A stretch of 63,873 nucleotides of DNA, counting the filler, from Aduncisulcus paluster (lineage: Eukaryota), in NCBI GenBank assembly GCA_024181965.1. It is 41 parts of 41 records of this genome, joined end to end, with 100 filler letters (N's around TTAATTAATTAA, not from the genome) between each part and the next. Parts side by side here need not be neighbours in the genome. Positions count along the whole stretch, not along the records: positions 25,894 to 27,512 come from BQXS01008665.1; positions 27,613 to 28,774 come from BQXS01008705.1; 39 more parts are not named here. The stretch is one strand, 5' to 3'. The notes under the pieces were generated by a model. That model did no database searches, was not told the DNA's origin, and worked only from the letters and a program-made list of their open reading frames with translations. Shown one piece after another: positions 1-63,873 of the stretch (within the stretch, counting starts at the first letter, position 1; each line of letters starts with the position of its first letter). A program made the translations under genes and the position numbers.

Positions 1-2
1 CT

Positions 3-1004
3 GGTACTTTCAGACCAGTTGTTCCTGGTGAGGGTCTTGGCAAGCTAGTTGCAAATGGGCTAAAGGAGTTGATCATGCCTGCTGCCAAAGAGATTCTGGG
101 TGATTTCCTACAACTTGGAGTTATGTTCTCCGGTGGAACCTCAGTAGCTATTCATTCTGCTCTCATTGCACGTGAGGTTGTGAGGCGTCGAGAGGGGAAG
201 GAAATGTTTCTTGCTCTTCTTGACTTCTCAAATGCCTTCAACAGTGTGTCCGTTGAGGCAGTTTTGGCAGCTGTTAACCGTCTCACAGTCTCATCCACAA
301 TTAAAAAGGCTTTGCTAACTTATCTGCAGAGCATTCAAATCGTTCATGATGGTAAGGCCTTTGCCCTGTTGCGGGGTCTTTGCCAAGGTGATGTTCTTTC
401 CTCGTTACTCTTTGCCGTCACTATCCATCCTCTTGTTGAGAAGCTTCATAAGGATTGGGGTATGTTGAAGCTAAAAACCAACGAGAGTGGGGAGGATTCC
501 CCAACTATTGTGGAATTGCCACGCACGACATCTTATTTGGACGACATTTCTGTCATTGTGGACTCAGAAGATGACTATAAAAAGCTTCGCAGTTTTGTTG
601 AAGTGAATGCCACACAGTTTGGTCTTGAGCTTAATGCTGACAAGTCCAAATGTCTCCCACTTCACAAAACCCCCGGCGTTGAGCACATTGTTAAATTTAT
701 GGGAATCTCGCTGTCCAATTGTGACAAATTGATGCGCAGGGCAGCTAAAGAGGAACTGAATGATATCCATGCTAATGCCATCAAGGGCAAGAAAGGCTTT
801 GACCTCCAGAACTTCCTTGAAGTAATGAGGACAGTCGTTCTTCCCAGATACTCTCATCAAGTCTTGTTCGCCCCTGTTAAGGAGAGCTTCCTTAAGAATC
901 TTGATAAAGGAATAGCCTCTCTTTTCAAGGACATGATTGAAATACCTGTGGTCTCTACCACCAGGATGTCCTTACCTTTCAAACATGCTGGCCTCAATAT
1001 GAAG
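3..1004 (+). mobile_element. Non-LTR retrotransposon reverse transcriptase fragment, probably CRE/SLACS-like clade
   Basis: Open frame GTFRPVVPGE..QLGV..LLDFSNAFNSV..GLCQGDVLSSLLFA..YLDD..GLELNADKS..LPFKHAGL. RPxxxGE plus QxGV resemble CRE-clade RTs. Confidence 0.85.
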
Positions 1005-1006
1005 CT

Positions 1007-1106
1007 NNNNNNNNNNNNNNNNNNNNNNNNNNNNNNNNNNNNNNNNNNNNTTAATTAATTAANNNNNNNNNNNNNNNNNNNNNNNNNNNNNNNNNNNNNN
1101 NNNNNN
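1007..1106. other. Artificial contig linker (first of 40): 44 N + TTAATTAATTAA + 44 N
   Basis: The same 100-bp spacer recurs 40 times (e.g. cores at 1051, 2469, 3688 ... 62682). GC content and apparent taxon change abruptly across many of them. Confidence 0.99.
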
Positions 1107-1202
<96 letters not shown>

Positions 1203-1215
1203 CTAATCCTTCTAC

Positions 1216-1504
1216 TTATTTCTTTGGTTTCTTAGTACCATATTTAGATCTTGCAACAGTTCTGTTTGCAACACCAGCTGTATCTAACGCACCACGAACA
1301 ATATGGTATTTAACACCAGGTAAATCTTTGATTTTACCTCCTCTTACTAGAACAATACTATGTTCTTGTAGGTTGTGACCTTCACCACCAATGTATGAAA
1401 TAACTTCAAATCCTGTAGTTAATCTAACTTTTGCAACTTTTCTTAAAGCCGAGTTAGGTTTTTTTGGTGTTGTAGTATATACTCTTGTACATACTCCTCT
1501 TCTT
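1216..1504 (-). CDS. rpsL: 30S ribosomal protein S12 (start lies in the N gap)
   Basis: [28 protein letters not shown]...DLPGVKYH...[11 protein letters not shown]. An AAAGGA SD-like motif lies just beyond the gap. Confidence 0.97.
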
Positions 1505-1712
1505 NNNNNNNNNNNNNNNNNNNNNNNNNNNNNNNNNNNNNNNNNNNNNNNNNNNNNNNNNNNNNNNNNNNNNNNNNNNNTTTATTCCTTTATATAATTT
1601 GGTTTGAACTATAAAGCTTAGTTCACGCTTCTCTTTTTAAAAGTAACAATAGTTACTTTAGATACTACCTAATCTCGAAAAGGATTATTCGGTTTCTCGA
1701 AAAAAGTTATGG

Positions 1713-1734
1713 ATTATACTCAAAGTAGGCTTAA
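1713..1734 (-). promoter_or_regulatory. Putative sigma70/80 promoter for rpsL-rpsG
   Basis: Minus strand TTAAGC-N10-TATAAT, the epsilonproteobacterial housekeeping-promoter pattern, between the recA stop and rpsL. Confidence 0.55.
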
Positions 1735-1764
1735 TATATCTTATGTTTATGAAGAAAATAAAAA

Positions 1765-2424
1765 TTACTTTTTATTTTCTTCTTTTTTACTTGTATCTAT
1801 ACCCATTGTTAATAATATTTTTTGTTCTATATCATTTGCTATTTCAGGATTATCAAGTAAAAATTGTTTTGAGTTTTCTTTTCCTTGACCAATTTTTGAA
1901 TCGTTGTAACTAAACCAAGCACCAGCTTTGTCAATGATATCCATTTTTACACCATAATCTATAAGTTCACCCATTTTACTGATTCCTGAACCAAACATAA
2001 TATCAAATTCAACTACTTTAAAAGGAGGTGCTACTTTATTTTTTACAACTTTTACTTTGGTTCTATTTCCAATAACTTCTTCTGCTTGTTTTAGTGAAGC
2101 AATTCTTCTAATATCAAGTCTCACTGAAGAGTAAAACTTAAGGGCATTTCCACCTGTAGTTGTTTCTGGACTACCATATCCTGTCATACCAATTTTCATA
2201 CGAATTTGGTTGATAAAAACTACGGTAGTATTCATTTTGTGCATGATACCTGTTATTTTTCGTAAAGCTTTTGACATAAGTCTTGCTTGAACACCAACTT
2301 GCATATCATCCATATCTCCATCAATTTCAACTTTTGGAGTAAGTGCAGCAACAGAATCAACAACAATTAAATCAACAGCTCCACTTCTTACAAGAGTTTC
2401 GAGTATCTCTAATGCTTGTTCACC
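1765..2424 (-). CDS. recA: Recombinase RecA, C-terminal part
   Basis: [51 protein letters not shown]. Confidence 0.98.
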
Positions 2425-2959
2425 NNNNNNNNNNNNNNNNNNNNNNNNNNNNNNNNNNNNNNNNNNNNTTAATTAATTAANNNNNNNNNNNNNNNNNNNN
2501 NNNNNNNNNNNNNNNNNNNNNNNNCCTGTGTCCCTTATTAATCCTCCCTTTATCTCCTTTATACCTGCAAATACTTTTTAGAACAGCTATAATTATTTTC
2601 CTATGTTCCTTTTTTATCCTTAATTTATAATTTTTTAACCTTTAAAGCCCTTAATTAAGACTGAAATTAACTTCTTGAGTAGACCTCGAAAACGGCATTA
2701 GATTTGCTCTACGGCGAAGTCGGTTTTTTCGATCGTTTTCCTTAATAAAATTTAATCTCCAAATTAGTTTTTATTCCTTCTGAAGGTGCTAATCCTTCAA
2801 TCATTTCTTATTTTTCTTAAATTCGAAGATAATTTTCTCCTTTTAATTCGATAAAAACGCATTTATAATTTTTTCCTTGAAAACCTTATGAATTTTAATA
2901 AAATCCTTTATTTCAGCAAAATTTATCTGTATAATGCTTCTCCTTATTTAAATTGTTTG

Positions 2960-3643
2960 TTACTGACCTTTATCTAATTTCCCCTTCAAAGCCTTATTTC
3001 CTTCCAAATACTTCTCTAAAGCCTCACAGTCCTTCACTGTGGGATAATATTCCCAGGTATTCATCTCCTGACCGTAGTCTTTCCATTTAACAAGGAACTT
3101 TATCGGCAGTTTGCCTCCAAATCTATGTTTTATGATTTTTTCAACCACATATTCAGTCTCATCCTTCCCATTGATCAGGATTTCTTCTTCAACTGAGACA
3201 ACGGGGTCTGAAATGTATTTAACCATTCTCCTTACTGGGACATCCTCCGAGTCCCCCCCTTTTATGGGTTTTACCCTATATAAATGGTCTGTTATCCTTT
3301 CGACAACCAAATAAGGTCCTAATAATTTGCCTTGTTCCTTTTTTCCTTCTCTTTTCCTTCTTAATAAGATCTTTTCATCCTTCTCGAATTTTTCAGGCTC
3401 TTTAGCGGTAAATTCCTTTTTATCATCATGAGAACTAATTTTTTCATCTATTATCGTTTTTTCTATTTCCTTTTCCACGATTTCTTCAACTAATGGGTTC
3501 TTATCCTCTCCCAAAACCTCAGCTTCTCTTAAGAACATTGCATAAAAGGGCTGAGCATCGAATTGTGAGCTGTACCGTCTGTTAAGAGTCTCCATGACAT
3601 AATCACTGAATTCTCGTAAGTTCTTTTCTTTAGACATGTTCCA
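2960..3643 (-). mobile_element. Ty3/Gypsy (chromovirus) pol C-terminus: integrase end, GPY/F motif, chromodomain
   Basis: LLGPYLV motif. EYVVEKIIKHR..FLVKWKDY..NTWE chromodomain. Near-identical copy at 48931-50118. Confidence 0.9.
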
Positions 3644-3833
3644 NNNNNNNNNNNNNNNNNNNNNNNNNNNNNNNNNNNNNNNNNNNNTTAATTAATTAAN
3701 NNNNNNNNNNNNNNNNNNNNNNNNNNNNNNNNNNNNNNNNNNNATTAAAGTTACTTCTTTGACGCACCTATGTCAAGCAAAAAATACTGAAAAACCTTTA
3801 TTTTAAATGAGTTTTATTAAAGAGTAGTGCAGA

Positions 3834-4226
3834 TTACTGTTTAGTAACTGACACAGGATTAATATCAAGCCATTGATATGCTTCGTTTTCGGAATGGAAT
3901 ACTTTGGCATTTTGAATTCGTACTTGAATTTCAAAAAGCATTGCCATTGGCGTATCATATGATTCACTTACAATGATTGCACATTTGTTTAAAATTGGAC
4001 TGTATTTTTCGTATTCATTAATATAATCATCCAGATCTTTAATATTTAGAAGAACTTTTGCTTGTGTAAAATCGGAGATAACATTGTAGGTTTCATCAAA
4101 TAGCTGATCATTCCTCGTACTCAAGGTGTGCTGAATCANNNNNNNNNNNNNNNNNNNNTTGAAATAACCATAGTAATATTCCTTGATTAATTTAAGTTCC
4201 TGTATAATTTTGTATTTGAACTTCAT
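3834..4226 (-). CDS. Small hypothetical protein, SpoIIAA/STAS-SEC14-like (Bacteroidota-type)
   Basis: 130-aa ORF with ISDF..AIIV..VFHSENEAYQWL pattern. Contains an internal N gap. Confidence 0.5.
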   Translation of the reverse strand: MKFKYKIIQELKLIKEYYYGYFXXXXXXXXIQHTLSTRNDQLFDETYNVISDFTQAKVLLNIKDLDDYINEYEKYSPILNKCAIIVSESYDTPMAMLFEIQVRIQNAKVFHSENEAYQWLDINPVSVTKQ

Positions 4227-4279
4227 ATTGTGGCTTTTAAATAAATATATGAAGTTCAGCTAAATCGAGCAAAAAAGTT

Positions 4280-4938
4280 TTACCGATGATTGGTTTTAGT
4301 ACTCGAAGATTTTTTGCTTTTGATCTCTTTAGGCGAATAATGTCTGGTTAGCCATTTGCTTAAGCCATCCATACCAGGAAAAAGTACTCGTTCGTTAATG
4401 TTCACCTGATCGAGTTTATCTCTTATTTCCCATTTCATTTCTGAAGGAATACGAATTCTGAAATACAGATCGGGTTTGTCGGCAAGCCATTCATTTAAAA
4501 TGGCATTGGAATGGGACATAAATGTGAATATCGCATATTGATTCACAATTCTATCGTCAAGAGATGGAGGTTCGAAGGCAACTACAAAGTCACTTTGTTC
4601 TTTCGAAAGTTCCGTGATGTTTTGGTAGGTTTCTTTCAACATATCAATGGTAAAACTATTTGATCCAATTTCATTGAGTTTTTGTTGAAGATTATTGGGC
4701 AAATATTCTTTCAATCTTTCGTAGTTTAAAGCCCAAATTACTCCATCGCGATGAAATTTGTCAATTTCATAAGTAGCAAAGTGCAAGGCAACATATGGAG
4801 AATAAGTCCAATCCAGTAGTCTGGTTGGCAAACCATGGTGTTGTGCCAATGCTAACCATTCCCAATCCGATTTGTTGTTAATATCGGGGCGTGAAGAGTA
4901 TTTTTTGAAGTTTCTTAGTAAATGAAATTCTAAATCCG
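4280..4938 (-). CDS. FRG-domain protein (5' truncated)
   Basis: WEWLALAQHHGLPTRLLDWTYSPYVALHFA, RIVNQYAIF and INERVLFPGMDGL signature motifs. Confidence 0.92.
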
Positions 4939-5061
4939 NNNNNNNNNNNNNNNNNNNNNNNNNNNNNNNNNNNNNNNNNNNNTTAATTAATTAANNNNNN
5001 NNNNNNNNNNNNNNNNNNNNNNNNNNNNNNNNNNNNNNGGCGGTCGAGGACAATGTGGGTC

Positions 5062-5833
5062 ATGTACGTGCCTAAGAACTTCGCGATGCTGGACGAGGAG
5101 ACGGCTGCCGCCCTTGCCAATGTCGACCTGGCCCACCTCGTCACCCATGACGCCGACGGATACCTGGTGACACCGATTCCACTGCTCTATCGAACCGCGA
5201 GCAACACCCTGGTAGGGCATGTATCGCGGGCCAACCCGCACTGGCGGCGAACCGGCCCGTCCGTCGCGATATTTGCCGGGCCGCAGGCGTACATCTCGCC
5301 CAGTTTCTATGCCACCAAGATCGAAACCGGCAAGGTGGTGCCCACGTGGAACTACGAAGTCCTCACCGTGCATGGCACGCTCACCGCTCATGACGACCCG
5401 GACTGGGTGCGCACCCTCGTCACCGAACTCNNNNNNNNNNNNNNNNNNNNNNNNNNNNNNNNNNNNNNNNNNNNNNNNNNNNNNNNNNNNNNNNNNNNNN
5501 NNNNNNNNNNNNNNNNNNNNNNNNNNNNNNNNNNNNNNNNNNNNCGACCCGGACTGGGTGCGCACCCTCGTCACCGAACTCACCGACCGGCACGAACAGG
5601 GCCGGGATGCGCCCTGGGGAATTGACGATGCACCCGAGACATTCACAAACGCGCAGATCCGCGCCATCGTCGGGGTCGAACTGAGCATCGATCTCATCGA
5701 AGGCAAGGCGAAGATGTCGCAGAATCAGCCCGAACGCAATCGCGCGGGCGTCATCGACGGATTGCGGCGGTCCGACGCGTCCTCCGACCAGTACGTCGCC
5801 GAACGGGTAGCGGACCTGAATTCCGGGAGCTAG
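5062..5833 (+). CDS. FMN-binding PaiB-family (negative transcriptional regulator) protein, Mycobacterium-like
   Basis: MYVP..GHVSRANPHW..AYISPSFY..VVPTWNY..EGKAKMSQN. The frame change at the gap is an overlap artefact: sequence is duplicated on both sides of the Ns. Confidence 0.9.
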
Positions 5834-5865
5834 TGCACGTGGAATGCGTCAGAACGTGCGACTAT

Positions 5866-6150
5866 ATGCCGGTGATTGAGGACCCGTCCGTGGCTCAGGC
5901 CCGCGTGCTGCTGACGTCTCTTGATGAGCACATCGACACGCTCACGCAGTCGATCGGCAAGGTCGAGCAGCGGATTCGGCATACCCCTCAACACACGGCG
6001 TCGTGGCGGCATCTGCGCCAGCGGATGGCCGCGATGCGTAAAGAGCTGCACGAGACCCACCGGATGGTCGACGGGCTACACCGACGGTTCCCGGCTTCCC
6101 GCGCCGTCCGCACGTCGACCAGCCATCCGCGCGACGTCACGCACGTCTAG
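5866..6150 (+). CDS. Small actinobacterial hypothetical coiled-coil protein
   Basis: GC3-rich ORF MPVIEDPSVAQARVLL...LHRRFP, same strand as paiB. Confidence 0.55.
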   Translation: MPVIEDPSVAQARVLLTSLDEHIDTLTQSIGKVEQRIRHTPQHTASWRHLRQRMAAMRKELHETHRMVDGLHRRFPASRAVRTSTSHPRDVTHV

Positions 6151-6166
6151 CCTGTCGTCTACTTCT

Positions 6167-6354
6167 TCAGCGGACCGCCTTGATCGGAAGTACTGCCAAA
6201 CCGCCCAGGACTGACAGCACCATCGACGCGATGTAGAGGATGCTGAAATCGCCTTGGGTGCTATGTAATCCGAGTAACGCAGTCGCCAACAGTGGCACTA
6301 GCAGCTGCGGCAGCAGATACGCCATTGCCACCACACCGAGATCCTTCCCCGACG
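6167..6354 (-). CDS. MFS transporter C-terminus (partial)
   Basis: SGKDLGVVAMAYLLPQLLVPLLA...LAVLPIKAVR*, hydrophobic last helices. Not in the ORF track. Confidence 0.65.
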
Positions 6355-6454
6355 NNNNNNNNNNNNNNNNNNNNNNNNNNNNNNNNNNNNNNNNNNNNTT
6401 AATTAATTAANNNNNNNNNNNNNNNNNNNNNNNNNNNNNNNNNNNNNNNNNNNN

Positions 6455-8496
6455 ATTGAAAAAAAATGGGCTGAGATATTAGAATCAAATGATTTACTGT
6501 GTGAATTTAACTTTTATTATACCCCTAGAAGATTAGTTTTTTGGCATAGAGAGTTTAAAGTTGTTCAAGATGATAAAGAGCAAGAGTTATGGGGAGCACC
6601 TGTAAATATTGCATATAAAGATGGTGAGCCTACTGGTGCAGCACATGGATTTGCAAAAAAATGTGGAGTAGCTTTAAATCAAATAGAAACAAAAGCAAAA
6701 GGTAATCAAGAATTTTTATACTACAAAAGCACAGTTGAAGGTAAAAAATCAAGTGAACTTTTAAGTGCTATGGTAAATGAGTTTATCTCAAAACTTAACT
6801 TTGGTAAATCTATGAGATGGGGAAGTAGAACAGATAGTTTTATTAGNNNNNNNNNNNNNNNNNNNNATTAGACCTATTAGAGGTTTAAGTATTGTTCTTG
6901 GCGATGATGTTGTTGATGGTGAACTTTTTGGGGTTCAGTCTAAAAAACAAAGTTTTGGACATAGAATGGTTTCTTATGAACCATTTGCATTTGATTTTGC
7001 TGGTGATTATTTTTGTAAGTTAGATAAACAGGGTGTCGTTTTATATCCAGATGAGAGAAGAAAAACTATCTTAACTCAAATGGAAAAAATCCAAAAAGAA
7101 AACGATATCGTAATTGAAATCGATGAAGAACTTCTTGATGAAGTTGTGGCTATTACTGAGTATCCAACAGCCCAACTTGGAAACTTTGATGAAGAGTTTT
7201 TAGAGTTACCAGAAGAGGTAATCATAGGTTCTATGAAAGAACACCAACGATACTTTGCAGTATATAAAGATGGAAAAATTACAAATNNNNNNNNNNNNNN
7301 NNNNNNNNNNNNNNNNNNNNNNNNNNNNNNNNNNNNNNNNNNNNNNNNNNNNNNNNNNNNNNNNNNNNNNNNNNNNNNNNNNNNNNNNNNNNNNNNNNNN
7401 NNNNNNNNNTTTCTAACTCTTATACGACAGATATCTCACATATCATTACTGGAAATGAAAAAGTTCTTAGACCAAGATTATCAGATGGTATGTTTTTCTG
7501 GAAAAATGATATCAAAAATGGTTTACAAAATGATGGACTAAAAAAAGTAAGTTTTGTAGATGGATTAGGTTCTATGTATGATAAGTGTGAACGGGAAGCA
7601 AAAATAGCAAATATAATCGCAACTCAATTTGATATGGATGAAGATAAAGAGCTTTTAAATGAAGCTGTTATGATAAGTAAAGCTGACTTATTAACTGATA
7701 TGGTTTATGAGTTTACTGATCTTCAAGGGCTTATGGGGTACTACTATGCAAAAAAAGAGGGTAGAGATGAGTTAGTTGCTTTATCATTAAAAGAGCAGTA
7801 TCTTCCTGATGGAGAAGATAGTGATTTACCATCAAATACATTTTCTTGTATAGTTTCTTTATCAAATAAATTAGATAGTTTAATGGGATTATTTAGTGTT
7901 GGTATGATTCCAACAGGAAGTCGAGATCCTTTTGCATTGAGAAGAGCAGCACAAGGTATATATAAAATTTGTATTGAGCATAAACTAAATTTAGATATCT
8001 CTTCAATTATTGATGCTTCTTTAGAAAACTATCCTAAACTAGATAAAGCACAATTAACTGAGTTTTTAAATGAGAGATTATATAAACTTTATAACAAAGT
8101 AAATCCAAGTGTAATTAAAGCAGTTTTAAATAGTAATGCCAACAATGATATTTATAGTACGAGTTTAAAAATCGAAGCTCTAAACCCACTGGTTAATAGT
8201 AGTGATTTTAAAAATGTAAGTGATACATTTAAAAGAGTTGCAAATATTGTTAAAGATTTAGATGAAAACTCTACTTTAACAGTTGACTCTTCGTTATTTG
8301 AAGATGAGGAAGAGAAAGTTTTATTCACAAAATATTCTCAAATTTCAGGAACTGTATATACTACATATGATGAACAACTTGATGCACTATTTAGTTTAAA
8401 ACCAGAACTAGATGTATTTTTCAATAATGTTTTTGTAAATCATGAAGATATAAAAATTAAAACAAATAGAAAAAATCTTATCGGAACAGTTTACAA
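6455..8496 (+). CDS. glyS: Glycine-tRNA ligase beta subunit (partial, gapped)
   Basis: YTPRRL, KSMRWG, AITEYP, HQRYF, KADLLTDMVYEF, PTGSRDPFALRRAA motifs. Confidence 0.96.
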
Positions 8497-8596
8497 NNNN
8501 NNNNNNNNNNNNNNNNNNNNNNNNNNNNNNNNNNNNNNNNTTAATTAATTAANNNNNNNNNNNNNNNNNNNNNNNNNNNNNNNNNNNNNNNNNNNN

Positions 8597-9671
8597 GCCT
8601 CAGTCCAGACTAGATCAAGCGGGTTGCTAGGGTTACTGTCTTGTGCATCAGGTATAGCCGTCCGGCCACTCAACCCAGACGGGTGACTAGAGACTTGTTG
8701 GATGACAATCGGGCTCCTGTCAGTGTGGGGTGATGCATGAGGTGAGCGTGAAACTCGGGGAGGGGGATGTTCAGATGGCGAGGCCAGAGGTCCCACCAAG
8801 GGTAGAAGAGGCTCATGAGCAACAGGGTCATCGTGGGATTGGTCAACACCACTTCCAGAAACATTCTGGGCAGGCACGCTGGGGCAATCAGGGACCGTCG
8901 AGACAGTCACCAGATCAGAGAAAGTCACAGCTCTTCCAAGCGTGGAGGGTGACTCCTGTGCCGTGCGGGCATGTTGTTGACGCAGGTCCATAGCGGGGCT
9001 GTCGTCCATGAGATGAACAGAGGATTCCAATGAGGGTTCCCCAGGGGGTGTTCTGAAGGGTTCTGATGGGGGGGATGGGGAGTGAAGAGAAGGAGGGGGA
9101 GGATTTGAAGTAGATGTCGTAGGGTTCAAGATAGCATTCGGAGAGGCTGGGGGACCAGCAACAATATCACTATGGCTTTGGAAGGCCTCACTGAGACCAC
9201 CACTAGTGTCTCCAGAACGGCTATCAGGTGGCAATGAAGAAGTAGAAGAAGAAGAGGATGAGGAAGAAGAAGAACTAAGTCGACTTCTGGGGGATGCCAT
9301 GGGGGCTGTTGGTGTTGTTGATGAGCGTCTTGAGAAAGCACTCCAACCAGCCGGAAAGACAAGTACTCCATCAGTTGGGATGGTGAAAACTTCAGGGAGT
9401 TGAGAATCGAAACGAGTACGGGGATCCGATCTCACTGACTCAAGGCCCGAAAAATTCAGGACCCTTTGAGATAAGGCAGCAAGTCGAAGAGATAAATGAC
9501 TAATCCAGTCATCCCTCCTCCTCGCACTAGCCGTGAAGGAGAAGAAACGATTACTGTCAGTCATAACTTGGGTCGCCATTTGAACGGTGATGCCACCTTT
9601 ATGTAAGTGACACATAAGCGTGTGAATGAGTCGAAAACGGAATTGTGCATCTAAGAGAGGATAGTCATGAT
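8597..9671 (-). CDS. Eukaryotic Ser/Pro-rich low-complexity ORF fragment, function unknown
   Basis: Open across the whole contig, with poly-Ser and Pro tracts. No recognisable domain. Confidence 0.5.
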
Positions 9672-9771
9672 NNNNNNNNNNNNNNNNNNNNNNNNNNNNN
9701 NNNNNNNNNNNNNNNTTAATTAATTAANNNNNNNNNNNNNNNNNNNNNNNNNNNNNNNNNNNNNNNNNNNN

Positions 9772-10066
9772 AGGCCATTATTGTATTACCGTACGTGATG
9801 GACTTGTCATCGATGCCGCTGATGTCATGTGCCCGATGAAGTACGTCAATCATTCTTGCTCTCCCAATGCTTTTGTCCAGGTGGTTGGTGACGGTTTTAT
9901 ATACCGGGCCAAGACGCCAATTCAGTGTGGCAGTGAAATTACGATTGACTATGCCCACAGTGCTGAAACCGAAGCAGATTTACTCCCTTGTAAGTGCGGG
10001 AGCAAGTTTTGTCGGGGTTACCCTGCGAGCAAGGAATTTATTAAGGCAATAATGCGCTACAAATAA
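9772..10066 (+). CDS. SET + post-SET domain lysine methyltransferase, C-terminal fragment
   Basis: YVNHSCSPN, GSEITIDY and post-SET CKCGSKFCRG. Confidence 0.92.
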
Positions 10067-10200
10067 ATAATAATACTAATACTAATAATAATAATAATAA
10101 CTAAAAAAATAACATTGCAATTTATTCACAGGACAGGGAAACTTTTTTTCGAGCAAAACATCAGAATTTTCATCTACGTCAATATTTGTGTGTTTTTATT

Positions 10201-10848
10201 TCAAAGTGAGTATATTACCTTATCATCTGTGTCAAATTGATATGTGCAGTCGGGTGTATGACTAGATTTAGATTTTATGGTTGCATCATATCCTGCCCAT
10301 CGCAGTGTGATAATAAATTTACCGCACATGGTGCACTTAACTCTGATTCTGCGGAGTTTTCTTTCTTTATAAAACACGGACTTACATGGAGCAATTGCAC
10401 AGGATATGAGATCGACCATGGCTGATAAACGCCCAGTTTTTCCTTTAATAGTTTCGAAATTGCTATATATCTTTATAGTCGGTACTTCACGAATCCTAAT
10501 GTCTTTTGAATCCAGAAAATCGATCCCCCTTTTAATGTCAATGTATGTGAAATGACATTCCTCGAGTCCAAGCCATATAACTTTCTTTTCATGGTCCTTC
10601 CTGTTATAAATTGTTACCCCTCTCGTATCCACGATACAGATTGTAACTTTAGCACACTCCGCTAGCACCAGTATATCATTTGAATCGGCAAAATAATTGG
10701 ATCCAAGTGCGTCGGTCATATTCCGCTGACCATTCAGATAGGTCATCGTTTTCACCATAATACCAAGTTTGCGTGCTAGTCCTTTGTGTATTTTACCATT
10801 TATATGGCACGTAATGAAAAATAGAGACATAGACAATCTGTGCCTGGA
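10201..10848 (-). CDS. Hypothetical protein: possible OTU-like segment plus C-terminal Cys/His zinc-finger-like motif
   Basis: ILVLAECAKVTICIVD..VIWLGLEECHF resembles an OTU C-terminal half. KCTMC...HTPDC resembles WRKY/MULE-type fingers. Judged by eye only. Confidence 0.35.
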   Translation of the reverse strand, partial: SRHRLSMSLFFITCHINGKIHKGLARKLGIMVKTMTYLNGQRNMTDALGSNYFADSNDILVLAECAKVTICIVDTRGVTIYNRKDHEKKVIWLGLEECHFTYIDIKRGIDFLDSKDIRIREVPTIKIYSNFETIKGKTGRLSAMVDLISCAIAPCKSVFYKERKLRRIRVKCTMCGKFIITLRWAGYDATIKSKSSHTPDCTYQFDTDDKVIYSL

Positions 10849-10948
10849 NNNNNNNNNNNNNNNNNNNNNNNNNNNNNNNNNNNNNNNNNNNNTTAATTAA
10901 TTAANNNNNNNNNNNNNNNNNNNNNNNNNNNNNNNNNNNNNNNNNNNN

Positions 10949-11253
10949 ATTAAGCGATCGTAAAGATTTTGCGTTGTTTGGCTCGCGAACAGGGCATCAA
11001 TAGCCTTTTTTGCTTTTTCTCGTTCTGTCGCCGTAGAAAATTCGGTGACGCCAGAAAGATCTGAGATGAGGTCCAGAGTCGCTCGATCGACCAACTCTGG
11101 CCACTGTTTCGTTCCACCAATCACTTGATAATGGTGAAAATCCCTTGAGAAGTCGGCCCAAGCCGAATCGGACACTTCGTTCAATGGGTTAATTGTCGGT
11201 GCTGATTCCGCTGTCAGAATCGTTTTTTGTTTGGTTTGCTTGTGGTTCGACAT
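10949..11253 (-). mobile_element. Probable LTR-retrotransposon Gag N-terminus
   Basis: ATG lies 15 nt after a putative LTR end. APTINPL..WADFSRDFHHY resembles Ty3/Gypsy gag N-terminal helices. Confidence 0.5.
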
Positions 11254-11268
11254 ACTCAGTTTTAAAAC

Positions 11269-11344
11269 TGTTATTAATCGAGTCAAATTTACTAAATAAA
11301 CAGAACTCCGAGAGATCTATAAATAGACCATTGAGAACATTACA
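11269..11344 (-). repeat. Putative short (76-bp) 5' LTR
   Basis: Minus strand TGTAATGTTCTC..TCTATTTATAG..TAACA. TG..CA ends, 5' part similar to the TRIM LTR at 26095, followed by the palindrome CAGTTTTAAAACTG. No second copy is visible. Confidence 0.55.
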
Positions 11345-12135
11345 TTATCTGCCAATTCATACCTTCTTAAGATTTGAGCAACAATATCTTGTTCAGATCC
11401 CTTCATATCCATATATTGCAAAGAAGATGTTGAATCTGATGTCTGTAATTGTATTGTCTGTACCATTGGAATTGTTGAGTCATGTTGTGGTGCATCATGG
11501 TTGCCAAATGTTGGACTGACAGATTGTACTGTTTGGATCATATGGTGTGGGACTCTGATGTCTTCCTCTGCTCTGCCTTCCTCTGCTCTGTTCCTGGGTT
11601 TCCTTGCAGACGTATAATGAATGTTCTGAGGACCAGACCCCTGGGGCACAACAACAATTCCACCACCGTGGTGACTATTAGGTGAATGCACTGAAGATGA
11701 CAGTGACTCTCTTATTTCATGTTCTTCAGGTATGATAATTTGAGATTCATTATGTATCATGGAAGAGGAAGAGGGAGAGGAAGAGGACATTGGTGGATGT
11801 CCAAGGGTGGAATTCGATGGAAGGAATGGAGATGAGGGCGGTTGAGGAAGAGAAGGGGAGAGGGGAACTTCAGCTCCAGTGAAAGATTTACCAGATTGTC
11901 GAACAGGATATTGCTCATGGAACTTATCCTTATCTTTAACTACATCATCATGGAGACCTTTGACCGTCAGTTCTTTCCTTTTCTTTGCTAAATACTTCAA
12001 TTGGTCGAGTCTACTCAGTTTTGAGAATGCTTCTTGTTCAGCATTAATTGGATGAACACTACTCTGCATGGGCTGTGAAAAGTAACATGGTTCAGGGAGA
12101 TATGAGTGTGATAGTGGACGTCCAGAGGAAGCTGA
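11317..12135 (-). CDS. Eukaryotic low-complexity ORF, apparently truncated by the LTR insertion
   Basis: Long open frame whose last codons (VMFSMVYL*) lie inside the putative LTR. Confidence 0.5.
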   Translation of the reverse strand, partial: SASSGRPLSHSYLPEPCYFSQPMQSSVHPINAEQEAFSKLSRLDQLKYLAKKRKELTVKGLHDDVVKDKDKFHEQYPVRQSGKSFTGAEVPLSPSLPQPPSSPFLPSNSTLGHPPMSSSSPSSSSMIHNESQIIIPEEHEIRESLSSSVHSPNSHHGGGIVVVPQGSGPQNIHYTSARKPRNRAEEGRAEEDIRVPHHMIQTVQSVSPTFGNHDAPQHDSTIPMVQTIQLQTSDSTSSLQYMDMKGSEQDIVAQILRRYELADNVMFSMVYL

Positions 12136-12235
12136 NNNNNNNNNNNNNNNNNNNNNNNNNNNNNNNNNNNNNNNNNNNNTTAATTAATTAANNNNNNNNN
12201 NNNNNNNNNNNNNNNNNNNNNNNNNNNNNNNNNNN

Positions 12236-14135
12236 TTTTTTTGCTGTTAAACATGCTATTTCTAATGATGTTGTTGCTTATATATCCGTTTCAACCCAAC
12301 ACAATGAACTTTTAAAATCACAAACAGAATATCTTATATTTTTAGCAGTGTTGATTTTTCTTTGTTTTGTTACTACACTTTTTATTTATAAAATAAATAA
12401 AGATAAAGAGGTTTTGATACAAAAAGATGAACTTTTAAAAGAGGTTCAAAAAATCGGACGACTAGGGTACTGGGAGTTTGATATTTCAAATAATTATTTT
12501 ATGTTAAGTGATCAGACCTATATCTTATTTGGACTATCAAAAAAAGAGTTTAACAATACATATAAAAATTTTCTTGATTTTGTCCATCCTGAAGATAGAC
12601 ATAGAGTAGATTNNNNNNNNNNNNNNNNNNNNTATTAAATGTAAAATAATTACTAAAATGGGTAAAACTAGATATATAGAGGGGATATGTCATCATACAC
12701 TGGATGATGATGGAAATGTTAATAAATCTTTAGGGACATTGCATGATATTACTACCATAAAACTGTATCAGCAAAGAATGGAACGCTCAAAAGAACAATT
12801 TGAATCTTTGGTGTCTAATATGTCAAATATAGTTTATCGCTCACAAAATAATGATTTGTTTACAATGCTTTATATCAATGATTATGTTGTAGAGATGACG
12901 GGATATACTGTAAAAGAGTTAAAGTACAATAAAAAAGTTTCTTATGGTTCTTTAATTCATCCTGAGGATTTTAAACGCGTTAAAAAATTTATTGATAATG
13001 CTGTCCAACATAAAATCAAACACAATATGATAGAATATAGAATTATTCGAAAAGATAATCAAATCATCTGGGTTAATGATGCTTTTGAAATTATTATAAA
13101 AGAAAATCCTATCATAGAGGGTGTAATAAGTGATATTACAGCACAAAAAGAATCTTACAATAAACTTCAAAAATTTATTGATACACAAAAAAATATNNNN
13201 NNNNNNNNNNNNNNNNNNNNNNNNNNNNNNNNNNNNNNNNNNNNNNNNNNNNNNNNNNNNNNNNNNNNNNNNNNNNNNNNNNNNNNNNNNNNNNNNNNNN
13301 NNNNNNNNNNNNNNNNNTCCTTACAAATGGAAAACAGATTGATTTTGCAAATAAACAATTTTTTGATTTTTTTGGATATCCTGATTTAAAATCTTTTCAA
13401 AAAGAGTACAATTGTATTTGCGAACTATTCCAGCATGATGATGATTTTTTTCATTTAGGAAAAATAGGTGAAGATGAAAATTGGATACATGCCATAGGTA
13501 CTTTTCCTAAGGTTGATAGAATTGTAAAGATTGCAAACAAGGACAATGAAGATTGTGTTTTTACAATCACAATCAATTCTTTTGAAAAAGATTTATTGAT
13601 TTTAAGTTTTACTGATATAAGTGAATCATATAAAGAGCAAAATCAACTTAAACAAAAAGTCACGCACGATAAGCTAACATCTGCTTACAACAGAGAATAT
13701 TTTGAGCAATCGTATCAAAAGCTTATTTTGGAAACTGTAAATACAAATTATTCATTAGGTTTAGCAATGATTGATATTGACTTCTTTAAACAAGTAAATG
13801 ATACTTATAGACATGATGTTGGAGATTCTGTTTTAATTGAGCTTGTACACGAGGTAAACTCTTTTTCAAGAGATGAAGATATTCTTATTAGATGGGGTGG
13901 AGAAGAGTTCTTGTTTGTGATTAAAGTAAAATCAAAAGAGGACTTAATAAAGTCATTGGAACATATTCAACAAAATATAGGAAAACATACTTTTAAACAT
14001 ATTGGTAAGTTAACTTGTAGCATTGGTGGAGCTTGTTATATGGAAAGTGAAGATATATATACTACTTTAAAAAGAGCAGATATAGCACTATATGAAGCAA
14101 AGGCAACGGGTAGAAATAAAGTTATAGTTCATTAG
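12236..14135 (+). CDS. Membrane-anchored PAS-PAS-GGDEF diguanylate cyclase (gapped)
   Basis: GYWEFD and VHPEDR/IHPEDF PAS_3 motifs, DKLTSAYNR, IDIDFFKQVND, RWGGEEF, RxxD I-site (RDED), ADIALYEAK. Confidence 0.93.
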
Positions 14136-14197
14136 TTTTTCTAAATAAGCAAAATATATTGTATAATGTATAAACTATTTAGAAAAAGGAATATAGT

Positions 14198-14516
14198 ATG
14201 TCAAACTCAATTATTGCAGATATTAAACCTATGAGAATACAACTTCAAAAAGATACACAATATAATTTTTGTATGTGCGGTCGCTCACAAAATCAGCCAT
14301 TTTGTGATGGTTCCCATTCAGGAACTTCAATACTCCCCCAATCCTTTAGCGTAGACAAAGATAAAACAGGACTTATGTGTACTTGTAAAGCTAGTAAAAA
14401 GTTACCATATTGTGATGGTAGTCATCGCTTTTTTACAGCGAAGCAAATAGGTACAGAGCTTGAAAGAGAAGATGAAAGTAAAACTAAAAAAGAAAATCAA
14501 AAAGTAGAACAGTCAA
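14198..14516 (+). CDS. Tandem CDGSH iron-sulfur domain protein, N-terminal part
   Basis: CMCGRSQNQPFCDGSH and CTCKASKKLPYCDGSH. AAAGGA SD present. Confidence 0.92.
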
Positions 14517-14766
14517 NNNNNNNNNNNNNNNNNNNNNNNNNNNNNNNNNNNNNNNNNNNNTTAATTAATTAANNNNNNNNNNNNNNNNNNNNNNNNNNNN
14601 NNNNNNNNNNNNNNNNTCTGACCGGCCCCGGCAAGCCTTGCACCGAGCAACCCTTACGCCACCAACGTCCTGGTCGTGCCTGGGGACGGCGTTGCGAGCG
14701 GGTGCTCGACGGGGCGCGATCGGCTTGTTAAGTCGCGTCTTCGCAAGGATGATTTGAGTCGAGGAC

Positions 14767-15952
14767 ATGACCGTAGCGATCGAGATGGGACAAACGACGG
14801 CCGGCGCCGCGGCGGCCATCGACCTCGAGGAGCTATTGGCCACGCGCCTGCTGGTGCAGGGCAATTCGGGTTCCGGCAAGTCCCATCTGTTGCGCCGTCT
14901 GCTGGAGCAGAGCGCGCCCTGGGTGCAGCAGACCATCATCGATCCCGAGGGCGACTTCGTGACCCTGGCTGAGCGATTCGGTCACCTCGTGANNNNNNNN
15001 NNNNNNNNNNNNNNNNNNNNNNNNNNNNNNNNNNNNNNNNNNNNNGTACTCAATCTCGAGGGGCTCGACGCCGAGAATCAGATGCGGCGCGCTGCGGCCT
15101 TCCTCGGCGGCTTGTTCGACGTTGCCCGCGACCACTGGTATCCGATGCTCGTGGTGGTGGACGAGGCGCAGCTGTTCGCGCCCGCGATCGCAGGCGAGGT
15201 GTCCGACGAGGCGCGCAAGCTGTCGCTTGGTGCGATGACCAATTTGATGTGCCGCGGCCGCAAGCGCGGGCTTGCCGGGATCATCGCGACCCAGCGGCTG
15301 GCGAAGCTCGCCAAGAACGTCGCGGCCGAGGCCTCGAACTTCCTGATGGGCCGGACCTTCCTGGATATCGACATGGCGCGCGCCGCCGATCTGCTCGGCA
15401 TGGAGCGGCGGCAGGCGGAAGCCTTCCGCGATCTCGAGCGCGGACAATTCATGGCGCTGGGACCGGCGCTTTCGCGCCGACCGCTCGGCCTGCGCATCGG
15501 TCCGACCGACACACAGCCGCGCAATGCGGCCCCGCGCCTGATGCCGCTGCCTGAAGCGACACTGGAGGACGCGCGCGCCATCATCCTCGCGGCCCCGCCG
15601 CCCGAAACGACCGCCAGGCCGCCGCGCCGGGCGCCGGCACCCGACCTGCTCAGCCAGCTGATGGCCGCCAGGCCGGCGGTGCCGGAGTTCGATCCCGAGG
15701 CCGCGGAGCCGTCGCCGAGCGCCGAGCAACTGGCCGAGCGGCGTGAGCGGCTGGATCGTATCCTGCGCGCCATTCTCGCCGAGCCCGATGCCGGCTTCCG
15801 CGCCATCGGCGTGCTCTATCAGGAGTTCGTGGTGCGCTGCCGGATCGAGGGTCTCGGAGCCGTGGTGCCGGAGCTGACCGATTTCCGCCGCATGCTGACG
15901 CGCGCCCGCGCCGGACTTGGCACCGAGATGGCGGAAGACGACGCCTGGCAGG
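14767..15952 (+). CDS. HerA/FtsK-like P-loop ATPase (DUF87/DUF853-type), Bradyrhizobium-like
   Basis: GNSGSGKS, IIDPEGDF, VVDEAQLFAP, RGRKRG, ATQR motifs. High GC. Confidence 0.9.
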
Positions 15953-16052
15953 NNNNNNNNNNNNNNNNNNNNNNNNNNNNNNNNNNNNNNNNNNNNTTAA
16001 TTAATTAANNNNNNNNNNNNNNNNNNNNNNNNNNNNNNNNNNNNNNNNNNNN

Positions 16053-18024
16053 AAATTCACTGCCCTCTCGTCTGTGACATATTCTGACCAGACCTGCCAT
16101 TGTTCTGCGTCTGTGTCCTCCGCTGATCACCAAGTGTGCCGTGAAGTGTATCCTGGTCGCTGGGCTGTTGAGTGCTGGCATGGGTACTATCTTGACAAAG
16201 CGAGTGGTTCCTGTGTTGCTGCGTGTGCTAGTGGGTATGTGTACGATACAGCCAGTGCAACGTGTGTGTCTTCCTCTAGCGCCATTGATGATGCCATTCG
16301 TTGTCAAGTGTGTGAGGGTCATTCCACTATGATGCCTGTTCTTGAGGAAGGCAATTCTTCCATCACATGTGGGTGTCGATCTGCCTGGTATGGAGATGAC
16401 TGTGATCAATTGTACGAACTCTAACTTTATATTCCCGATGATAATTTCAGAACCTTCGTCTGTGAAGCTGCAGACTATGCCGAAGGTACCTTGTGTGACA
16501 TTTCTGAGTTTGAAATGGCTGGGATTAGTGGGCAATTTTACTGGGGAAATTCTCATATCACCACGTTAGAATCTGCTCAAAATTTGATCAATAGTTATTA
16601 TTTGTATTTCAACAATACAGATATCACATCGGTCCAAATTCTTTCAGAACTTAAACAGCTTTGTCATTTGACTCTTGTCATGTGGGGTTCAACTTATTCT
16701 ATGAAGTTAACTGATTTTAACTCCCTGTATCCTTTGAATAGGCTTTTTACTCTCCGTCTTTATGGTAATGATCAAGTTTATGATATTTCTCTTTCCTTCA
16801 AGAGCGTTGCATTGAGATTCTTGATAATCGGATACTATGAGAATGAGATGATTCCTTTATGTCGATCTGAATCAAATGAAGATTTTATATCTTTCCTTAC
16901 CACTGTTTTCCCAACTCATGATCAAGATACCGATAATATTGCTCAATTTCACACCTCTAATAGTTGTCCACTTAACACTGACGATTACTTCTGTAGTCAA
17001 GACACATACCCAGACAAATGTCCATCTATTGTTCTTAATGAAGTGTATAATAGTGTTGATGAAGCTGATTATAAGGAGTGTTCTTTCATTGCTAAAACGA
17101 GTGGGTCTGTGATCGATGGAGACTTGAAATGTTATACAGTCCATGATGATAATGTGAGGGAGTATCTGATAAATGAATGTTTGCGCTATGGGACTGATGA
17201 TCTTAGCTCTGGAATAATCAGTGTTGCCACTATGAGAAGTGTATTGTCATGCCCATCTTCATCATTATCTTTGCAAGATATTGCTACTGCGTCATCCTTT
17301 TCCTCTGTAAATGCCCTCACAACACTTCAAGGTCTTGAGTATGCCACTTCACTGACCTCTTTGACCCTTGATGGATATGACTTGAGTGGAGATACTAATT
17401 CTAATGCTGAGTATGACAAGTTGGTTGTTCAGATCTTAGCAAAGGCTGTAACGATTTCAAGTGATTATGGTTCAATTGATTCTGGTCTGAGGATTTTGTC
17501 TGTAAGTGGATGTGGATTAACTGAAGTCAGTGATATATTGGACCTAACTCCAATTGTTTCTCATGATACTGCAACCCAACCCTTCAAGTTGACCACCCTT
17601 GATATCTCTGACAACTCTATCTCTGATGTATCCGTCTTTATCACTGAAGATATCTTCCCTGCTGATACTCTCACTACTCTTGATATCAGTGGCAACAACA
17701 TCTGTGACATTGATGGAATGGTGAGTGAGTTAGAAACCTATTTTTCTGCTACTTCTATTGTGATTACCTACTCTGACCAGACCTGCCATTGTTCTGCGTC
17801 TGTGTCCTCCGCTGATCACCAAGTGTGTCGTGAAGTGTATCCTGGTCGCTGGGCTGTTGAGTGCTGGCATGGGTACTATCTTGACAAAGCGAGTGGTTCC
17901 TGTGTTGCTGCGTGTGCTAGTGGGTATGTGTACGATACAGCCAGTGCAACGTGTGTGTCTTCCTCTAGCGCCGTTGATGATGCCATTCGTTGTCAAGTGT
18001 GTGAGGGTCATTCCACTATGATGC
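16053..18024 (+). CDS. Protist giant LRR/cysteine-rich repeat surface protein fragment, with one in-frame TAA at 16422
   Basis: ORFs 16074 and 16491 share a frame. LRRs (LTTLDISDNSISD, LQGLEYATSLTSL) and Cys-rich linkers. Internal repeat with period 1689 bp. Confidence 0.85.
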
Positions 18025-18124
18025 NNNNNNNNNNNNNNNNNNNNNNNNNNNNNNNNNNNNNNNNNNNNTTAATTAATTAANNNNNNNNNNNNNNNNNNNN
18101 NNNNNNNNNNNNNNNNNNNNNNNN

Positions 18125-19125
18125 TTCAGAAAGCTCCATTCGATCAGCTCTCAGTGGATCTGTTTGGTCCTATTGATCCAGATGCACAGCTAGGATACAA
18201 GTACCTCACAGTCTTTGTGGATAACTTCAGCAGATTTGTTGAGCTCGTCCCAAGTGAAAGTACTACAGTGCTGGAAGCCAAACAGGCCTTATTACAGGTG
18301 ATAGGGAGGCATGGTTCACCTAAAACAATTCGAACAGATGGAGGATCACAGTTTACTTCCTCTATGTGGAGGGAATTGATGACGACGCTGGGAATTGAGC
18401 ACATAGTAACTACTCCAGATCACCATCAAGAAAATGGTCAAGTAGAGAGAGTCAACCGAGAGATATTGAGGCAGCTTAGGCTCCATTTTGCGGCTGGATG
18501 CTCAAAAACCGACTGGGTCAAGTTAGTCCCCATCATTATGGGTACTATAAACTCTCGGGGATCAGAAAGAACAGGTAGAAGCCCAATGGAAATCCTGTAT
18601 GGCCAGAAAAGGAAACCTCATAAGCTGTTTAAAGAATCTTCTGGTGCAACCCCGGAGAGATGGGAAAAGATTCTGAGTTACAGAGAGGATGTGAGGGATG
18701 ATGTTGAGTCTGAGGTTCGAACATCGGATGAAAAGGTCGTCTCGCAGAGAGAACAGTCTCAGACAGATTTTATACCCTTCAAACCTGGGGAGAAAGTACT
18801 TTTGAGCCGGAGGAAACCCGGAAAGAAGACAGACACCATCAATCTTGGTCCTTTTGTGGTGCTTGAGAAGACAAGCAGTTTTTATTACAGAGTAGAGTCT
18901 GTTAATGGAGGAAAGAAACAAAAGGTACATGTTTCCAGAATGAGATGTTATAAATCGAGTGCATCGGAGGAAGAGGAGAAAACAGCAGAAGCTGCTGACG
19001 ATCAAGAATACAAGGTTGAACGTATTGTGATGCATCGAGGAAGAGGGAAGAAGAACATCAAGTTCAGGGTAAAGTGGCAGGATTATGGGATGGAAGATAA
19101 CACCTGGTTGAGCTTCAAAGAGGTG
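18125..19125 (+). mobile_element. Ty3/Gypsy integrase core + GPF + chromodomain
   Basis: SVDLFGP, VDNFSRF, IRTDGGSQF, ENGQVERVNR, LGPFVV, EYKVERIVMHR..VKWQDY..NTW. Confidence 0.95.
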
Positions 19126-19225
19126 NNNNNNNNNNNNNNNNNNNNNNNNNNNNNNNNNNNNNNNNNNNNTTAATTAATTAANNNNNNNNNNNNNNNNNNN
19201 NNNNNNNNNNNNNNNNNNNNNNNNN

Positions 19226-19996
19226 CATATCTCAACATCACCATCATCTATTTTAAGCAGAGGAAATTCAGTTGCCGAAAAAGGAAGATTATCCGATACA
19301 TTGTGACCCAAATATTTTTTATAGACTTCAACTACAGGAATACCATCTAGCTCATACAGTCTATTTTTATTGGCTTTTGTTACGAACATAGTTTGACCTA
19401 TTGGCTGCCAATTGAGTTGGTAGTCTGTAAAAACTTCTAAACGCTTACTGTTCAGAGATACACCTACACAAGATTTTAAACCAATCGTATCATTATTAAA
19501 AACAAGTGTTTTTATAAATGCTCCATTATCTCCTGCTAGTCCCCCTGCTATAGGAATATGAGTATTTACACTACTTATACCATCTACAACNNNNNNNNNN
19601 NNNNNNNNNNCCATTTATACAAAGTCCATTTGCAAATAGTATCAATAATTTTGTGTCATCCAAAATTAAAGAGTGTGCAATATCTTTACCTAAATTATAA
19701 TCTTCATCATTTGTAAAATACCCATACTTTACAGTCGTATGTTCAAATTGAACAATAGAGATGACAATATTCTTTTCATATACTACAGAACCATTTATTT
19801 CACCTGCTGTTGTTGTTCCTATAAAAGGGATGTTTGGATTTTTTTCTCTAAATATCGACTGAATTTGTTTGACTTCAAATTCAGAATTAAAACCTGAGAA
19901 AATTTGTACTAAACTATTTTTAGCATTTAGATTCTGCAAATCTAAATTTTTTTCCATATCTTCTATACTTCGGAAACACTTATTAGCAATATTCAT
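19226..19996 (-). CDS. FIST-N/FIST-C sensory domain protein, N-terminal part
   Basis: LVQIFSG, GTTTAGEI, IAGGLAGDN, WQPIG, YKKYLG, EFPL. Confidence 0.9.
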
Positions 19997-20079
19997 TTTT
20001 GCCTTTCTAGTAATTTGTTGATTTTTAATATTTAAACAATTATCCTTCAAAGTTTCCTCTGAAATATAATTGTATTATT

Positions 20080-20653
20080 TTAGTCAGCTTTTATACATCT
20101 CACACTTATACCATACTGCATCTCAGAACTTCTTGGTCCAGCATTTACATAAATAGCTGCACTACTTCCATCTGCATCATAAGTTTTAATAGAATCACTT
20201 GATATACCAAGAGTTGTAGTTGCAAGTGATATAACTGTTCCTACACTTCCTATAGTACCATCATTTCGTAAACGGTAACCAGCAGCTGGTATTCCTAAAA
20301 AGCTATTAAATAAATCTGCACTATTTGATATTGAATAAGTACCGTTAAGATTAGATGTCTCAGCTTTTATTTCGGTTTCTGTTGGTACTCTATAACCTAC
20401 TGGACATACACTACTTCCATCTGTTGCCGACCATCTTGCCTCTCTTTGTGTACGATTTGCATCTGCTGTTGTCCAATCTTCATAGTTACCTAAAGCCGTA
20501 ATAAAACTATTACTTGTACTTGTGATAGTTGTCTCTTTTGTAGTAGTTATACCACTAGTAGATTTTTCATGTCCATCAGCATCTCTTCCCCACTGAAAAT
20601 AATCTCCAAAACAATTTGTATCATTTATATCTTTACATACACTACTAGCTCCT
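20080..20653 (-). CDS. FISUMP/Fib_succ_major-like domain protein, C-terminus
   Basis: Manual translation: GDYFQWGRDADGHE..VCPVGYRVPTETE..PAAGYR..SVRCIKAD*. Not in the ORF track. Confidence 0.75.
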
Positions 20654-20760
20654 NNNNNNNNNNNNNNNNNNNNNNNNNNNNNNNNNNNNNNNNNNNNTTA
20701 ATTAATTAANNNNNNNNNNNNNNNNNNNNNNNNNNNNNNNNNNNNNNNNNNNNGGTCCGA

Positions 20761-21773
20761 ATGAGTCATCCGAACGGAGACGGGACCAAGACAGTAGATC
20801 CAATGTGGTACTACAACGTGGCGAATACGCTGTATGCCGCCAGTAAGGCGGTGGAAGAAGACCTCAACACTCTTGACGGTAAGTTGGACATTGCGCGGTC
20901 TGCCGGCACGTACAAGACCGGCGGGCCGCGTTGGTCGACGTACTTTGATCAGGCGCTCGTCGACATCTATGAACTCTCCTCGTTGAGCGCGATGGCGGCT
21001 CGACAGCTTGGCCGCATAATTCAGAAGCACGGAATAAACCACGCCCTGGCCGATCCTCCGAAATCCGGACCTACGCTGCCGACAGCGTCTGCCACACCGA
21101 CCGACATGGCCATCTCCANNNNNNNNNNNNNNNNNNNNTCCAAGAACCCCAACAATCGATCGGTCGGGGCGACCGAAGGGAATCCTGAGCACTGGGACGT
21201 GGTCGACCCTTATGTCGACAAAGAGTGGACGAACTGCAGCGAAGGCAGAATAGCTAGCGCCGGAGCCGCCCTAGGCCAGTTCGCCGCAACAATGCCCGCC
21301 AAGGCGGTACAGATGTATTCGGATGCCGAGACCGAATTCACGCGTGACCGGCAAGCGCAGTTCTCGGAAATTCAAGAACTCATGACCGATGTCGGATATG
21401 TACGTGACGGAATAAAGGCAAGTGGTCTATCACTGGCCCTTATTCTGAGCGGCACCTCTATATATTTTGGCGGACAGGCAGCGCTCCTCAAGACCGCTGC
21501 GAAGGCTCTGATCTTGGCGTTTTACTACTACGAGCAGGAGTCCAAGGTCCGCCAGACTGTCTTGTCGATGAATCCTCTGGCCAAGAAAGCCGCCGCGGTG
21601 ATCGCCGAGAGGATTAAGAAGACAATGGGCGAGGCCATCGATAAAGCGTTGGGGCTGGTAAGCACGGCCGTCGACACCAATGTTAAGCCTGGCAAGTCAA
21701 TGTACGACAACGCCACACTCACGTCTCGCCAACTCACTGAGATTCTCGGTTATATGCCGCGACAAACGGACCC
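20761..21773 (+). CDS. Mycobacterial hypothetical protein, possible ESX-secreted (WXG100-like) effector N-terminus
   Basis: Ala-rich helical ORF with VDPxxYY..A..L, AGT and a W-containing motif. Family assignment by eye only. Confidence 0.4.
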
Positions 21774-21873
21774 NNNNNNNNNNNNNNNNNNNNNNNNNNN
21801 NNNNNNNNNNNNNNNNNTTAATTAATTAANNNNNNNNNNNNNNNNNNNNNNNNNNNNNNNNNNNNNNNNNNNN

Positions 21874-23519
21874 AATCCGCGCCACCCCGCAGCCCAAGCA
21901 GTTCACCGCGTTGCCAGTGGCCGCCGATCCCACGACGGTGATTGTGAAGGGCGAGTCCGACCGGCCGGCACAGCCGGCCCGCAAGCTGATCACGACCGTC
22001 GGTCATCAACTCTCAAAGGTGGGACCCCGCGCACCGCAGTTGTGGCTGCCGCCATTGGACACCGCCATCCCGTTGGCCGATGTGCTGAGCCAGACCGGGA
22101 TCCCGGCCCGCCAGTTGCGCTGGCCGCTCGGCGAGATCGACAAGCCCTTCCAGATGCGCCGCGATCCACTGATCTTCGACGCGACCTCGGCGGCCGGAAA
22201 TGCGATCATTCACGGCGGTCCGAAGTCCGNNNNNNNNNNNNNNNNNNNNCGGCAGCGTCGCCAGCGCCCTTGAGCCTGAGCGTATTCGGCGCACCTTCGG
22301 TGAGCTGGAGCAGCTACTGGCATACCGGCAGCGGCTGTTCCGCGACCGCGGCATCGCCTCGGTGAGCCAGTTGCGTGCCCTGCGGGACAGCGACCACACC
22401 CTGGACGACGGCTATGGTGAGACCTTCCTGATCGTGGACAACCTATACGCGTTCAGCCGTGACAACACCGATCAGTTCAACACCCGGAACCCGTTGCTGG
22501 CCAGGCTTACCGAGCTGGCCAACGCAGGACTGTCGTACGGCATCCACGTCGTGATCACGACTCCGAACTGGATCGAGGTGCCGCTGGCGATGCGCGATTC
22601 TCTCGGACTGCGCCTCGAGCTCAAGCTGCACGACTCGGCAGACAGCAATGTGCGGGTTCCCGGCGCGCTGCGCCGCCCCGCCGAAAGTGTTCCGCACGAT
22701 CAGCCGGGTCGCGGTCTGACCATGCAGGCCGAGCACTTCCTGTTCGCGGCGTCGGACGCCAAGACTGTGGAGTCGGTCAACGCCAACTACCCGGGGGCCA
22801 AGGCACCTGCCGTCCGCCTCCTGCCTGCAGACCTGGCACCCAATGCCATCGGNNNNNNNNNNNNNNNNNNNNCGCTGCTGCGCCACGTCATCCGTACCAT
22901 CCGCGAGCATTCGACACCCGATCAGGTGGCGTTCACGGTTCTGGATCGGCGTCTGCATCTTGTCGACGAACCGCTGTTCCCCGACAACGAGTACACCCCC
23001 AACATCGACCGGATTACCCCGGCGATGCTGGGCCTCGGCGGACTGCTGGAGAAGCGTCGGCCACCGGCCGGACTCTCCAATGAGGAACTGCACAACTGGG
23101 TGTCACGTGGGGTGACCGCACAGCGGCACTACCTGATCATCGACGATGTCGACCAGATCCCCGACACACCGGCTGTCAGCGGTCCGTACATCGGGCAGCG
23201 TCCCTGGAATCCGATCACCGGATTGCTCGCCGAGGCACGCGAGCTGGGTCTGCGGGTGATCATCACCGCACGCGCCACGGGATCGGGTCACATCCTGATG
23301 ACCAACCCCATGCTGCGCCGGTTCCACGAGCTGCAGGCCAACACCCTGATGCTCAGCGGCAGCCCGCAGGACGGGGGCCGCATCCGCGGGCATCGTTTCG
23401 AGCGTCTACCTGCCGGTCGCGGAGTTCTGTTGTCCGACAACGATGTACCCACGTACGTACAGACCGTCAATCCGTTCGTCAGCGAGCATGCCGCTCAAGG
23501 AAGGGAGTACCCACGATGA
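21874..23519 (+). CDS. eccC3: Type VII secretion ATPase EccC (ESX-3 type), C-terminal part
   Basis: LWLPPL, HGGPKS(G), FLIVDN, LRLELKL, PGRGL, IIDDVD, LPAGRG. Followed by a PE5-like gene as in ESX-3. Confidence 0.88.
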
Positions 23520-23578
23520 ATCTCAACGTCGTTCCAGAAGGTCTGACCGCCACCAGTGCGGCCGTGGAGGCGCTGACC
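23516..23578 (+). CDS. PE family protein start (PE5-like)
   Basis: [25 protein letters not shown] overlap with the eccC stop. Confidence 0.85.
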
Positions 23579-23678
23579 NNNNNNNNNNNNNNNNNNNNNN
23601 NNNNNNNNNNNNNNNNNNNNNNTTAATTAATTAANNNNNNNNNNNNNNNNNNNNNNNNNNNNNNNNNNNNNNNNNNNN

Positions 23679-24183
<505 letters not shown>

Positions 24184-24642
24184 TTAATCACGCGTGTGAA
24201 CAAAAACATGCAATGGATTGACTCGACGAGTCAACAGGATTCCTTAAAAAGTGAAGAATGATGAAGACCATAGTTCGGCGGAACACAATCGCCAAAGATA
24301 AATTTTTGCGTTGTGAAAAATTTGTTCATATTTTTTATTATTGTTGATATATATTCCAGTGATGACATTGAACAATCCTGATGGAAACCCTATATAGACG
24401 AAGTGTTCCTTCCTGATAATAGACATTTGGAAAATAATGGGGATTCAAAAGTTTAGAATTGAAGTTAATGAGGGAGATCTTTGTTTCCTGACCGAGTTGT
24501 GGATTGATCTGATAATTTACTATATGACGGCAAAATTCGATCAAACCATCTTGAAAACACGTGCTGAAAAAACGAGAAGAAGCAAGAAATCATTTATTGT
24601 TAAGTGTATCCAAAGAGAAGTTTTGAGGGAGAATGAAATATT

Positions 24643-25793
24643 CTAAACAAGACTAATTTGTAATTTTCCCATTACATTTACATCAACAAGGGTGGAATCA
24701 TCAATGCATTCGCCAATACACCCACATACATCACGTTTAGTGCAGTCACTTGATGTGGGATCAGGGACTAAACAAGCTATTTTATCAGACAGAACAACCG
24801 AAGAAAAATCCATTCTTGTGTGAGCATGAATTCGAACGCCACGCCAGTTTGTGCAATCAAATGATACTGAATTCAGGTGACCTATGTCATTACTTGCTAT
24901 TGAAATAGATTTGGGTGGAGAGTGCGTTATATCTGAGATGAGATCAGTAAATGAAAGCTCAATAAAAGTTGAGGCAGTCATATTGACAAGTGTCGATGAT
25001 AAAGGTACAACAGAGGCTCCTGAGGATGAAATATCGTCATCATTCGTAGAAACATCGTTTGTTTGTCCAATTTTCTCAACACTACTATCTGTTTCAGGAG
25101 GGATCTCACACATGACCGAAATATCAGAACCAACGATACTTCCGTTAACACTGACAATATTTCCACACATTGTTACATTATTCAGCGAAATATTCGATCC
25201 TGCACCGATTCCGCAGGCAACAATCGTGGAATCTTTAAGGGAGAGGGTAGAAATGTTTGCAGCAAGAGATATCGAAGCATCACCAAATTGAAGATCAGAA
25301 AGAGTTATATTTGTCGGGCAATATGAATAAGATCCAAGGGAAACGTAGGATAATGTTGCTGAATCAGGGATTACAACATCAATATCATTCTGATTGCAGT
25401 TGTTGACACTCCAGGGCGAAGGAGATTTATAAGAATCAAGATAAATATATGAAATTGTTGAATCAATCGAAGGAGCATCTTTAACTTCCAAAATCGAAGA
25501 ATCATGTGAAAAAATCGATTGAACTGGTTCATCTTCTGGAATTGTATATTCGGGGAAAGAATGTTCAAAGGCGTCATACGAATAGAAAGAGTGATAGAAC
25601 GCAGCGTTGTTATCAGTCAAGACAGGATCATCATCGTTGCTACTTATTTGTGCTGGAGGGGAGGCTGAAATTGTGATATTTCCTGGTCCAAACAAACCCT
25701 TAATTCCGTAAACACAATCACCTGTAGTACAAGTATCAAGAAATGAATTAGCCTTATCAGACATTGGATGGAGACCACAGATGGTTAAAGCAA
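24643..25793 (-). CDS. Protist Ser/Asp/Cys-rich extracellular-like hypothetical protein (partial)
   Basis: Open for more than 370 codons, with beta-helix-like alternating hydrophobic pattern. Confidence 0.6.
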
Positions 25794-26094
25794 NNNNNNN
25801 NNNNNNNNNNNNNNNNNNNNNNNNNNNNNNNNNNNNNTTAATTAATTAANNNNNNNNNNNNNNNNNNNNNNNNNNNNNNNNNNNNNNNNNNNNGATGGAA
25901 AGCTTAAAGATATGTCTAACCCCGACTTCCAGTGCCCAGAGCATCACGTTCCATATGCCCAATAGGGCTAGGTTTATTTCTGAATTCTTTTTCCCTGCTA
26001 GGTTTTCTTTCTTAAATAAATATTATTACTGTACTATACTCTCGACCGAAGAAATTGCAAAAGCGATCCATGTGGCTGAAAGATCCGTCGAAAG

Positions 26095-26342
26095 TGTAAG
26101 ATGTTCGCGACATCTATATAGTATTAGGCCTTTTATAGCTCAGCTGGTTTGTCAACAGTGTTGCAACACTGAAGGACCCGGGGTCGAATCCCGGAACGCG
26201 CAAATATCGGGGGCTATAATAAATGGGTGCAATGCCAAAACTGCGGTTGGAAGATGCTATAACGTCCTAATAGGGGCAGTGTAAGATGTTCGCGACATCT
26301 ATATAGTATTAGGCCTTTTATAGCTCAGCTGGTTTGTCAACA
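26095..26342 (+). mobile_element. 248-bp TRIM-like miniature LTR retroelement
   Basis: Identical 63-bp direct repeats 26095-26157 and 26280-26342 (TGT...ACA), TSD GAAAG at 26090-26094 and 26343-26347, purine tract AATAGGGGCAG before the 3' repeat, 122-bp internal region. Confidence 0.88.
26129..26201 (+). promoter_or_regulatory. tRNA-derived Pol III type-2 promoter-like element inside the TRIM
   Basis: A-box TAGCTCAGCTGG (26136-26147). T-arm CCGGG-GTCGAAT-CCCGG (26178-26194) at tRNA spacing. Acceptor and D stems do not pair. Confidence 0.7.
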
Positions 26343-28874
26343 GAAAGATGGGTTGCAAATTGGAAAAAAAGGGCAATTAGAGGAGGAACAGGGTACAAGA
26401 AGAAGAGTTCGGACAATAACGGACGAAATCTCAAGGTCAATCAAAGGAAAGGTGGAGGCTGAGCCAGGGATAATGTTGGATGAAATCCAATCATTTATAA
26501 GGGCTACGCATCACACGGAATTAGCCTTATCCTCAATCTGCTCCTTTCTTCACCGATCAGGTTACACTTACAAGTAGATTTCATGCATCGCGCGAAGGGT
26601 TCAGAGGAACCAGATACTAGCATTTGAAAAAAAAATGGATCAGGTCATTAAGATAAATCACGGAACAAGGAATTTTGTTTTTGTAGACGAAACAGGGGTA
26701 GACCAAAGAACGATGCTCAGAGAAAGGGCATATGGGAGAAAGGGAGAGAGGATTCGAGTTCTCTCAAACAAACAACTGAGGAGCAAGAGAATCTCGTATA
26801 TTGCCTTTCTAGGCATGAAAGGATGGATCCTCTTCGATAGAATAGTTGGCTCACATTGTGTCGCCACATTTCTATCCTCGGTACGAACACTCCTGGCATC
26901 GGGAGCGGTTATCCCCCATACAAAGAATCACATATGGGTATTGGATAACTGTTCTATCCATACGAGTCCAAAAACCATCGCATTCCTGAAGAAAAATGGG
27001 ATTTACCCGTTCTTTTTACCCACTTACTGCCCTTTTTTGACACCGGTCGAAAATGGGTTTAGTGTCATTAAAAAAATATTAAAACGCACTTCTCCAAGCG
27101 AAATAACGGATGCATATGGCCTTTGTCGACAAACCGATCTTGCCTTCTTCAGCAAAAGCGATGTCTGTGCCTACAATCCCAAACCCCATTATTCTCAAAC
27201 CAATTGGATACATAAAACAGTACATGCCATTGGTTATAGAGAAGATGGATATTATAGATCTAAGACAACTCAAAAGGTTCTCGACTTAAAAGAAGATGAT
27301 CCACCATTTTCATTCCCTCATGAAGGAATTGAATATTGGGTATCAGATGAAAATGGTATATTACATTTAGAATAAATTTTTATAAATATACATTTATTTA
27401 ATTAACAGATTGATAGAAAACAAAATAGATATAATCTCGAGGTCTTGGAGATTTCTTTCAAAGAGACAAGGAGAACTTCCCCTTATTCCTCACTTCCAGG
27501 TGATATTTGATCNNNNNNNNNNNNNNNNNNNNNNNNNNNNNNNNNNNNNNNNNNNNTTAATTAATTAANNNNNNNNNNNNNNNNNNNNNNNNNNNNNNNN
27601 NNNNNNNNNNNNTGACAAAAATATCCCTCCACCCCTCATAGAGTTTTCACCGAAAATCTGAGGTCTCTAGCTTAAGAAACCATGGAGATACATCATCCTT
27701 GAGGGAGGGCTTACCAATACCCCCCCTCTCATATATATGGTATCCGGGGGTGCACGATTCTAGCGCGACCCCCAGAAACCTAATTGTTTCAAACGGGCCT
27801 TGAGCGAACTCTGATGACCAAAACACAATGATAGGAGACATTCATTAGATTATAGACATATATTGTAGATTAAGCTCGTTTATCCCTAGAGCTTTTCACC
27901 AAACGAGAAAGACAAAAAATGCACTTTTTCTGAGGCGGAAGCCACAACCAAAATTTTAAGGGTTCATGGTCAAAACATATATTAACTACATATGTCTACA
28001 TTACAGCATATATAGAAGTCGAGACCTGAAGAGGAGAACTTGAGCACACCCATGACAATTCTCATGTTAATTACAAGATCGAGCTCTTCCCTCATAATGT
28101 AGTAATTACTTGAAGATATTATGTTTATATCATATGTCACCATACAACTCTCTCCCTCCTCACCCCATCTATTACTCTCCAGCATCCTCTCATATCTCTT
28201 GACTCAATTTCCAACATCTCACCAGGTGATTATTTTCCCTCATAAAGACTACTTCTCCCCCAAATGAGAACTATTATATAATAGTGCTAAACCACTACTA
28301 TATAGTGTGCTTAAATCATATTACTTTGTTCTTTATATACCTCCTTTCCCCCTCAATATCTGCTTTATCACATTTTCCCTCATATTATTAACTAACTATC
28401 TTTTTATCAACTATTCGTATTAAAATTTTACTTTACTTAAATCATATTTTGGTGTTTATAAACACTCTCTTTCTTTACTTTATACTTTCTTCCCAAAAAA
28501 AAAACAAAACAAAACAAAAACAAAAAAATACCAAGCAGAAGCAATAGAACTCTTCCTAACCCCTCATGACCTTAAGAGGCTTGTCCCACAGTGATTGGGG
28601 GCGAATAAGGAACTGTGATATTGCCTCTCTGTATCCTGATTGGGCTGTGAGCCTCAGATGTCGCCCCAAGAGCAATAGCTCCAGGCCGGTTTAGGTGTTA
28701 TCCTAACTAATAAACTGTTATACTACTGTACTATACTGTACTATAATCTTTCTTTGTACTATAATCTTTCTTTGNNNNNNNNNNNNNNNNNNNNNNNNNN
28801 NNNNNNNNNNNNNNNNNNTTAATTAATTAANNNNNNNNNNNNNNNNNNNNNNNNNNNNNNNNNNNNNNNNNNNN

Positions 28875-30275
28875 ATCAAATCGTACTAAGGATTTTGCAT
28901 CATCAAATAAAAATTTTGCTAAAGTTTTTGCTGATTCTGTTTTACCAACACCTGTTGGTCCTAAAAACATAAAACTCCCAATAGGACGACTATCATCACT
29001 CAGTCCTGCTTTATTTCTTTTTATCGCGCGACTTATTGCTTTTAAAGCTTCATCTTGACCAATAACATCAGCTTTTAAAACATTTTCTATCTGTAAAACT
29101 CTTTCTTTTTCACTTGATATCATTTTGTTAATAGGGATACCAGTCCACCGTGATACAATACTTGCAATAGCATCTTCATCAACAAAATTTCTTAAAAGTG
29201 TTCCTGATGCTTGCATTTTTGCCNNNNNNNNNNNNNNNNNNNNNNNNNNNNNNNNNNNNNNNNNNNNNNNNNNNNNNNNNNNNNNNNNNNNNNNNNNNNN
29301 NNNNNNNNNNNNNNNNNNNNNNNNNNNNNNNNNNNNNNNNNNNNNNNNNNNNNNNNNNNNNNNNNNNNNNNNNNNNNNNNNNTTCTTCAAATTTACTCTC
29401 TCTTTTTGCTCTCTCTGCTTTACTTCTTAATTCATCTATTTGTGTTTTGATTGTAGAAATAGCATTAAAAGTCTCTTTTTCATTTGTAAATTGTGTTTCC
29501 AAATTTCTTTGCTTCTCTTTTAAATTTGACAACTCCTCTTCTATCTCTTTTAATCTATTTGTATTTTTATCACTTTTTTCCATTTTTAAAGCTTCTTTTT
29601 CAACAGCTAAAGTACCAATCTCTCTTTTTGTAATGGATAAAATTGTTGGTTCAGATTCAATTTGCATTTTTAATTCAGCTGCTGCCTCATCTATCAAATC
29701 AATCGCTTTATCTGGTAAAAATCTATCTGTAATATATCTATGACTTAATTTTGCAGCACTTACCAATGCACTATCTTTTATAGTTACATTGTGAAAAGTT
29801 TCAAGTTTTTCTTTAATACCACGCAATATTTGTAATGCTTCATTCACACTTGGTTCATCAACATTTACAGGTTGAAACCTTCTTTGCATAGCTGTATCTT
29901 TTTCAAAATACTTTCTATACTCTTTTAATGTAGTTGCTCCAATTGTATGCAACTCACCTCTTGCTAATGCTGGTTTAAGAATATTTGCAGCATCCATACT
30001 TCCTTCACTTGCCCCTGCACCTATAATAGTATGGATTTCATCGATAAATAAAATAATATTTCCTACTTTTTGTACCTCTTTTATTACAGCTTTGAGTCTG
30101 TCTTCAAACTCACCTCTATATTTAGCACCTGCAATTAAAGCAGACATATCAAGAGATATTACTTTTTTATTCAATAATGATGTTGGAACATCTTTGTTCA
30201 CAATTCTTTGAGCAAGTCCCTCTGCAATTGCAGTTTTACCTGTTCCAGGTTCTCCTAATAAAATAGGATTATTCT
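28875..30275 (-). CDS. clpB: Chaperone ClpB (partial, gapped)
   Basis: [38 protein letters not shown], coiled-coil M domain, [11 protein letters not shown]. Confidence 0.96.
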
Positions 30276-30375
30276 NNNNNNNNNNNNNNNNNNNNNNNNN
30301 NNNNNNNNNNNNNNNNNNNTTAATTAATTAANNNNNNNNNNNNNNNNNNNNNNNNNNNNNNNNNNNNNNNNNNNN

Positions 30376-30590
30376 GGAGGGATAGCTTCATATTTTACAT
30401 AAAGTCGATTTTCTTTGTCAAAGACATTTCCCAAATGCACACCATTTTTATCAAAAAATTGTGTCGTTAACCTTGGTTTATATTCTACTATTTTATCAAC
30501 ATCAAATCGAATTTGTGAATATAAAATAATGAGTCCAATAAAAATTGATATTATAAAAAATACTATAAGAAGGAGAAACTTTTTAATCAT
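30376..30590 (-). CDS. Penicillin-binding protein 1A, N-terminus
   Basis: TM helix then YKPRLTTQFFDKNG..ENRLYVKYEAIP, as in Campylobacterota PBP1A. Confidence 0.8.
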
Positions 30591-31460
30591 GTTCGAAACT
30601 TTCTATTTTTGAAATTACTTGAAATAAGTTGTTTTGTATAGTTTTCTTTTGGTTCTTGCAAAATTTTTTGTAATTTTCCCATCTCACAAATTTTGCCATT
30701 TTGTAATATAATAATATCTTTGCNNNNNNNNNNNNNNNNNNNNNNNNNNNNNNNNNNNNNNNNNNNNNNNNNNNNNNNNNNNNNNNNNNNNNNNNNNNNN
30801 NNNNNNNNNNNNNNNNNNNNNNNNNNNNNNNNNNNNNNNNNNNNNNNNNNNNNNNNNNNGCAGATATTTTGAACTGATTCTATATCATGGCTTACAAAGA
30901 GAATTAAAAAATGCATTTTTTTCTGCAAGTTGGTGATGATTTCTAAGACAGCTTTCTTACTATCTTTATCCAATGCAGTGGTTGGTTCATCCAAGAGTAA
31001 TATTTTAGGATTTTTACTTAATGCAATTGCTATAACAACTCGTTGGAGTTGACCACCACTTAGTTCTAATGGAAATTTATTTTTAACACTTAAGTTGAGT
31101 TTGACCAATGTAAGTAAATCATCTATTTTCTCTTCATCACAAAAAAATTGTTTTGTGATTTTTGTAATAGGGGAGAGTGAAGTAAATGGATTTTGTGGAA
31201 TAAATCCTATATTTTCATGATTTAATTCAAAGTCACATTGACAATTAAATGTAACATTAAGTTCCTTTGGTGTCATATTTAAAATTGTTTTCAGTGTAAG
31301 TGATTTTCCACTACCACTTTCACCTACTAGAGCAATAGAATGATTTAAAATAACTGGGTTATTATCTTGTATTAAATCTACTACCGTATTGTTATCTGAT
31401 TTTAATAATAATTTATTGATTATANNNNNNNNNNNNNNNNNNNNTTATAAGTTCAGGCAT
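30587..31460 (-). CDS. Dpp/Opp/Nik-type ABC transporter ATP-binding protein
   Basis: LVGESGSGKS, LSGGQLQR, LLDEPTTALD, VSHD. Confidence 0.93.
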
Positions 31461-31466
31461 AGTTTA

Positions 31467-32154
31467 TTAAATAAGCGCTTCATCCATCTCATCTGGGATA
31501 GTGATATTCATAAGTTTTAAAATAGTTGGTGCAATATTATTTAAAGAACCCTCTTTTACCTTGGTAATACCATCAGAAATTACAAAACAGTAAACATCTC
31601 CTACGGTATGATTAGTAAGAGTTTTTCCATCTTCATTTTTCATCATTTCACAGTTTCCATGATCGCTTGTAATCACTATATTATAATCATGCAATTTAGC
31701 TTTTTCTATAATCTTTCCAAGTTCTAAATCAACAGCCTCTACAGCTTTAATACCCGCTTCATAAACCCCTGTATGTCCTACCATATCACCATTTGCAAAA
31801 TTTACAACGATAAAATCTATATCATTTTCAATACCATTTTGAACAGCAAGCGAAACTTCAGGTGCTGACATCTCTGGTTTTATATCATAAGTCGATACTT
31901 TGGGTGAAGGGATTAATACTCTTGTTTCATTTTCAAATGGTTCCTCTTTGCCTCCATTAAAGAAAAATGTAACATGCGCATATTTTTCTGTTTCAGCTGT
32001 ATGGAGTTGTTTTAAATTGTTCTTTGAGATAACTTCACTTAGTGTGTTTGATGGAGTATTTTTAGGAAACATAACAGGTAGTGGTAAATTTTTATCATAC
32101 TGAGTCATTGTTGTAATATTGATTGTCAGTTCACTGTTTGTGGAAAATGCACTG
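31467..32154 (-). CDS. gpmI: 2,3-BPG-independent phosphoglycerate mutase, C-terminal part
   Basis: [36 protein letters not shown]. Confidence 0.97.
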
Positions 32155-32254
32155 NNNNNNNNNNNNNNNNNNNNNNNNNNNNNNNNNNNNNNNNNNNNTT
32201 AATTAATTAANNNNNNNNNNNNNNNNNNNNNNNNNNNNNNNNNNNNNNNNNNNN

Positions 32255-33349
32255 AGGAGGACATCTAAGCGTTGCAAAATCTTTTATAGATGAATTTGAT
32301 AATCGTGGATATGATGTGATTTTTGTTGGTTCACAAAAAGGACAAGATAAACAGTGGTTTGAAAACTATTCTGGACTATATCAAAGTTATTTTTTAAAAA
32401 CACAAGGTGTTGTTAATCAAAAATTATTTGGGAAAATTAATTCTTTATTTATGATAGGTAAAGCTGTATTAAAAACTATACAAATAATTCGACAAGAAAA
32501 AATAACCAAGGTGATTAGTGTTGGTGGATTTAGCGCAGCTCCTGCTAGTTTTGCAGCTATTTTAACAAAAACAGATTTTTATATACATGAGCAAAATTCT
32601 GNNNNNNNNNNNNNNNNNNNNNNNNNNNNNNNNNNNNNNNNNNNNNNNNNNNNNNNNNNNNNNNNNNNNNNNNNNNNNNNNNNNNNNNNNNNNCAATACT
32701 ATTACTCAAAAATATGCTAAAGAGTTGTTTAGCTCTTATTTAAAAAGCTCAAAAGTGAAAGATTATCCTATTCAAACAAAATTTTTTGAGAATGCAAGAA
32801 TAAGAAAAGAGATAAAAACTGTTATATTTTTAGGTGGGAGTCAAGGTGCGAGTGCTATAAATAATTTTGCATTNNNNNNNNNNNNNNNNNNNNATAAATA
32901 ATTTTGCATTAAAAGTTGCACCAAAATTACAAGAGATGAATATAGAAATTATTCATCAAACTGGAAAAAATGATTTTGAAAATATACAAAAAGAGTATGA
33001 AAGATTAAATATAAAAGCAGATGTTTTTGATTTTTCTACAGAGTTAATAGAAAAAATGAACAAAGCAGACTTTGCAGTGAGTCGTTCTGGTGCTTCTACT
33101 TTATGGGAGCTTGTAGCCCTAGGTATTCCAACTTTTTTCATACCTTTCCCTCATGCTGCTTCAAATCATCAGTATTTTAATGCAAAGTATTTACTTGAGA
33201 ATCATTTATGTTATTTACAATCAGAAAATGAATTGAGTGAAAACTATTTTTTTGAATGTTTAGAGAAAGACTTAGAAGAAAAAAGTAAAAAACTTATTCA
33301 ATGTATTGAAAAAGATGCAGTGAAAAGAATTGCAGATATTATAGAATAA
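32255..33349 (+). CDS. murG: MurG glycosyltransferase (gapped)
   Basis: GGHL, VGGFSAAP, IHEQN, GGSQGA, SRSGAST, HQYFNA. Confidence 0.95.
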
Positions 33350-33387
33350 GTAGATCAATGATAATAAATTGGTCTACTTAAGTTACT

Positions 33388-34323
33388 TTAGAGGATTCTT
33401 TTTTGATTTACAGTATTTTTAATCTGTTTTGAAATATTATCCATTTCTATAGCACTATTTTTTGTTTGTGATGCAATGTCTGCATTTTGCTGTGTTTGAG
33501 TATCAAGTGATATGATTGTTTCATTTATTTGAATAATACGCTCTTCTTGATCTTTACTTGAACGCTCTATATCATGAATTAAATTCATCGTTTCGTTTAT
33601 TTTATTCTGTAATTGTTGATACCCTTCACTCATTTTGTTTGATATATTTTTACCCGAAATAGCTTTATGTGCTGCATTCTCAACTAATGCTTTGATTTGA
33701 TTTGCTGCTTCTGCACTTCTTGAAGCAAGATTTCGTACCTCTTGTGCAACAACTGCAAATCCTTTTCCTGCTTCACCAGCTGTAGCTGCTTCTACAGCTG
33801 CATTAAGAGATAAAATATTAGTTTGAAATGCAATTTTATCAATAATACTAATTGCTTCATTAATTGCTGTAACTTCAGTATTAATTTGTTCCATCGATTT
33901 TGTTGTTTTAAAAGCTAAATCCTGACCTGTAGTTGAAACTTGGATCAACTCATTTGAAAATATTGACATTTGTTGAATATTTTGAGTGCTTTTTGATATG
34001 TTTTTTGTAATTTGGTCAACAGATGATGTTGTTTTTTCTAGTGAAGTTGCAGCTTTATTTGAGTTGGTATTTAGTATATCTACATTATTTAAAAGTAAAG
34101 TTGAGTTACTTTCTAAAACCTCTCCTTGATGTTTATTTTCTTTTACCATACTTATAATAGAATCTCTTAAATTATGAATACCATCAATTAGCTCTTTATA
34201 TTCTCCTGTAATTGTTCTATTTGTTTTTATTGATGGTGTGTAGTTATACTGAGAATATTGAGTTAATGTATCTAAAATATTTTTGAAAAGGTTTTGTTGT
34301 ACATCAAGTGTTTGGTTAACAAT
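33388..34323 (-). CDS. Methyl-accepting chemotaxis protein, C-terminus
   Basis: [37 protein letters not shown]. Confidence 0.97.
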
Positions 34324-34425
34324 NNNNNNNNNNNNNNNNNNNNNNNNNNNNNNNNNNNNNNNNNNNNTTAATTAATTAANNNNNNNNNNNNNNNNNNNNN
34401 NNNNNNNNNNNNNNNNNNNNNNNAT

Positions 34426-35469
34426 GGTGACATTGGTGAAAACAATTCCTGCACATGTTTCCATGGTTATGAGCTTGATGCTACTGGCCGATGCACTAAA
34501 GCTCTTTGTACTCCTGTATGCGGTGCAAATGGTACATGTGTCATTGTCGATGGTTCTCCCGAGTGCTCTTGCAATGACCCTGACCATTGGACTGGCAGTA
34601 CCTGTGAGATTCCAATGTGTCCCGATAGTTCCGATGGCTTCTGTGGAGGGTTTGGAACATGTAAAGGAGATCCAGATACTGCAGATAACGTTCCTTATTG
34701 TGATTGTTTCGATGGTTTTACGACCGATGACTATGGTGACTGTACTGTCCCATCATGCTCTCCTCTGTGTGAGAATGACGGAATTTGTGTGACTACTTCG
34801 GGTGATGGCACAGACACCAAGTGTGTTTGCGGAGATTACTATTCTGGAGCAGACTGTACTGAAGAATTATGTTCCAACATGCCCAAAGGTAATGGAGCTT
34901 GTATTGATGGTTCTCCTGTTTGTTATTATGGTTGGACTGGCGACGATTGTGATGAGCCTGTCTGTTCTCTTCAGTGTGCTCCTGGCAATGGGGAATGTGT
35001 TTTCGTTGACGATCTTCCCGCGTGTGAGTGTTATTCTGGATGGACCGGCATTGGGTGTGACATTCCAACATGTAACTCAGATACTGATTGTGGCTATGGT
35101 AGTTGTGTCATTAGTGAAGATGATGATGTTACTCATGTTTGTGAATGCTATCACGGTTACCAGGTTGATATTACGACTGGAAAATGTACCGATGCCAGAT
35201 GTAATCCTGATTGTTATCAAGGATATTGTGTTGTGTCCAATGAGATTCCTGAATGTGTATGTACGAATCCAGATCACTGGGGAGGCGCTACATGTGAAGA
35301 ACCATTGTGTCCCGACAGTCCCTCTGGATGTGGTGTCTACGGTGAATGTGTTGAGATTACCAGTGGAGATGATATTGGACTCACTGCATGTGAGTGTGAC
35401 GATGGATGGGAACTTGATGAAACCACAATGATCTGCTCTGTTCCCACATGCTCCTCCGAGTGTCTCTTT
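34426..35469 (+). CDS. Protist EGF-like (tenascin-like) cysteine-rich repeat protein fragment
   Basis: Tandem C-x-C-xx-G(W/Y)-xG-xx-C EGF repeats across the whole contig. Confidence 0.9.
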
Positions 35470-35569
35470 NNNNNNNNNNNNNNNNNNNNNNNNNNNNNNN
35501 NNNNNNNNNNNNNTTAATTAATTAANNNNNNNNNNNNNNNNNNNNNNNNNNNNNNNNNNNNNNNNNNNN

Positions 35570-36285
35570 ATCATATGTTGTACTTGACCAATAAAACTTT
35601 CCACCAAAGCCGTTGTATATTTCATCTTTATTTTCATATAATTCAATTAGCTCCTCAATAGTTGGCAACCTAAAATCCTTATGGTGAGCAAATTGTAAAT
35701 TTTGGCAATATATATTTGCCTTCTCCCAATTTATATTAGTATTGGCAGCATTTTTTGTATCTTCCCACATAAGATTATTTATAGTTGAAGTATAAAGACG
35801 AATATCTTTTGGTATGGTTTTTAATTTGTACTTGATTGTATTGAGTGTGTTAGCTGTAATATTACGATCCAAACTTACATCAGCATAACCATCTTGAAGC
35901 TTTATTGTANNNNNNNNNNNNNNNNNNNNTCATTAAGTTTTTTTATAAATTTTCCATTTAAATATAACTCAGCATCGTCGCCTACAAAAAATATTTGACT
36001 ATTTGATTTCTCAAATTTAAGTTTATAAGTTAAAATATTGTGAGGAGAAACTTTTATAGTCGTTTTAAGATTATTAGCATAATATTTTTTATCCACAATA
36101 GCTTCTAATTGTATTTTTTTATTGGGAACTACTTCATACTGTTTTATGGGTGTATTTCCTATCTCTGTTCCATCTAGAAAAACTTTTGTATCTTCTACAT
36201 TTGAAAAAATATTGATAAATGCTTTTTTTTCATTTGCACTAATTGCAGTAAAAAATAAAAAAATAATTAGCATTAGTTTAAGCAT
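35570..36285 (-). CDS. Secreted PEGA + DUF1566 (Lcl C-terminal) domain protein (gapped)
   Basis: Signal peptide, VFLDGTEIGNTP (PEGA), LMWE..WEKANIYC..DFRLPTIEEL..YWSST. Confidence 0.82.
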
Positions 36286-36294
36286 TGTTTTCCT

Positions 36295-37144
36295 TTATAC
36301 GAACCATAAGAGCAAAATTGTACCAAAAACAATCCTATATATACCAAAAGCAACAAAAGTAAAAGACTCTAGAAACTTCAAAAATAATTTAATCGTGATA
36401 TACGCAAAAATAAAAGCTGTGATAAAACCTATAGCCAAAATAAATAAATTTGCATCCGTAAACTCTTGATAATGTTTTAATAAATCATATCCAGTTGTTG
36501 CACACATAACAGGAAAAGCTAGTAAAAAACTAAATTCAGCAGAAGCTTTTCTATTAAGTTTTACTAACATCGCTCCAATAATTGTGCTTCCTGCTCTACT
36601 TGTTCCTGGGATCAAAGCAAAGATTTGTGCAAGACCTATGTATAAAGCTTGTTTATAGGAAACTTTTTCAACATCATCTATATGATTTTCTGTTTCTTTA
36701 TAAAATTTTTCTACTACTAAAAAAACAATTCCACCTATAATAAACATTATTGCAACAATTTTGATATCAAACATCGCTTTTATTTGACTTGAAAAAATAA
36801 AACCAACAATACCAATAGGGATANNNNNNNNNNNNNNNNNNNNNNNNNNNNNNNNNNNNNNNNNNNNNNNNNNNNNNNNNNNNNNNNNNNNNNNNNNNNN
36901 NNNNNNNNNNNNNNNNNNNNNNNNNNNNNNNNNNNNNNNNNNNNNNNNNNNNNNNNNNNNNNNNNNNNNNNNNNNNNNNNNNNNNNNNNNNNNNNNNNNN
37001 NNNNNNNNNNTATGCATTTGTTATACTATTTTGTTCTATATTTAAAAACTCACTAGCAACAATCAAATGTCCAGTTGAACTAATAGGTAAAAACTCTGTA
37101 AAACCCTCTATAATACCTAAAAGTATCGAATCAAATATTCCCAA
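36295..37144 (-). CDS. uppP: Undecaprenyl-diphosphate phosphatase
   Basis: [38 protein letters not shown]. Confidence 0.96.
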
Positions 37145-37145
37145 A

Positions 37146-37661
37146 TTAAATTTCCTTTGACAGTTTTAAAAACAATTTTAAACTTTTTTTCTCTTGTACA
37201 CCAATCTCATAATGTATTTTTGTAAGATATGATTTGATCTGTTTTTTTGAAAGTCCACTACTTTGTGAATACTTNNNNNNNNNNNNNNNNNNNNNNNNNN
37301 NNNNNNNNNNNNNNNNNNNNNNNNNNNNNNNNNNNNNNNNNNNNNNNNNNNNNNNNNNNNNNNNNNNNNNNNNNNNNNNNNNNGATTGAAAATCTTTTTT
37401 ATAATTTCCTTTTCGAACCAAAACAGAATCAACAGCCCCTTTAGCAACAATTCCTAAATCTAAAGATTTTTTTGCATGTCGTGAAGCAATCGAACTAATA
37501 ACAGCTGCATCAACCTTTCTTTGTCTAAATTTTTGATTGATTAATGAAGGATATGATTTTTTATATTCTATGATTTGTTTTCTTTGTGTTGAAGATAAAT
37601 TTTTTTTGATAAAAACATGCAGTGGAAGAAGATTTATAAAGTCGATTTTAGCAAATATCAT
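37146..37661 (-). CDS. mqnA: MqnA-family chorismate dehydratase (futalosine menaquinone pathway)
   Basis: [44 protein letters not shown], adjacent to uppP. Confidence 0.8.
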
Positions 37662-37829
37662 TTTCGCACCTATTAGTTTTTTATAATTAACAATTATTTT
37701 ACTAAATTTTTCTTGTCATTAAGATAAAGCTAAAATATCATTATATAAATAAATGTAATTTTTAAATTAAGTAAATATTATGTTTCTAACTGATACCATT
37801 ATCTTAATATTAAACAATAAGGAAACACA

Positions 37830-38270
37830 ATGAAAAAATTTATCGCAACTTTAGGTCTGGCATCTGCACTTTTGATTCCAAATATATTAAACGCACAACA
37901 AGCAAAAGGATTAAATGTTTTAATAAACTCTAGCAATCCACAAACACAAACAATGGCAATGGTTTTGTCAATGATGAGTATAAAAAAACATCAAAAACAA
38001 GTAAATATTGTATTATGTGGAAAAGCTGGAGACTTAGCAGATAAGAACATTCAATCAACTCCTGTGAAAAGACCTAATGGAAAAGCACCATCTCCAAAGC
38101 AAAATCTTAAAATGCTTATAAAAATGGGTGCTTCTGTTAAAGTTTGTCCACTTTATCTACCAAATGCAAACAAAAACAAATCTGTTTTATTAGATGGAAT
38201 TACTGTAGCTAAGCCACCTGTTGTTGCAGGAAATTTGTTAAATCAAGATTTTCAAAACATAACTTTTTAA
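37830..38270 (+). CDS. Secreted DsrE/peroxiredoxin-like protein
   Basis: Signal peptide, IVLCGKAGDLA and VKVCPLYLPN motifs. Confidence 0.65.
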   Translation: MKKFIATLGLASALLIPNILNAQQAKGLNVLINSSNPQTQTMAMVLSMMSIKKHQKQVNIVLCGKAGDLADKNIQSTPVKRPNGKAPSPKQNLKMLIKMGASVKVCPLYLPNANKNKSVLLDGITVAKPPVVAGNLLNQDFQNITF

Positions 38271-38337
38271 GTATTAGGAAAAATAGATATAAATAAATGT
38301 ATAATTATTTCTAAATATATTTACGAGGAAATTATAC

Positions 38338-38543
38338 ATGGTAAGAATAGAATTTTTAGGACCAATTGGTAAAGAGCCATTAGAGTTGAATATTTCTAAT
38401 TTAAGTGAGTTAAGTGAAATATTAAAAAAAGATGACTCACTATCTATATGGCTTAAAAATAGTGCTTGTGCTATAAACGATGTTTTAACAAATGATAAAA
38501 ATGCACCACTAAATGATGGAGATAAAGTAACTATGCTTCCTCC
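38338..38543 (+). CDS. moaD: MoaD/ThiS sulfur carrier (3' truncated)
   Basis: MVRIEFLGPI..ACAIND..LNDGDKVTMLPP. Confidence 0.85.
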
Positions 38544-38643
38544 NNNNNNNNNNNNNNNNNNNNNNNNNNNNNNNNNNNNNNNNNNNNTTAATTAATTAAN
38601 NNNNNNNNNNNNNNNNNNNNNNNNNNNNNNNNNNNNNNNNNNN

Positions 38644-38860
38644 AGATACCGCCATGAATAAATGGATTTAGAGTTTTAACTCTACCTTCAAAACACTCTG
38701 GAAATTTAGTAACTTCATTTGCTTCGATTACTGCGATTCCTGCATCTTTTAGTTTGTTGTATGTTCCACCTGTACTGATGATTTCATAACCTAATTCTAC
38801 TAACTCTTTTGCAAAATTTTCTACACCACTTTTATCACTAACGCTGATTAATGCTCTCAT
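38644..38860 (-). CDS. purH: Bifunctional AICAR transformylase/IMP cyclohydrolase, N-terminus
   Basis: [36 protein letters not shown]. Confidence 0.97.
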
Positions 38861-38885
38861 ATTTAGTTTCGTTCCTTTAAATTTA

Positions 38886-40141
38886 TTATGCGATTTCTGG
38901 TTCAACTAAATCAGTGTTAAATTGTTCTTCATTAAATTCTAAATTTAAATAGTCACAGATAACTGTAATATCTCTTTGTGCATTTCCTAAACAAGATGTA
39001 GCACCTGGAGATGGAGTCATATTAAAAATAATTCCGTTACCCTCATTTAATGATGCTTCACCAAGCATAAGTTTTTGTTCTCTTTTGTTCAATACTTGAG
39101 GTCTAACACCACNNNNNNNNNNNNNNNNNNNNNNNNNNNNNNNNNNNNNNNNNNNNNNNNNNNNNNNNNNNNNNNNNNNNNNNNNNNNNNNNNNNNNNNN
39201 NNNNNAATAAACCTTTGTTGATACCTGGTACTTCAAATAAGAAGTTTTTGAATACATAGTTTCTAATATCAGAATCTTTTAATAGATCCCAGAATATTTT
39301 TAAGATACTTCCATCAATATTCATTGTTTTTAAACATTGTCCAAATGATTTAAGACCTTTATATCTTTCTAATACACCAAGAGCTAAAGCAGTTGGTCCA
39401 AATCTTGTTTTTCCATTTTCTAAGATATCTGGGTCACCATGAAGTGCTGCAAATGGAAGTTTGTCATTTTGTACCATATACACTTTACCATTTAAGAATT
39501 CACCACTTGTGATGTAAAATGATCCAGCCATAGATAATGATCCCATATGCTTACCATAACCCATTTTATGAGCTAAGTATAATGAGTGAGCACCAGCATT
39601 TACAACAACAAAATCAGCTGTAAATACAGTACCATTAACTGTTGTTAATCTATATTTATCACCATCTTTTTCAATATCTTCAACTTCTGAATTATAAAAA
39701 ATATCTGTTGTTTGTTCTGGATTTGCATTTTGACCCTCTTTTGCTAACTCTTCAGTCATAGCACCATAATCAACAGTTGTGTACTCATTTTTAGCACCCA
39801 TTGCTACGATTGGTTCTGGTCTTTCGATTGTTTGTGCTTTGTCAGCCCATACAAGTTTTGGCTCTAAAGTTTTTAGGTCTTCTTTTGTATATAGCTCTAA
39901 ATAAGGGAAAAGAGTTTTAAAAGATTCATATCTTTCAGTGATAAATTTCACCTCTTCTTCACCAACACCAAGTGCCATCTTTTGGTGTTTGAACATGATT
40001 TTTTCTTCCAAACCATATTGTAAACAGAACTTTTCAATCATTTTTGCAGTTCGTTTTGTGATTTTTGCTTTATCTAAAGTATAGTTAGTTTCAATATCAC
40101 CAACATGAATAGTTTGAGAGTTACTACTTCCTTTAGAGTTA
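38886..40141 (-). CDS. mqo: Malate:quinone oxidoreductase (epsilonproteobacterial type)
   Basis: [58 protein letters not shown]. Confidence 0.9.
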
Positions 40142-40420
40142 NNNNNNNNNNNNNNNNNNNNNNNNNNNNNNNNNNNNNNNNNNNNTTAATTAATTAANNN
40201 NNNNNNNNNNNNNNNNNNNNNNNNNNNNNNNNNNNNNNNNNCATTGTCTCTGAAAATAATTGACAAATTGACATAACTGCCCCTCGCTTTACTCATTTGA
40301 ATCTCGAATAACACATCAATAACATCAATGTTATTCACCAATCTGTGTAACATCATCTTATTCTTGGATGATGATTCTTGATTCGTAATCTTTCCTTTGT
40401 TTTGCCGAATCCAAGCTTTT

Positions 40421-40424
<4 letters not shown>

Positions 40425-40459
<35 letters not shown>
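40425..40459. repeat. (TC)n microsatellite
   Basis: About 17 TC units in an AT-rich eukaryotic intergenic contig. Confidence 0.95.
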
Positions 40460-40463
<4 letters not shown>

Positions 40464-40980
40464 TTTTCTGCCAATCTATGAGTAAATTTCCCCCCTTTTA
40501 CCCCCATCCGTGGGGGTCCCCCCTGTACGGTGGTTGCACTGTACATTTCTTTATTATATTTTTTTCCCAAAAAAACAAAAACAAAAAAAAAAATACAAAC
40601 TTTCCACCGGCGGTGGCTGAGAAATGTGGGGGCTCTATATCAAAAAATATCTAATATTTATGTACCTTTTTCATTCTTTCTTATAAATATAGTTATCTAG
40701 TTTTATGATATTGATGCTGTGTTCTGTATTTCTGTGCCCAGGTGATCTGATATAGTCGTGCACGAATAAGACATATTTTAAGAATAATATTATAATTTTC
40801 ATAATATATTTGTTAAATAATTTAATTTTTATCTATATTTATTATTGCCTTCATGATTTAATATGAAGTTTTATTGAACAAGTGTTTTTTGGCCAATAAT
40901 AACATAATCAGCCCTTTATATTCGAATTTTCTCAGTTATCATTATTTTTTGGTTTTATAAACTGCCATTTTTTATTCAAT

Positions 40981-41249
40981 ATGTCATCTTCAACACACTA
41001 TTTACACGAAAGAGCTAAAAATCGATACTCAATTTGAAAGTGGTAATGTTGGGAGTGTTTCCAGAGCTGGAGAAAGTGTATATGATATATGTGCTCGATC
41101 AGATACCTTTAATGACCGTCCTAAATTGTGGTTCTATGTAACGAATGTAATGATAACCCAGCCTTTCCTATTAAATATTATACATTTTTCAAAAAACATT
41201 AATGACCTTGGCCTCACACCTCTTATTCGTTGTTCATCTCGTTCGACCT
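40981..41249 (+). CDS. Cytosolic carboxypeptidase (CCP6/AGBL4-like tubulin deglutamylase) N-terminus, possibly frameshifted
   Basis: From 41021: IDTQFESGNVG..YDICARSDTFNDRPKLWFY..NIIHFSK..GLTPLIRCSSRS. The ATG at 40981 is out of frame by 1. Confidence 0.75.
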
Positions 41250-41349
41250 NNNNNNNNNNNNNNNNNNNNNNNNNNNNNNNNNNNNNNNNNNNNTTAATTA
41301 ATTAANNNNNNNNNNNNNNNNNNNNNNNNNNNNNNNNNNNNNNNNNNNN

Positions 41350-42528
41350 ATTTCCTAAGTTTGTATACGCACCACTATGTTTAGGCATTTTTTCTATAGC
41401 AGTTTGCAAAGACTTTATCGCTTCTTCATATTTTTTTGCTTTATTTAAAGCTGCTCCCATATTACTATATACTTCATAATAACTAGGGTCAGTATCAAGA
41501 GCTATTTGAAATATTTTTGCACTTTTATCATAGTTTTTTTCTTTATATAAAATTACACCAATATTATTTATAGCTTTTGCAAATTTGGGATTAACTCTTA
41601 CTGCATTTTTATATGCCATAATCGCTTTTTTAGTATCGCCAAGTTTTTCGTATAAAATTCCTAAATTATTAAAGGCATTGTAATNNNNNNNNNNNNNNNN
41701 NNNNNNNNNNNNNNNNNNNNNNNNNNNNNNNNNNNNNNNNNNNNNNNNNNNNNNNNNNNNNNNNNNNNNNNGGTACAATTTTATAGCTTCAGTATATTTC
41801 TTTTCATCAATAGCTTTTCTTGCTTTTTGTAAAATTATTTGACTATTTTGAAGAATTTGTTTCATTTTTGTATTTTTATACAAAGCCTCAAAAGTATGCT
41901 TAGAGATATATTCATTTCCAGCACTTACAGGAAGTTTTTGTTTTATTTCTAATTCAAAAAAATCTTCTAATACTGAGAATATATCTAATTTATTCGATAC
42001 CCAACCCTTGTTTGTTGGAATTGCTGTTTGAATGTTATTCAAAACAAAAAAACTTCCATTTTCTTTTAGTGAAGACTGAATCAATGCTATATCAGATACA
42101 GGATCAATACAATGTTGCAGAACCCAAACAGCTAAAGCAGTATCAAACCTCACACCTTGAAATATCATATTTTTATATTGTTTTGGCGAAATAGCTTGGA
42201 ATTTATTTGAATTCACATATTGAGTTGCATGTTCTCTCATTGTTGGACTAATATCAACTCCAACTACTCTACATCCAAATTTTTCAATAAGTTCTTTTGA
42301 AAGTCTTCCTATACCGCACCCAAAATCAACTACTAAACTCTCTTTATTAAGAGAGATTTTGTTTGAGATAGAGTCTATTAAATATGGCGTTTCATTTTCC
42401 CATCGTACTTCACTCGTAATATTTTTCTCATGTGTGAGTATTATTCTTTTTGCTTCATCCAAATCTTTTTTGTTAAAAATATTTGGATTGTATTGAGTAT
42501 AATTTTGATTCATATATGCTAAAGACAA
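41350..42528 (-). CDS. Class I SAM methyltransferase fused to TPR repeats
   Basis: VVDFGCGIGRL, VGVDIS, VLQH, then AFNNLG / AINNIG / YSNMG / YTNLG TPRs. Confidence 0.9.
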
Positions 42529-42546
42529 TAAAGTCTTTTCCCCTTT

Positions 42547-43027
42547 TTACTTAGTTTGAAAAATTTTTTGGAAATTATTTAAAGATTTTGTATGTGCATC
42601 TATCACACTCATCCACCCTTTTTTTGCCCAAAGTGCAAGTGTAGCATCATCTAATTTAAGTAGTTCATCTCTATTTATAACATAAAACTCTTCTAAAATT
42701 ATTTTTTCATCACCATTTATATTCACTCTGAAATCTTTTTTTACAAGTAAATCTTTTTTTTCTAATTCTTTTACTATTATTCTACTTATTTCTCTTTTAT
42801 TATTCAAAGCTCGTACTTGTTCGATTTTTTGGTTGGCTAACTCTTCTAGTTCAGCTTTCTGATTAAGTATAGTATTCTTTTTATTTTTTCCTACATACTC
42901 ATCATTTGTATCAATTGCAATAACTGTATTCAAATTTTCATCTGTATCTTTTATTATAATATTAAAAAATGGATATGTTTTTACAAAGTTTGCTATATAT
43001 GCTGTGTTATTATTATAAATATTTACC
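42547..43027 (-). CDS. SapC-family protein, C-terminal part
   Basis: YIANFVKTYPF and FYVINRDELLKLDDATL...GWMSVIDAHTKSLNN. Confidence 0.75.
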
Positions 43028-43127
43028 NNNNNNNNNNNNNNNNNNNNNNNNNNNNNNNNNNNNNNNNNNNNTTAATTAATTAANNNNNNNNNNNNNNNNN
43101 NNNNNNNNNNNNNNNNNNNNNNNNNNN

Positions 43128-44131
43128 TAATCACTTCAAAAGACATCATTTGGACTGACATTCACCAACAATGTTTCGATAGATTGATGGATTTACTCGA
43201 AAATAATATGAGTTTATATACATACGATAATGCATTACCACTAATTCTGAGGACAGACGCGTCCTCGTATGGTTTAGGCGGCATGCTCGTTATGGTGAAG
43301 GACGGAAAGGAGTTACCTATTAATTTCTTCGCCAAGAAATTCTCGAAACAAGAACAGAATTGGACCACTATTGAACAGGAGGCGTTCGCAGTAATATATG
43401 GTCTTAGAAAGAACAGGCAGTTTTGCTTGGGCAGGCATTTCCGAATTGAGACCGATCATAGGAATTTGACGTTTGTATTGAAAAGCGAGTCAGCAAAGTT
43501 AATGAGATGGAGACTAGAGCTTGCAGAATACACGTTTGAAATTGCTCACGTATCCGGAGTGGATAACAAGATGGCGGATTATTTATCTAGAAAACATCAG
43601 CCAGTTAAAGAAACGGTCACCGCAAAATCATTTATTTCACCGAAGATTGAACCCTCGATTCGGGAAAAAGTTATCTCTGAACAAAAGAAGTTAACGGAAA
43701 ATCCCGAGAAACTCATCAGAATTGGTGAGTTCCTGGACGATCAAGAAGGACGAATCGTCATCCCTGATGATTCGGAAGATCTACAGAAAGAGATCATACA
43801 TCTGTTCCATGCTCATGTTTTGGCAGGCCATTACAGTGCTACATATACAGCGGCAAGGATCATAGAAGCTGGGTTTTATTGGAGAAACATACGCGTAATG
43901 GTCAAAACAGAAGTCGACAAATGTCCGATTTGTCAGAAAAACAAACCTCTGCATCCACCCCCGATCATGGGAACGATAATGAAAAGAGGAATATTTGAAG
44001 AGGTGAGCATTGATTCTTTGGGTCCAATTACTACTGATGAAGAAAACCCAATCAAATATATTATTGTGATAATCGACAATTTTTCGAGATTCGTGGAGCT
44101 AATACCATCAGAATCTACAACTGCAAAAGAA
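43128..44131 (+). mobile_element. Ty3/Gypsy pol: RNase H + integrase HHCC zinc finger + start of core
   Basis: LRTDASSYGLGG, EQEAFAV, ETDHRNL, NKMADYLSR, H..GH..CPICQ, SIDSLGP, IDNFSRF. Confidence 0.96.
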
Positions 44132-44231
44132 NNNNNNNNNNNNNNNNNNNNNNNNNNNNNNNNNNNNNNNNNNNNTTAATTAATTAANNNNNNNNNNNNN
44201 NNNNNNNNNNNNNNNNNNNNNNNNNNNNNNN

Positions 44232-45261
44232 GCGCGGATTTATACAGATCATCCAACAAGATATAGCGCCTTCGGTAATTCCTTTCCCTACGCAATTCAT
44301 GCGTAAGTGAGCCTAGAATCTCAACGTGGTGTAAGAAGTTTTCCTTAGGACCGGGTGCAGGGATGCCACCCAGGCGTGCCATTAGTTCTGGCTTCCGCGA
44401 ACCTAAAACATCGGCCTCTGATCGGTACAGCAATCCCAGCAAGCCTCTAAGCAACGGCCGAGTAAACCAGCCACCGCCTCCGTTATTACTGTCGTCGCGT
44501 ACGGAATAGTCAGTCTGAGCACACTGACGCTGGCGCTGATCCCACCCGCTACCGATTGACGTAGNNNNNNNNNNNNNNNNNNNNTCACCATGAGAGACAT
44601 GCACCATCGCATCTTCCGACAAGGCTCTGGCTGTTCTACATAGCCCGAAAATATCATCACTATCTGCGGCTACCGGCGTCGCAATCGTGGGTCGTACTAC
44701 CGACAAGAACCAACCCTGGGCTTCGAGAGCCGCTTGACTCCCTATGTGAGCATCGAGGTCATTGCCACCGGACCAGAAAGACGCAGTTCCAGCAATACTG
44801 AGTGCGCAAGAAGAGTCTATCCGCATAGCCATACGCGCAATATCGAGAGCCAACACAGATCTGTCGCTTAATGGCGCATTAAGCAGTACAGTTGGCGCAA
44901 GATGCGGAACACCTAGATCTGACTGAACTTCAAAAATTCGTGTGATATGTCCTTCAATTTTCTTAGGTGTAGATAGGTCTCCACGACTTCCAGCTGGCCA
45001 CAAGTTATAACCATCGTAGTATCTAAAGTCTCCAACATTACTCATCTGCAGTGCATGCGTCATTGGGTCGAACCACACTTGTCTGCCGGGTAGCAAGAGA
45101 GCGGAAATCGCCTCGACCGCGCCGCGCTTAGTCGTCGGAGCTGACTTTGTATACGGACTTGCAAAAGGGGTTATCACAGCGCCCGCCACAGCTGCCTGAC
45201 TTATCGAATCCTCAATCCACGAGACAAGATTTCGTGGTGAATCTTCAATCCATACGGTCAT
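44232..45261 (-). CDS. Uncharacterised protein overlapping the kinase stop (3' truncated)
   Basis: More than 340 codons. Start overlaps the kinase end by 17 nt. WFDPMTH, LAPTV, GWFL and IGSGWDQRQR motifs. Confidence 0.75.
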
Positions 45262-46102
45262 CTAGTTCGCCCCCTAGCGCTTCGGCCAATCTGGTTCCAT
45301 TCACAAATCTTCGCGCCGGCTGTCTATGTAGGCACCGTTCCACCACCTTAGTAAGATCATCAGGAATCCCAGCACACACCTCCGACAGCGGTACAAACTC
45401 GACGTTCATCAATCGATGTAGATAATCATCACTATCCCCCAGATATGGAATAGGAGATTCCCCCGCAAGAGCCGTATACATAAGAATTCCTACGCAGAAT
45501 ACGTCAGAGGCGGGCATTGGCCCACCGGAGTATCCGTTGAGATGTTCAGGAGAGCAGAATCCTAACGTGCCTGGCTGCCCAGCAATTGTTACTCCGGATA
45601 GCAGAGTATGACGCGCAAACCCAAAGTCTAAGACCCTAAAATCCCCATTACTGAGCCTCCGCACATTATTAGCACTTAGGTCTCTATGTACGACTCCTAC
45701 CTGATGAGCAGCCGACAATGCTACAGCAATCTGCAAGCCCATCAACCGTACGTCTTCCCAGTCCCATGGCGACCCCAGCAGGCCCGACAAGTCTTCCCCA
45801 TCAAGGAATTCCTCTAACCAGGTAGCACCGTATGGTGGAATCCCTAGCTCAATTAGATCGGATTCCACTGCAACAACATTCGGGCATGAGAGAGACCTCA
45901 ACAAGGTTACCTCACGCTCAGCCCGTTTCAACATTTCGGGCGACGCCTCTTTTAAGGAGATCACCTTCATGATCTTGCTTTCGCCACCAATTTCGACATG
46001 TCGTACAGCCTTTTGCCCCCCTGGCGCTCCAATCGGCCCGACATCATCGGCGCCGTGTGCAGAAAGTGCCTCGACTAGTAAATGCTCATCAACCTCCGCC
46101 AC
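45245..46102 (-). CDS. Stand-alone cytoplasmic Hanks-type Ser/Thr protein kinase
   Basis: GAPGGQKAV, IMKVI, REVTLL, VVHRDLSANNV, LDFGFAR, GTLGFCSPEH, SDVFCVG. No TM or PASTA domain. Confidence 0.93.
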   Translation of the reverse strand: MAEVDEHLLVEALSAHGADDVGPIGAPGGQKAVRHVEIGGESKIMKVISLKEASPEMLKRAEREVTLLRSLSCPNVVAVESDLIELGIPPYGATWLEEFLDGEDLSGLLGSPWDWEDVRLMGLQIAVALSAAHQVGVVHRDLSANNVRRLSNGDFRVLDFGFARHTLLSGVTIAGQPGTLGFCSPEHLNGYSGGPMPASDVFCVGILMYTALAGESPIPYLGDSDDYLHRLMNVEFVPLSEVCAGIPDDLTKVVERCLHRQPARRFVNGTRLAEALGGELDDRMD

Positions 46103-46262
46103 GGAGGTATTTTACTCAATGTATCCTCACGGTGGGACGGTTTCAGACAAAACACCAGCCGAGATAAGGGACTTAGTAACGACAATAGACCGATGTCTTC
46201 GACGCATGAATTGCATCAAGTGAGCACACACACATCCAGCATTACGGCACAGCATTCTAAAG

Positions 46263-46336
46263 TAGGGCGGGCGGGGCTCGAACCCGCGACCAATGGATTA
46301 TGAGTCCACGGCTCTAACCAACTGAGCTACCGCCCC
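46263..46336 (-). tRNA. tRNA with CAT anticodon, most likely tRNA-Ile2 (lysidine), actinobacterial
   Basis: GGGGCGGTAGCTCAGTTGGTTAGAGCCGTGGACTCATAATCCATTGGTCGCGGGTTCGAGCCCCGCCCGCCCTA. Full cloverleaf, CCA not encoded. Confidence 0.95.
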
Positions 46337-46562
46337 CAGCAGGTCACGACTCTAGCCGATCCCCCGCCGCGCCCCGGAAACCCAGGTCACCTGTGGTCGC
46401 GATCCCCGTTGCACGAGGTCTCCTTGACCTCGGCAGACCGCAGGTTCGACCGGCTCACGTTGNNNNNNNNNNNNNNNNNNNNNNNNNNNNNNNNNNNNNN
46501 NNNNNNTTAATTAATTAANNNNNNNNNNNNNNNNNNNNNNNNNNNNNNNNNNNNNNNNNNNN

Positions 46563-47609
46563 AGATGCTTCGCTGGAGAATCCAATTATCAGCCTATTCC
46601 TTCAACATTTCATACATTCCAGGCAAAGAGAATATTTTTGCTGATTATTTGTCGAGACTCCAAGATATTCAAACAATCGCAACGATTGACAGTGAAACTA
46701 TGACAGAAAAAATATGGAAGACTCACAAAAAACTGGGTCATGCATCAGCAGACACTATTATCTCCGAACTCGAAAAACATCAACCTGTTAACAAAGAAAC
46801 AAAGAAATTGGCCAAAGAATTAATACAAAGTTGTACTCAATGTCAAAAAGTAGCCCCTTTTCGAGGAACAAAAACAACAGGACACCTCATCGCATCATCA
46901 ACGTTCGATTGCATCTCTGTCGACACTATTGGCGAAATGGACGAAGACAAACTTGGTAATCGTTACATTATAGTTGCTGTAGACGACTTTTCTCGCTTTG
47001 TTTTCATCAGGCCATACCAAGATTGTACGGCAAGCTCTGCAATCTCTTTTTTCAAAGATCTTTTTGCTCTTTTCGGAACACCAAACAAGGTTCGAACGGA
47101 CAATGCAAAACAATTCATTGCAAAACCGACGGAAGATCTCCTGAAAGAAAGAGAAATCGAACATATCCTAACGATTCCATACGACCACAGCGGCAACGGA
47201 AAGTTGAACGCGTCAATCGGGAAATCAGACGATTAGAACGAATTTATAAAATGGAAAATGATATTTGGAACTATCAAACATTTACAGCATACTGTATGGA
47301 AGCGATAAACTGTCGAAAACATTCAAGTACCTCTTTTGCTCCTTTTTAAGTCATGTTCGGAAGAAAATCACAAGATATTTCAATTTTAAAGGATTATACA
47401 AAAGAATTAGAAAAGAAAAGGGAAGATATAGAAGCAGAAATTGCAAAATCCCAACCAGAATCGAAAACTCCAACAACATTCAAAATAGACGACCTGGTAT
47501 TGTATAAACCTGATAAAATTTCAAAGAAATCGGCTCCACGGATGCAAGGTCCATTCATTATATCAGAAATACTATCTCCATACAGATATCGTATAAAACC
47601 AATAGACGG
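46563..47609 (+). pseudogene. Decayed Ty3/Gypsy RNase H end + integrase
   Basis: NIFADYLSR, H..GH..CTQCQ, VRTDNAKQF. One-base frameshift in NGKVER near 47200 and in-frame TAA at 47347. Confidence 0.9.
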
Positions 47610-47709
47610 NNNNNNNNNNNNNNNNNNNNNNNNNNNNNNNNNNNNNNNNNNNNTTAATTAATTAANNNNNNNNNNNNNNNNNNNNNNNNNNNNNNNNNNN
47701 NNNNNNNNN

Positions 47710-48597
47710 GTCGTACCTCAGTGGGAGTTTTTTTGCTCGGCGATTAATTCAAAGGGCAATCTGGGTTTGATGAAGTTTCGGCTTCGTCTGCCCTTATTCT
47801 CATCTCATTCACTGTCAAAGGTCCCTGGAGTTGGATTATCCAGAGAGAGGGACCATCGACTTTTAGGGAGAGCACGCCGCTTTCTATGTTTGATTTTCGT
47901 TTGTTCCTTCGGGGGCTTCTTGGATCTTATGTAGAGTTTTTAGGCGTTGTCTGAAGTGTACGAAACGAGCCTTGAAAAGTCACGGGGCGAGACGCAGGAT
48001 TGATTCTCATCCGTACCCACAACCGCAGCCGGTCTCCAAGGTGAACAGCCTCTGGTCAAGCAAGAAAAAGCATGTGAGGGAAGTCGGCAAAATTGCTCCG
48101 TAACCTCGGGATAAGGAGTGGCTCTGGCGACAGGCTAGCAGGGACCCTTTGGGGTGTTTTATGTCTAGTGCATAGTGCTTCGGTGCTATACGCTGGCACG
48201 TTGATGTTGATACTTGTATTTTCGGATTCGTGTTGTTAATTGTTGACGTAGTTTGTGGTTGGAGCAGCTGTACCTTCGGGTTTGGCTGAGCCCCCTTATT
48301 GTGTCCAGTTAGCGAGCATTTAACTTGCCACCATTGTGGGAGCTCTTTTGTACTTGGTTTTTTAATCGAGTATTGGGGGCCTTCCTCTCTATCGAAGCTG
48401 TCAAGTCAGAACTGGAACGGACTAAGGAGAACCCGACTGTCTAGTAGAAACATAGCCTTCAGATGGCCATAACAGGTGTTGACTGAAGGTGAATTCTGCC
48501 CAGTGCTCTGAATCGTTACGTTGAAGTGATTCAATTAAGCGCGGGTCAACGGCAGGAGTAACTATGACTCTTGAAAGGTAGCCAAATGCCTCGTCAT
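47710..48597 (+). rRNA. Eukaryotic LSU (28S) rRNA fragment, copy 1
   Basis: GGTCTCCAAGGTGAACAGCCTCT, GGGAAGTCGGCAA, TTCTGCCCAGTGCTCTGAAT, GAGTAACTATGACTC, GGTAGCCAAATGCCTCGTCAT. Confidence 0.97.
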
Positions 48598-48830
48598 TTA
48601 TCAAATAAGTGACAGTTGGTTGGTAACAACTGGCTAGTCGATGATTGTATATGTATGGATATAATTATCTGGCGACACTGTCAAATTGCGGGGAAGCCCT
48701 TAGAGCTCTACGTACCGCCTATAACTGGAAACAGAGTATGAGTGGGAATAGTAATACTATGAAATCTCATCATATAGGCAGGTGGTATAATGGCCACTGT
48801 ATGGTAATAATCGTAGAGATTGGGTAATCC
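48598..48830 (+). ncRNA. Group I intron, 5' part (L1949)
   Basis: Matches the intron at 62178 onward, including P1 and the P element AAATTGCGGGGAA. Confidence 0.93.
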
Positions 48831-48930
48831 NNNNNNNNNNNNNNNNNNNNNNNNNNNNNNNNNNNNNNNNNNNNTTAATTAATTAANNNNNNNNNNNNNN
48901 NNNNNNNNNNNNNNNNNNNNNNNNNNNNNN

Positions 48931-50118
48931 CTTTGAAATATTCTATTTCACCCCTTTCCTTGCTTCACATATATCGTATTTTCCTTGTAAAAATCCTTAT
49001 CCTGTGTCCCTTATTAATCCTCCCTTTATCTCCTTTATACCTGCAAATACTTTTTAGAACAGCTATAATTATTTTCCTATGTTCCTTTTTATCCTTAATT
49101 TATAATTTTTTAACCTTTAAAGCCCTTAATTAAGACTGAAATTAACTTCTGGAGTAGACCTCGAAAACGGCATTAGATTTGCTCTACGGCGAAGTCGGTT
49201 TTTTCGATCGTTTTCCTTAATAAAATTTAATCTCCAAATTAGTTTTTATGCCTTCTGAAGGTGCTAATCCTTCAATCATTTCTTATTTTTCTTAAATTCG
49301 AAGATAATTTTCTCCTTTTAATTCGATAAAAACGCATTTATAATTTTTTCCTTGAAAACCTTATGAATTTTAATAAAATCCTTTATTTCAGCAAAATTTA
49401 TCTGTATAATGCTTCTCCTTATTTAAATTGTTTGTTACTGACCTTTATCTAATTTCCCCTTCAAAGCCTTATTTCCTTCCAAATACTTCTCTAAAGCCTC
49501 ACAGTCCTTCACTGTGGGATAATATTCCCAGGTATTCATCTCCTGACCGTAGTCTTTCCATTTAACAAGGAACTTTATCGGCAGTTTGCCTCCAAATCTA
49601 TGTTTTATGATTTTTTCAACCACATATTCAGTCTCATCCTTCCCATTGATCAGGATCTCTTCTTCAACTGAGACAACGGGGTCTGAAATGTATTTAACCA
49701 TTCTCCTTACTGGGACATCCTCCGAATCCCCCCCTTTTATGGGTTTTACCCTATATAAATGGTCTGTTATCCTTTCGACAACCAAATAAGGTCCTAATAA
49801 TTTGCCTTGTTCCTTTTTTCCTTCTCTTTTCCTTCTTAATAAGATCTTTTCATCCTTCTCGAATTTTTCAGGCTCTTTAGCGGTAAATTCCTTTTTATCA
49901 TCATGAGAACTAATTTTTTCATCTATTATCGTTTTTTCTATTTCCTTTTCCACGATTTCTTCAACTAATGGGTTCTTATCCTCTCCCAAAACCTCAGCTT
50001 CTCTTAAGAACATTGCATAAAAGGGCTGAGCATCGAATTGTGAGCTGTACCGTCTGTTAAGAGTCTCCATGACATAATCACTGAATTCTCGTAAGTTCTT
50101 TTCTTTAGACATGTTCCA
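48931..50118 (-). mobile_element. Second copy of the chromovirus pol 3' end and 3' UTR (CDS 49435-50118)
   Basis: Same protein as 2960-3643, with only a handful of nucleotide differences. Confidence 0.92.
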
Positions 50119-50427
50119 NNNNNNNNNNNNNNNNNNNNNNNNNNNNNNNNNNNNNNNNNNNNTTAATTAATTAANNNNNNNNNNNNNNNNNNNNNNNNNN
50201 NNNNNNNNNNNNNNNNNNGAATATTAAAAGAAAAAGAGTTTTAAGTCTGATTTGTGTGTGGTGTTGAAAATATTCATGTGAAAGTTATCACCTTTTTAAG
50301 AATTAGCTCTCTTAAAATTTGTCATAAAAACAAAATATAACTACTTTCGTTCTGCTTTTAAATAAGAGGGCATATTTTATTAATGTTCTTATAATCTGAA
50401 CTTAATAAATTAAGACGAACACAAAGA

Positions 50428-50841
50428 ATGGAAAAATTGAAAGAAATAGAGCTGAATCAATTCCAATTGAATGTATTGTTGGACGAAGAAGAAAAAGCAG
50501 CCTATAATTACATTGTACAAGAAGGAACCTTTTGTGNNNNNNNNNNNNNNNNNNNNNNNNNNNNNNNNNNNNNNNNNNNNNNNNNNNNNNNNNNNNNNNN
50601 NNNNNNNNNNNNNNNNNNNNNNNNNNNNNNNNNNNNNNNNNNNNNNNNNNNNNNNNNNNNNNNNNNGTGTACGAAAGGGGTAGATGTTAAAGAGAATTTC
50701 CTGAACGATATGAATGACATCTTAATAAAGGGAAAATGTAAGAAATGTAGTGGAAATGTGAGTCGTTTTATTGAATATGGAGAATTTGAGGAATTTAGAA
50801 TTAAAGCAGCCAAATTCAGAAAATCAATAGGTGCAGAATAA
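50428..50841 (+). CDS. Small Bacteroidota hypothetical protein with a CxxC motif (gapped)
   Basis: FC[gap]C..LNDMNDILIKGKCKKCSGNVSRFIEYGE. Confidence 0.6.
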   Translation: MEKLKEIELNQFQLNVLLDEEEKAAYNYIVQEGTFCXXXXXXXXXXXXXXXXXXXXXXXXXXXXXXXXXXXXXXXXXXXXCTKGVDVKENFLNDMNDILIKGKCKKCSGNVSRFIEYGEFEEFRIKAAKFRKSIGAE

Positions 50842-50858
50842 ATATTTATTATACATAT

Positions 50859-50896
50859 AAAAAAATCCTCCTTCAGTTCGAAGGAGGATTTTTTAT
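50859..50896. terminator. Bidirectional rho-independent terminator
   Basis: AAAAAATCCTCCTTC-AGTTC-GAAGGAGGATTTTTT between convergent genes. Confidence 0.9.
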
Positions 50897-50909
50897 TTGT
50901 GACAAGTTA

Positions 50910-51434
50910 TTATTCTCTTTTTAAAATGTGATAGCTAACTTTTACAACTCCATTTCTAAATGGCATGTCATCTAAACGATAACTGTCGTAGATGTATGGA
51001 TCATACTCTGGATGAAACTCATCGGGAAATAGAGGATAGTTTCTAATAAAACCTGGGAAACCGTAGTAAGGATTTAAATCAAACCAATATTCGTCATATG
51101 GATTTAGATGAATAATGACGCGAAAATCGTGCTCATACTCATCTGGATGATAAATATAGCCTCTCTCGCTCATGGAATTAATTTCAGCACGATCCCAATG
51201 AGCTGCAGCTCCATTTACTTCAACCCATCCATTTTCTAATTGTACAGGTCTACTGTTTTTATCTCTTATAAAAATCTGAACTTCTTTATTGTTGTCGTAA
51301 TCTTGAGCAATGTGAACTGAAACCTTTACTAATGAGGGATCTGTTAATTCAATATCGCTTAAAGCTGATTTGCTACAAGATTGTATTCCAAATGTACTCA
51401 GAAGAAGTAGTAAAATGTATATGCGTGTTTTCAT
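50910..51434 (-). CDS. Bacteroidota lipoprotein, unknown function
   Basis: MKTRIYILLLLLSTFGIQSC lipoprotein signal peptide. Confidence 0.75.
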   Translation of the reverse strand: MKTRIYILLLLLSTFGIQSCSKSALSDIELTDPSLVKVSVHIAQDYDNNKEVQIFIRDKNSRPVQLENGWVEVNGAAAHWDRAEINSMSERGYIYHPDEYEHDFRVIIHLNPYDEYWFDLNPYYGFPGFIRNYPLFPDEFHPEYDPYIYDSYRLDDMPFRNGVVKVSYHILKRE

Positions 51435-51657
51435 AGTTCAAAAGTGTTGATTTACTAGTATGACACATAAAAAACAATGAACACTTACTCGGTAAATGAA
51501 TTTTTAATTCTTTAGGATAACTATAGTCGAATCATTTAAAAAATTTAAGAATTAATAAACTACATATTTATGTTTCAAAATGTTTGAATATCAGATTACT
51601 ATAAAAAGATAAAATGTTGTATATTGAATAGAAGTTCGCTAATGTTAAACTTTAAAT

Positions 51658-51883
51658 ATGAAAAAAAATAAAGTAATTATAAATTTCTGCCCAACAGGCA
51701 TGATACCAACCAAAGAAATTACACCGCACGTACCGGTTTCACCTCAGGAGGTTATAGAGCAAACTCATGAAGCATATGAATTAGGAATTACAATAGCACA
51801 TCTTCATGCCCGGGAGAATGACGGAGTGCCAACCTATAAAAAGAATGTATATCAGGAAATTTTTGAAGGCGTTCGTAAGCATT
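51658..51883 (+). CDS. BKACE / 3-keto-5-aminohexanoate cleavage family (DUF849), N-terminus
   Basis: IINFCPTG..PHVPVSPQE..GITIAHLHAR. Confidence 0.9.
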
Positions 51884-51983
51884 NNNNNNNNNNNNNNNNN
51901 NNNNNNNNNNNNNNNNNNNNNNNNNNNTTAATTAATTAANNNNNNNNNNNNNNNNNNNNNNNNNNNNNNNNNNNNNNNNNNNN

Positions 51984-52635
51984 GCGGCACGGTTCATTTC
52001 ACGTTCCATGTCGCGGGCCAGACGATCAGTCTTACCCGACAGGAAATCGCAGAAATCCAGCACGATTTCGCGGTGCTCCTCGGCGCTGACCCGCCCCACG
52101 CACGGCGCGGAGCACTTGTCGATGTACCCCAACAAACAGGGGCGGTCAATCTGCTTGTGCCGCTTAAATACTCCATTGGAGCAGGTGCGCGCCGGGAACA
52201 CCCGGGTGAGCAGATCGAGCGTTTCCCTGATGGCCCACGCATGCGAGTACGGACCGAAGTAGCGCACACCCTTGCGGCGGGGACCCCGGTAGACGAAGNN
52301 NNNNNNNNNNNNNNNNNNAGCACCGGATACGACTTGTCATCGCGATAGCGGACGTTGAAGCGCGGATCGAATTCCTTGATCCAGTTGTATTCGAGCTGCA
52401 GGGCCTCGACCTCGGTGCCCACCACGGTCCACTCGACGCTGCCCGCAGTGGTGACCATCTGCCGGGTGCGCGGATGCAGGCTGGTGACGTCGGCGAAGTA
52501 CGAGGTAAGACGGCTGCGAAGACTCTTGGCCTTGCCGACATAGATGACACGTCCGTGCGGATCACGGAATCGGTAAACGCCCGGCTCGACGGGTATCGAG
52601 CCGGGAGCCGGTCGATAGGTCGAGGGATCGGGCAC
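51984..52635 (-). CDS. uvrC: Excinuclease ABC subunit C, N-terminus
   Basis: [55 protein letters not shown]. Confidence 0.97.
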
Positions 52636-52774
52636 GTATCCAGGCTAGTCCGGTGGTCCGACGACCAATCCCATCGACGGACCGGCAACCCCACTCACCA
52701 GGCGGCGCACTATTTCCGCGATCCACTGCTACCCTCGGGGGGTACCTCAACGCAGGGGCGAAGGAGTAGCAACG

Positions 52775-53053
52775 GTGCGTAGATACGCTGCGGGGTCCAT
52801 ACCCGTACTGCTCGCCGCGGTGGCGGGCCTGTCTCTCGTCACGGCGGTTCACGCGCTGGCCGTTCCGGCCAATGACGCCGACGCCGTCATCAACAGCTTG
52901 CAGGCCAGTGGCTACCGCGTGACAGTGACGAGGATCGGCTCGGGACATCAGGACAACTGCGTAGTCCAGTCCGTCAATCAGCAGTCGCCCGTATCCAATG
53001 TGGCCGGTGCACGCGATATGCGCAATCGACCCACATCGGTTCCCGTGTCCACC
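52775..53053 (+). CDS. Small secreted mycobacterial hypothetical protein (partial)
   Basis: Signal peptide, ADAVINSLQASGYRV..CVV motif. Confidence 0.6.
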
Positions 53054-53233
53054 NNNNNNNNNNNNNNNNNNNNNNNNNNNNNNNNNNNNNNNNNNNNTTA
53101 ATTAATTAANNNNNNNNNNNNNNNNNNNNNNNNNNNNNNNNNNNNNNNNNNNNGATCATCTCCGAGAAGTAGCTCTCATCCTCGGGTGGACTGGGTGTCT
53201 GGCTCATCAGGGCAGGAGCCTAACCGAAGAATG

Positions 53234-54285
53234 TCAGGCGAATTGCGGTATCACGGTCGAAGCGAAGAACTCCAGGTGATCCAGGTCCCGCATGTCGAGT
53301 AGCTGGACGTACACCCGCTGAACGCCGGCTTCGACGTAGACCCTCAGTTTTTCGGCCACTGCGTCGGGAGTACCTGCGAGCGGACTGTTTTCGGTGATTT
53401 CATCCACCTCGCGGCCGGCGTTCGCCGCGCGGCGTGCGATATCGGCATCCGTGTCACCGATGNNNNNNNNNNNNNNNNNNNNNNNNNNNNNNNNNNNNNN
53501 NNNNNNNNNNNNNNNNNNNNNNNNNNNNNNNNNNNNNNNNNNNNNNNNNNNNNNNNNNNNNNNNNNNNNNNACCGATGCATAGCGCGAAGGCCGCCGAGT
53601 AGATCATCGAATCCGCGGGCCGTCCTGCGGCTTCCACCGCTTGCGCTACCCGCGCATATCGATCGGTGACGACGTCGACGGGCTGGAACGGCAGGTTGAA
53701 CTCTGCGGCGAAACGGGCGGCCAGCGCCGGGGTGCGCTTGACGCCGAGACCGCCGACGACGATGGGTGGGTGCGGTTCCTGTACCGGTTTGGGCAGTGCG
53801 GGGGAGTCGGTCACCGTGTAGTGCTTGCCCGCGTAGGAGTAGGTGTCACCGGTGGGCGTGGACCATAGACCGGTGAGGATGTCCAGCTGCTCTTCGAGAC
53901 GGTCGAACCGCTCGCCGAGCGGCGGGAAGGGGATCGCGTAGGCCTCATGCTCCTCGTTGAACCACCCGGCACCCAGGCCGAAATCGACTCGGCCGCTGCT
54001 CATCTCGTCGACCTGGGCGACGGTGATCGCCAGCGGTCCCGGATGGCGGAAGGTCGCCGAGGTGACCAGGGTGCCCAGCCGAATGGCCGTGGTTTCCCGG
54101 GCCATCGCCCCGAGGGTCACCCATGCGTCGGTGGGCCCGGGCAGCCCGTCGGCGCCGCCCATCGCCAGGTAGTGATCAGACCGGAAGAATGCGGAGAACC
54201 CCAGCTCTTCGGCTGCCTGCGCCACCCGCAGCTGCTCTGAGTAGGTGGCGCCTTGCTGCGGTTCAACGAATACCCGGAAGTCCAT
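53234..54285 (-). CDS. LLM-class F420-dependent oxidoreductase
   Basis: MDFRVFVEPQQGA..FFRSDHY..DAWVTLG..RLGTLVT..GLGAGW..PKPVQ. Confidence 0.93.
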
Positions 54286-54398
54286 GACCGCCAGCGTACG
54301 TAAGGCCGCATACCCGGGCACAGGTGACTTGTGCAGATGGTTACGGTGAGTGGACAGAATGTGCGTGAGTTGACGGGTATGCGGCGAAACGAGGGAAA

Positions 54399-54543
54399 GT
54401 GATATCACGCGTTGCGGTTTCGGTCATGGCCGTGTTGGCTCTGACTTTAGGTGTCGGGTTGTCGGGATGTTCCGGCGCCGATAGGGGCACCACCTCCTCC
54501 ATACAGTCGTCACGATTGCTGGACTTCTCTGCCCAGACCATCG
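54399..54543 (+). CDS. Lipoprotein start, possibly Mpt53/DsbE-F-like thioredoxin
   Basis: LSGC lipobox, then LDFSAQTI. Confidence 0.45.
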
Positions 54544-54643
54544 NNNNNNNNNNNNNNNNNNNNNNNNNNNNNNNNNNNNNNNNNNNNTTAATTAATTAAN
54601 NNNNNNNNNNNNNNNNNNNNNNNNNNNNNNNNNNNNNNNNNNN

Positions 54644-56480
54644 CACGACGGACCTGGCCGCCCCACGCCCACCGCTGCGGATTTTGTACGGCACCCAGAC
54701 CGGCAACGCCGAAATCGTGGCGGGCGATGCCGCGGCGGCCGCCAAGGCGCAAGGGTTCGATGTCACGGTCAGCGGCCTCGACGAAATCGCCCTGGACGAA
54801 TTCGCCGGCCTGCGCTACGTCCTGATCGTCACCTCCACATACGGCGAGGGTGAGATGCCCGATAATGCCGAATTATTCTGGGAAGCACTGTCTTCGGCTG
54901 TGGCTCCACGACTCGAAGGGGTGTCCTACGGCGTGCTTGNNNNNNNNNNNNNNNNNNNNNNNNNNNNNNNNNNNNNNNNNNNNNNNNNNNNNNNNNNNNN
55001 NNNNNNNNNTGATCGACACCCGCCTCGAACAACTCGGAGCGAGCCGGGTGGTCGGGCGCACCGACTGCGATGTCGATTACGAGGCGCAGGCCACGGAATG
55101 GGTTCAGGGCGCGGTGGGCAGCCTGGTCACCCTGGCCGGGGCCAGCGGTAGCCCGGGTACTCCCCCGCCGAGCACTGTCATGCGCTCCGGGTGGACGCGC
55201 AAGAATCCGTTCCACGCCGAGGTCCCGGTCAACCGATTGCTGTCACGGGCGGGCTCGGACAAGGAAATTCGGCACTACGAGTTCGCGCTCGCCGAGAGCG
55301 GTATCACCTACGAGGCGGGTGACGCGCTCGCGGTCATCCCGGAGAACGACCCGGCGCTGGTGGAGGCGATCGCCGATCACTTCCGTGTTTCGGTCGGCAC
55401 ACTCGTCGACGGCGAGCCGCTCGGTGAGCTGCTGGGGCGGCGTTACGAAATCAGCGCCCCGTCGCGAGACCTGTTGAGCGAGGTGGAGAGCCGCGCAGAA
55501 AGCGAGGAGTTCTCGCACGCCTTGCGCGGCGGTGTGAAAGAGGTGCTCGATACCTGGCTCTACGGCAAGGACATCCTCGACATCCTGCGCATCGGCGGGG
55601 ATGCGCTCAGTCTCGAGGAGTTCATGGGGCTGCTCAAGCCCCTGCAACACCGCGCCTACTCGATCNNNNNNNNNNNNNNNNNNNNNNNNNNNNNNNNNNN
55701 NNNNNNNNNNNNNNNNNNNNNNNNNNNNNNNNNNNNNNNNNNNNNNNNNNNNNNNNNNNNNNNNNNNNNNNNNNNNNNNNNNNNNNNNNNNNNNNNNNNN
55801 NNNNNNNNNNNNNNNNNNNNNNNNNNNNNNNNNNNNNNNNNNNNNNNNNNNNNNNGATCTCCTCGAGCTCGCTGGCCCACCCCGATCGAATCCACTTGAC
55901 CGTGGCCAGCGTCCGATACCAGAGCCTGGGCCGCGAGCGCGGTGGCGTGTGTTCCACCTTCCTGGCCGATCGAGGCGGTAGCGCACGAATCTTCCTGCAG
56001 CCCAACAAGTCATTCCGCGTGCCCAGCGACGACGACGCTCCGATGATCATGGTGGGCCCCGGTACGGGTGTGGCCCCGTTCCGGGCGTTCCTGCAGGAAC
56101 GCGAACAGCGCGGGGCGGGTGGGCGCAACTGGCTGTTCTTCGGCGACCAGCACCGCGCCCATGACTACGTCTACGAGAACGAGCTCGATACGTGGCACTC
56201 GTCCGGTCTCCTGGACCGGCTGGACCTCGCGTTCTCTCGCGACCAAGCCGAGAAGGTCTATGTGCAAACGCGCATGCGCGAGCACGGCGCTGACCTGTTT
56301 GGCTGGCTGCAGGACGGCGGACACTTCTACGTCTGCGGTGATGCGACGCGGATGGCCAAGGACGTGGACAAGGCGCTGCACGAGATCGTCGCAGAGCATG
56401 GCGGATTCGGTGCCGATGAAGCGTCCGAATACGTGAACACCCTCAAGCGGGAAAAGCGGTACGTCCGCGATGTGTACTGA
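54644..56480 (+). CDS. Diflavin (FMN/FAD/NADPH) reductase, CysJ/CPR-like (5' truncated, gapped)
   Basis: YGTQTGNA, TSTYGEGEMPDNA, RAYSI, GGVCSTFL, GPGTGVAPFR, LAFSRD, YVCGDA, RYVRDVY*. Confidence 0.94.
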
Positions 56481-57083
56481 CGGCCGGCGCTGCGAACACT
56501 GCCCCGCCCGACGAATCGCGGCGGGGCCCAAGGCCATTGCCGAAGCACTCCCCGCGCTCGGCACGGTCGTCGCCGTCACCGCGAACGATGCCGCCTTACT
56601 GAGCCACACCGGGGAGTACCTTGAGCCCTCGTTCCCCGGGGAAGCGCTCAGCTGCGATGACGAGTACATAGCGCTGCGGTTGAACCCGGCTCTCGTCCGA
56701 GACGCGTTCCTGGCTCCGCGCGCGCTGACGATGGTCGGCGAGACCGGCACTCACCGCGCCTATCTCACGCCGCTCACGGATCGCCTGACGGTCAGTGCCC
56801 TCGAGCTGGCGCCGGCGGCGGACCCGGAAGCGTTTCCCGTCACCGATTGGACGGACATCAGTTGGCGTGACACCGATCAGCTCACCCATCTGGACGCGCT
56901 CACCCCAGGGCGTTATCGGGTGCTGCCGTTTACCGGTGCGCGCAAGATCGATTCCGGTGTGGTGCCGCATCTGCTGGCTCACCTCGTGGATGTGGACATG
57001 CCGTTCACCATCGCGGTGCCGGGCGGCGGCTGCGTGCAGTTGCATCGCGGCCACGCCGCGATGGTCGAACAGTCGGGTGCCCA
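56470..57083 (+). CDS. HemS/ChuS-like heme-binding fold protein (partial)
   Basis: LPALGTVVAVTANDAALLSHTGEY and LLAHLVDVDMPFTIAVPGGGCVQLHRG resemble the two HemS halves. Overlaps the reductase stop by 11 nt. Confidence 0.6.
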
Positions 57084-57183
57084 NNNNNNNNNNNNNNNNN
57101 NNNNNNNNNNNNNNNNNNNNNNNNNNNTTAATTAATTAANNNNNNNNNNNNNNNNNNNNNNNNNNNNNNNNNNNNNNNNNNNN

Positions 57184-58040
57184 ACGATCCACGTATTAAA
57201 ATAGTCGATCGATTCGAATCGGTAACCGAATCATCTATTTGGTTGGGAAATCCAGATAATAAGATTGATCTTATTTTTCTGGATATTCATTTGGTTGATG
57301 GCTTAAGTTTCGAAATATTTAAAAGAGTTCAAGTTCAAACTCCGGTTATCTTCACAACAGCTTACAATGAGTATGCACTTAATGCATTCAAATTAAATAG
57401 TATAGATTATCTGCTAAAACCCGTTACTTTCGATAATNNNNNNNNNNNNNNNNNNNNNNNNNNNNNNNNNNNNNNNNNNNNNNNNNNNNNNNNNNNNNNN
57501 NNNNNNNNNNNNNNNNNNNNNNNNNNNNNNNNNNNNNNNNNNNNNNNNNNNNNNNNNNNNNNNNNNNNNNNNNNNNNNNNNNNNNNNNNNNNNNNNNNNN
57601 NNNNNNNNNNNNNNNNNNNNNNNNNNNNNNNNNNTGAATCATCTCAAATGAGAAATATCGAGGAGTTGAGTGCCGCTCTATCAAGTATTCAAAAAAACTA
57701 CAAAACCAGATTTATGGTGAAAGTAGGAGAGAAACTTAAATCTTTTAAAGCTGATGACATCTCATTGTATTTTGCCGAAGGGAGAGATGCTTTTATTTTA
57801 TTAAAAGATGGACATCGTTACATTATTGATTATAAAATGGAAGAGCTACAGGATTTATTAGATCCAAAATATTTCTATAGAATCAGTCGTTCGTTTATTG
57901 TAAATATTAATGCGATTAGCGATGTTTCTGTTCATTCCAATTCCAGACTTAAGGTTATTCTCACAAGTGATTTCGATCGTGAGCTAATAGTAAGTAGAGA
58001 AAAAGTGAATAATTTTAAAGATTGGTTTAACGGAGCCTGA
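57184..58040 (+). CDS. LytTR-family response regulator
   Basis: IFLDIHL, FTTAY, YLLKP, then FYRISRSFIVN..VSRE LytTR domain. Confidence 0.95.
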
Positions 58041-58043
58041 CTT

Positions 58044-58451
58044 TTAGAATTGTCGGATTATTAGATTGTTTTTTTGATGATATATTATGCCAAAAATTAA
58101 TCCCCAAATCAGATAACAAGCAAAATAATAGGCAGTTCCATTTACTTTTCCGTTTAAAATTATCCCTGAGATTAGAGGCAGTAATCCAAAGACAAATCCG
58201 GCAATCATTCCTTTTATACCATTAATACGGGTAACATTAAGACCAATCAAAATGGCTGTGGCAAATGAAGCTAGAAAAAGGCAAGTCCAGTCCACCATTA
58301 ACACATTTTGACGCATACTTGTCCAAGGAATTGCCAGTTCTTCCGATAAATGGTTTGTAAAAACAAAACCATACAAAAGGAAAGTTAACAATCCACTTGC
58401 CACAGCTCCGCCTATTATCAGGCGCTTCCAGTTTCTTGTTTTGTTAAGCAT
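58044..58451 (-). CDS. Hypothetical multi-pass membrane protein
   Basis: Four hydrophobic segments in 135 aa. Confidence 0.6.
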   Translation of the reverse strand: MLNKTRNWKRLIIGGAVASGLLTFLLYGFVFTNHLSEELAIPWTSMRQNVLMVDWTCLFLASFATAILIGLNVTRINGIKGMIAGFVFGLLPLISGIILNGKVNGTAYYFACYLIWGLIFGIIYHQKNNLIIRQF

Positions 58452-58457
58452 ACTTTG

Positions 58458-58809
58458 TTAGTTAAAAGAAGAAAAGCGATAGGCTTTAGCTTTTCCATTT
58501 ACAATCACTCCTAAAACTCTTTCTTTAGGATGTAGTCTGGTATCAATAAAATTCACTGGAAAATTTATAGTTGAATTGCTTGGGTAGGTTCCATATGGGT
58601 TTCTAGTATAATCTCTGCTGTATCCAGTGTTGGTATTCATTAGTTGATGATCTTTCGAAATTTCAATCCATGTTTCATAATTGGTTTCTAGTACAAAATG
58701 GTTTTCAGAATTAGTACCTGAAAGTTCTCCTTGTACACTCTTTAACAGCATTTGAGACCAGATGGAATTGGTTTCCCTATCGTATGGCATAACATTATTA
58801 TTGTATAGC
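58458..58809 (-). CDS. DUF3179-family protein, C-terminus
   Basis: LYNNNVMPYDRETNSIWSQM..DYTRNPYG..LHPKERVLGV..KAYRF. Confidence 0.8.
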
Positions 58810-58914
58810 NNNNNNNNNNNNNNNNNNNNNNNNNNNNNNNNNNNNNNNNNNNNTTAATTAATTAANNNNNNNNNNNNNNNNNNNNNNNNNNNNNNNNNNN
58901 NNNNNNNNNCGCAC

Positions 58915-58948
58915 GGATTGCTTCGTCGCTATCGCTCCTCGCAATGAC
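58915..58948. repeat. Alphaproteobacterial REP-like palindromic intergenic repeat
   Basis: GGATTGCTTCGTCGCT..CTCGCAATGAC, resembling the common Bradyrhizobium extragenic repeat, just after the thiolase stop. Confidence 0.6.
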
Positions 58949-58961
58949 GGATGCTGTCGCT

Positions 58962-60171
<1,210 letters not shown>

Positions 60172-60317
60172 NNNNNNNNNNNNNNNNNNNNNNNNNNNNN
60201 NNNNNNNNNNNNNNNTTAATTAATTAANNNNNNNNNNNNNNNNNNNNNNNNNNNNNNNNNNNNNNNNNNNNCATCGACTAGCCAGTTGTTACCAACCAAC
60301 TGTCACTTATTTGATAA

Positions 60318-61367
60318 ATGACGAGGCATTTGGCTACCTTTCAAGAGTCATAGTTACTCCTGCCGTTGACCCGCGCTTAATTGAATCACTTCAACGTAAC
60401 GATTCAGAGCACTGGGCAGAATTCACCTTCAGTCAACACCTGTTATGGCCATCTGAAGGCTATGTTTCTACTAGACAGTCGGGTTCTCCTTAGTCCGTTC
60501 CAGTTCTGACTTGACAGCTTCGATAGAGAGTAAGGCCCCCAATACTCGATTAAAAAACCAAGTACAAAAGAGCTCCCACAATGGTGGCAAGTTAAATGCT
60601 CGCTAACTGGACACAATAAGGGGGCTCAGCCAAACCCGAAGGTACAGCTGCTCCAACCACAAACTACGTCAACAATTAACAACACGAATCCGAAAATACA
60701 AGTATCAACATCAACGTGCCAGCGTATAGCACCGAAGCACTATGCACTAGACATAAAACACCCCAAAGGGTCCCTGCTATCCTGTCGCCAGAGCCACTCC
60801 TTATCCCGAGGTTACGGAGCAATTTTGCCGACTTCCCTCACATGCTTTTCTTGCTTGACCAGAGGCTGTTCACCTTGGAGACCGGCTGCGGTTGTGGGTA
60901 CGGATGAGAATCAATCCTGCGTCTCGCCCCGTGACTTTTCAAGGCTCGTTTCGTACACTTCAGACAACGCCTAAAAACTCTACATAAGATCCAAGAAGCC
61001 CCCGAAGGAACAAACGAAAATCAAACATAGAAAGCGGCGTGCTCTCCCTAAAAGTCGACGGTCCCTCTCTCTGGATAATCCAACTCCAGGGACCTTTGAC
61101 AGTGAATGAGATGAGAATAAGGGCAGACGAAGCCGAAACTTCATCAAACCCAGATTGCCCTTTGAATTAATCGCCGAGCAAAAAAACTCCCACTGAGGTA
61201 CGACCCGAGGTCGTCACGTGCGTTTGCGTTACCGCCTGTTAAAGACGATTCTCACTACAGGACTATAAACCTGTTTCCCTTTCGATACGTGTATCAAAAA
61301 AAGATGTAAAATTATTTTATCCTTCATTACGACACACACCTGCAAAGAGCGTTTGCTTGTCTCTTAG
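60318..61367 (-). rRNA. Eukaryotic LSU rRNA fragment, copy 2 (intron start at 60272-60317)
   Basis: Reverse complement of copy 1, extending further 5' (CGAAAGGGAAACAGGTT). Confidence 0.97.
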
Positions 61368-61467
61368 NNNNNNNNNNNNNNNNNNNNNNNNNNNNNNNNN
61401 NNNNNNNNNNNTTAATTAATTAANNNNNNNNNNNNNNNNNNNNNNNNNNNNNNNNNNNNNNNNNNNN

Positions 61468-62637
61468 GTTTGATTTTCGTTTGTTCCTTCGGGGGCTTCT
61501 TGGATCTTATGTAGAGTTTTTAGGCGTTGTCTGAAGTGTACGAAACGAGCCTTGAAAAGTCACGGGGCGAGACGCAGGATTGATTCTCATCCGTACCCAC
61601 AACCGCAGCCGGTCTCCAAGGTGAACAGCCTCTGGTCAAGCAAGAAAAAGCATGTGAGGGAAGTCGGCAAAATTGCTCCGTAACCTCGGGATAAGGAGTG
61701 GCTCTGGCGACAGGATAGCAGGGACCCTTTGGGGTGTTTTATGTCTAGTGCATAGTGCTTCGGTGCTATACGCTGGCACGTTGATGTTGATACTTGTATT
61801 TTCGGATTCGTGTTGTTAATTGTTGACGTAGTTTGTGGTTGGAGCAGCTGTACCTTCGGGTTTGGCTGAGCCCCCTTATTGTGTCCAGTTAGCGAGCATT
61901 TAACTTGCCACCATTGTGGGAGCTCTTTTGTACTTGGTTTTTTAATCGAGTATTGGGGGCCTTACTCTCTATCGAAGCTGTCAAGTCAGAACTGGAACGG
62001 ACTAAGGAGAACCCGACTGTCTAGTAGAAACATAGCCTTCAGATGGCCATAACAGGTGTTGACTGAAGGTGAATTCTGCCCAGTGCTCTGAATCGTTACG
62101 TTGAAGTGATTCAATTAAGCGCGGGTCAACGGCAGGAGTAACTATGACTCTTGAAAGGTAGCCAAATGCCTCGTCATTTATCAAATAAGTGACAGTTGGT
62201 TGGTAACAACTGGCTAGTCGATGATTGTATATGTATGGATATAATTATCTGGCGACACTGTCAAATTGCGGGGAAGCCCTTAGAGCTCTACGTACCGCCT
62301 ATAACTGGAAACAGAGTATGAGTGGGAATAGTAATACTATGAAATCTCATCATATAGGCAGGTGGTATAATGGCCACTGTATGGTAATAATCGTAGAGAT
62401 TGGGTAATCCGCAGCCAAGGCCTAAGGATTCTATTGTATAGTATCTATGGTTGCAGTCCACAGACTAAATGGCAGTGGAGTGGGAAAGTAGCAATACTTT
62501 CTTGCTTTAAGATATAGTCGAACCCCCATGGAGACATGGTCCACCCTTAAGCAAGGTGGAGACATATTTATATGTTGGTATTAGTGTTAATTTGTGACGC
62601 GCATGAATGGAACAACGAGGTTCTCACTGTCCCCACA
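61468..62637 (+). rRNA. Eukaryotic LSU rRNA fragment, copy 3, interrupted by a group I intron
   Basis: Exons join as CCTCGTCAT|TTAATTTGTGACGCGCATGAATGG. Confidence 0.97.
62178..62586 (+). ncRNA. Complete 409-nt group I intron, subgroup IC1, at LSU position 1949 (E. coli numbering)
   Basis: P1 GTCAT/GTGAC with U.G pair. P AAATTGCGGGGAA, Q AATCCGCAGC, R GTCCACAGACTA, S AAGATATAGTC. P3 CACTGTCA/TGGCAGTG. GNRA-capped P8 and P9. Terminal G. Confidence 0.95.
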
Positions 62638-62737
62638 NNNNNNNNNNNNNNNNNNNNNNNNNNNNNNNNNNNNNNNNNNNNTTAATTAATTAANNNNNNN
62701 NNNNNNNNNNNNNNNNNNNNNNNNNNNNNNNNNNNNN

Positions 62738-63873
62738 GACAGAAGAGGTTTAACAGATGAACAGACAGAAGGAATCGACAGAGAACAGAGAATCAGAGCA
62801 GAAAACAGACGTGCTAATGGAAAAGCATGGGAAACAGTGACTGAAACCAGAGCGAAGGACAGAGCGGACAGAATTCGACAGAACAGACTCGCAGATGGAC
62901 AGGACCTAAAAGAATTTACTGTGGAGAGGAAATCTGATACATATTCTTTTGAGGGAGAGGAATTTGAATGTGCCAGGATGACTCCGAACGAACTTCAGGA
63001 AATTTTCGGTTATAAAGAGATAGAAACGCTATTGAAGACCATGGGACCAGAAGTTGCTGCGCAGGTAAATAAGGTTGCTGAAATTTTGGGAGGCTTGTGT
63101 GTTGAAGATGTACATTTGTTTAAAGACTCCATTGCAGGAGTAAAAGAGATTAAATATTACGTGAAGTTCATAATAGCAATGCTAAAATCAGTGTCAGTGT
63201 TGTTTACTGGATTAGGGAAATCCCCCGCAGTGGTAGAACCTTTCAAAATTGTTGTGACAGATCCAACAAAGGTTATTTCCGAGAAAAAGAGAAAAGTGAG
63301 ATCAGACTGGAAAGATGAAATCAGAGACCAGTTAAATACTTTATTTAAAAAGGGTATAATCAGATACAGTAACACAGATTTTCACAGTGCTACAGTGATT
63401 GCGCCGAAAAAGAACGGAAAACTCAGATTATGTGTGGATTACAGAAAATTAAACAAGATAACAGTGGGTATGGGACAGATTCTACCTTTAATTCACGATT
63501 TATTCAGAGTAATGGAAGGAATGAAATATTTTACAGTGCTGGACTTGACTTCAGGTTATCATCAGATCCCGATGGCCGAAGACAGTATTAAATATACTTC
63601 TTTTGTGACAGAATTCGGACAGTATGAATATACAAGACTACCGTTTGGATTGAAGAATGCCCCTCCATTCTTTCAGGATACGATGAACCGTGTTTTGTCA
63701 GGATTGATCGGAACAGTGTGCTGTGTTTACTTAGACGATATTGTTGTGTTCGGCAGAACAATGGCGAGCATGCTATTGAGTTTATTTGCAGTGTTAATCA
63801 GATTAAAACAGTTCAATATGAGAGTGAATCTCGAAAAGACAGTGATCGGTGCAAAAGAAATCGAATTTCTTGG
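62738..63873 (+). mobile_element. Ty3/Gypsy reverse transcriptase (partial, open to the window end)
   Basis: PKKNGKLRLCVDYRKLN, LDLTSGYHQI, RLPFGLKNAP, VYLDDIVV. Absent from the ORF track because there is no stop. Confidence 0.97.

Follow-up and report, generated by a model that had tools for sequence, protein, structure and literature searches.

What is the short sequence that interrupts a transposase gene in the assembly of Aduncisulcus paluster (GCA_024181965.1), and by what route could it have arrived there? The window, that is, the whole stretch of DNA analysed, spans 63,873 nucleotides and is made up of 41 small contigs separated by linkers of the form N44-TTAATTAATTAA-N44. It does not represent one chromosome stretch: the GC content of its contigs ranges from 27 to 69%, and it is a mixture of organisms. 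The insertion lies on an unplaced contig of 1619 bp (25894-27512). An initial annotation, made from the sequence alone, had described it as a miniature LTR retroelement resembling a terminal-repeat retrotransposon in miniature (TRIM). We compared this contig with contigs from two public runs, X1 and X2, which come from one sample, possibly the window's own source, and were matched at likeness 85; X2 is presumed to be RNA, which is a guess only. The evidence base comprises a single full-length copy, carried by an unplaced contig, and contig-level read support from this one sample.

A repeat search gave a single match, an exact 66-nt direct repeat at 26093-26158 and 26278-26343 with a spacing of 185. 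It consists of a 63-nt LTR and of 2+1 coincidental nucleotides, two because the target-site duplication and a purine tract both end in AG, and one because the duplication starts with G, as does the internal part. The whole element, on the + strand like every feature described here, occupies 248 nt at 26095-26342: a 5' LTR (26095-26157) with TGT..ACA ends, an internal part of 122 nt (26158-26279) and a 3' LTR (26280-26342) identical to the first, both LTRs being delimited by the repeat search and by script. It is flanked on the 5' side (26090-26094) and on the 3' side (26343-26347) by the 5-bp duplication GAAAG. The outer coordinates (26090-26347), the identity of the repeats, the length of the interior and the flanks had all been given by the initial annotation, and each was reproduced from the sequence and by script. 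With up to 3 mismatches allowed, the window contains a 34-nt piece of the LTR at two places, whereas 100 shuffles gave 0 matches. Neither LTR taken alone is bordered by a duplication (GAAAG versus GTGTT around the 5' LTR, GGCAG versus GAAAG around the 3' LTR), hence the 248 bp moved as one unit.

The internal part is crossed by read-through frames but contains no separate ORF. At its end, the tract AGGGGCAG (26272-26279, found by script) abuts the 3' LTR as a weak candidate for a polypurine tract (PPT). The initial annotation counted it among the hallmarks of the element; it is real but weak and short, with 7 purines out of 8, and alone it is not significant, as 8.5% of the contig's 8-nt windows are equally rich in purines. 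The identity of the LTRs had also been taken as a sign of recent insertion, which is weakly founded: 0 differences over 63 nt bound their divergence only at less than about 4.8%. The reverse orientation was rejected, since the purine tract is lost in it and the D and T arms described below match the tRNA consensus on the + strand only.

The interrupted gene, a degenerate Tc1/IS630-type transposase, extends over 25895-27375 according to its ORFs, a domain search and the run contigs. Its DDE_3 domain lies at 26578-27375 (E 2.4e-19), and its helix-turn-helix is split by the element. Two further lesions are present: the A7 run at 26364-26370 carries a frameshift, and a TAG stands in frame at 26575-26577. 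In the run contigs the former is an A6, with one base fewer at 26364, and position 26575 has A for T, which gives AAG. Removal of the element with one duplication yields ..ERSVE|RWVANWKK.. in one frame, as had been predicted, and the run contigs carry the same joined form. This empty site was among the evidence that the initial annotation had called for. The joint runs from 26089 to 26343, skips 253 nt and leaves 5 letters that fit either side, which correspond to the duplication. In X2 the shorter side of the joint measures 48 letters, and its contig has 0 other letters; the X1 joint has just 25 letters (<31) on that side. The borders are thus fixed independently of the frame argument. On the X2 contig with the empty site, the A run lacks one base as well, at the same depth (3742.2), so the helix-turn-helix and the remaining transposase stand in one frame and the insertion is the derived state.

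When two distant Tc1 homologues were compared with the contig by tblastn, no alignment crossed the insertion point, their N termini having diverged too far; it is therefore the sequence and the reads that carry the frame argument. The Tc1 protein gave 46 pattern matches in a metagenome contig collection, with 0 confirmed relatives. Among the matches listed, no run contig bridges the filled junctions, and support for the filled state thus comes from the assembly and from complete X1 coverage (30 of 30 bins).

The LTR also occurs on its own at another locus. Record 9 of X2, 317 nt long, consists of 68 foreign nucleotides, 26094-26157 and 185 foreign nucleotides; its upstream flank ends in ..AGTTG and its downstream flank starts with AGTTG.., a second and different 5-bp duplication. 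The duplication is of exactly 5 bp at both loci for which both flanks were read. This solo LTR stops at 26157 and so marks the right border of the 5' LTR, while in X1 at least two contigs whose flanks are different start precisely at 26095 and mark its left border; 49 of the 223 X1 contigs fit both LTR places. The expectation of copies with different duplications was thus borne out by the solo LTR, whereas direct observation of a full-length copy is limited to one. Summed contig depth in X1 reaches about 57-59 thousand in the LTR bins, 18-23 thousand in the internal bins and 4.4 thousand in the last four; these sums are not copy numbers and at most hint that the internal part is repeated too. 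X2 has zero cover over 26164-26325. Exact-pattern scans of metagenome and genome contig collections with the LTR and with the internal part returned 0 matches.

Altogether, the empty site, the solo LTR and the foreign flanks at the repeat establish a real, repeated, integrase-type insertion; the proposed check for an artefact or a lack of other copies came out in favour of mobility. The element has terminal direct repeats, is shorter than 1000 bp, is non-coding, ends in TG..CA, shows a fixed-length duplication that differs between insertions, and is repeated in the genome, with an empty site and a solo LTR. It is best read as a TRIM, and the initial reading of a miniature LTR retroelement in a Tc1 transposase is upheld by the DDE_3 domain, the empty site and the solo LTR.

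The border between the 5' LTR and the internal part has a further property. There, ARAGORN at the relaxed setting -ps80 calls an Ala/Cys-like, tRNA-like module of 75 nt (26128-26202), for which Rfam gives a sub-threshold match in the tRNA clan; its first 30 nt belong to the LTR and the other 45 nt to the internal part. The relaxed setting gives two other calls in the same 329 nt, and default ARAGORN gives nothing at the module site. The anticodon loop has 6 nt, the acceptor stem 5 of 7 pairs, and the D stem is broken. In Rfam the module matches the tmRNA tRNA-like domain with 13.5 bits (E 0.0028), below the gathering score of 47, compared with 70.2 bits for the window's true tRNA-Met. A working tRNA gene is ruled out, as the module passes no curated tRNA detector.

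It contains motifs of a putative internal pol III promoter. A box A-like motif, TAGCTCAGCTGG, lies inside the 5' LTR (26136-26147), with a second copy in the 3' LTR (26321-26332); reading TAGCT..TGG, it agrees with the form in Helenus, a group of tRNA-bearing TRIMs discussed below. A box B-like motif, GGTCGAATCC, forms the T arm at 26182-26191 in the internal part, 25 nt past the LTR end; it occurs once per element and reads GGGTC, one change from the Helenus form. Exactly 28 nt separate the D-loop from the T stem, matching a class I tRNA. In the window, this pattern of boxes A and B is present here and in the true tRNA-Met only, against 0.02 matches per shuffle. The module's anticodon arm is a perfect 16-nt palindrome (26156-26171, found by script) that spans the border between LTR and internal part, and its loop, U-UGCA-A, is self-complementary. 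No thermodynamic fold was better than those of shuffled sequences (z -0.35 to -0.96), be it of the whole element, of the predicted 192-nt RNA, of the 75-nt module or of the hairpin.

Other ways of explaining the insertion were considered. The 63-nt sequence could itself be a very small DNA element that has inverted ends of 3 nt (TGT/ACA) and makes 5-bp duplications, the 248 bp being a composite of two copies moved by its outer ends. The lone copy with its own 5-bp duplication in record 9 of X2 agrees with this, as does the higher summed X1 depth in the LTR bins than in the internal bins, a sum that does not give copy number. We know of no transposase that acts on such a unit, and the tRNA-like module passes without a break out of the repeat and into the internal part; with the 28-nt spacing between D-loop and T stem, this indicates that repeat and internal part are one element and no chance composite. 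The direct orientation and the lone copies are moreover what LTR-LTR recombination is expected to give, by the account of solo LTRs in PMC3281118. We regard this explanation as unlikely.

Less probable again is a tRNA-derived SINE mobilized by a LINE, carrying a partial internal tandem duplication (about 1.36 units of 185 nt). A tRNA-like head with boxes A and B would suit a SINE, and RVT_1 fragments of unassigned class do occur in the window (3-1004 and 62738-63871). Yet an A-rich or simple-repeat tail is absent, the TGT..ACA ends are sharp, the duplications measure exactly 5 bp at both loci with both flanks read, and a lone 63-nt copy has a duplication of its own. The SINE2 class was likewise rejected: the element has terminal direct repeats, no tail and no duplications of variable length.

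A slightly weaker case still can be made for the single integration of a longer-than-unit cDNA whose template was a small RNA of 185 nt, either circular or in tandem, the insertion amounting to 1.34 turns of the 185-nt unit. Arbitrary breaks would be expected from such a molecule, but the lone 63-nt copy and the flanks starting at 26095 fit fixed LTR ends; a search of 25900-26600 for ribozyme families, the hammerhead included, gave no match at E up to 1. A retrozyme, in which a hammerhead is expected in the LTRs, is rejected on the same search. Finally, an immobile assembly artefact or local tandem duplication is hardly credible: the contig is indeed unplaced, only 1.6 kb long and part of a repeat family, and the run contigs disagree with it at 26575 and in the A run, but the empty site is precise, with a 5-nt overlap, the same 63 nt stand at another locus with another duplication, and the repeat is held by 49 X1 contigs.

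We now propose a full account of the locus, to which we give a probability of about 0.72: a TRIM inserted in a Tc1-type copy, mobilized by enzymes acting in trans, with putative models for its pol III transcription and its priming. On this account, the TRIM inserted into a single member of a multi-copy Tc1-type transposon, duplicating the 5 bp GAAAG. As it codes for nothing, it must depend on an autonomous LTR element that supplies reverse transcriptase and integrase in trans. Its RNA would be made from the tRNA-derived pol III promoter within the element; with box A in the LTR and box B just internal, this promoter would be complete only in the 5' LTR followed by the internal part. We propose U3 at 26095-26127 and R with U5 at 26128-26157. 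The run of four T residues at 26316-26319 in the 3' LTR is the candidate pol III stop, because no other T4 follows box A; the element's one further T4 is its twin at 26131-26134. The predicted RNA would reach from 26128 to 26319 (about 192 nt) and stop at the T4 of the 3' LTR, with an R of about 7 nt. Against the pol III model, a T4 run lies only 4-7 nt past the proposed RNA start, and the polymerase would have to read through it.

On sequence inspection, a TGG-type primer-binding site (PBS), complementary to a tRNA 3' end, is absent after the 5' LTR. Any primer-binding site must lie at 26158-26171, and the anticodon-arm palindrome is its putative counterpart: minus-strand synthesis would be primed at this sequence, directly after the 5' LTR. 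The most likely primer would be a half-tRNA, as in Ty5, copia and the fungal Helenus elements. Self-priming of the Tf1 type was rejected, because the sole complement of the RNA 5' end, a 9-bp stem with 26211-26219, is placed 52 nt past the LTR end and misfits the LTR border. Solo LTRs would be left behind by recombination between the two LTRs.

A bolder version of this account, which we consider possible but doubtful, makes the insertion a minimal 'SINE-like LTR element', with one tRNA-derived module serving as split promoter, as R and terminator, and as primer-binding site. The promoter, with box A in R-U5 and box B internal, would leave solo and 3' LTRs silent; the first 7 nt of the module and the T run would act as R repeat and terminator; and the palindromic anticodon arm would bind the 5' half of the parent tRNA.

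Among known systems, the tRNA-like module across the LTR border shifts the closest kind from plain TRIM/SMART elements to the tRNA-bearing TRIMs Helenus and TRIMp3, as these are presented in PMC10886601; for TRIMp3, our literature search found Kojima 2024 only (PMC10886601). Like Helenus, the TRIM studied here is non-coding, with two short LTRs, a tRNA-like part with boxes A and B and no working tRNA. The 5-bp duplications (in fungal and plant Helenus) and the solo LTRs are also common to both by the account given there, in which the PBS of fungal Helenus is complementary to an anticodon loop and not to a tRNA 3' end (PMC10886601). The differences drawn from the same account concern position and size. 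The tRNA-like sequence of Helenus lies wholly in the LTR and is described as not complementary to its PBS, whereas here box A is in the LTR and box B internal, with the putative PBS inside the element's own anticodon arm; Helenus measures 311-1263 bp, compared with 248 bp, and conserves GGTTC in box B where we read GGGTC (PMC10886601).

The grass element SMART/FRetro129, by its description in PMC3281118, has in common with ours the TGT..ACA ends, a 5-bp duplication, an internal part of 122 nt, the lack of coding capacity, and solo LTRs even though the repeats are very short. It differs in its length of 292 bp, its 85-bp repeats, and a PBS and PPT held in common with a Copia partner; a tRNA-like promoter does not figure in that description (PMC3281118). 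The initial annotation had given about 290 bp as the usual lower size of TRIM/SMART elements, a figure now outdated: CcaRetroS9 of Cajanus cajan, the smallest TRIM in the report of PMC4717578, has 233 bp and 52-bp LTRs and falls in the same size class. At 248 bp, our TRIM is below the 311-bp floor recorded for Helenus and near this minimum; being 15 bp longer than CcaRetroS9, it sets no size record (PMC10886601, PMC4717578, for the elements these works include).

Cassandra, a 5S-bearing plant TRIM, has, as is proposed here, a pol III promoter from a small RNA gene; its transcript is reported to begin in the 5' LTR and to end at a stop within the 3' LTR, with an R of just 18 bp (PMC10886601). 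In that report its promoter is of 5S type and not tRNA-like, it lies wholly in the LTR of an element of 565-860 bp, and transcription was shown experimentally, whereas for our element it is predicted (PMC10886601).

Possible traces of an autonomous partner lie on other contigs of the window. Ten ORFs were scanned, and rve+Chromo, RT_RNaseH+Integrase_H2C2, rve and RVT_1 fragments were found, but no Copia-type domain; half-tRNA priming is known from Copia lineages in the account of PMC10886601. Fragments of Ty3/gypsy-type pol genes are present in the same contig set, with no LTR, PBS or PPT to compare; as the window mixes organisms, they need not share the element's genome. The integrase and the Tc1 transposase have their best named relative in the same fornicate protist, with 44% identity each.

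The distribution of Helenus set out in PMC10886601 covers fungi, animals and one plant, not protists. The initial annotation knew of no such element in this kind of protist, and our literature search likewise found no TRIM description from protists or Carpediemonas-like organisms. If our account holds, tRNA-bearing miniature LTR elements would extend to a free-living anaerobic protist lineage; in the bolder version, this would also be the first TRIM described from a metamonad-like protist. The element's build, with a border-split promoter and a PBS inside the tRNA-like module, would then be more compact than any described. The element would offer a small and testable model of the minimal cis sequence for an LTR retroelement, and SINE-like pol III heads would prove combinable with reverse transcription of the retroviral type; in the bolder version, all cis requirements of LTR-type retrotransposition would be contained in an RNA of about 190 nt. 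Elements of this sort may also produce tRNA-like false positives and disrupt genes, here that of a transposase.

A single exact direct repeat of 66 nt was found, at positions 26093-26158 and 26278-26343. Reading the sequence base by base, and then checking it by script, we resolved it into a 248-bp element with two identical LTRs of 63 nt: the target duplication GAAAG (26090-26094), the 5' LTR with its TGT..ACA ends (26095-26157), an internal part of 122 nt (26158-26279), the 3' LTR (26280-26342) and the second GAAAG (26343-26347). The three surplus bases of the 66-nt match are border coincidences. All borders proposed in the initial annotation are confirmed by this reading; its purine tract does abut the 3' LTR, but is not significant as a polypurine tract. 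A 34-nt piece of the LTR, with up to three mismatches, occurs at two places only in the window and in none of 100 shuffles. Neither 63-nt repeat alone carries a duplication of its own, which indicates that the 248 bp transposed as one unit.

The element interrupts a Tc1 gene. The ORF at 26578-27375 encodes a DDE_3 (Tc1/IS630-type) transposase (E 2.4e-19); among its named relatives, a Tc1-like protein from the fornicate Aduncisulcus paluster comes closest (44% identity). The transposase frame reads ..STEEIAKAIHVAERSVE before the insertion and RWVANWKK.. after it; joined, they form a helix-turn-helix resembling the N terminus of the distant homologue P0003. In a tblastn of the distant homologue against the contig, the alignment did not extend to this region. 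In the window's copy, the A7 run 26364-26370 also shifts the frame, and a TAG stands in frame at 26575-26577.

We mapped contigs of two public runs of one sample, X1 and X2, on the element's contig (25894-27512, 1619 bp, 40% G+C) at a likeness of 85. The sample may be the window's own source. In its contigs, which drop rare variants, 80% (X1) and 32% (X2) of the sampled words of the element's contig are present. One X2 contig joins 26089 to 26343, skipping exactly 253 nt with five letters that fit either side; its shorter side is 48 letters long, with no other differences except an A run one A shorter (same depth, 3742.2). The same joint occurs in one X1 contig, where the shorter side, 25 letters, falls short of the tool's 31-letter rule. 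In the empty form from X2, the shorter A run brings the helix-turn-helix into frame with the remainder of the transposase. Across the run contigs, the A run is A6 at all depth in X2 and half in X1, and position 26575 is A instead of T (AAG, Lys) at all depth in both. Within a Tc1 family whose copies are otherwise open, the window's copy is thus a minor and degenerate one; since the empty form is in frame and carries AAG, the open, uninterrupted Tc1 is the common form and the insertion the derived state.

A second locus was found in X2 record 9 (317 nt), composed of 68 foreign letters, positions 26094-26157 and 185 foreign letters. Its left flank ends in AGTTG, the final G coinciding with 26094, and its right flank begins with AGTTG: here the 63-nt repeat stands alone, away from the Tc1 site, bounded by a 5-bp duplication that differs from GAAAG. 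Five letters would match by chance once in 1024, which speaks against a chimeric path through the graph. In addition, two X1 contigs with mutually different foreign flanks both begin exactly at 26095. Of 223 X1 contigs, 49 fit both repeat places, with 13 further loose ends; among the X1 and X2 contigs listed, none bridges the filled junctions.

Taken together, terminal direct repeats with TGT..ACA ends, duplications of 5 bp at each of two loci and a lone repeat bear the signature of LTR retrotransposition by an integrase, with later recombination between LTRs. These data show an LTR-type insertion that is mobile and repeated, codes for no protein and duplicates 5 bp of its target. The empty site, the solo LTR and the DDE_3 match support the miniature LTR retroelement in a Tc1 transposase suggested earlier. 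The empty-site paralogues proposed as a check were found in both runs; the search for copies with different duplications gave the solo LTR, and one full-length copy was seen directly.

Absent from the initial account is a tRNA-like module of 75 nt at 26128-26202. Rfam's tRNA clan matches at 26143-26195 (tmRNA tRNA-like domain, E 0.0028; at 13.5 bits, far under the gathering score). ARAGORN finds no tRNA there with default settings. Once its threshold is relaxed, it draws an 'Ala|Cys' cloverleaf of 75 nt whose T arm is perfect and whose D stem is broken; the acceptor has 5 of 7 pairs, and an anticodon stem of 5 bp closes a loop of 6 nt. It then also makes two other, unconvincing calls within the same 329 nt. 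Box A (26136-26147) lies in the LTR and box B (26182-26191) in the internal part. A box A .. box B pattern, composed after the module was seen, matches only the module and, as positive control, the window's genuine tRNA-Met (0.02 per shuffle). This tRNA-Met (CAT) lies at 46262-46336 (-), on a contig of 53% G+C. The module's predicted folds do no better than shuffles; it is therefore no functional tRNA. The border of the LTR, as set by the reads, splits the module after base 30, within the anticodon stem.

A duplicated tRNA-SINE could also place tRNA-like sequence in a repeated unit; against it stand the absent tail, a duplication fixed at 5 bp and the existence of a solo copy. Were the element the cDNA of a small circular RNA, its fixed ends would be hard to explain, and no ribozyme was found in 25900-26600 at E up to 1. 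That the 248 bp are a composite of two 63-nt micro-elements is spoken against by the module, unbroken across the LTR border. An assembly artefact, raised at the outset as a refuting case, is contradicted by the X1 and X2 contigs. Altogether, this protist element is TRIM/TRIMp3-like (TRIM, terminal-repeat retrotransposon in miniature) and has its tRNA-like module split; in the literature searched, we found no description of a TRIM from protists.

SMART/FRetro129 has the same anatomy (PMC3281118): its 292 bp comprise 85-bp repeats with TGT..ACA ends and an internal part of 122 nt, it is flanked by a 5-bp duplication, and solo LTRs occur. The initial annotation put TRIM/SMART elements at about 290 bp or larger; a Cajanus TRIM of 233 bp with 52-bp LTRs is on record (PMC4717578), so that a smaller TRIM than ours is known. 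The closest known kind is Helenus (Kojima 2024, PMC10886601), TRIMs with tRNA-derived sequence in their LTRs, which with the 5S-bearing Cassandra and Ajax make up TRIMp3. Helenus measures 311-1263 bp and has been reported from fungi, animals and Selaginella; fungal members have 5-bp duplications and a PBS complementary to a tRNA anticodon loop, like Ty5 and copia (PMC10886601). The idea of a tRNA-like part in a TRIM is common to both, the layout is not: here the LTR border runs through the module, whose own anticodon arm takes in the PBS position, and the whole is shorter than any Helenus described there.

Transcription would begin near 26128 and terminate at 26316-26319 in the 3' LTR, a T4 run and the only one downstream of box A. 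The predicted RNA would be ~192 nt, with an R of ~7 nt; R is just 18 nt in Cassandra RNA (PMC10886601). A second T4 run 4-7 nt after the proposed start counts against this model. With box B internal, the promoter would be complete only where the 5' LTR precedes the internal part. As the LTR ends at 26157, minus-strand priming would have to begin at 26158-26160, where TGG is absent. A perfect 16-nt palindrome lies at 26156-26171; a 5' tRNA half that terminates in an anticodon loop of the U-UGCA-A type could pair with it. Half-tRNA priming is given as a Copia trait (PMC10886601); the lack of a Copia domain among 10 window ORFs scanned counts against it here. Enzymes would presumably be supplied in trans. 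Other window contigs carry LTR-retrotransposon pol fragments: rve+Chromo (18127-19125), RT_RNaseH+Integrase_H2C2, that is RNase H and an integrase zinc finger (43130-44131), rve, the integrase core (46565-47233), and two RVT_1 pieces (3-1004 and 62738-63871). The best named relative of the chromo-integrase is a Tf2-like polyprotein of Aduncisulcus paluster (44% identity), which speaks for the same fornicate host and makes no link between the elements.

The window consists of 41 contigs of 1-3 kb each, joined by N44-TTAATTAATTAA-N44 linkers, with a G+C of 27% to 69%; it therefore gathers unplaced contigs of several organisms into one bin, and adjacency within it carries no meaning. The element's contig is absent from the nearest genome available for comparison, a 2.4-Mb bacterium (G001). 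A bacterial genome shares 21% of the window's sampled words. Eukaryotic LSU rRNA fragments lie on three contigs (48079-48639, 60283-61364 and 61654-62636), one with a group I intron at 62192-62541 (111.5 bits); 47888-48187 is identical to 61468-61767. Contigs 2525-3643 and 48931-50118 are near-duplicates (300 nt at 99% and 121 nt at 88%), their longest ORFs having 227 aa each, identical over the first 60 residues, which were those compared. The two ends of contig 16053-18024 form a 259-nt direct repeat of 98% identity (16077-16335 and 17766-18024) around a 533-aa leucine-rich-repeat ORF; the contig may represent genes arrayed in tandem, or else a piece assembled as a circle.

Follow-up and report, generated by a model that had tools for sequence, protein, structure and literature searches.

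A stretch of DNA of 63,873 nucleotides (the window) holds, at positions 26095-26342, a 248-bp element that is with high probability a mobile miniature LTR element containing a tRNA-derived module. Two 63-nt terminal repeats enclose a 122-nt interior, the ends read TGT...ACA, and the module spans the border between the 5' repeat and the interior, with an A-box-like motif on the repeat side and a B-box-like motif on the interior side. It would form the head of a non-autonomous LTR retrotransposon of TRIM/SMART size, mobilised by a partner and using the module as an internal type-2 Pol III promoter; we regard the chances for and against this fuller reading as about equal.

Structure, insertion site and copies of the element

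A direct-repeat search returned a perfect match of 66 nt (26093-26158 and 26278-26343, spacing 185). Three of these nucleotides are a coincidental flank match, and the 63 that belong to the element are identical at 63/63 positions and in the same orientation. The 5' repeat would begin with a 33-nt U3-like part containing a small hairpin and a TATA-like heptamer, followed by a few bases that include a T4 run and by a 23-nt U5-like part with the A-box. A purine-rich tract adjoins the 3' repeat on the + strand only, the opposite strand having none at the matching place, and the element is therefore oriented on that strand. Immediately after the 5' repeat, no TGG... (the complement of a tRNA 3' end) was found, and a 16-nt palindrome stands there instead. 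Pfam gave no family for the frame crossing the element (no gag/pol coding capacity), and a protein word search with that frame returned 0 matches.

Features of the element and of the interrupted transposase gene, with positions in the window.
Feature	Position	Strand	Basis
Transposase frame upstream of the insertion, helix-turn-helix part	25895-26089	+	profile of 51 full-length relatives
Left target-site duplication GAAAG, 5 bp	26090-26094	+	contig comparison, sequence
5' terminal repeat (LTR), 63 nt, TGT at start, ACA at end	26095-26157	+	identical to 26280-26342
Possible TATA-like heptamer TATATAG, U3-like part of 5' repeat	26115-26121	+	sequence
tRNA-like module (pseudo-tRNA, Ala/Cys-like) over the repeat/interior border	26128-26202	+	ARAGORN, 80% threshold
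T4 run just 5' of the A-box, in 5' repeat	26131-26134	+	sequence
A-box-like 12-mer TAGCTCAGCTGG, tRNA positions 8-19	26136-26147	+	pattern search
16-nt perfect palindrome spanning the end of the 5' repeat and the start of the interior, at the expected primer-binding position	26156-26171	+	self-complementary match
Element interior, 122 nt, non-coding	26158-26279	+	repeat search; no Pfam family
T-arm CCGGG-GTCGAAT-CCCGG, 5-bp stem, 7-nt loop, G at 54	26178-26194	+	pattern search, Rfam
B-box-like 11-mer, within the T-arm	26181-26191	+	10/11 against consensus
Purine-rich tract, 9/11 purines, short and interrupted, adjoining the 3' repeat; candidate polypurine tract	26269-26279	+	sequence
3' terminal repeat (LTR), 63 nt; A-box copy at 26321-26332, T4 at 26316-26319, no B-box after it	26280-26342	+	
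Right target-site duplication GAAAG, 5 bp	26343-26347	+	contig comparison, sequence
Rest of Tc1/mariner-IS630-type transposase (DDE_3), pseudogene in this copy	26343-27375	+	Pfam, profile

The insertion was compared with contigs from two public runs, X1 and X2, of one sample that may be the source of the window; their labels (X1 as DNA, X2 as RNA) are guesses. In both runs a single contig passes straight from 26089 to 26343; 253 nt are missing from it, and GAAAG fits either side of the joint. The insert is thus 248 nt between 5-bp duplications. The shorter side of the joint measures 25 letters in the X1 contig and 48 letters in the X2 contig. Moreover, a 317-nt X2 contig contains an unaltered 63-nt repeat and nothing else of the element; the flanks are unrelated, and AGTTG stands on each side. 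This lone repeat is a solo LTR with its own 5-bp target duplication, and is a single example. Two X1 contigs begin at 26095 after other upstream sequences. Because of the TGT...ACA ends, the 5-bp duplication, the empty site and the solo repeat, we attribute the terminal repeats to a mobile LTR-type element; the "LTRs" named in the sequence-only reading, which are perfect repeats, are thus real.

The element interrupts a Tc1/mariner-type transposase gene in the part that codes for the N-terminus, and in this copy the gene is a pseudogene. Pfam detected DDE_3 in the frame 26635-27375 (E 2e-19), and the profile of 51 full-length relatives matched the contig with an E of 1e-67. An exhaustive search with the transposase gave 1475 relatives at E up to 0.001, the best of them at 33-48% identity. 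The window's copy has an extra A in the run 26364-26370 that the run contigs with the empty site lack (word depth without that A: 4884/9807 in X1 and 3742/3742 in X2), and its TAG at 26575-26577 reads AAG (A for T) in all X1 and X2 contigs covering 26575. With the element removed and these two other differences corrected, the frame 25895-27375 is open over 408 codons. The repaired gene matches profile positions 20-296 in one stretch with 243 bits, against positions 49-296 and 217 bits for the form in the window. The window thus carries a transposase pseudogene struck by a small mobile element, and the A-box is no part of the transposase gene. A variant genetic code in which the TAG at 26575 would be a sense codon, as in ciliates or Hexamita, was also considered, and was rejected on the AAG of the run contigs covering the site.

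The window consists of 41 contigs, each 1-3 kb long, strung together by linkers made of N runs around TTAATTAATTAA, and the G+C of its contigs ranges from 0.27 to 0.69. The contig with the element occupies 25894-27512 (1619 bp, G+C 0.40). A 2.4-Mb bacterial genome has 21% of the window's words in common, but this contig is not among the shared parts; the assembly record is therefore a mixture of eukaryote and bacteria. On a neighbouring contig of like composition, a glutamate dehydrogenase has its best named relatives among fornicate metamonads, with 79% identity to Dysnectes and 75% to Giardia muris, followed by Hexamita and Trepomonas. In a word-based search with the transposase, the sole relative besides the window's own protein was from Aduncisulcus paluster. 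On the strength of these glutamate dehydrogenase and transposase relatives, the host of the element is taken to be a metamonad protist; this is probable, and is drawn from the element's neighbours and not from its own contig.

Summed X1 word depth was 18,000-59,000 over the element and 4,400-26,000 over the transposase; a depth similar to or above that of the transposase suggests many copies, and is not itself a copy number. None of the contig variants listed (40 of 51) falls inside the element, which looks like one family with essentially one sequence variant. Conservation of the boxes is therefore indistinguishable from mere youth of the family. In X2, the element interior (26164-26325) has no cover while the transposase is covered, which counts neither way on transcription, and the bin 26110-26163 is covered solely by the solo-repeat contig. 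Within the window, no other copies of the element were found, and searches for its exact patterns in metagenome, genome and viral collections produced 0 matches.

A quite different explanation would do without a mobile element: a local tandem duplication, an intron, a transposon end or an assembly artefact, with a chance likeness to tRNA. The single full copy in the window, the short contig within a fragmented mixed assembly, the guessed run labels and a joint with just 25 letters on one side would all suit it. It is largely refuted, and we give it only a very slight probability. A lone repeat with its own 5-bp duplication lies elsewhere, other contigs start exactly at the first base of the element, and X1 covers 30/30 bins of the contig, element included. 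Among the specific candidates, a spliceosomal intron (26096-26343 as GT-AG) was rejected: none of the six possible registers of the 26089/26343 joint is GT-AG, GC-AG or AT-AC, which leaves the skipped stretch of 253 nt without canonical intron ends, and removal of the insert restores the transposase frame. Transposon end structure and simple tandem duplication are ruled out by the solo repeat and the empty site.

The tRNA-like module

The module begins at repeat position 34, after 33 nt, which places the A-box in the last third of the repeat, and the B-box starts 24 nt inside the interior. A second copy of TAGCTCAGCTGG occupies 26321-26332 in the 3' repeat. The T-arm sequence occurs a single time in the window, behind the 5' repeat only. 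From T8 (26136) to position 54 (26183) the distance is 47 nt, and from the A-box end to the B-box start it is 33 nt, which is also the gap in the tRNA-Met of the window. That genuine tRNA-Met contains the only other A-box near-match in the window (46318-46329). In all, A-box matches with at most one mismatch number 3 in the window, against 0.16 expected from shuffles.

The likelihood of meeting both boxes by chance was estimated with a first-order Markov sequence of 20 Mb modelled on the window. An A-box followed 25-60 nt downstream by a B-box (at most one mismatch) occurred 3 times on both strands of the simulated sequence, an expectation of about 0.009 per window (per 60 kb), which also counts against the explanation without a mobile element. 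Box pairs of this kind are bound to turn up by chance when very many windows are scanned. Here, a chance origin is unlikely, since the pair is accompanied by a flanking T-stem of 5 bp and by a hairpin where the anticodon would be, and lies in a mobile element. When the collections were scanned with a gapped A-box/B-box pattern, 48 loci were found; all look like ordinary tRNA genes of bacteria or metagenomes, share the same rare T-loop and are unrelated to the element beyond the boxes.

The module is no functional tRNA gene. With default settings, ARAGORN detected no tRNA there. At the 80% threshold it drew a 75-nt cloverleaf over 26128-26202, assigned to Ala or Cys, in which 5/7 acceptor positions pair (4 Watson-Crick, 1 G-T), the D-stem is poor or unpaired and the anticodon loop has 6 nt. 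Because that run also gave a clearly spurious second call in 251 nt, the cloverleaf is weak evidence. On the T-arm region the best Rfam score was 13.5 bits (E 0.003), from the tmRNA model, whose gathering score is 47; the module searched alone scored 7.4-10 bits, and Rfam scans at E up to 10 gave no 5S match in the element. The palindrome forms a hairpin in the predicted folds of both the module and the unit-length RNA. Compared with shuffles, the fold was no better for the module (z -0.70) or for the predicted unit-length RNA (z -0.90).

Most of what the sequence-only reading had proposed for this region was borne out. It had placed an A-box in both LTRs, a T-arm at tRNA spacing, and a B-box behind the 5' LTR only; it had also judged the module not to be a functional tRNA, in agreement with the blank ARAGORN default run and the Rfam scores far below gathering, and had pointed out the G at position 54 and the TTTT at 26131-26134, both of which are present. 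Its palindrome at the anticodon arm is correct as to position, but the loop has at most 6 nt and is not a 7-nt anticodon loop, the motif being a perfect 16-nt palindrome. As for the stems it had called unpaired, this applies to the D-stem, but not to the acceptor stem of the 80% cloverleaf, subject to the weakness of that call.

Transcription and rival roles of the module

The module may work as a Pol III promoter, a proposal to which we give slightly less than even weight. It would then belong to the internal, type-2 class of RNA polymerase III promoters, as has been proposed for Helenus and shown for Cassandra. The A and B boxes would recruit TFIIIC and Pol III, and transcription would start near 26118-26128. 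The transcript would then cross the interior, which holds no T4 run (0 against about 1 expected from composition, a difference that alone is not significant). The first T4 downstream of the A-box is at 26316-26319 in the 3' repeat, the twin of the run at 26131-26134, and termination is predicted at this site. This would yield an RNA of about 190-200 nt, ordered R-U5-interior-U3-R and with a terminal redundancy of roughly 7-17 nt; its reverse transcription and integration would be left to the proteins of an autonomous LTR element.

Such an arrangement would account for several features of the element. Because the B-box lies outside the repeat, only the 5' repeat would be a complete promoter, and solo and 3' repeats would be inactive. 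The repeat could be as short as 63 nt because the promoter would lie downstream of the start site. Splitting the promoter would be natural if the primer pairs with the anticodon-arm region, since the primer-binding site sets the LTR border. The tRNA parts that have been kept are the two boxes, whereas the D-stem has been lost and the acceptor stem is incomplete. In Helenus LTRs the boxes are likewise kept in an otherwise degenerate tRNA (PMC10886601).

A number of observations speak against Pol III transcription. The tRNA covariance signal is weak, and its best score comes from the tmRNA model. The B-box has a G at position 54, where the conserved Helenus core reads GGTTC (PMC10886601). The T4 run at 26131-26134, a few nucleotides from the predicted start, could abort transcription. 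The TATA-like motif in the repeat makes a Pol II start possible. Against the reading of the element as a whole, the complement of a tRNA 3' end (TGG...) does not follow the 5' repeat. Separately, a bacterial promoter and terminator scan of the element's contig stayed at chance level. The origin of the module by read-through copying of a primer tRNA was also considered and rejected: such copying would leave an antisense sequence, and the module is in sense orientation, on the strand of the purine tract.

Alternatively, the miniature LTR element is real and its tRNA-like module is a fossil without a promoter role, for example the relic of a captured tRNA-derived SINE or of a tRNA pseudogene, which we consider unlikely though well worth weighing. 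Transcription would then be due to Pol II acting from the TATA-like motif, or to read-through from host genes. The TATA-like heptamer does lie within the repeat, and a SMART element with 85-bp LTRs has a TATA box and may depend on host transcription (PMC3281118). The G at position 54, the degenerate tRNA, the T4 run by the predicted Pol III start and the weak covariance scores would also fit a fossil. However, the two boxes survive at their native spacing while the stems have decayed, and random decay would not spare the boxes. In addition, AATAAA is absent from the 63-nt repeat, and with a start 25-30 nt past the TATA-like motif, R and U5 together would have only about 10 nt.

It is also conceivable, if rather improbable, that the module serves reverse transcription or packaging, instead of or beside transcription. 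In a first version, the palindrome would be the primer-binding site for a tRNA fragment ending in the anticodon loop; in a second, it would serve dimerisation, as a hairpin whose loop is self-complementary, and the T-arm would act as a tRNA mimic for the partner's proteins. The palindrome lies exactly at the primer-binding position, where the complement of a tRNA 3' end is absent. In most fungal Helenus families the primer-binding site is complementary to a tRNA anticodon loop, and 5-bp duplications are made (PMC10886601); a sequence identical to a near-palindromic anticodon arm would also be complementary to that arm. These roles would nevertheless leave the A-box without a function, and in Helenus the tRNA-like sequence showed no complementarity to the primer-binding site (PMC10886601). 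Priming or packaging is, moreover, compatible with Pol III transcription.

Joining the Pol III and priming proposals leads to a more specific model, which we put forward tentatively and hold to be somewhat doubtful. The primer-binding site would lie within the tRNA-derived promoter, so that the A-box half is copied to both LTRs and the B-box stays in the interior, and the palindrome would double as primer-binding or dimerisation site. No smaller LTR retrotransposon would then be on record, and no earlier TRIMp3-type element in a metamonad protist.

Relation to known miniature retroelements

With its repeats, target duplication, empty site, solo LTR, length below 1 kb and non-coding sequence, the element has the features of a TRIM that could be assessed. 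The idea of a tRNA counterpart of Cassandra is in the literature already, as Helenus/TRIMp3 (PMC10886601). Helenus elements (Kojima 2024) are TRIMs with a tRNA-like sequence in the LTR, presented as the "twin brother of Cassandra", and TRIMp3 is the name proposed for Cassandra, Helenus and Ajax together (PMC10886601). Helenus elements measure 311-1263 bp and occur in fungi, animals and one plant, with 5-bp duplications in fungi and the plant and 4-bp duplications in animals (PMC10886601). Anticodon-loop priming is reported for most fungal Helenus and for Copia-type elements; in Kojima's data, 5-bp duplications and anticodon-loop priming associate with Copia (PMC10886601).

The present element resembles Helenus in being a non-autonomous miniature LTR retrotransposon with a tRNA-derived sequence that has A and B motifs and is no functional tRNA. 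The 5-bp duplications of the fungal and plant families, solo LTRs with duplications, and a putative non-canonical primer-binding site, in the position at which many fungal families pair with a tRNA anticodon loop, are further points in common. One defining feature of Helenus is absent, in that the B-box lies outside the LTR, in the interior: of the two boxes, the LTR here holds the A-box alone, whereas Helenus LTRs hold both, in conserved form. The element also differs in its size (248 bp with 63-bp LTRs), in its probable metamonad host, and in its B-box core, which is GGGTC here and GGTTC in Helenus.

Like Cassandra, the element is a TRIM whose promoter, as predicted here, would be borrowed from a small-RNA gene. 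The module is tRNA-derived, whereas that of Cassandra derives from 5S, and the Cassandra promoter lies wholly within the LTR. Cassandra elements are 565-860 bp long, restricted to plants, and their transcription is experimentally supported. Their terminal redundancy is reported to be just 18 bp, with transcription running from the 5' LTR to the 3' LTR (PMC10886601).

Another close known element is SMART/FRetro129 of grasses, which is likewise tiny and non-coding, with TGT...ACA ends, a 5-bp duplication, identical short LTRs and solo LTRs (PMC3281118). SMART measures 292 bp, its LTRs 85 bp, and it has a TATAAAA box; a module derived from a small RNA is not among the features described for it (PMC3281118). 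The present element falls short of it by 44 bp in total length and by 22 bp in LTR length. SMART is the smallest according to PMC3281118 and "the reported shortest" according to PMC10886601.

The element also has something in common with tRNA-derived SINEs (SINE2), namely a 5' tRNA-derived head with A and B boxes in a short non-coding retroelement. SINEs end in a LINE-type tail or in an A-rich or simple-repeat tail and are inserted by target-primed reverse transcription. Terminal direct repeats, TG...CA ends and a 5-bp duplication are, by contrast, marks of integrase-mediated insertion, and the element has all of these, with a 5-bp duplication at both insertion sites seen. Because it ends in a terminal repeat and not in a LINE-type tail, it is no SINE. 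The term SINE/LTR hybrid, used in the sequence-only reading, is fair for the anatomy.

Gypsy/chromovirus pol fragments were detected on three other contigs of the window (rve with chromodomain, RT_RNaseH, and Integrase_H2C2). They have no sequence in common with the element, and no autonomous partner was found within the window. Gypsy machinery, which the sequence-only reading named as the mobiliser, would be one candidate source of the mobilising proteins. A 5-bp duplication fails to separate Gypsy from Copia.

What is new in the element is the splitting of the A and B boxes over the LTR border, the size of 248 bp against 292 bp, and the probable metamonad host. No TRIM whose tRNA-type promoter is divided between the LTR and the interior was found in the literature covered; a split family may be contained in the supplementary tables of PMC10886601. 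Within the same coverage, no TRIMp3 element is described in metamonads. If the split promoter works, it would show how far LTR retroelements can be reduced: a repeat with integrase ends only, a few bases of redundancy and half an internal promoter would be all that is needed. It would also provide a built-in cure for active promoters in 3' or solo LTRs that point into host genes. Moreover, TRIMs with small-RNA promoters (Cassandra, Helenus, Ajax) would be extended to a deep-branching protist lineage, and their repeated origin would be supported. Elements of this kind inflate pseudo-tRNA predictions and disrupt genes, in the present case a transposase. Standard LTR finders miss them, their minimum LTR lengths being usually longer.

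Make-up of the window

The window consists of 41 contigs of 1-3 kb each, chained through N...TTAATTAATTAA...N linkers. Contig G+C spans 0.27 to 0.69, and a word comparison revealed that 21% of the words of the window are common to a 2.4-Mb bacterial genome (G001). The window is a mixed assembly of eukaryotic and bacterial sequence; thus, adjacent "genes" in it are not adjacent in any genome. Two ORFs recur on different contigs with matching opening residues; these copies are duplicate or repeated sequence inside the contig chain.

Features of the window other than the miniature element.
Feature	Position	Strand	Remarks
RVT_1 reverse-transcriptase fragments (two)	3-1004; 62738-63871		on other contigs than the pol fragments
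227-aa ORF, two copies	2963-3643; 49438-50118		different contigs; same printed opening residues
Gypsy/chromovirus-type pol fragment	18127-19125		integrase core + chromodomain
NADP-specific glutamate dehydrogenase	23680-24183		N-terminal part
Tc1/mariner-IS630-type transposase (DDE_3)	25895-27375		lesioned copy
ClpB/Hsp104-like ATPase fragments	28827-30201	-	AT-rich contig broken by N runs
Gypsy/chromovirus-type pol fragment	43130-44131		RT-RNase H + integrase zinc finger
tRNA-Met (CAT), genuine	46262-46336	-	contig G+C 0.53
Gypsy/chromovirus-type pol fragment	46565-47233		integrase core
Second ORF, three copies	48010-48405; 60534-60971; 61590-61961		different contigs; same printed opening residues

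The interrupted transposase and other genes of the window

The transposase copy carries three lesions: the 248-bp insertion (the miniature element itself), an extra A at 26364-26370 and a TAG at 26575. A transposase gene free of all three was present in the contigs of two public runs of one sample, where the transposase displayed high word depth and many variant contigs. These observations suggest that the transposase family is large, and possibly still active. No sequence was common to the miniature element and the three Gypsy/chromovirus-type pol fragments of the window. Among named relatives of the glutamate dehydrogenase, those from fornicate protists ranked highest: Dysnectes at 79% identity and Giardia muris at 75%, then Hexamita and Trepomonas, with many bacterial sequences close behind.

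tRNA genes

The tRNA-Met gene, whose contig is probably bacterial, served as internal control for the A-box-to-B-box spacing. Pattern matching also detected the rare T-loop variant GGTCGAATCC, instead of the usual GGTTCGAATCC, in 48 metagenomic or bacterial tRNA genes (L001-L048); these may be true variants or else sequencing errors.
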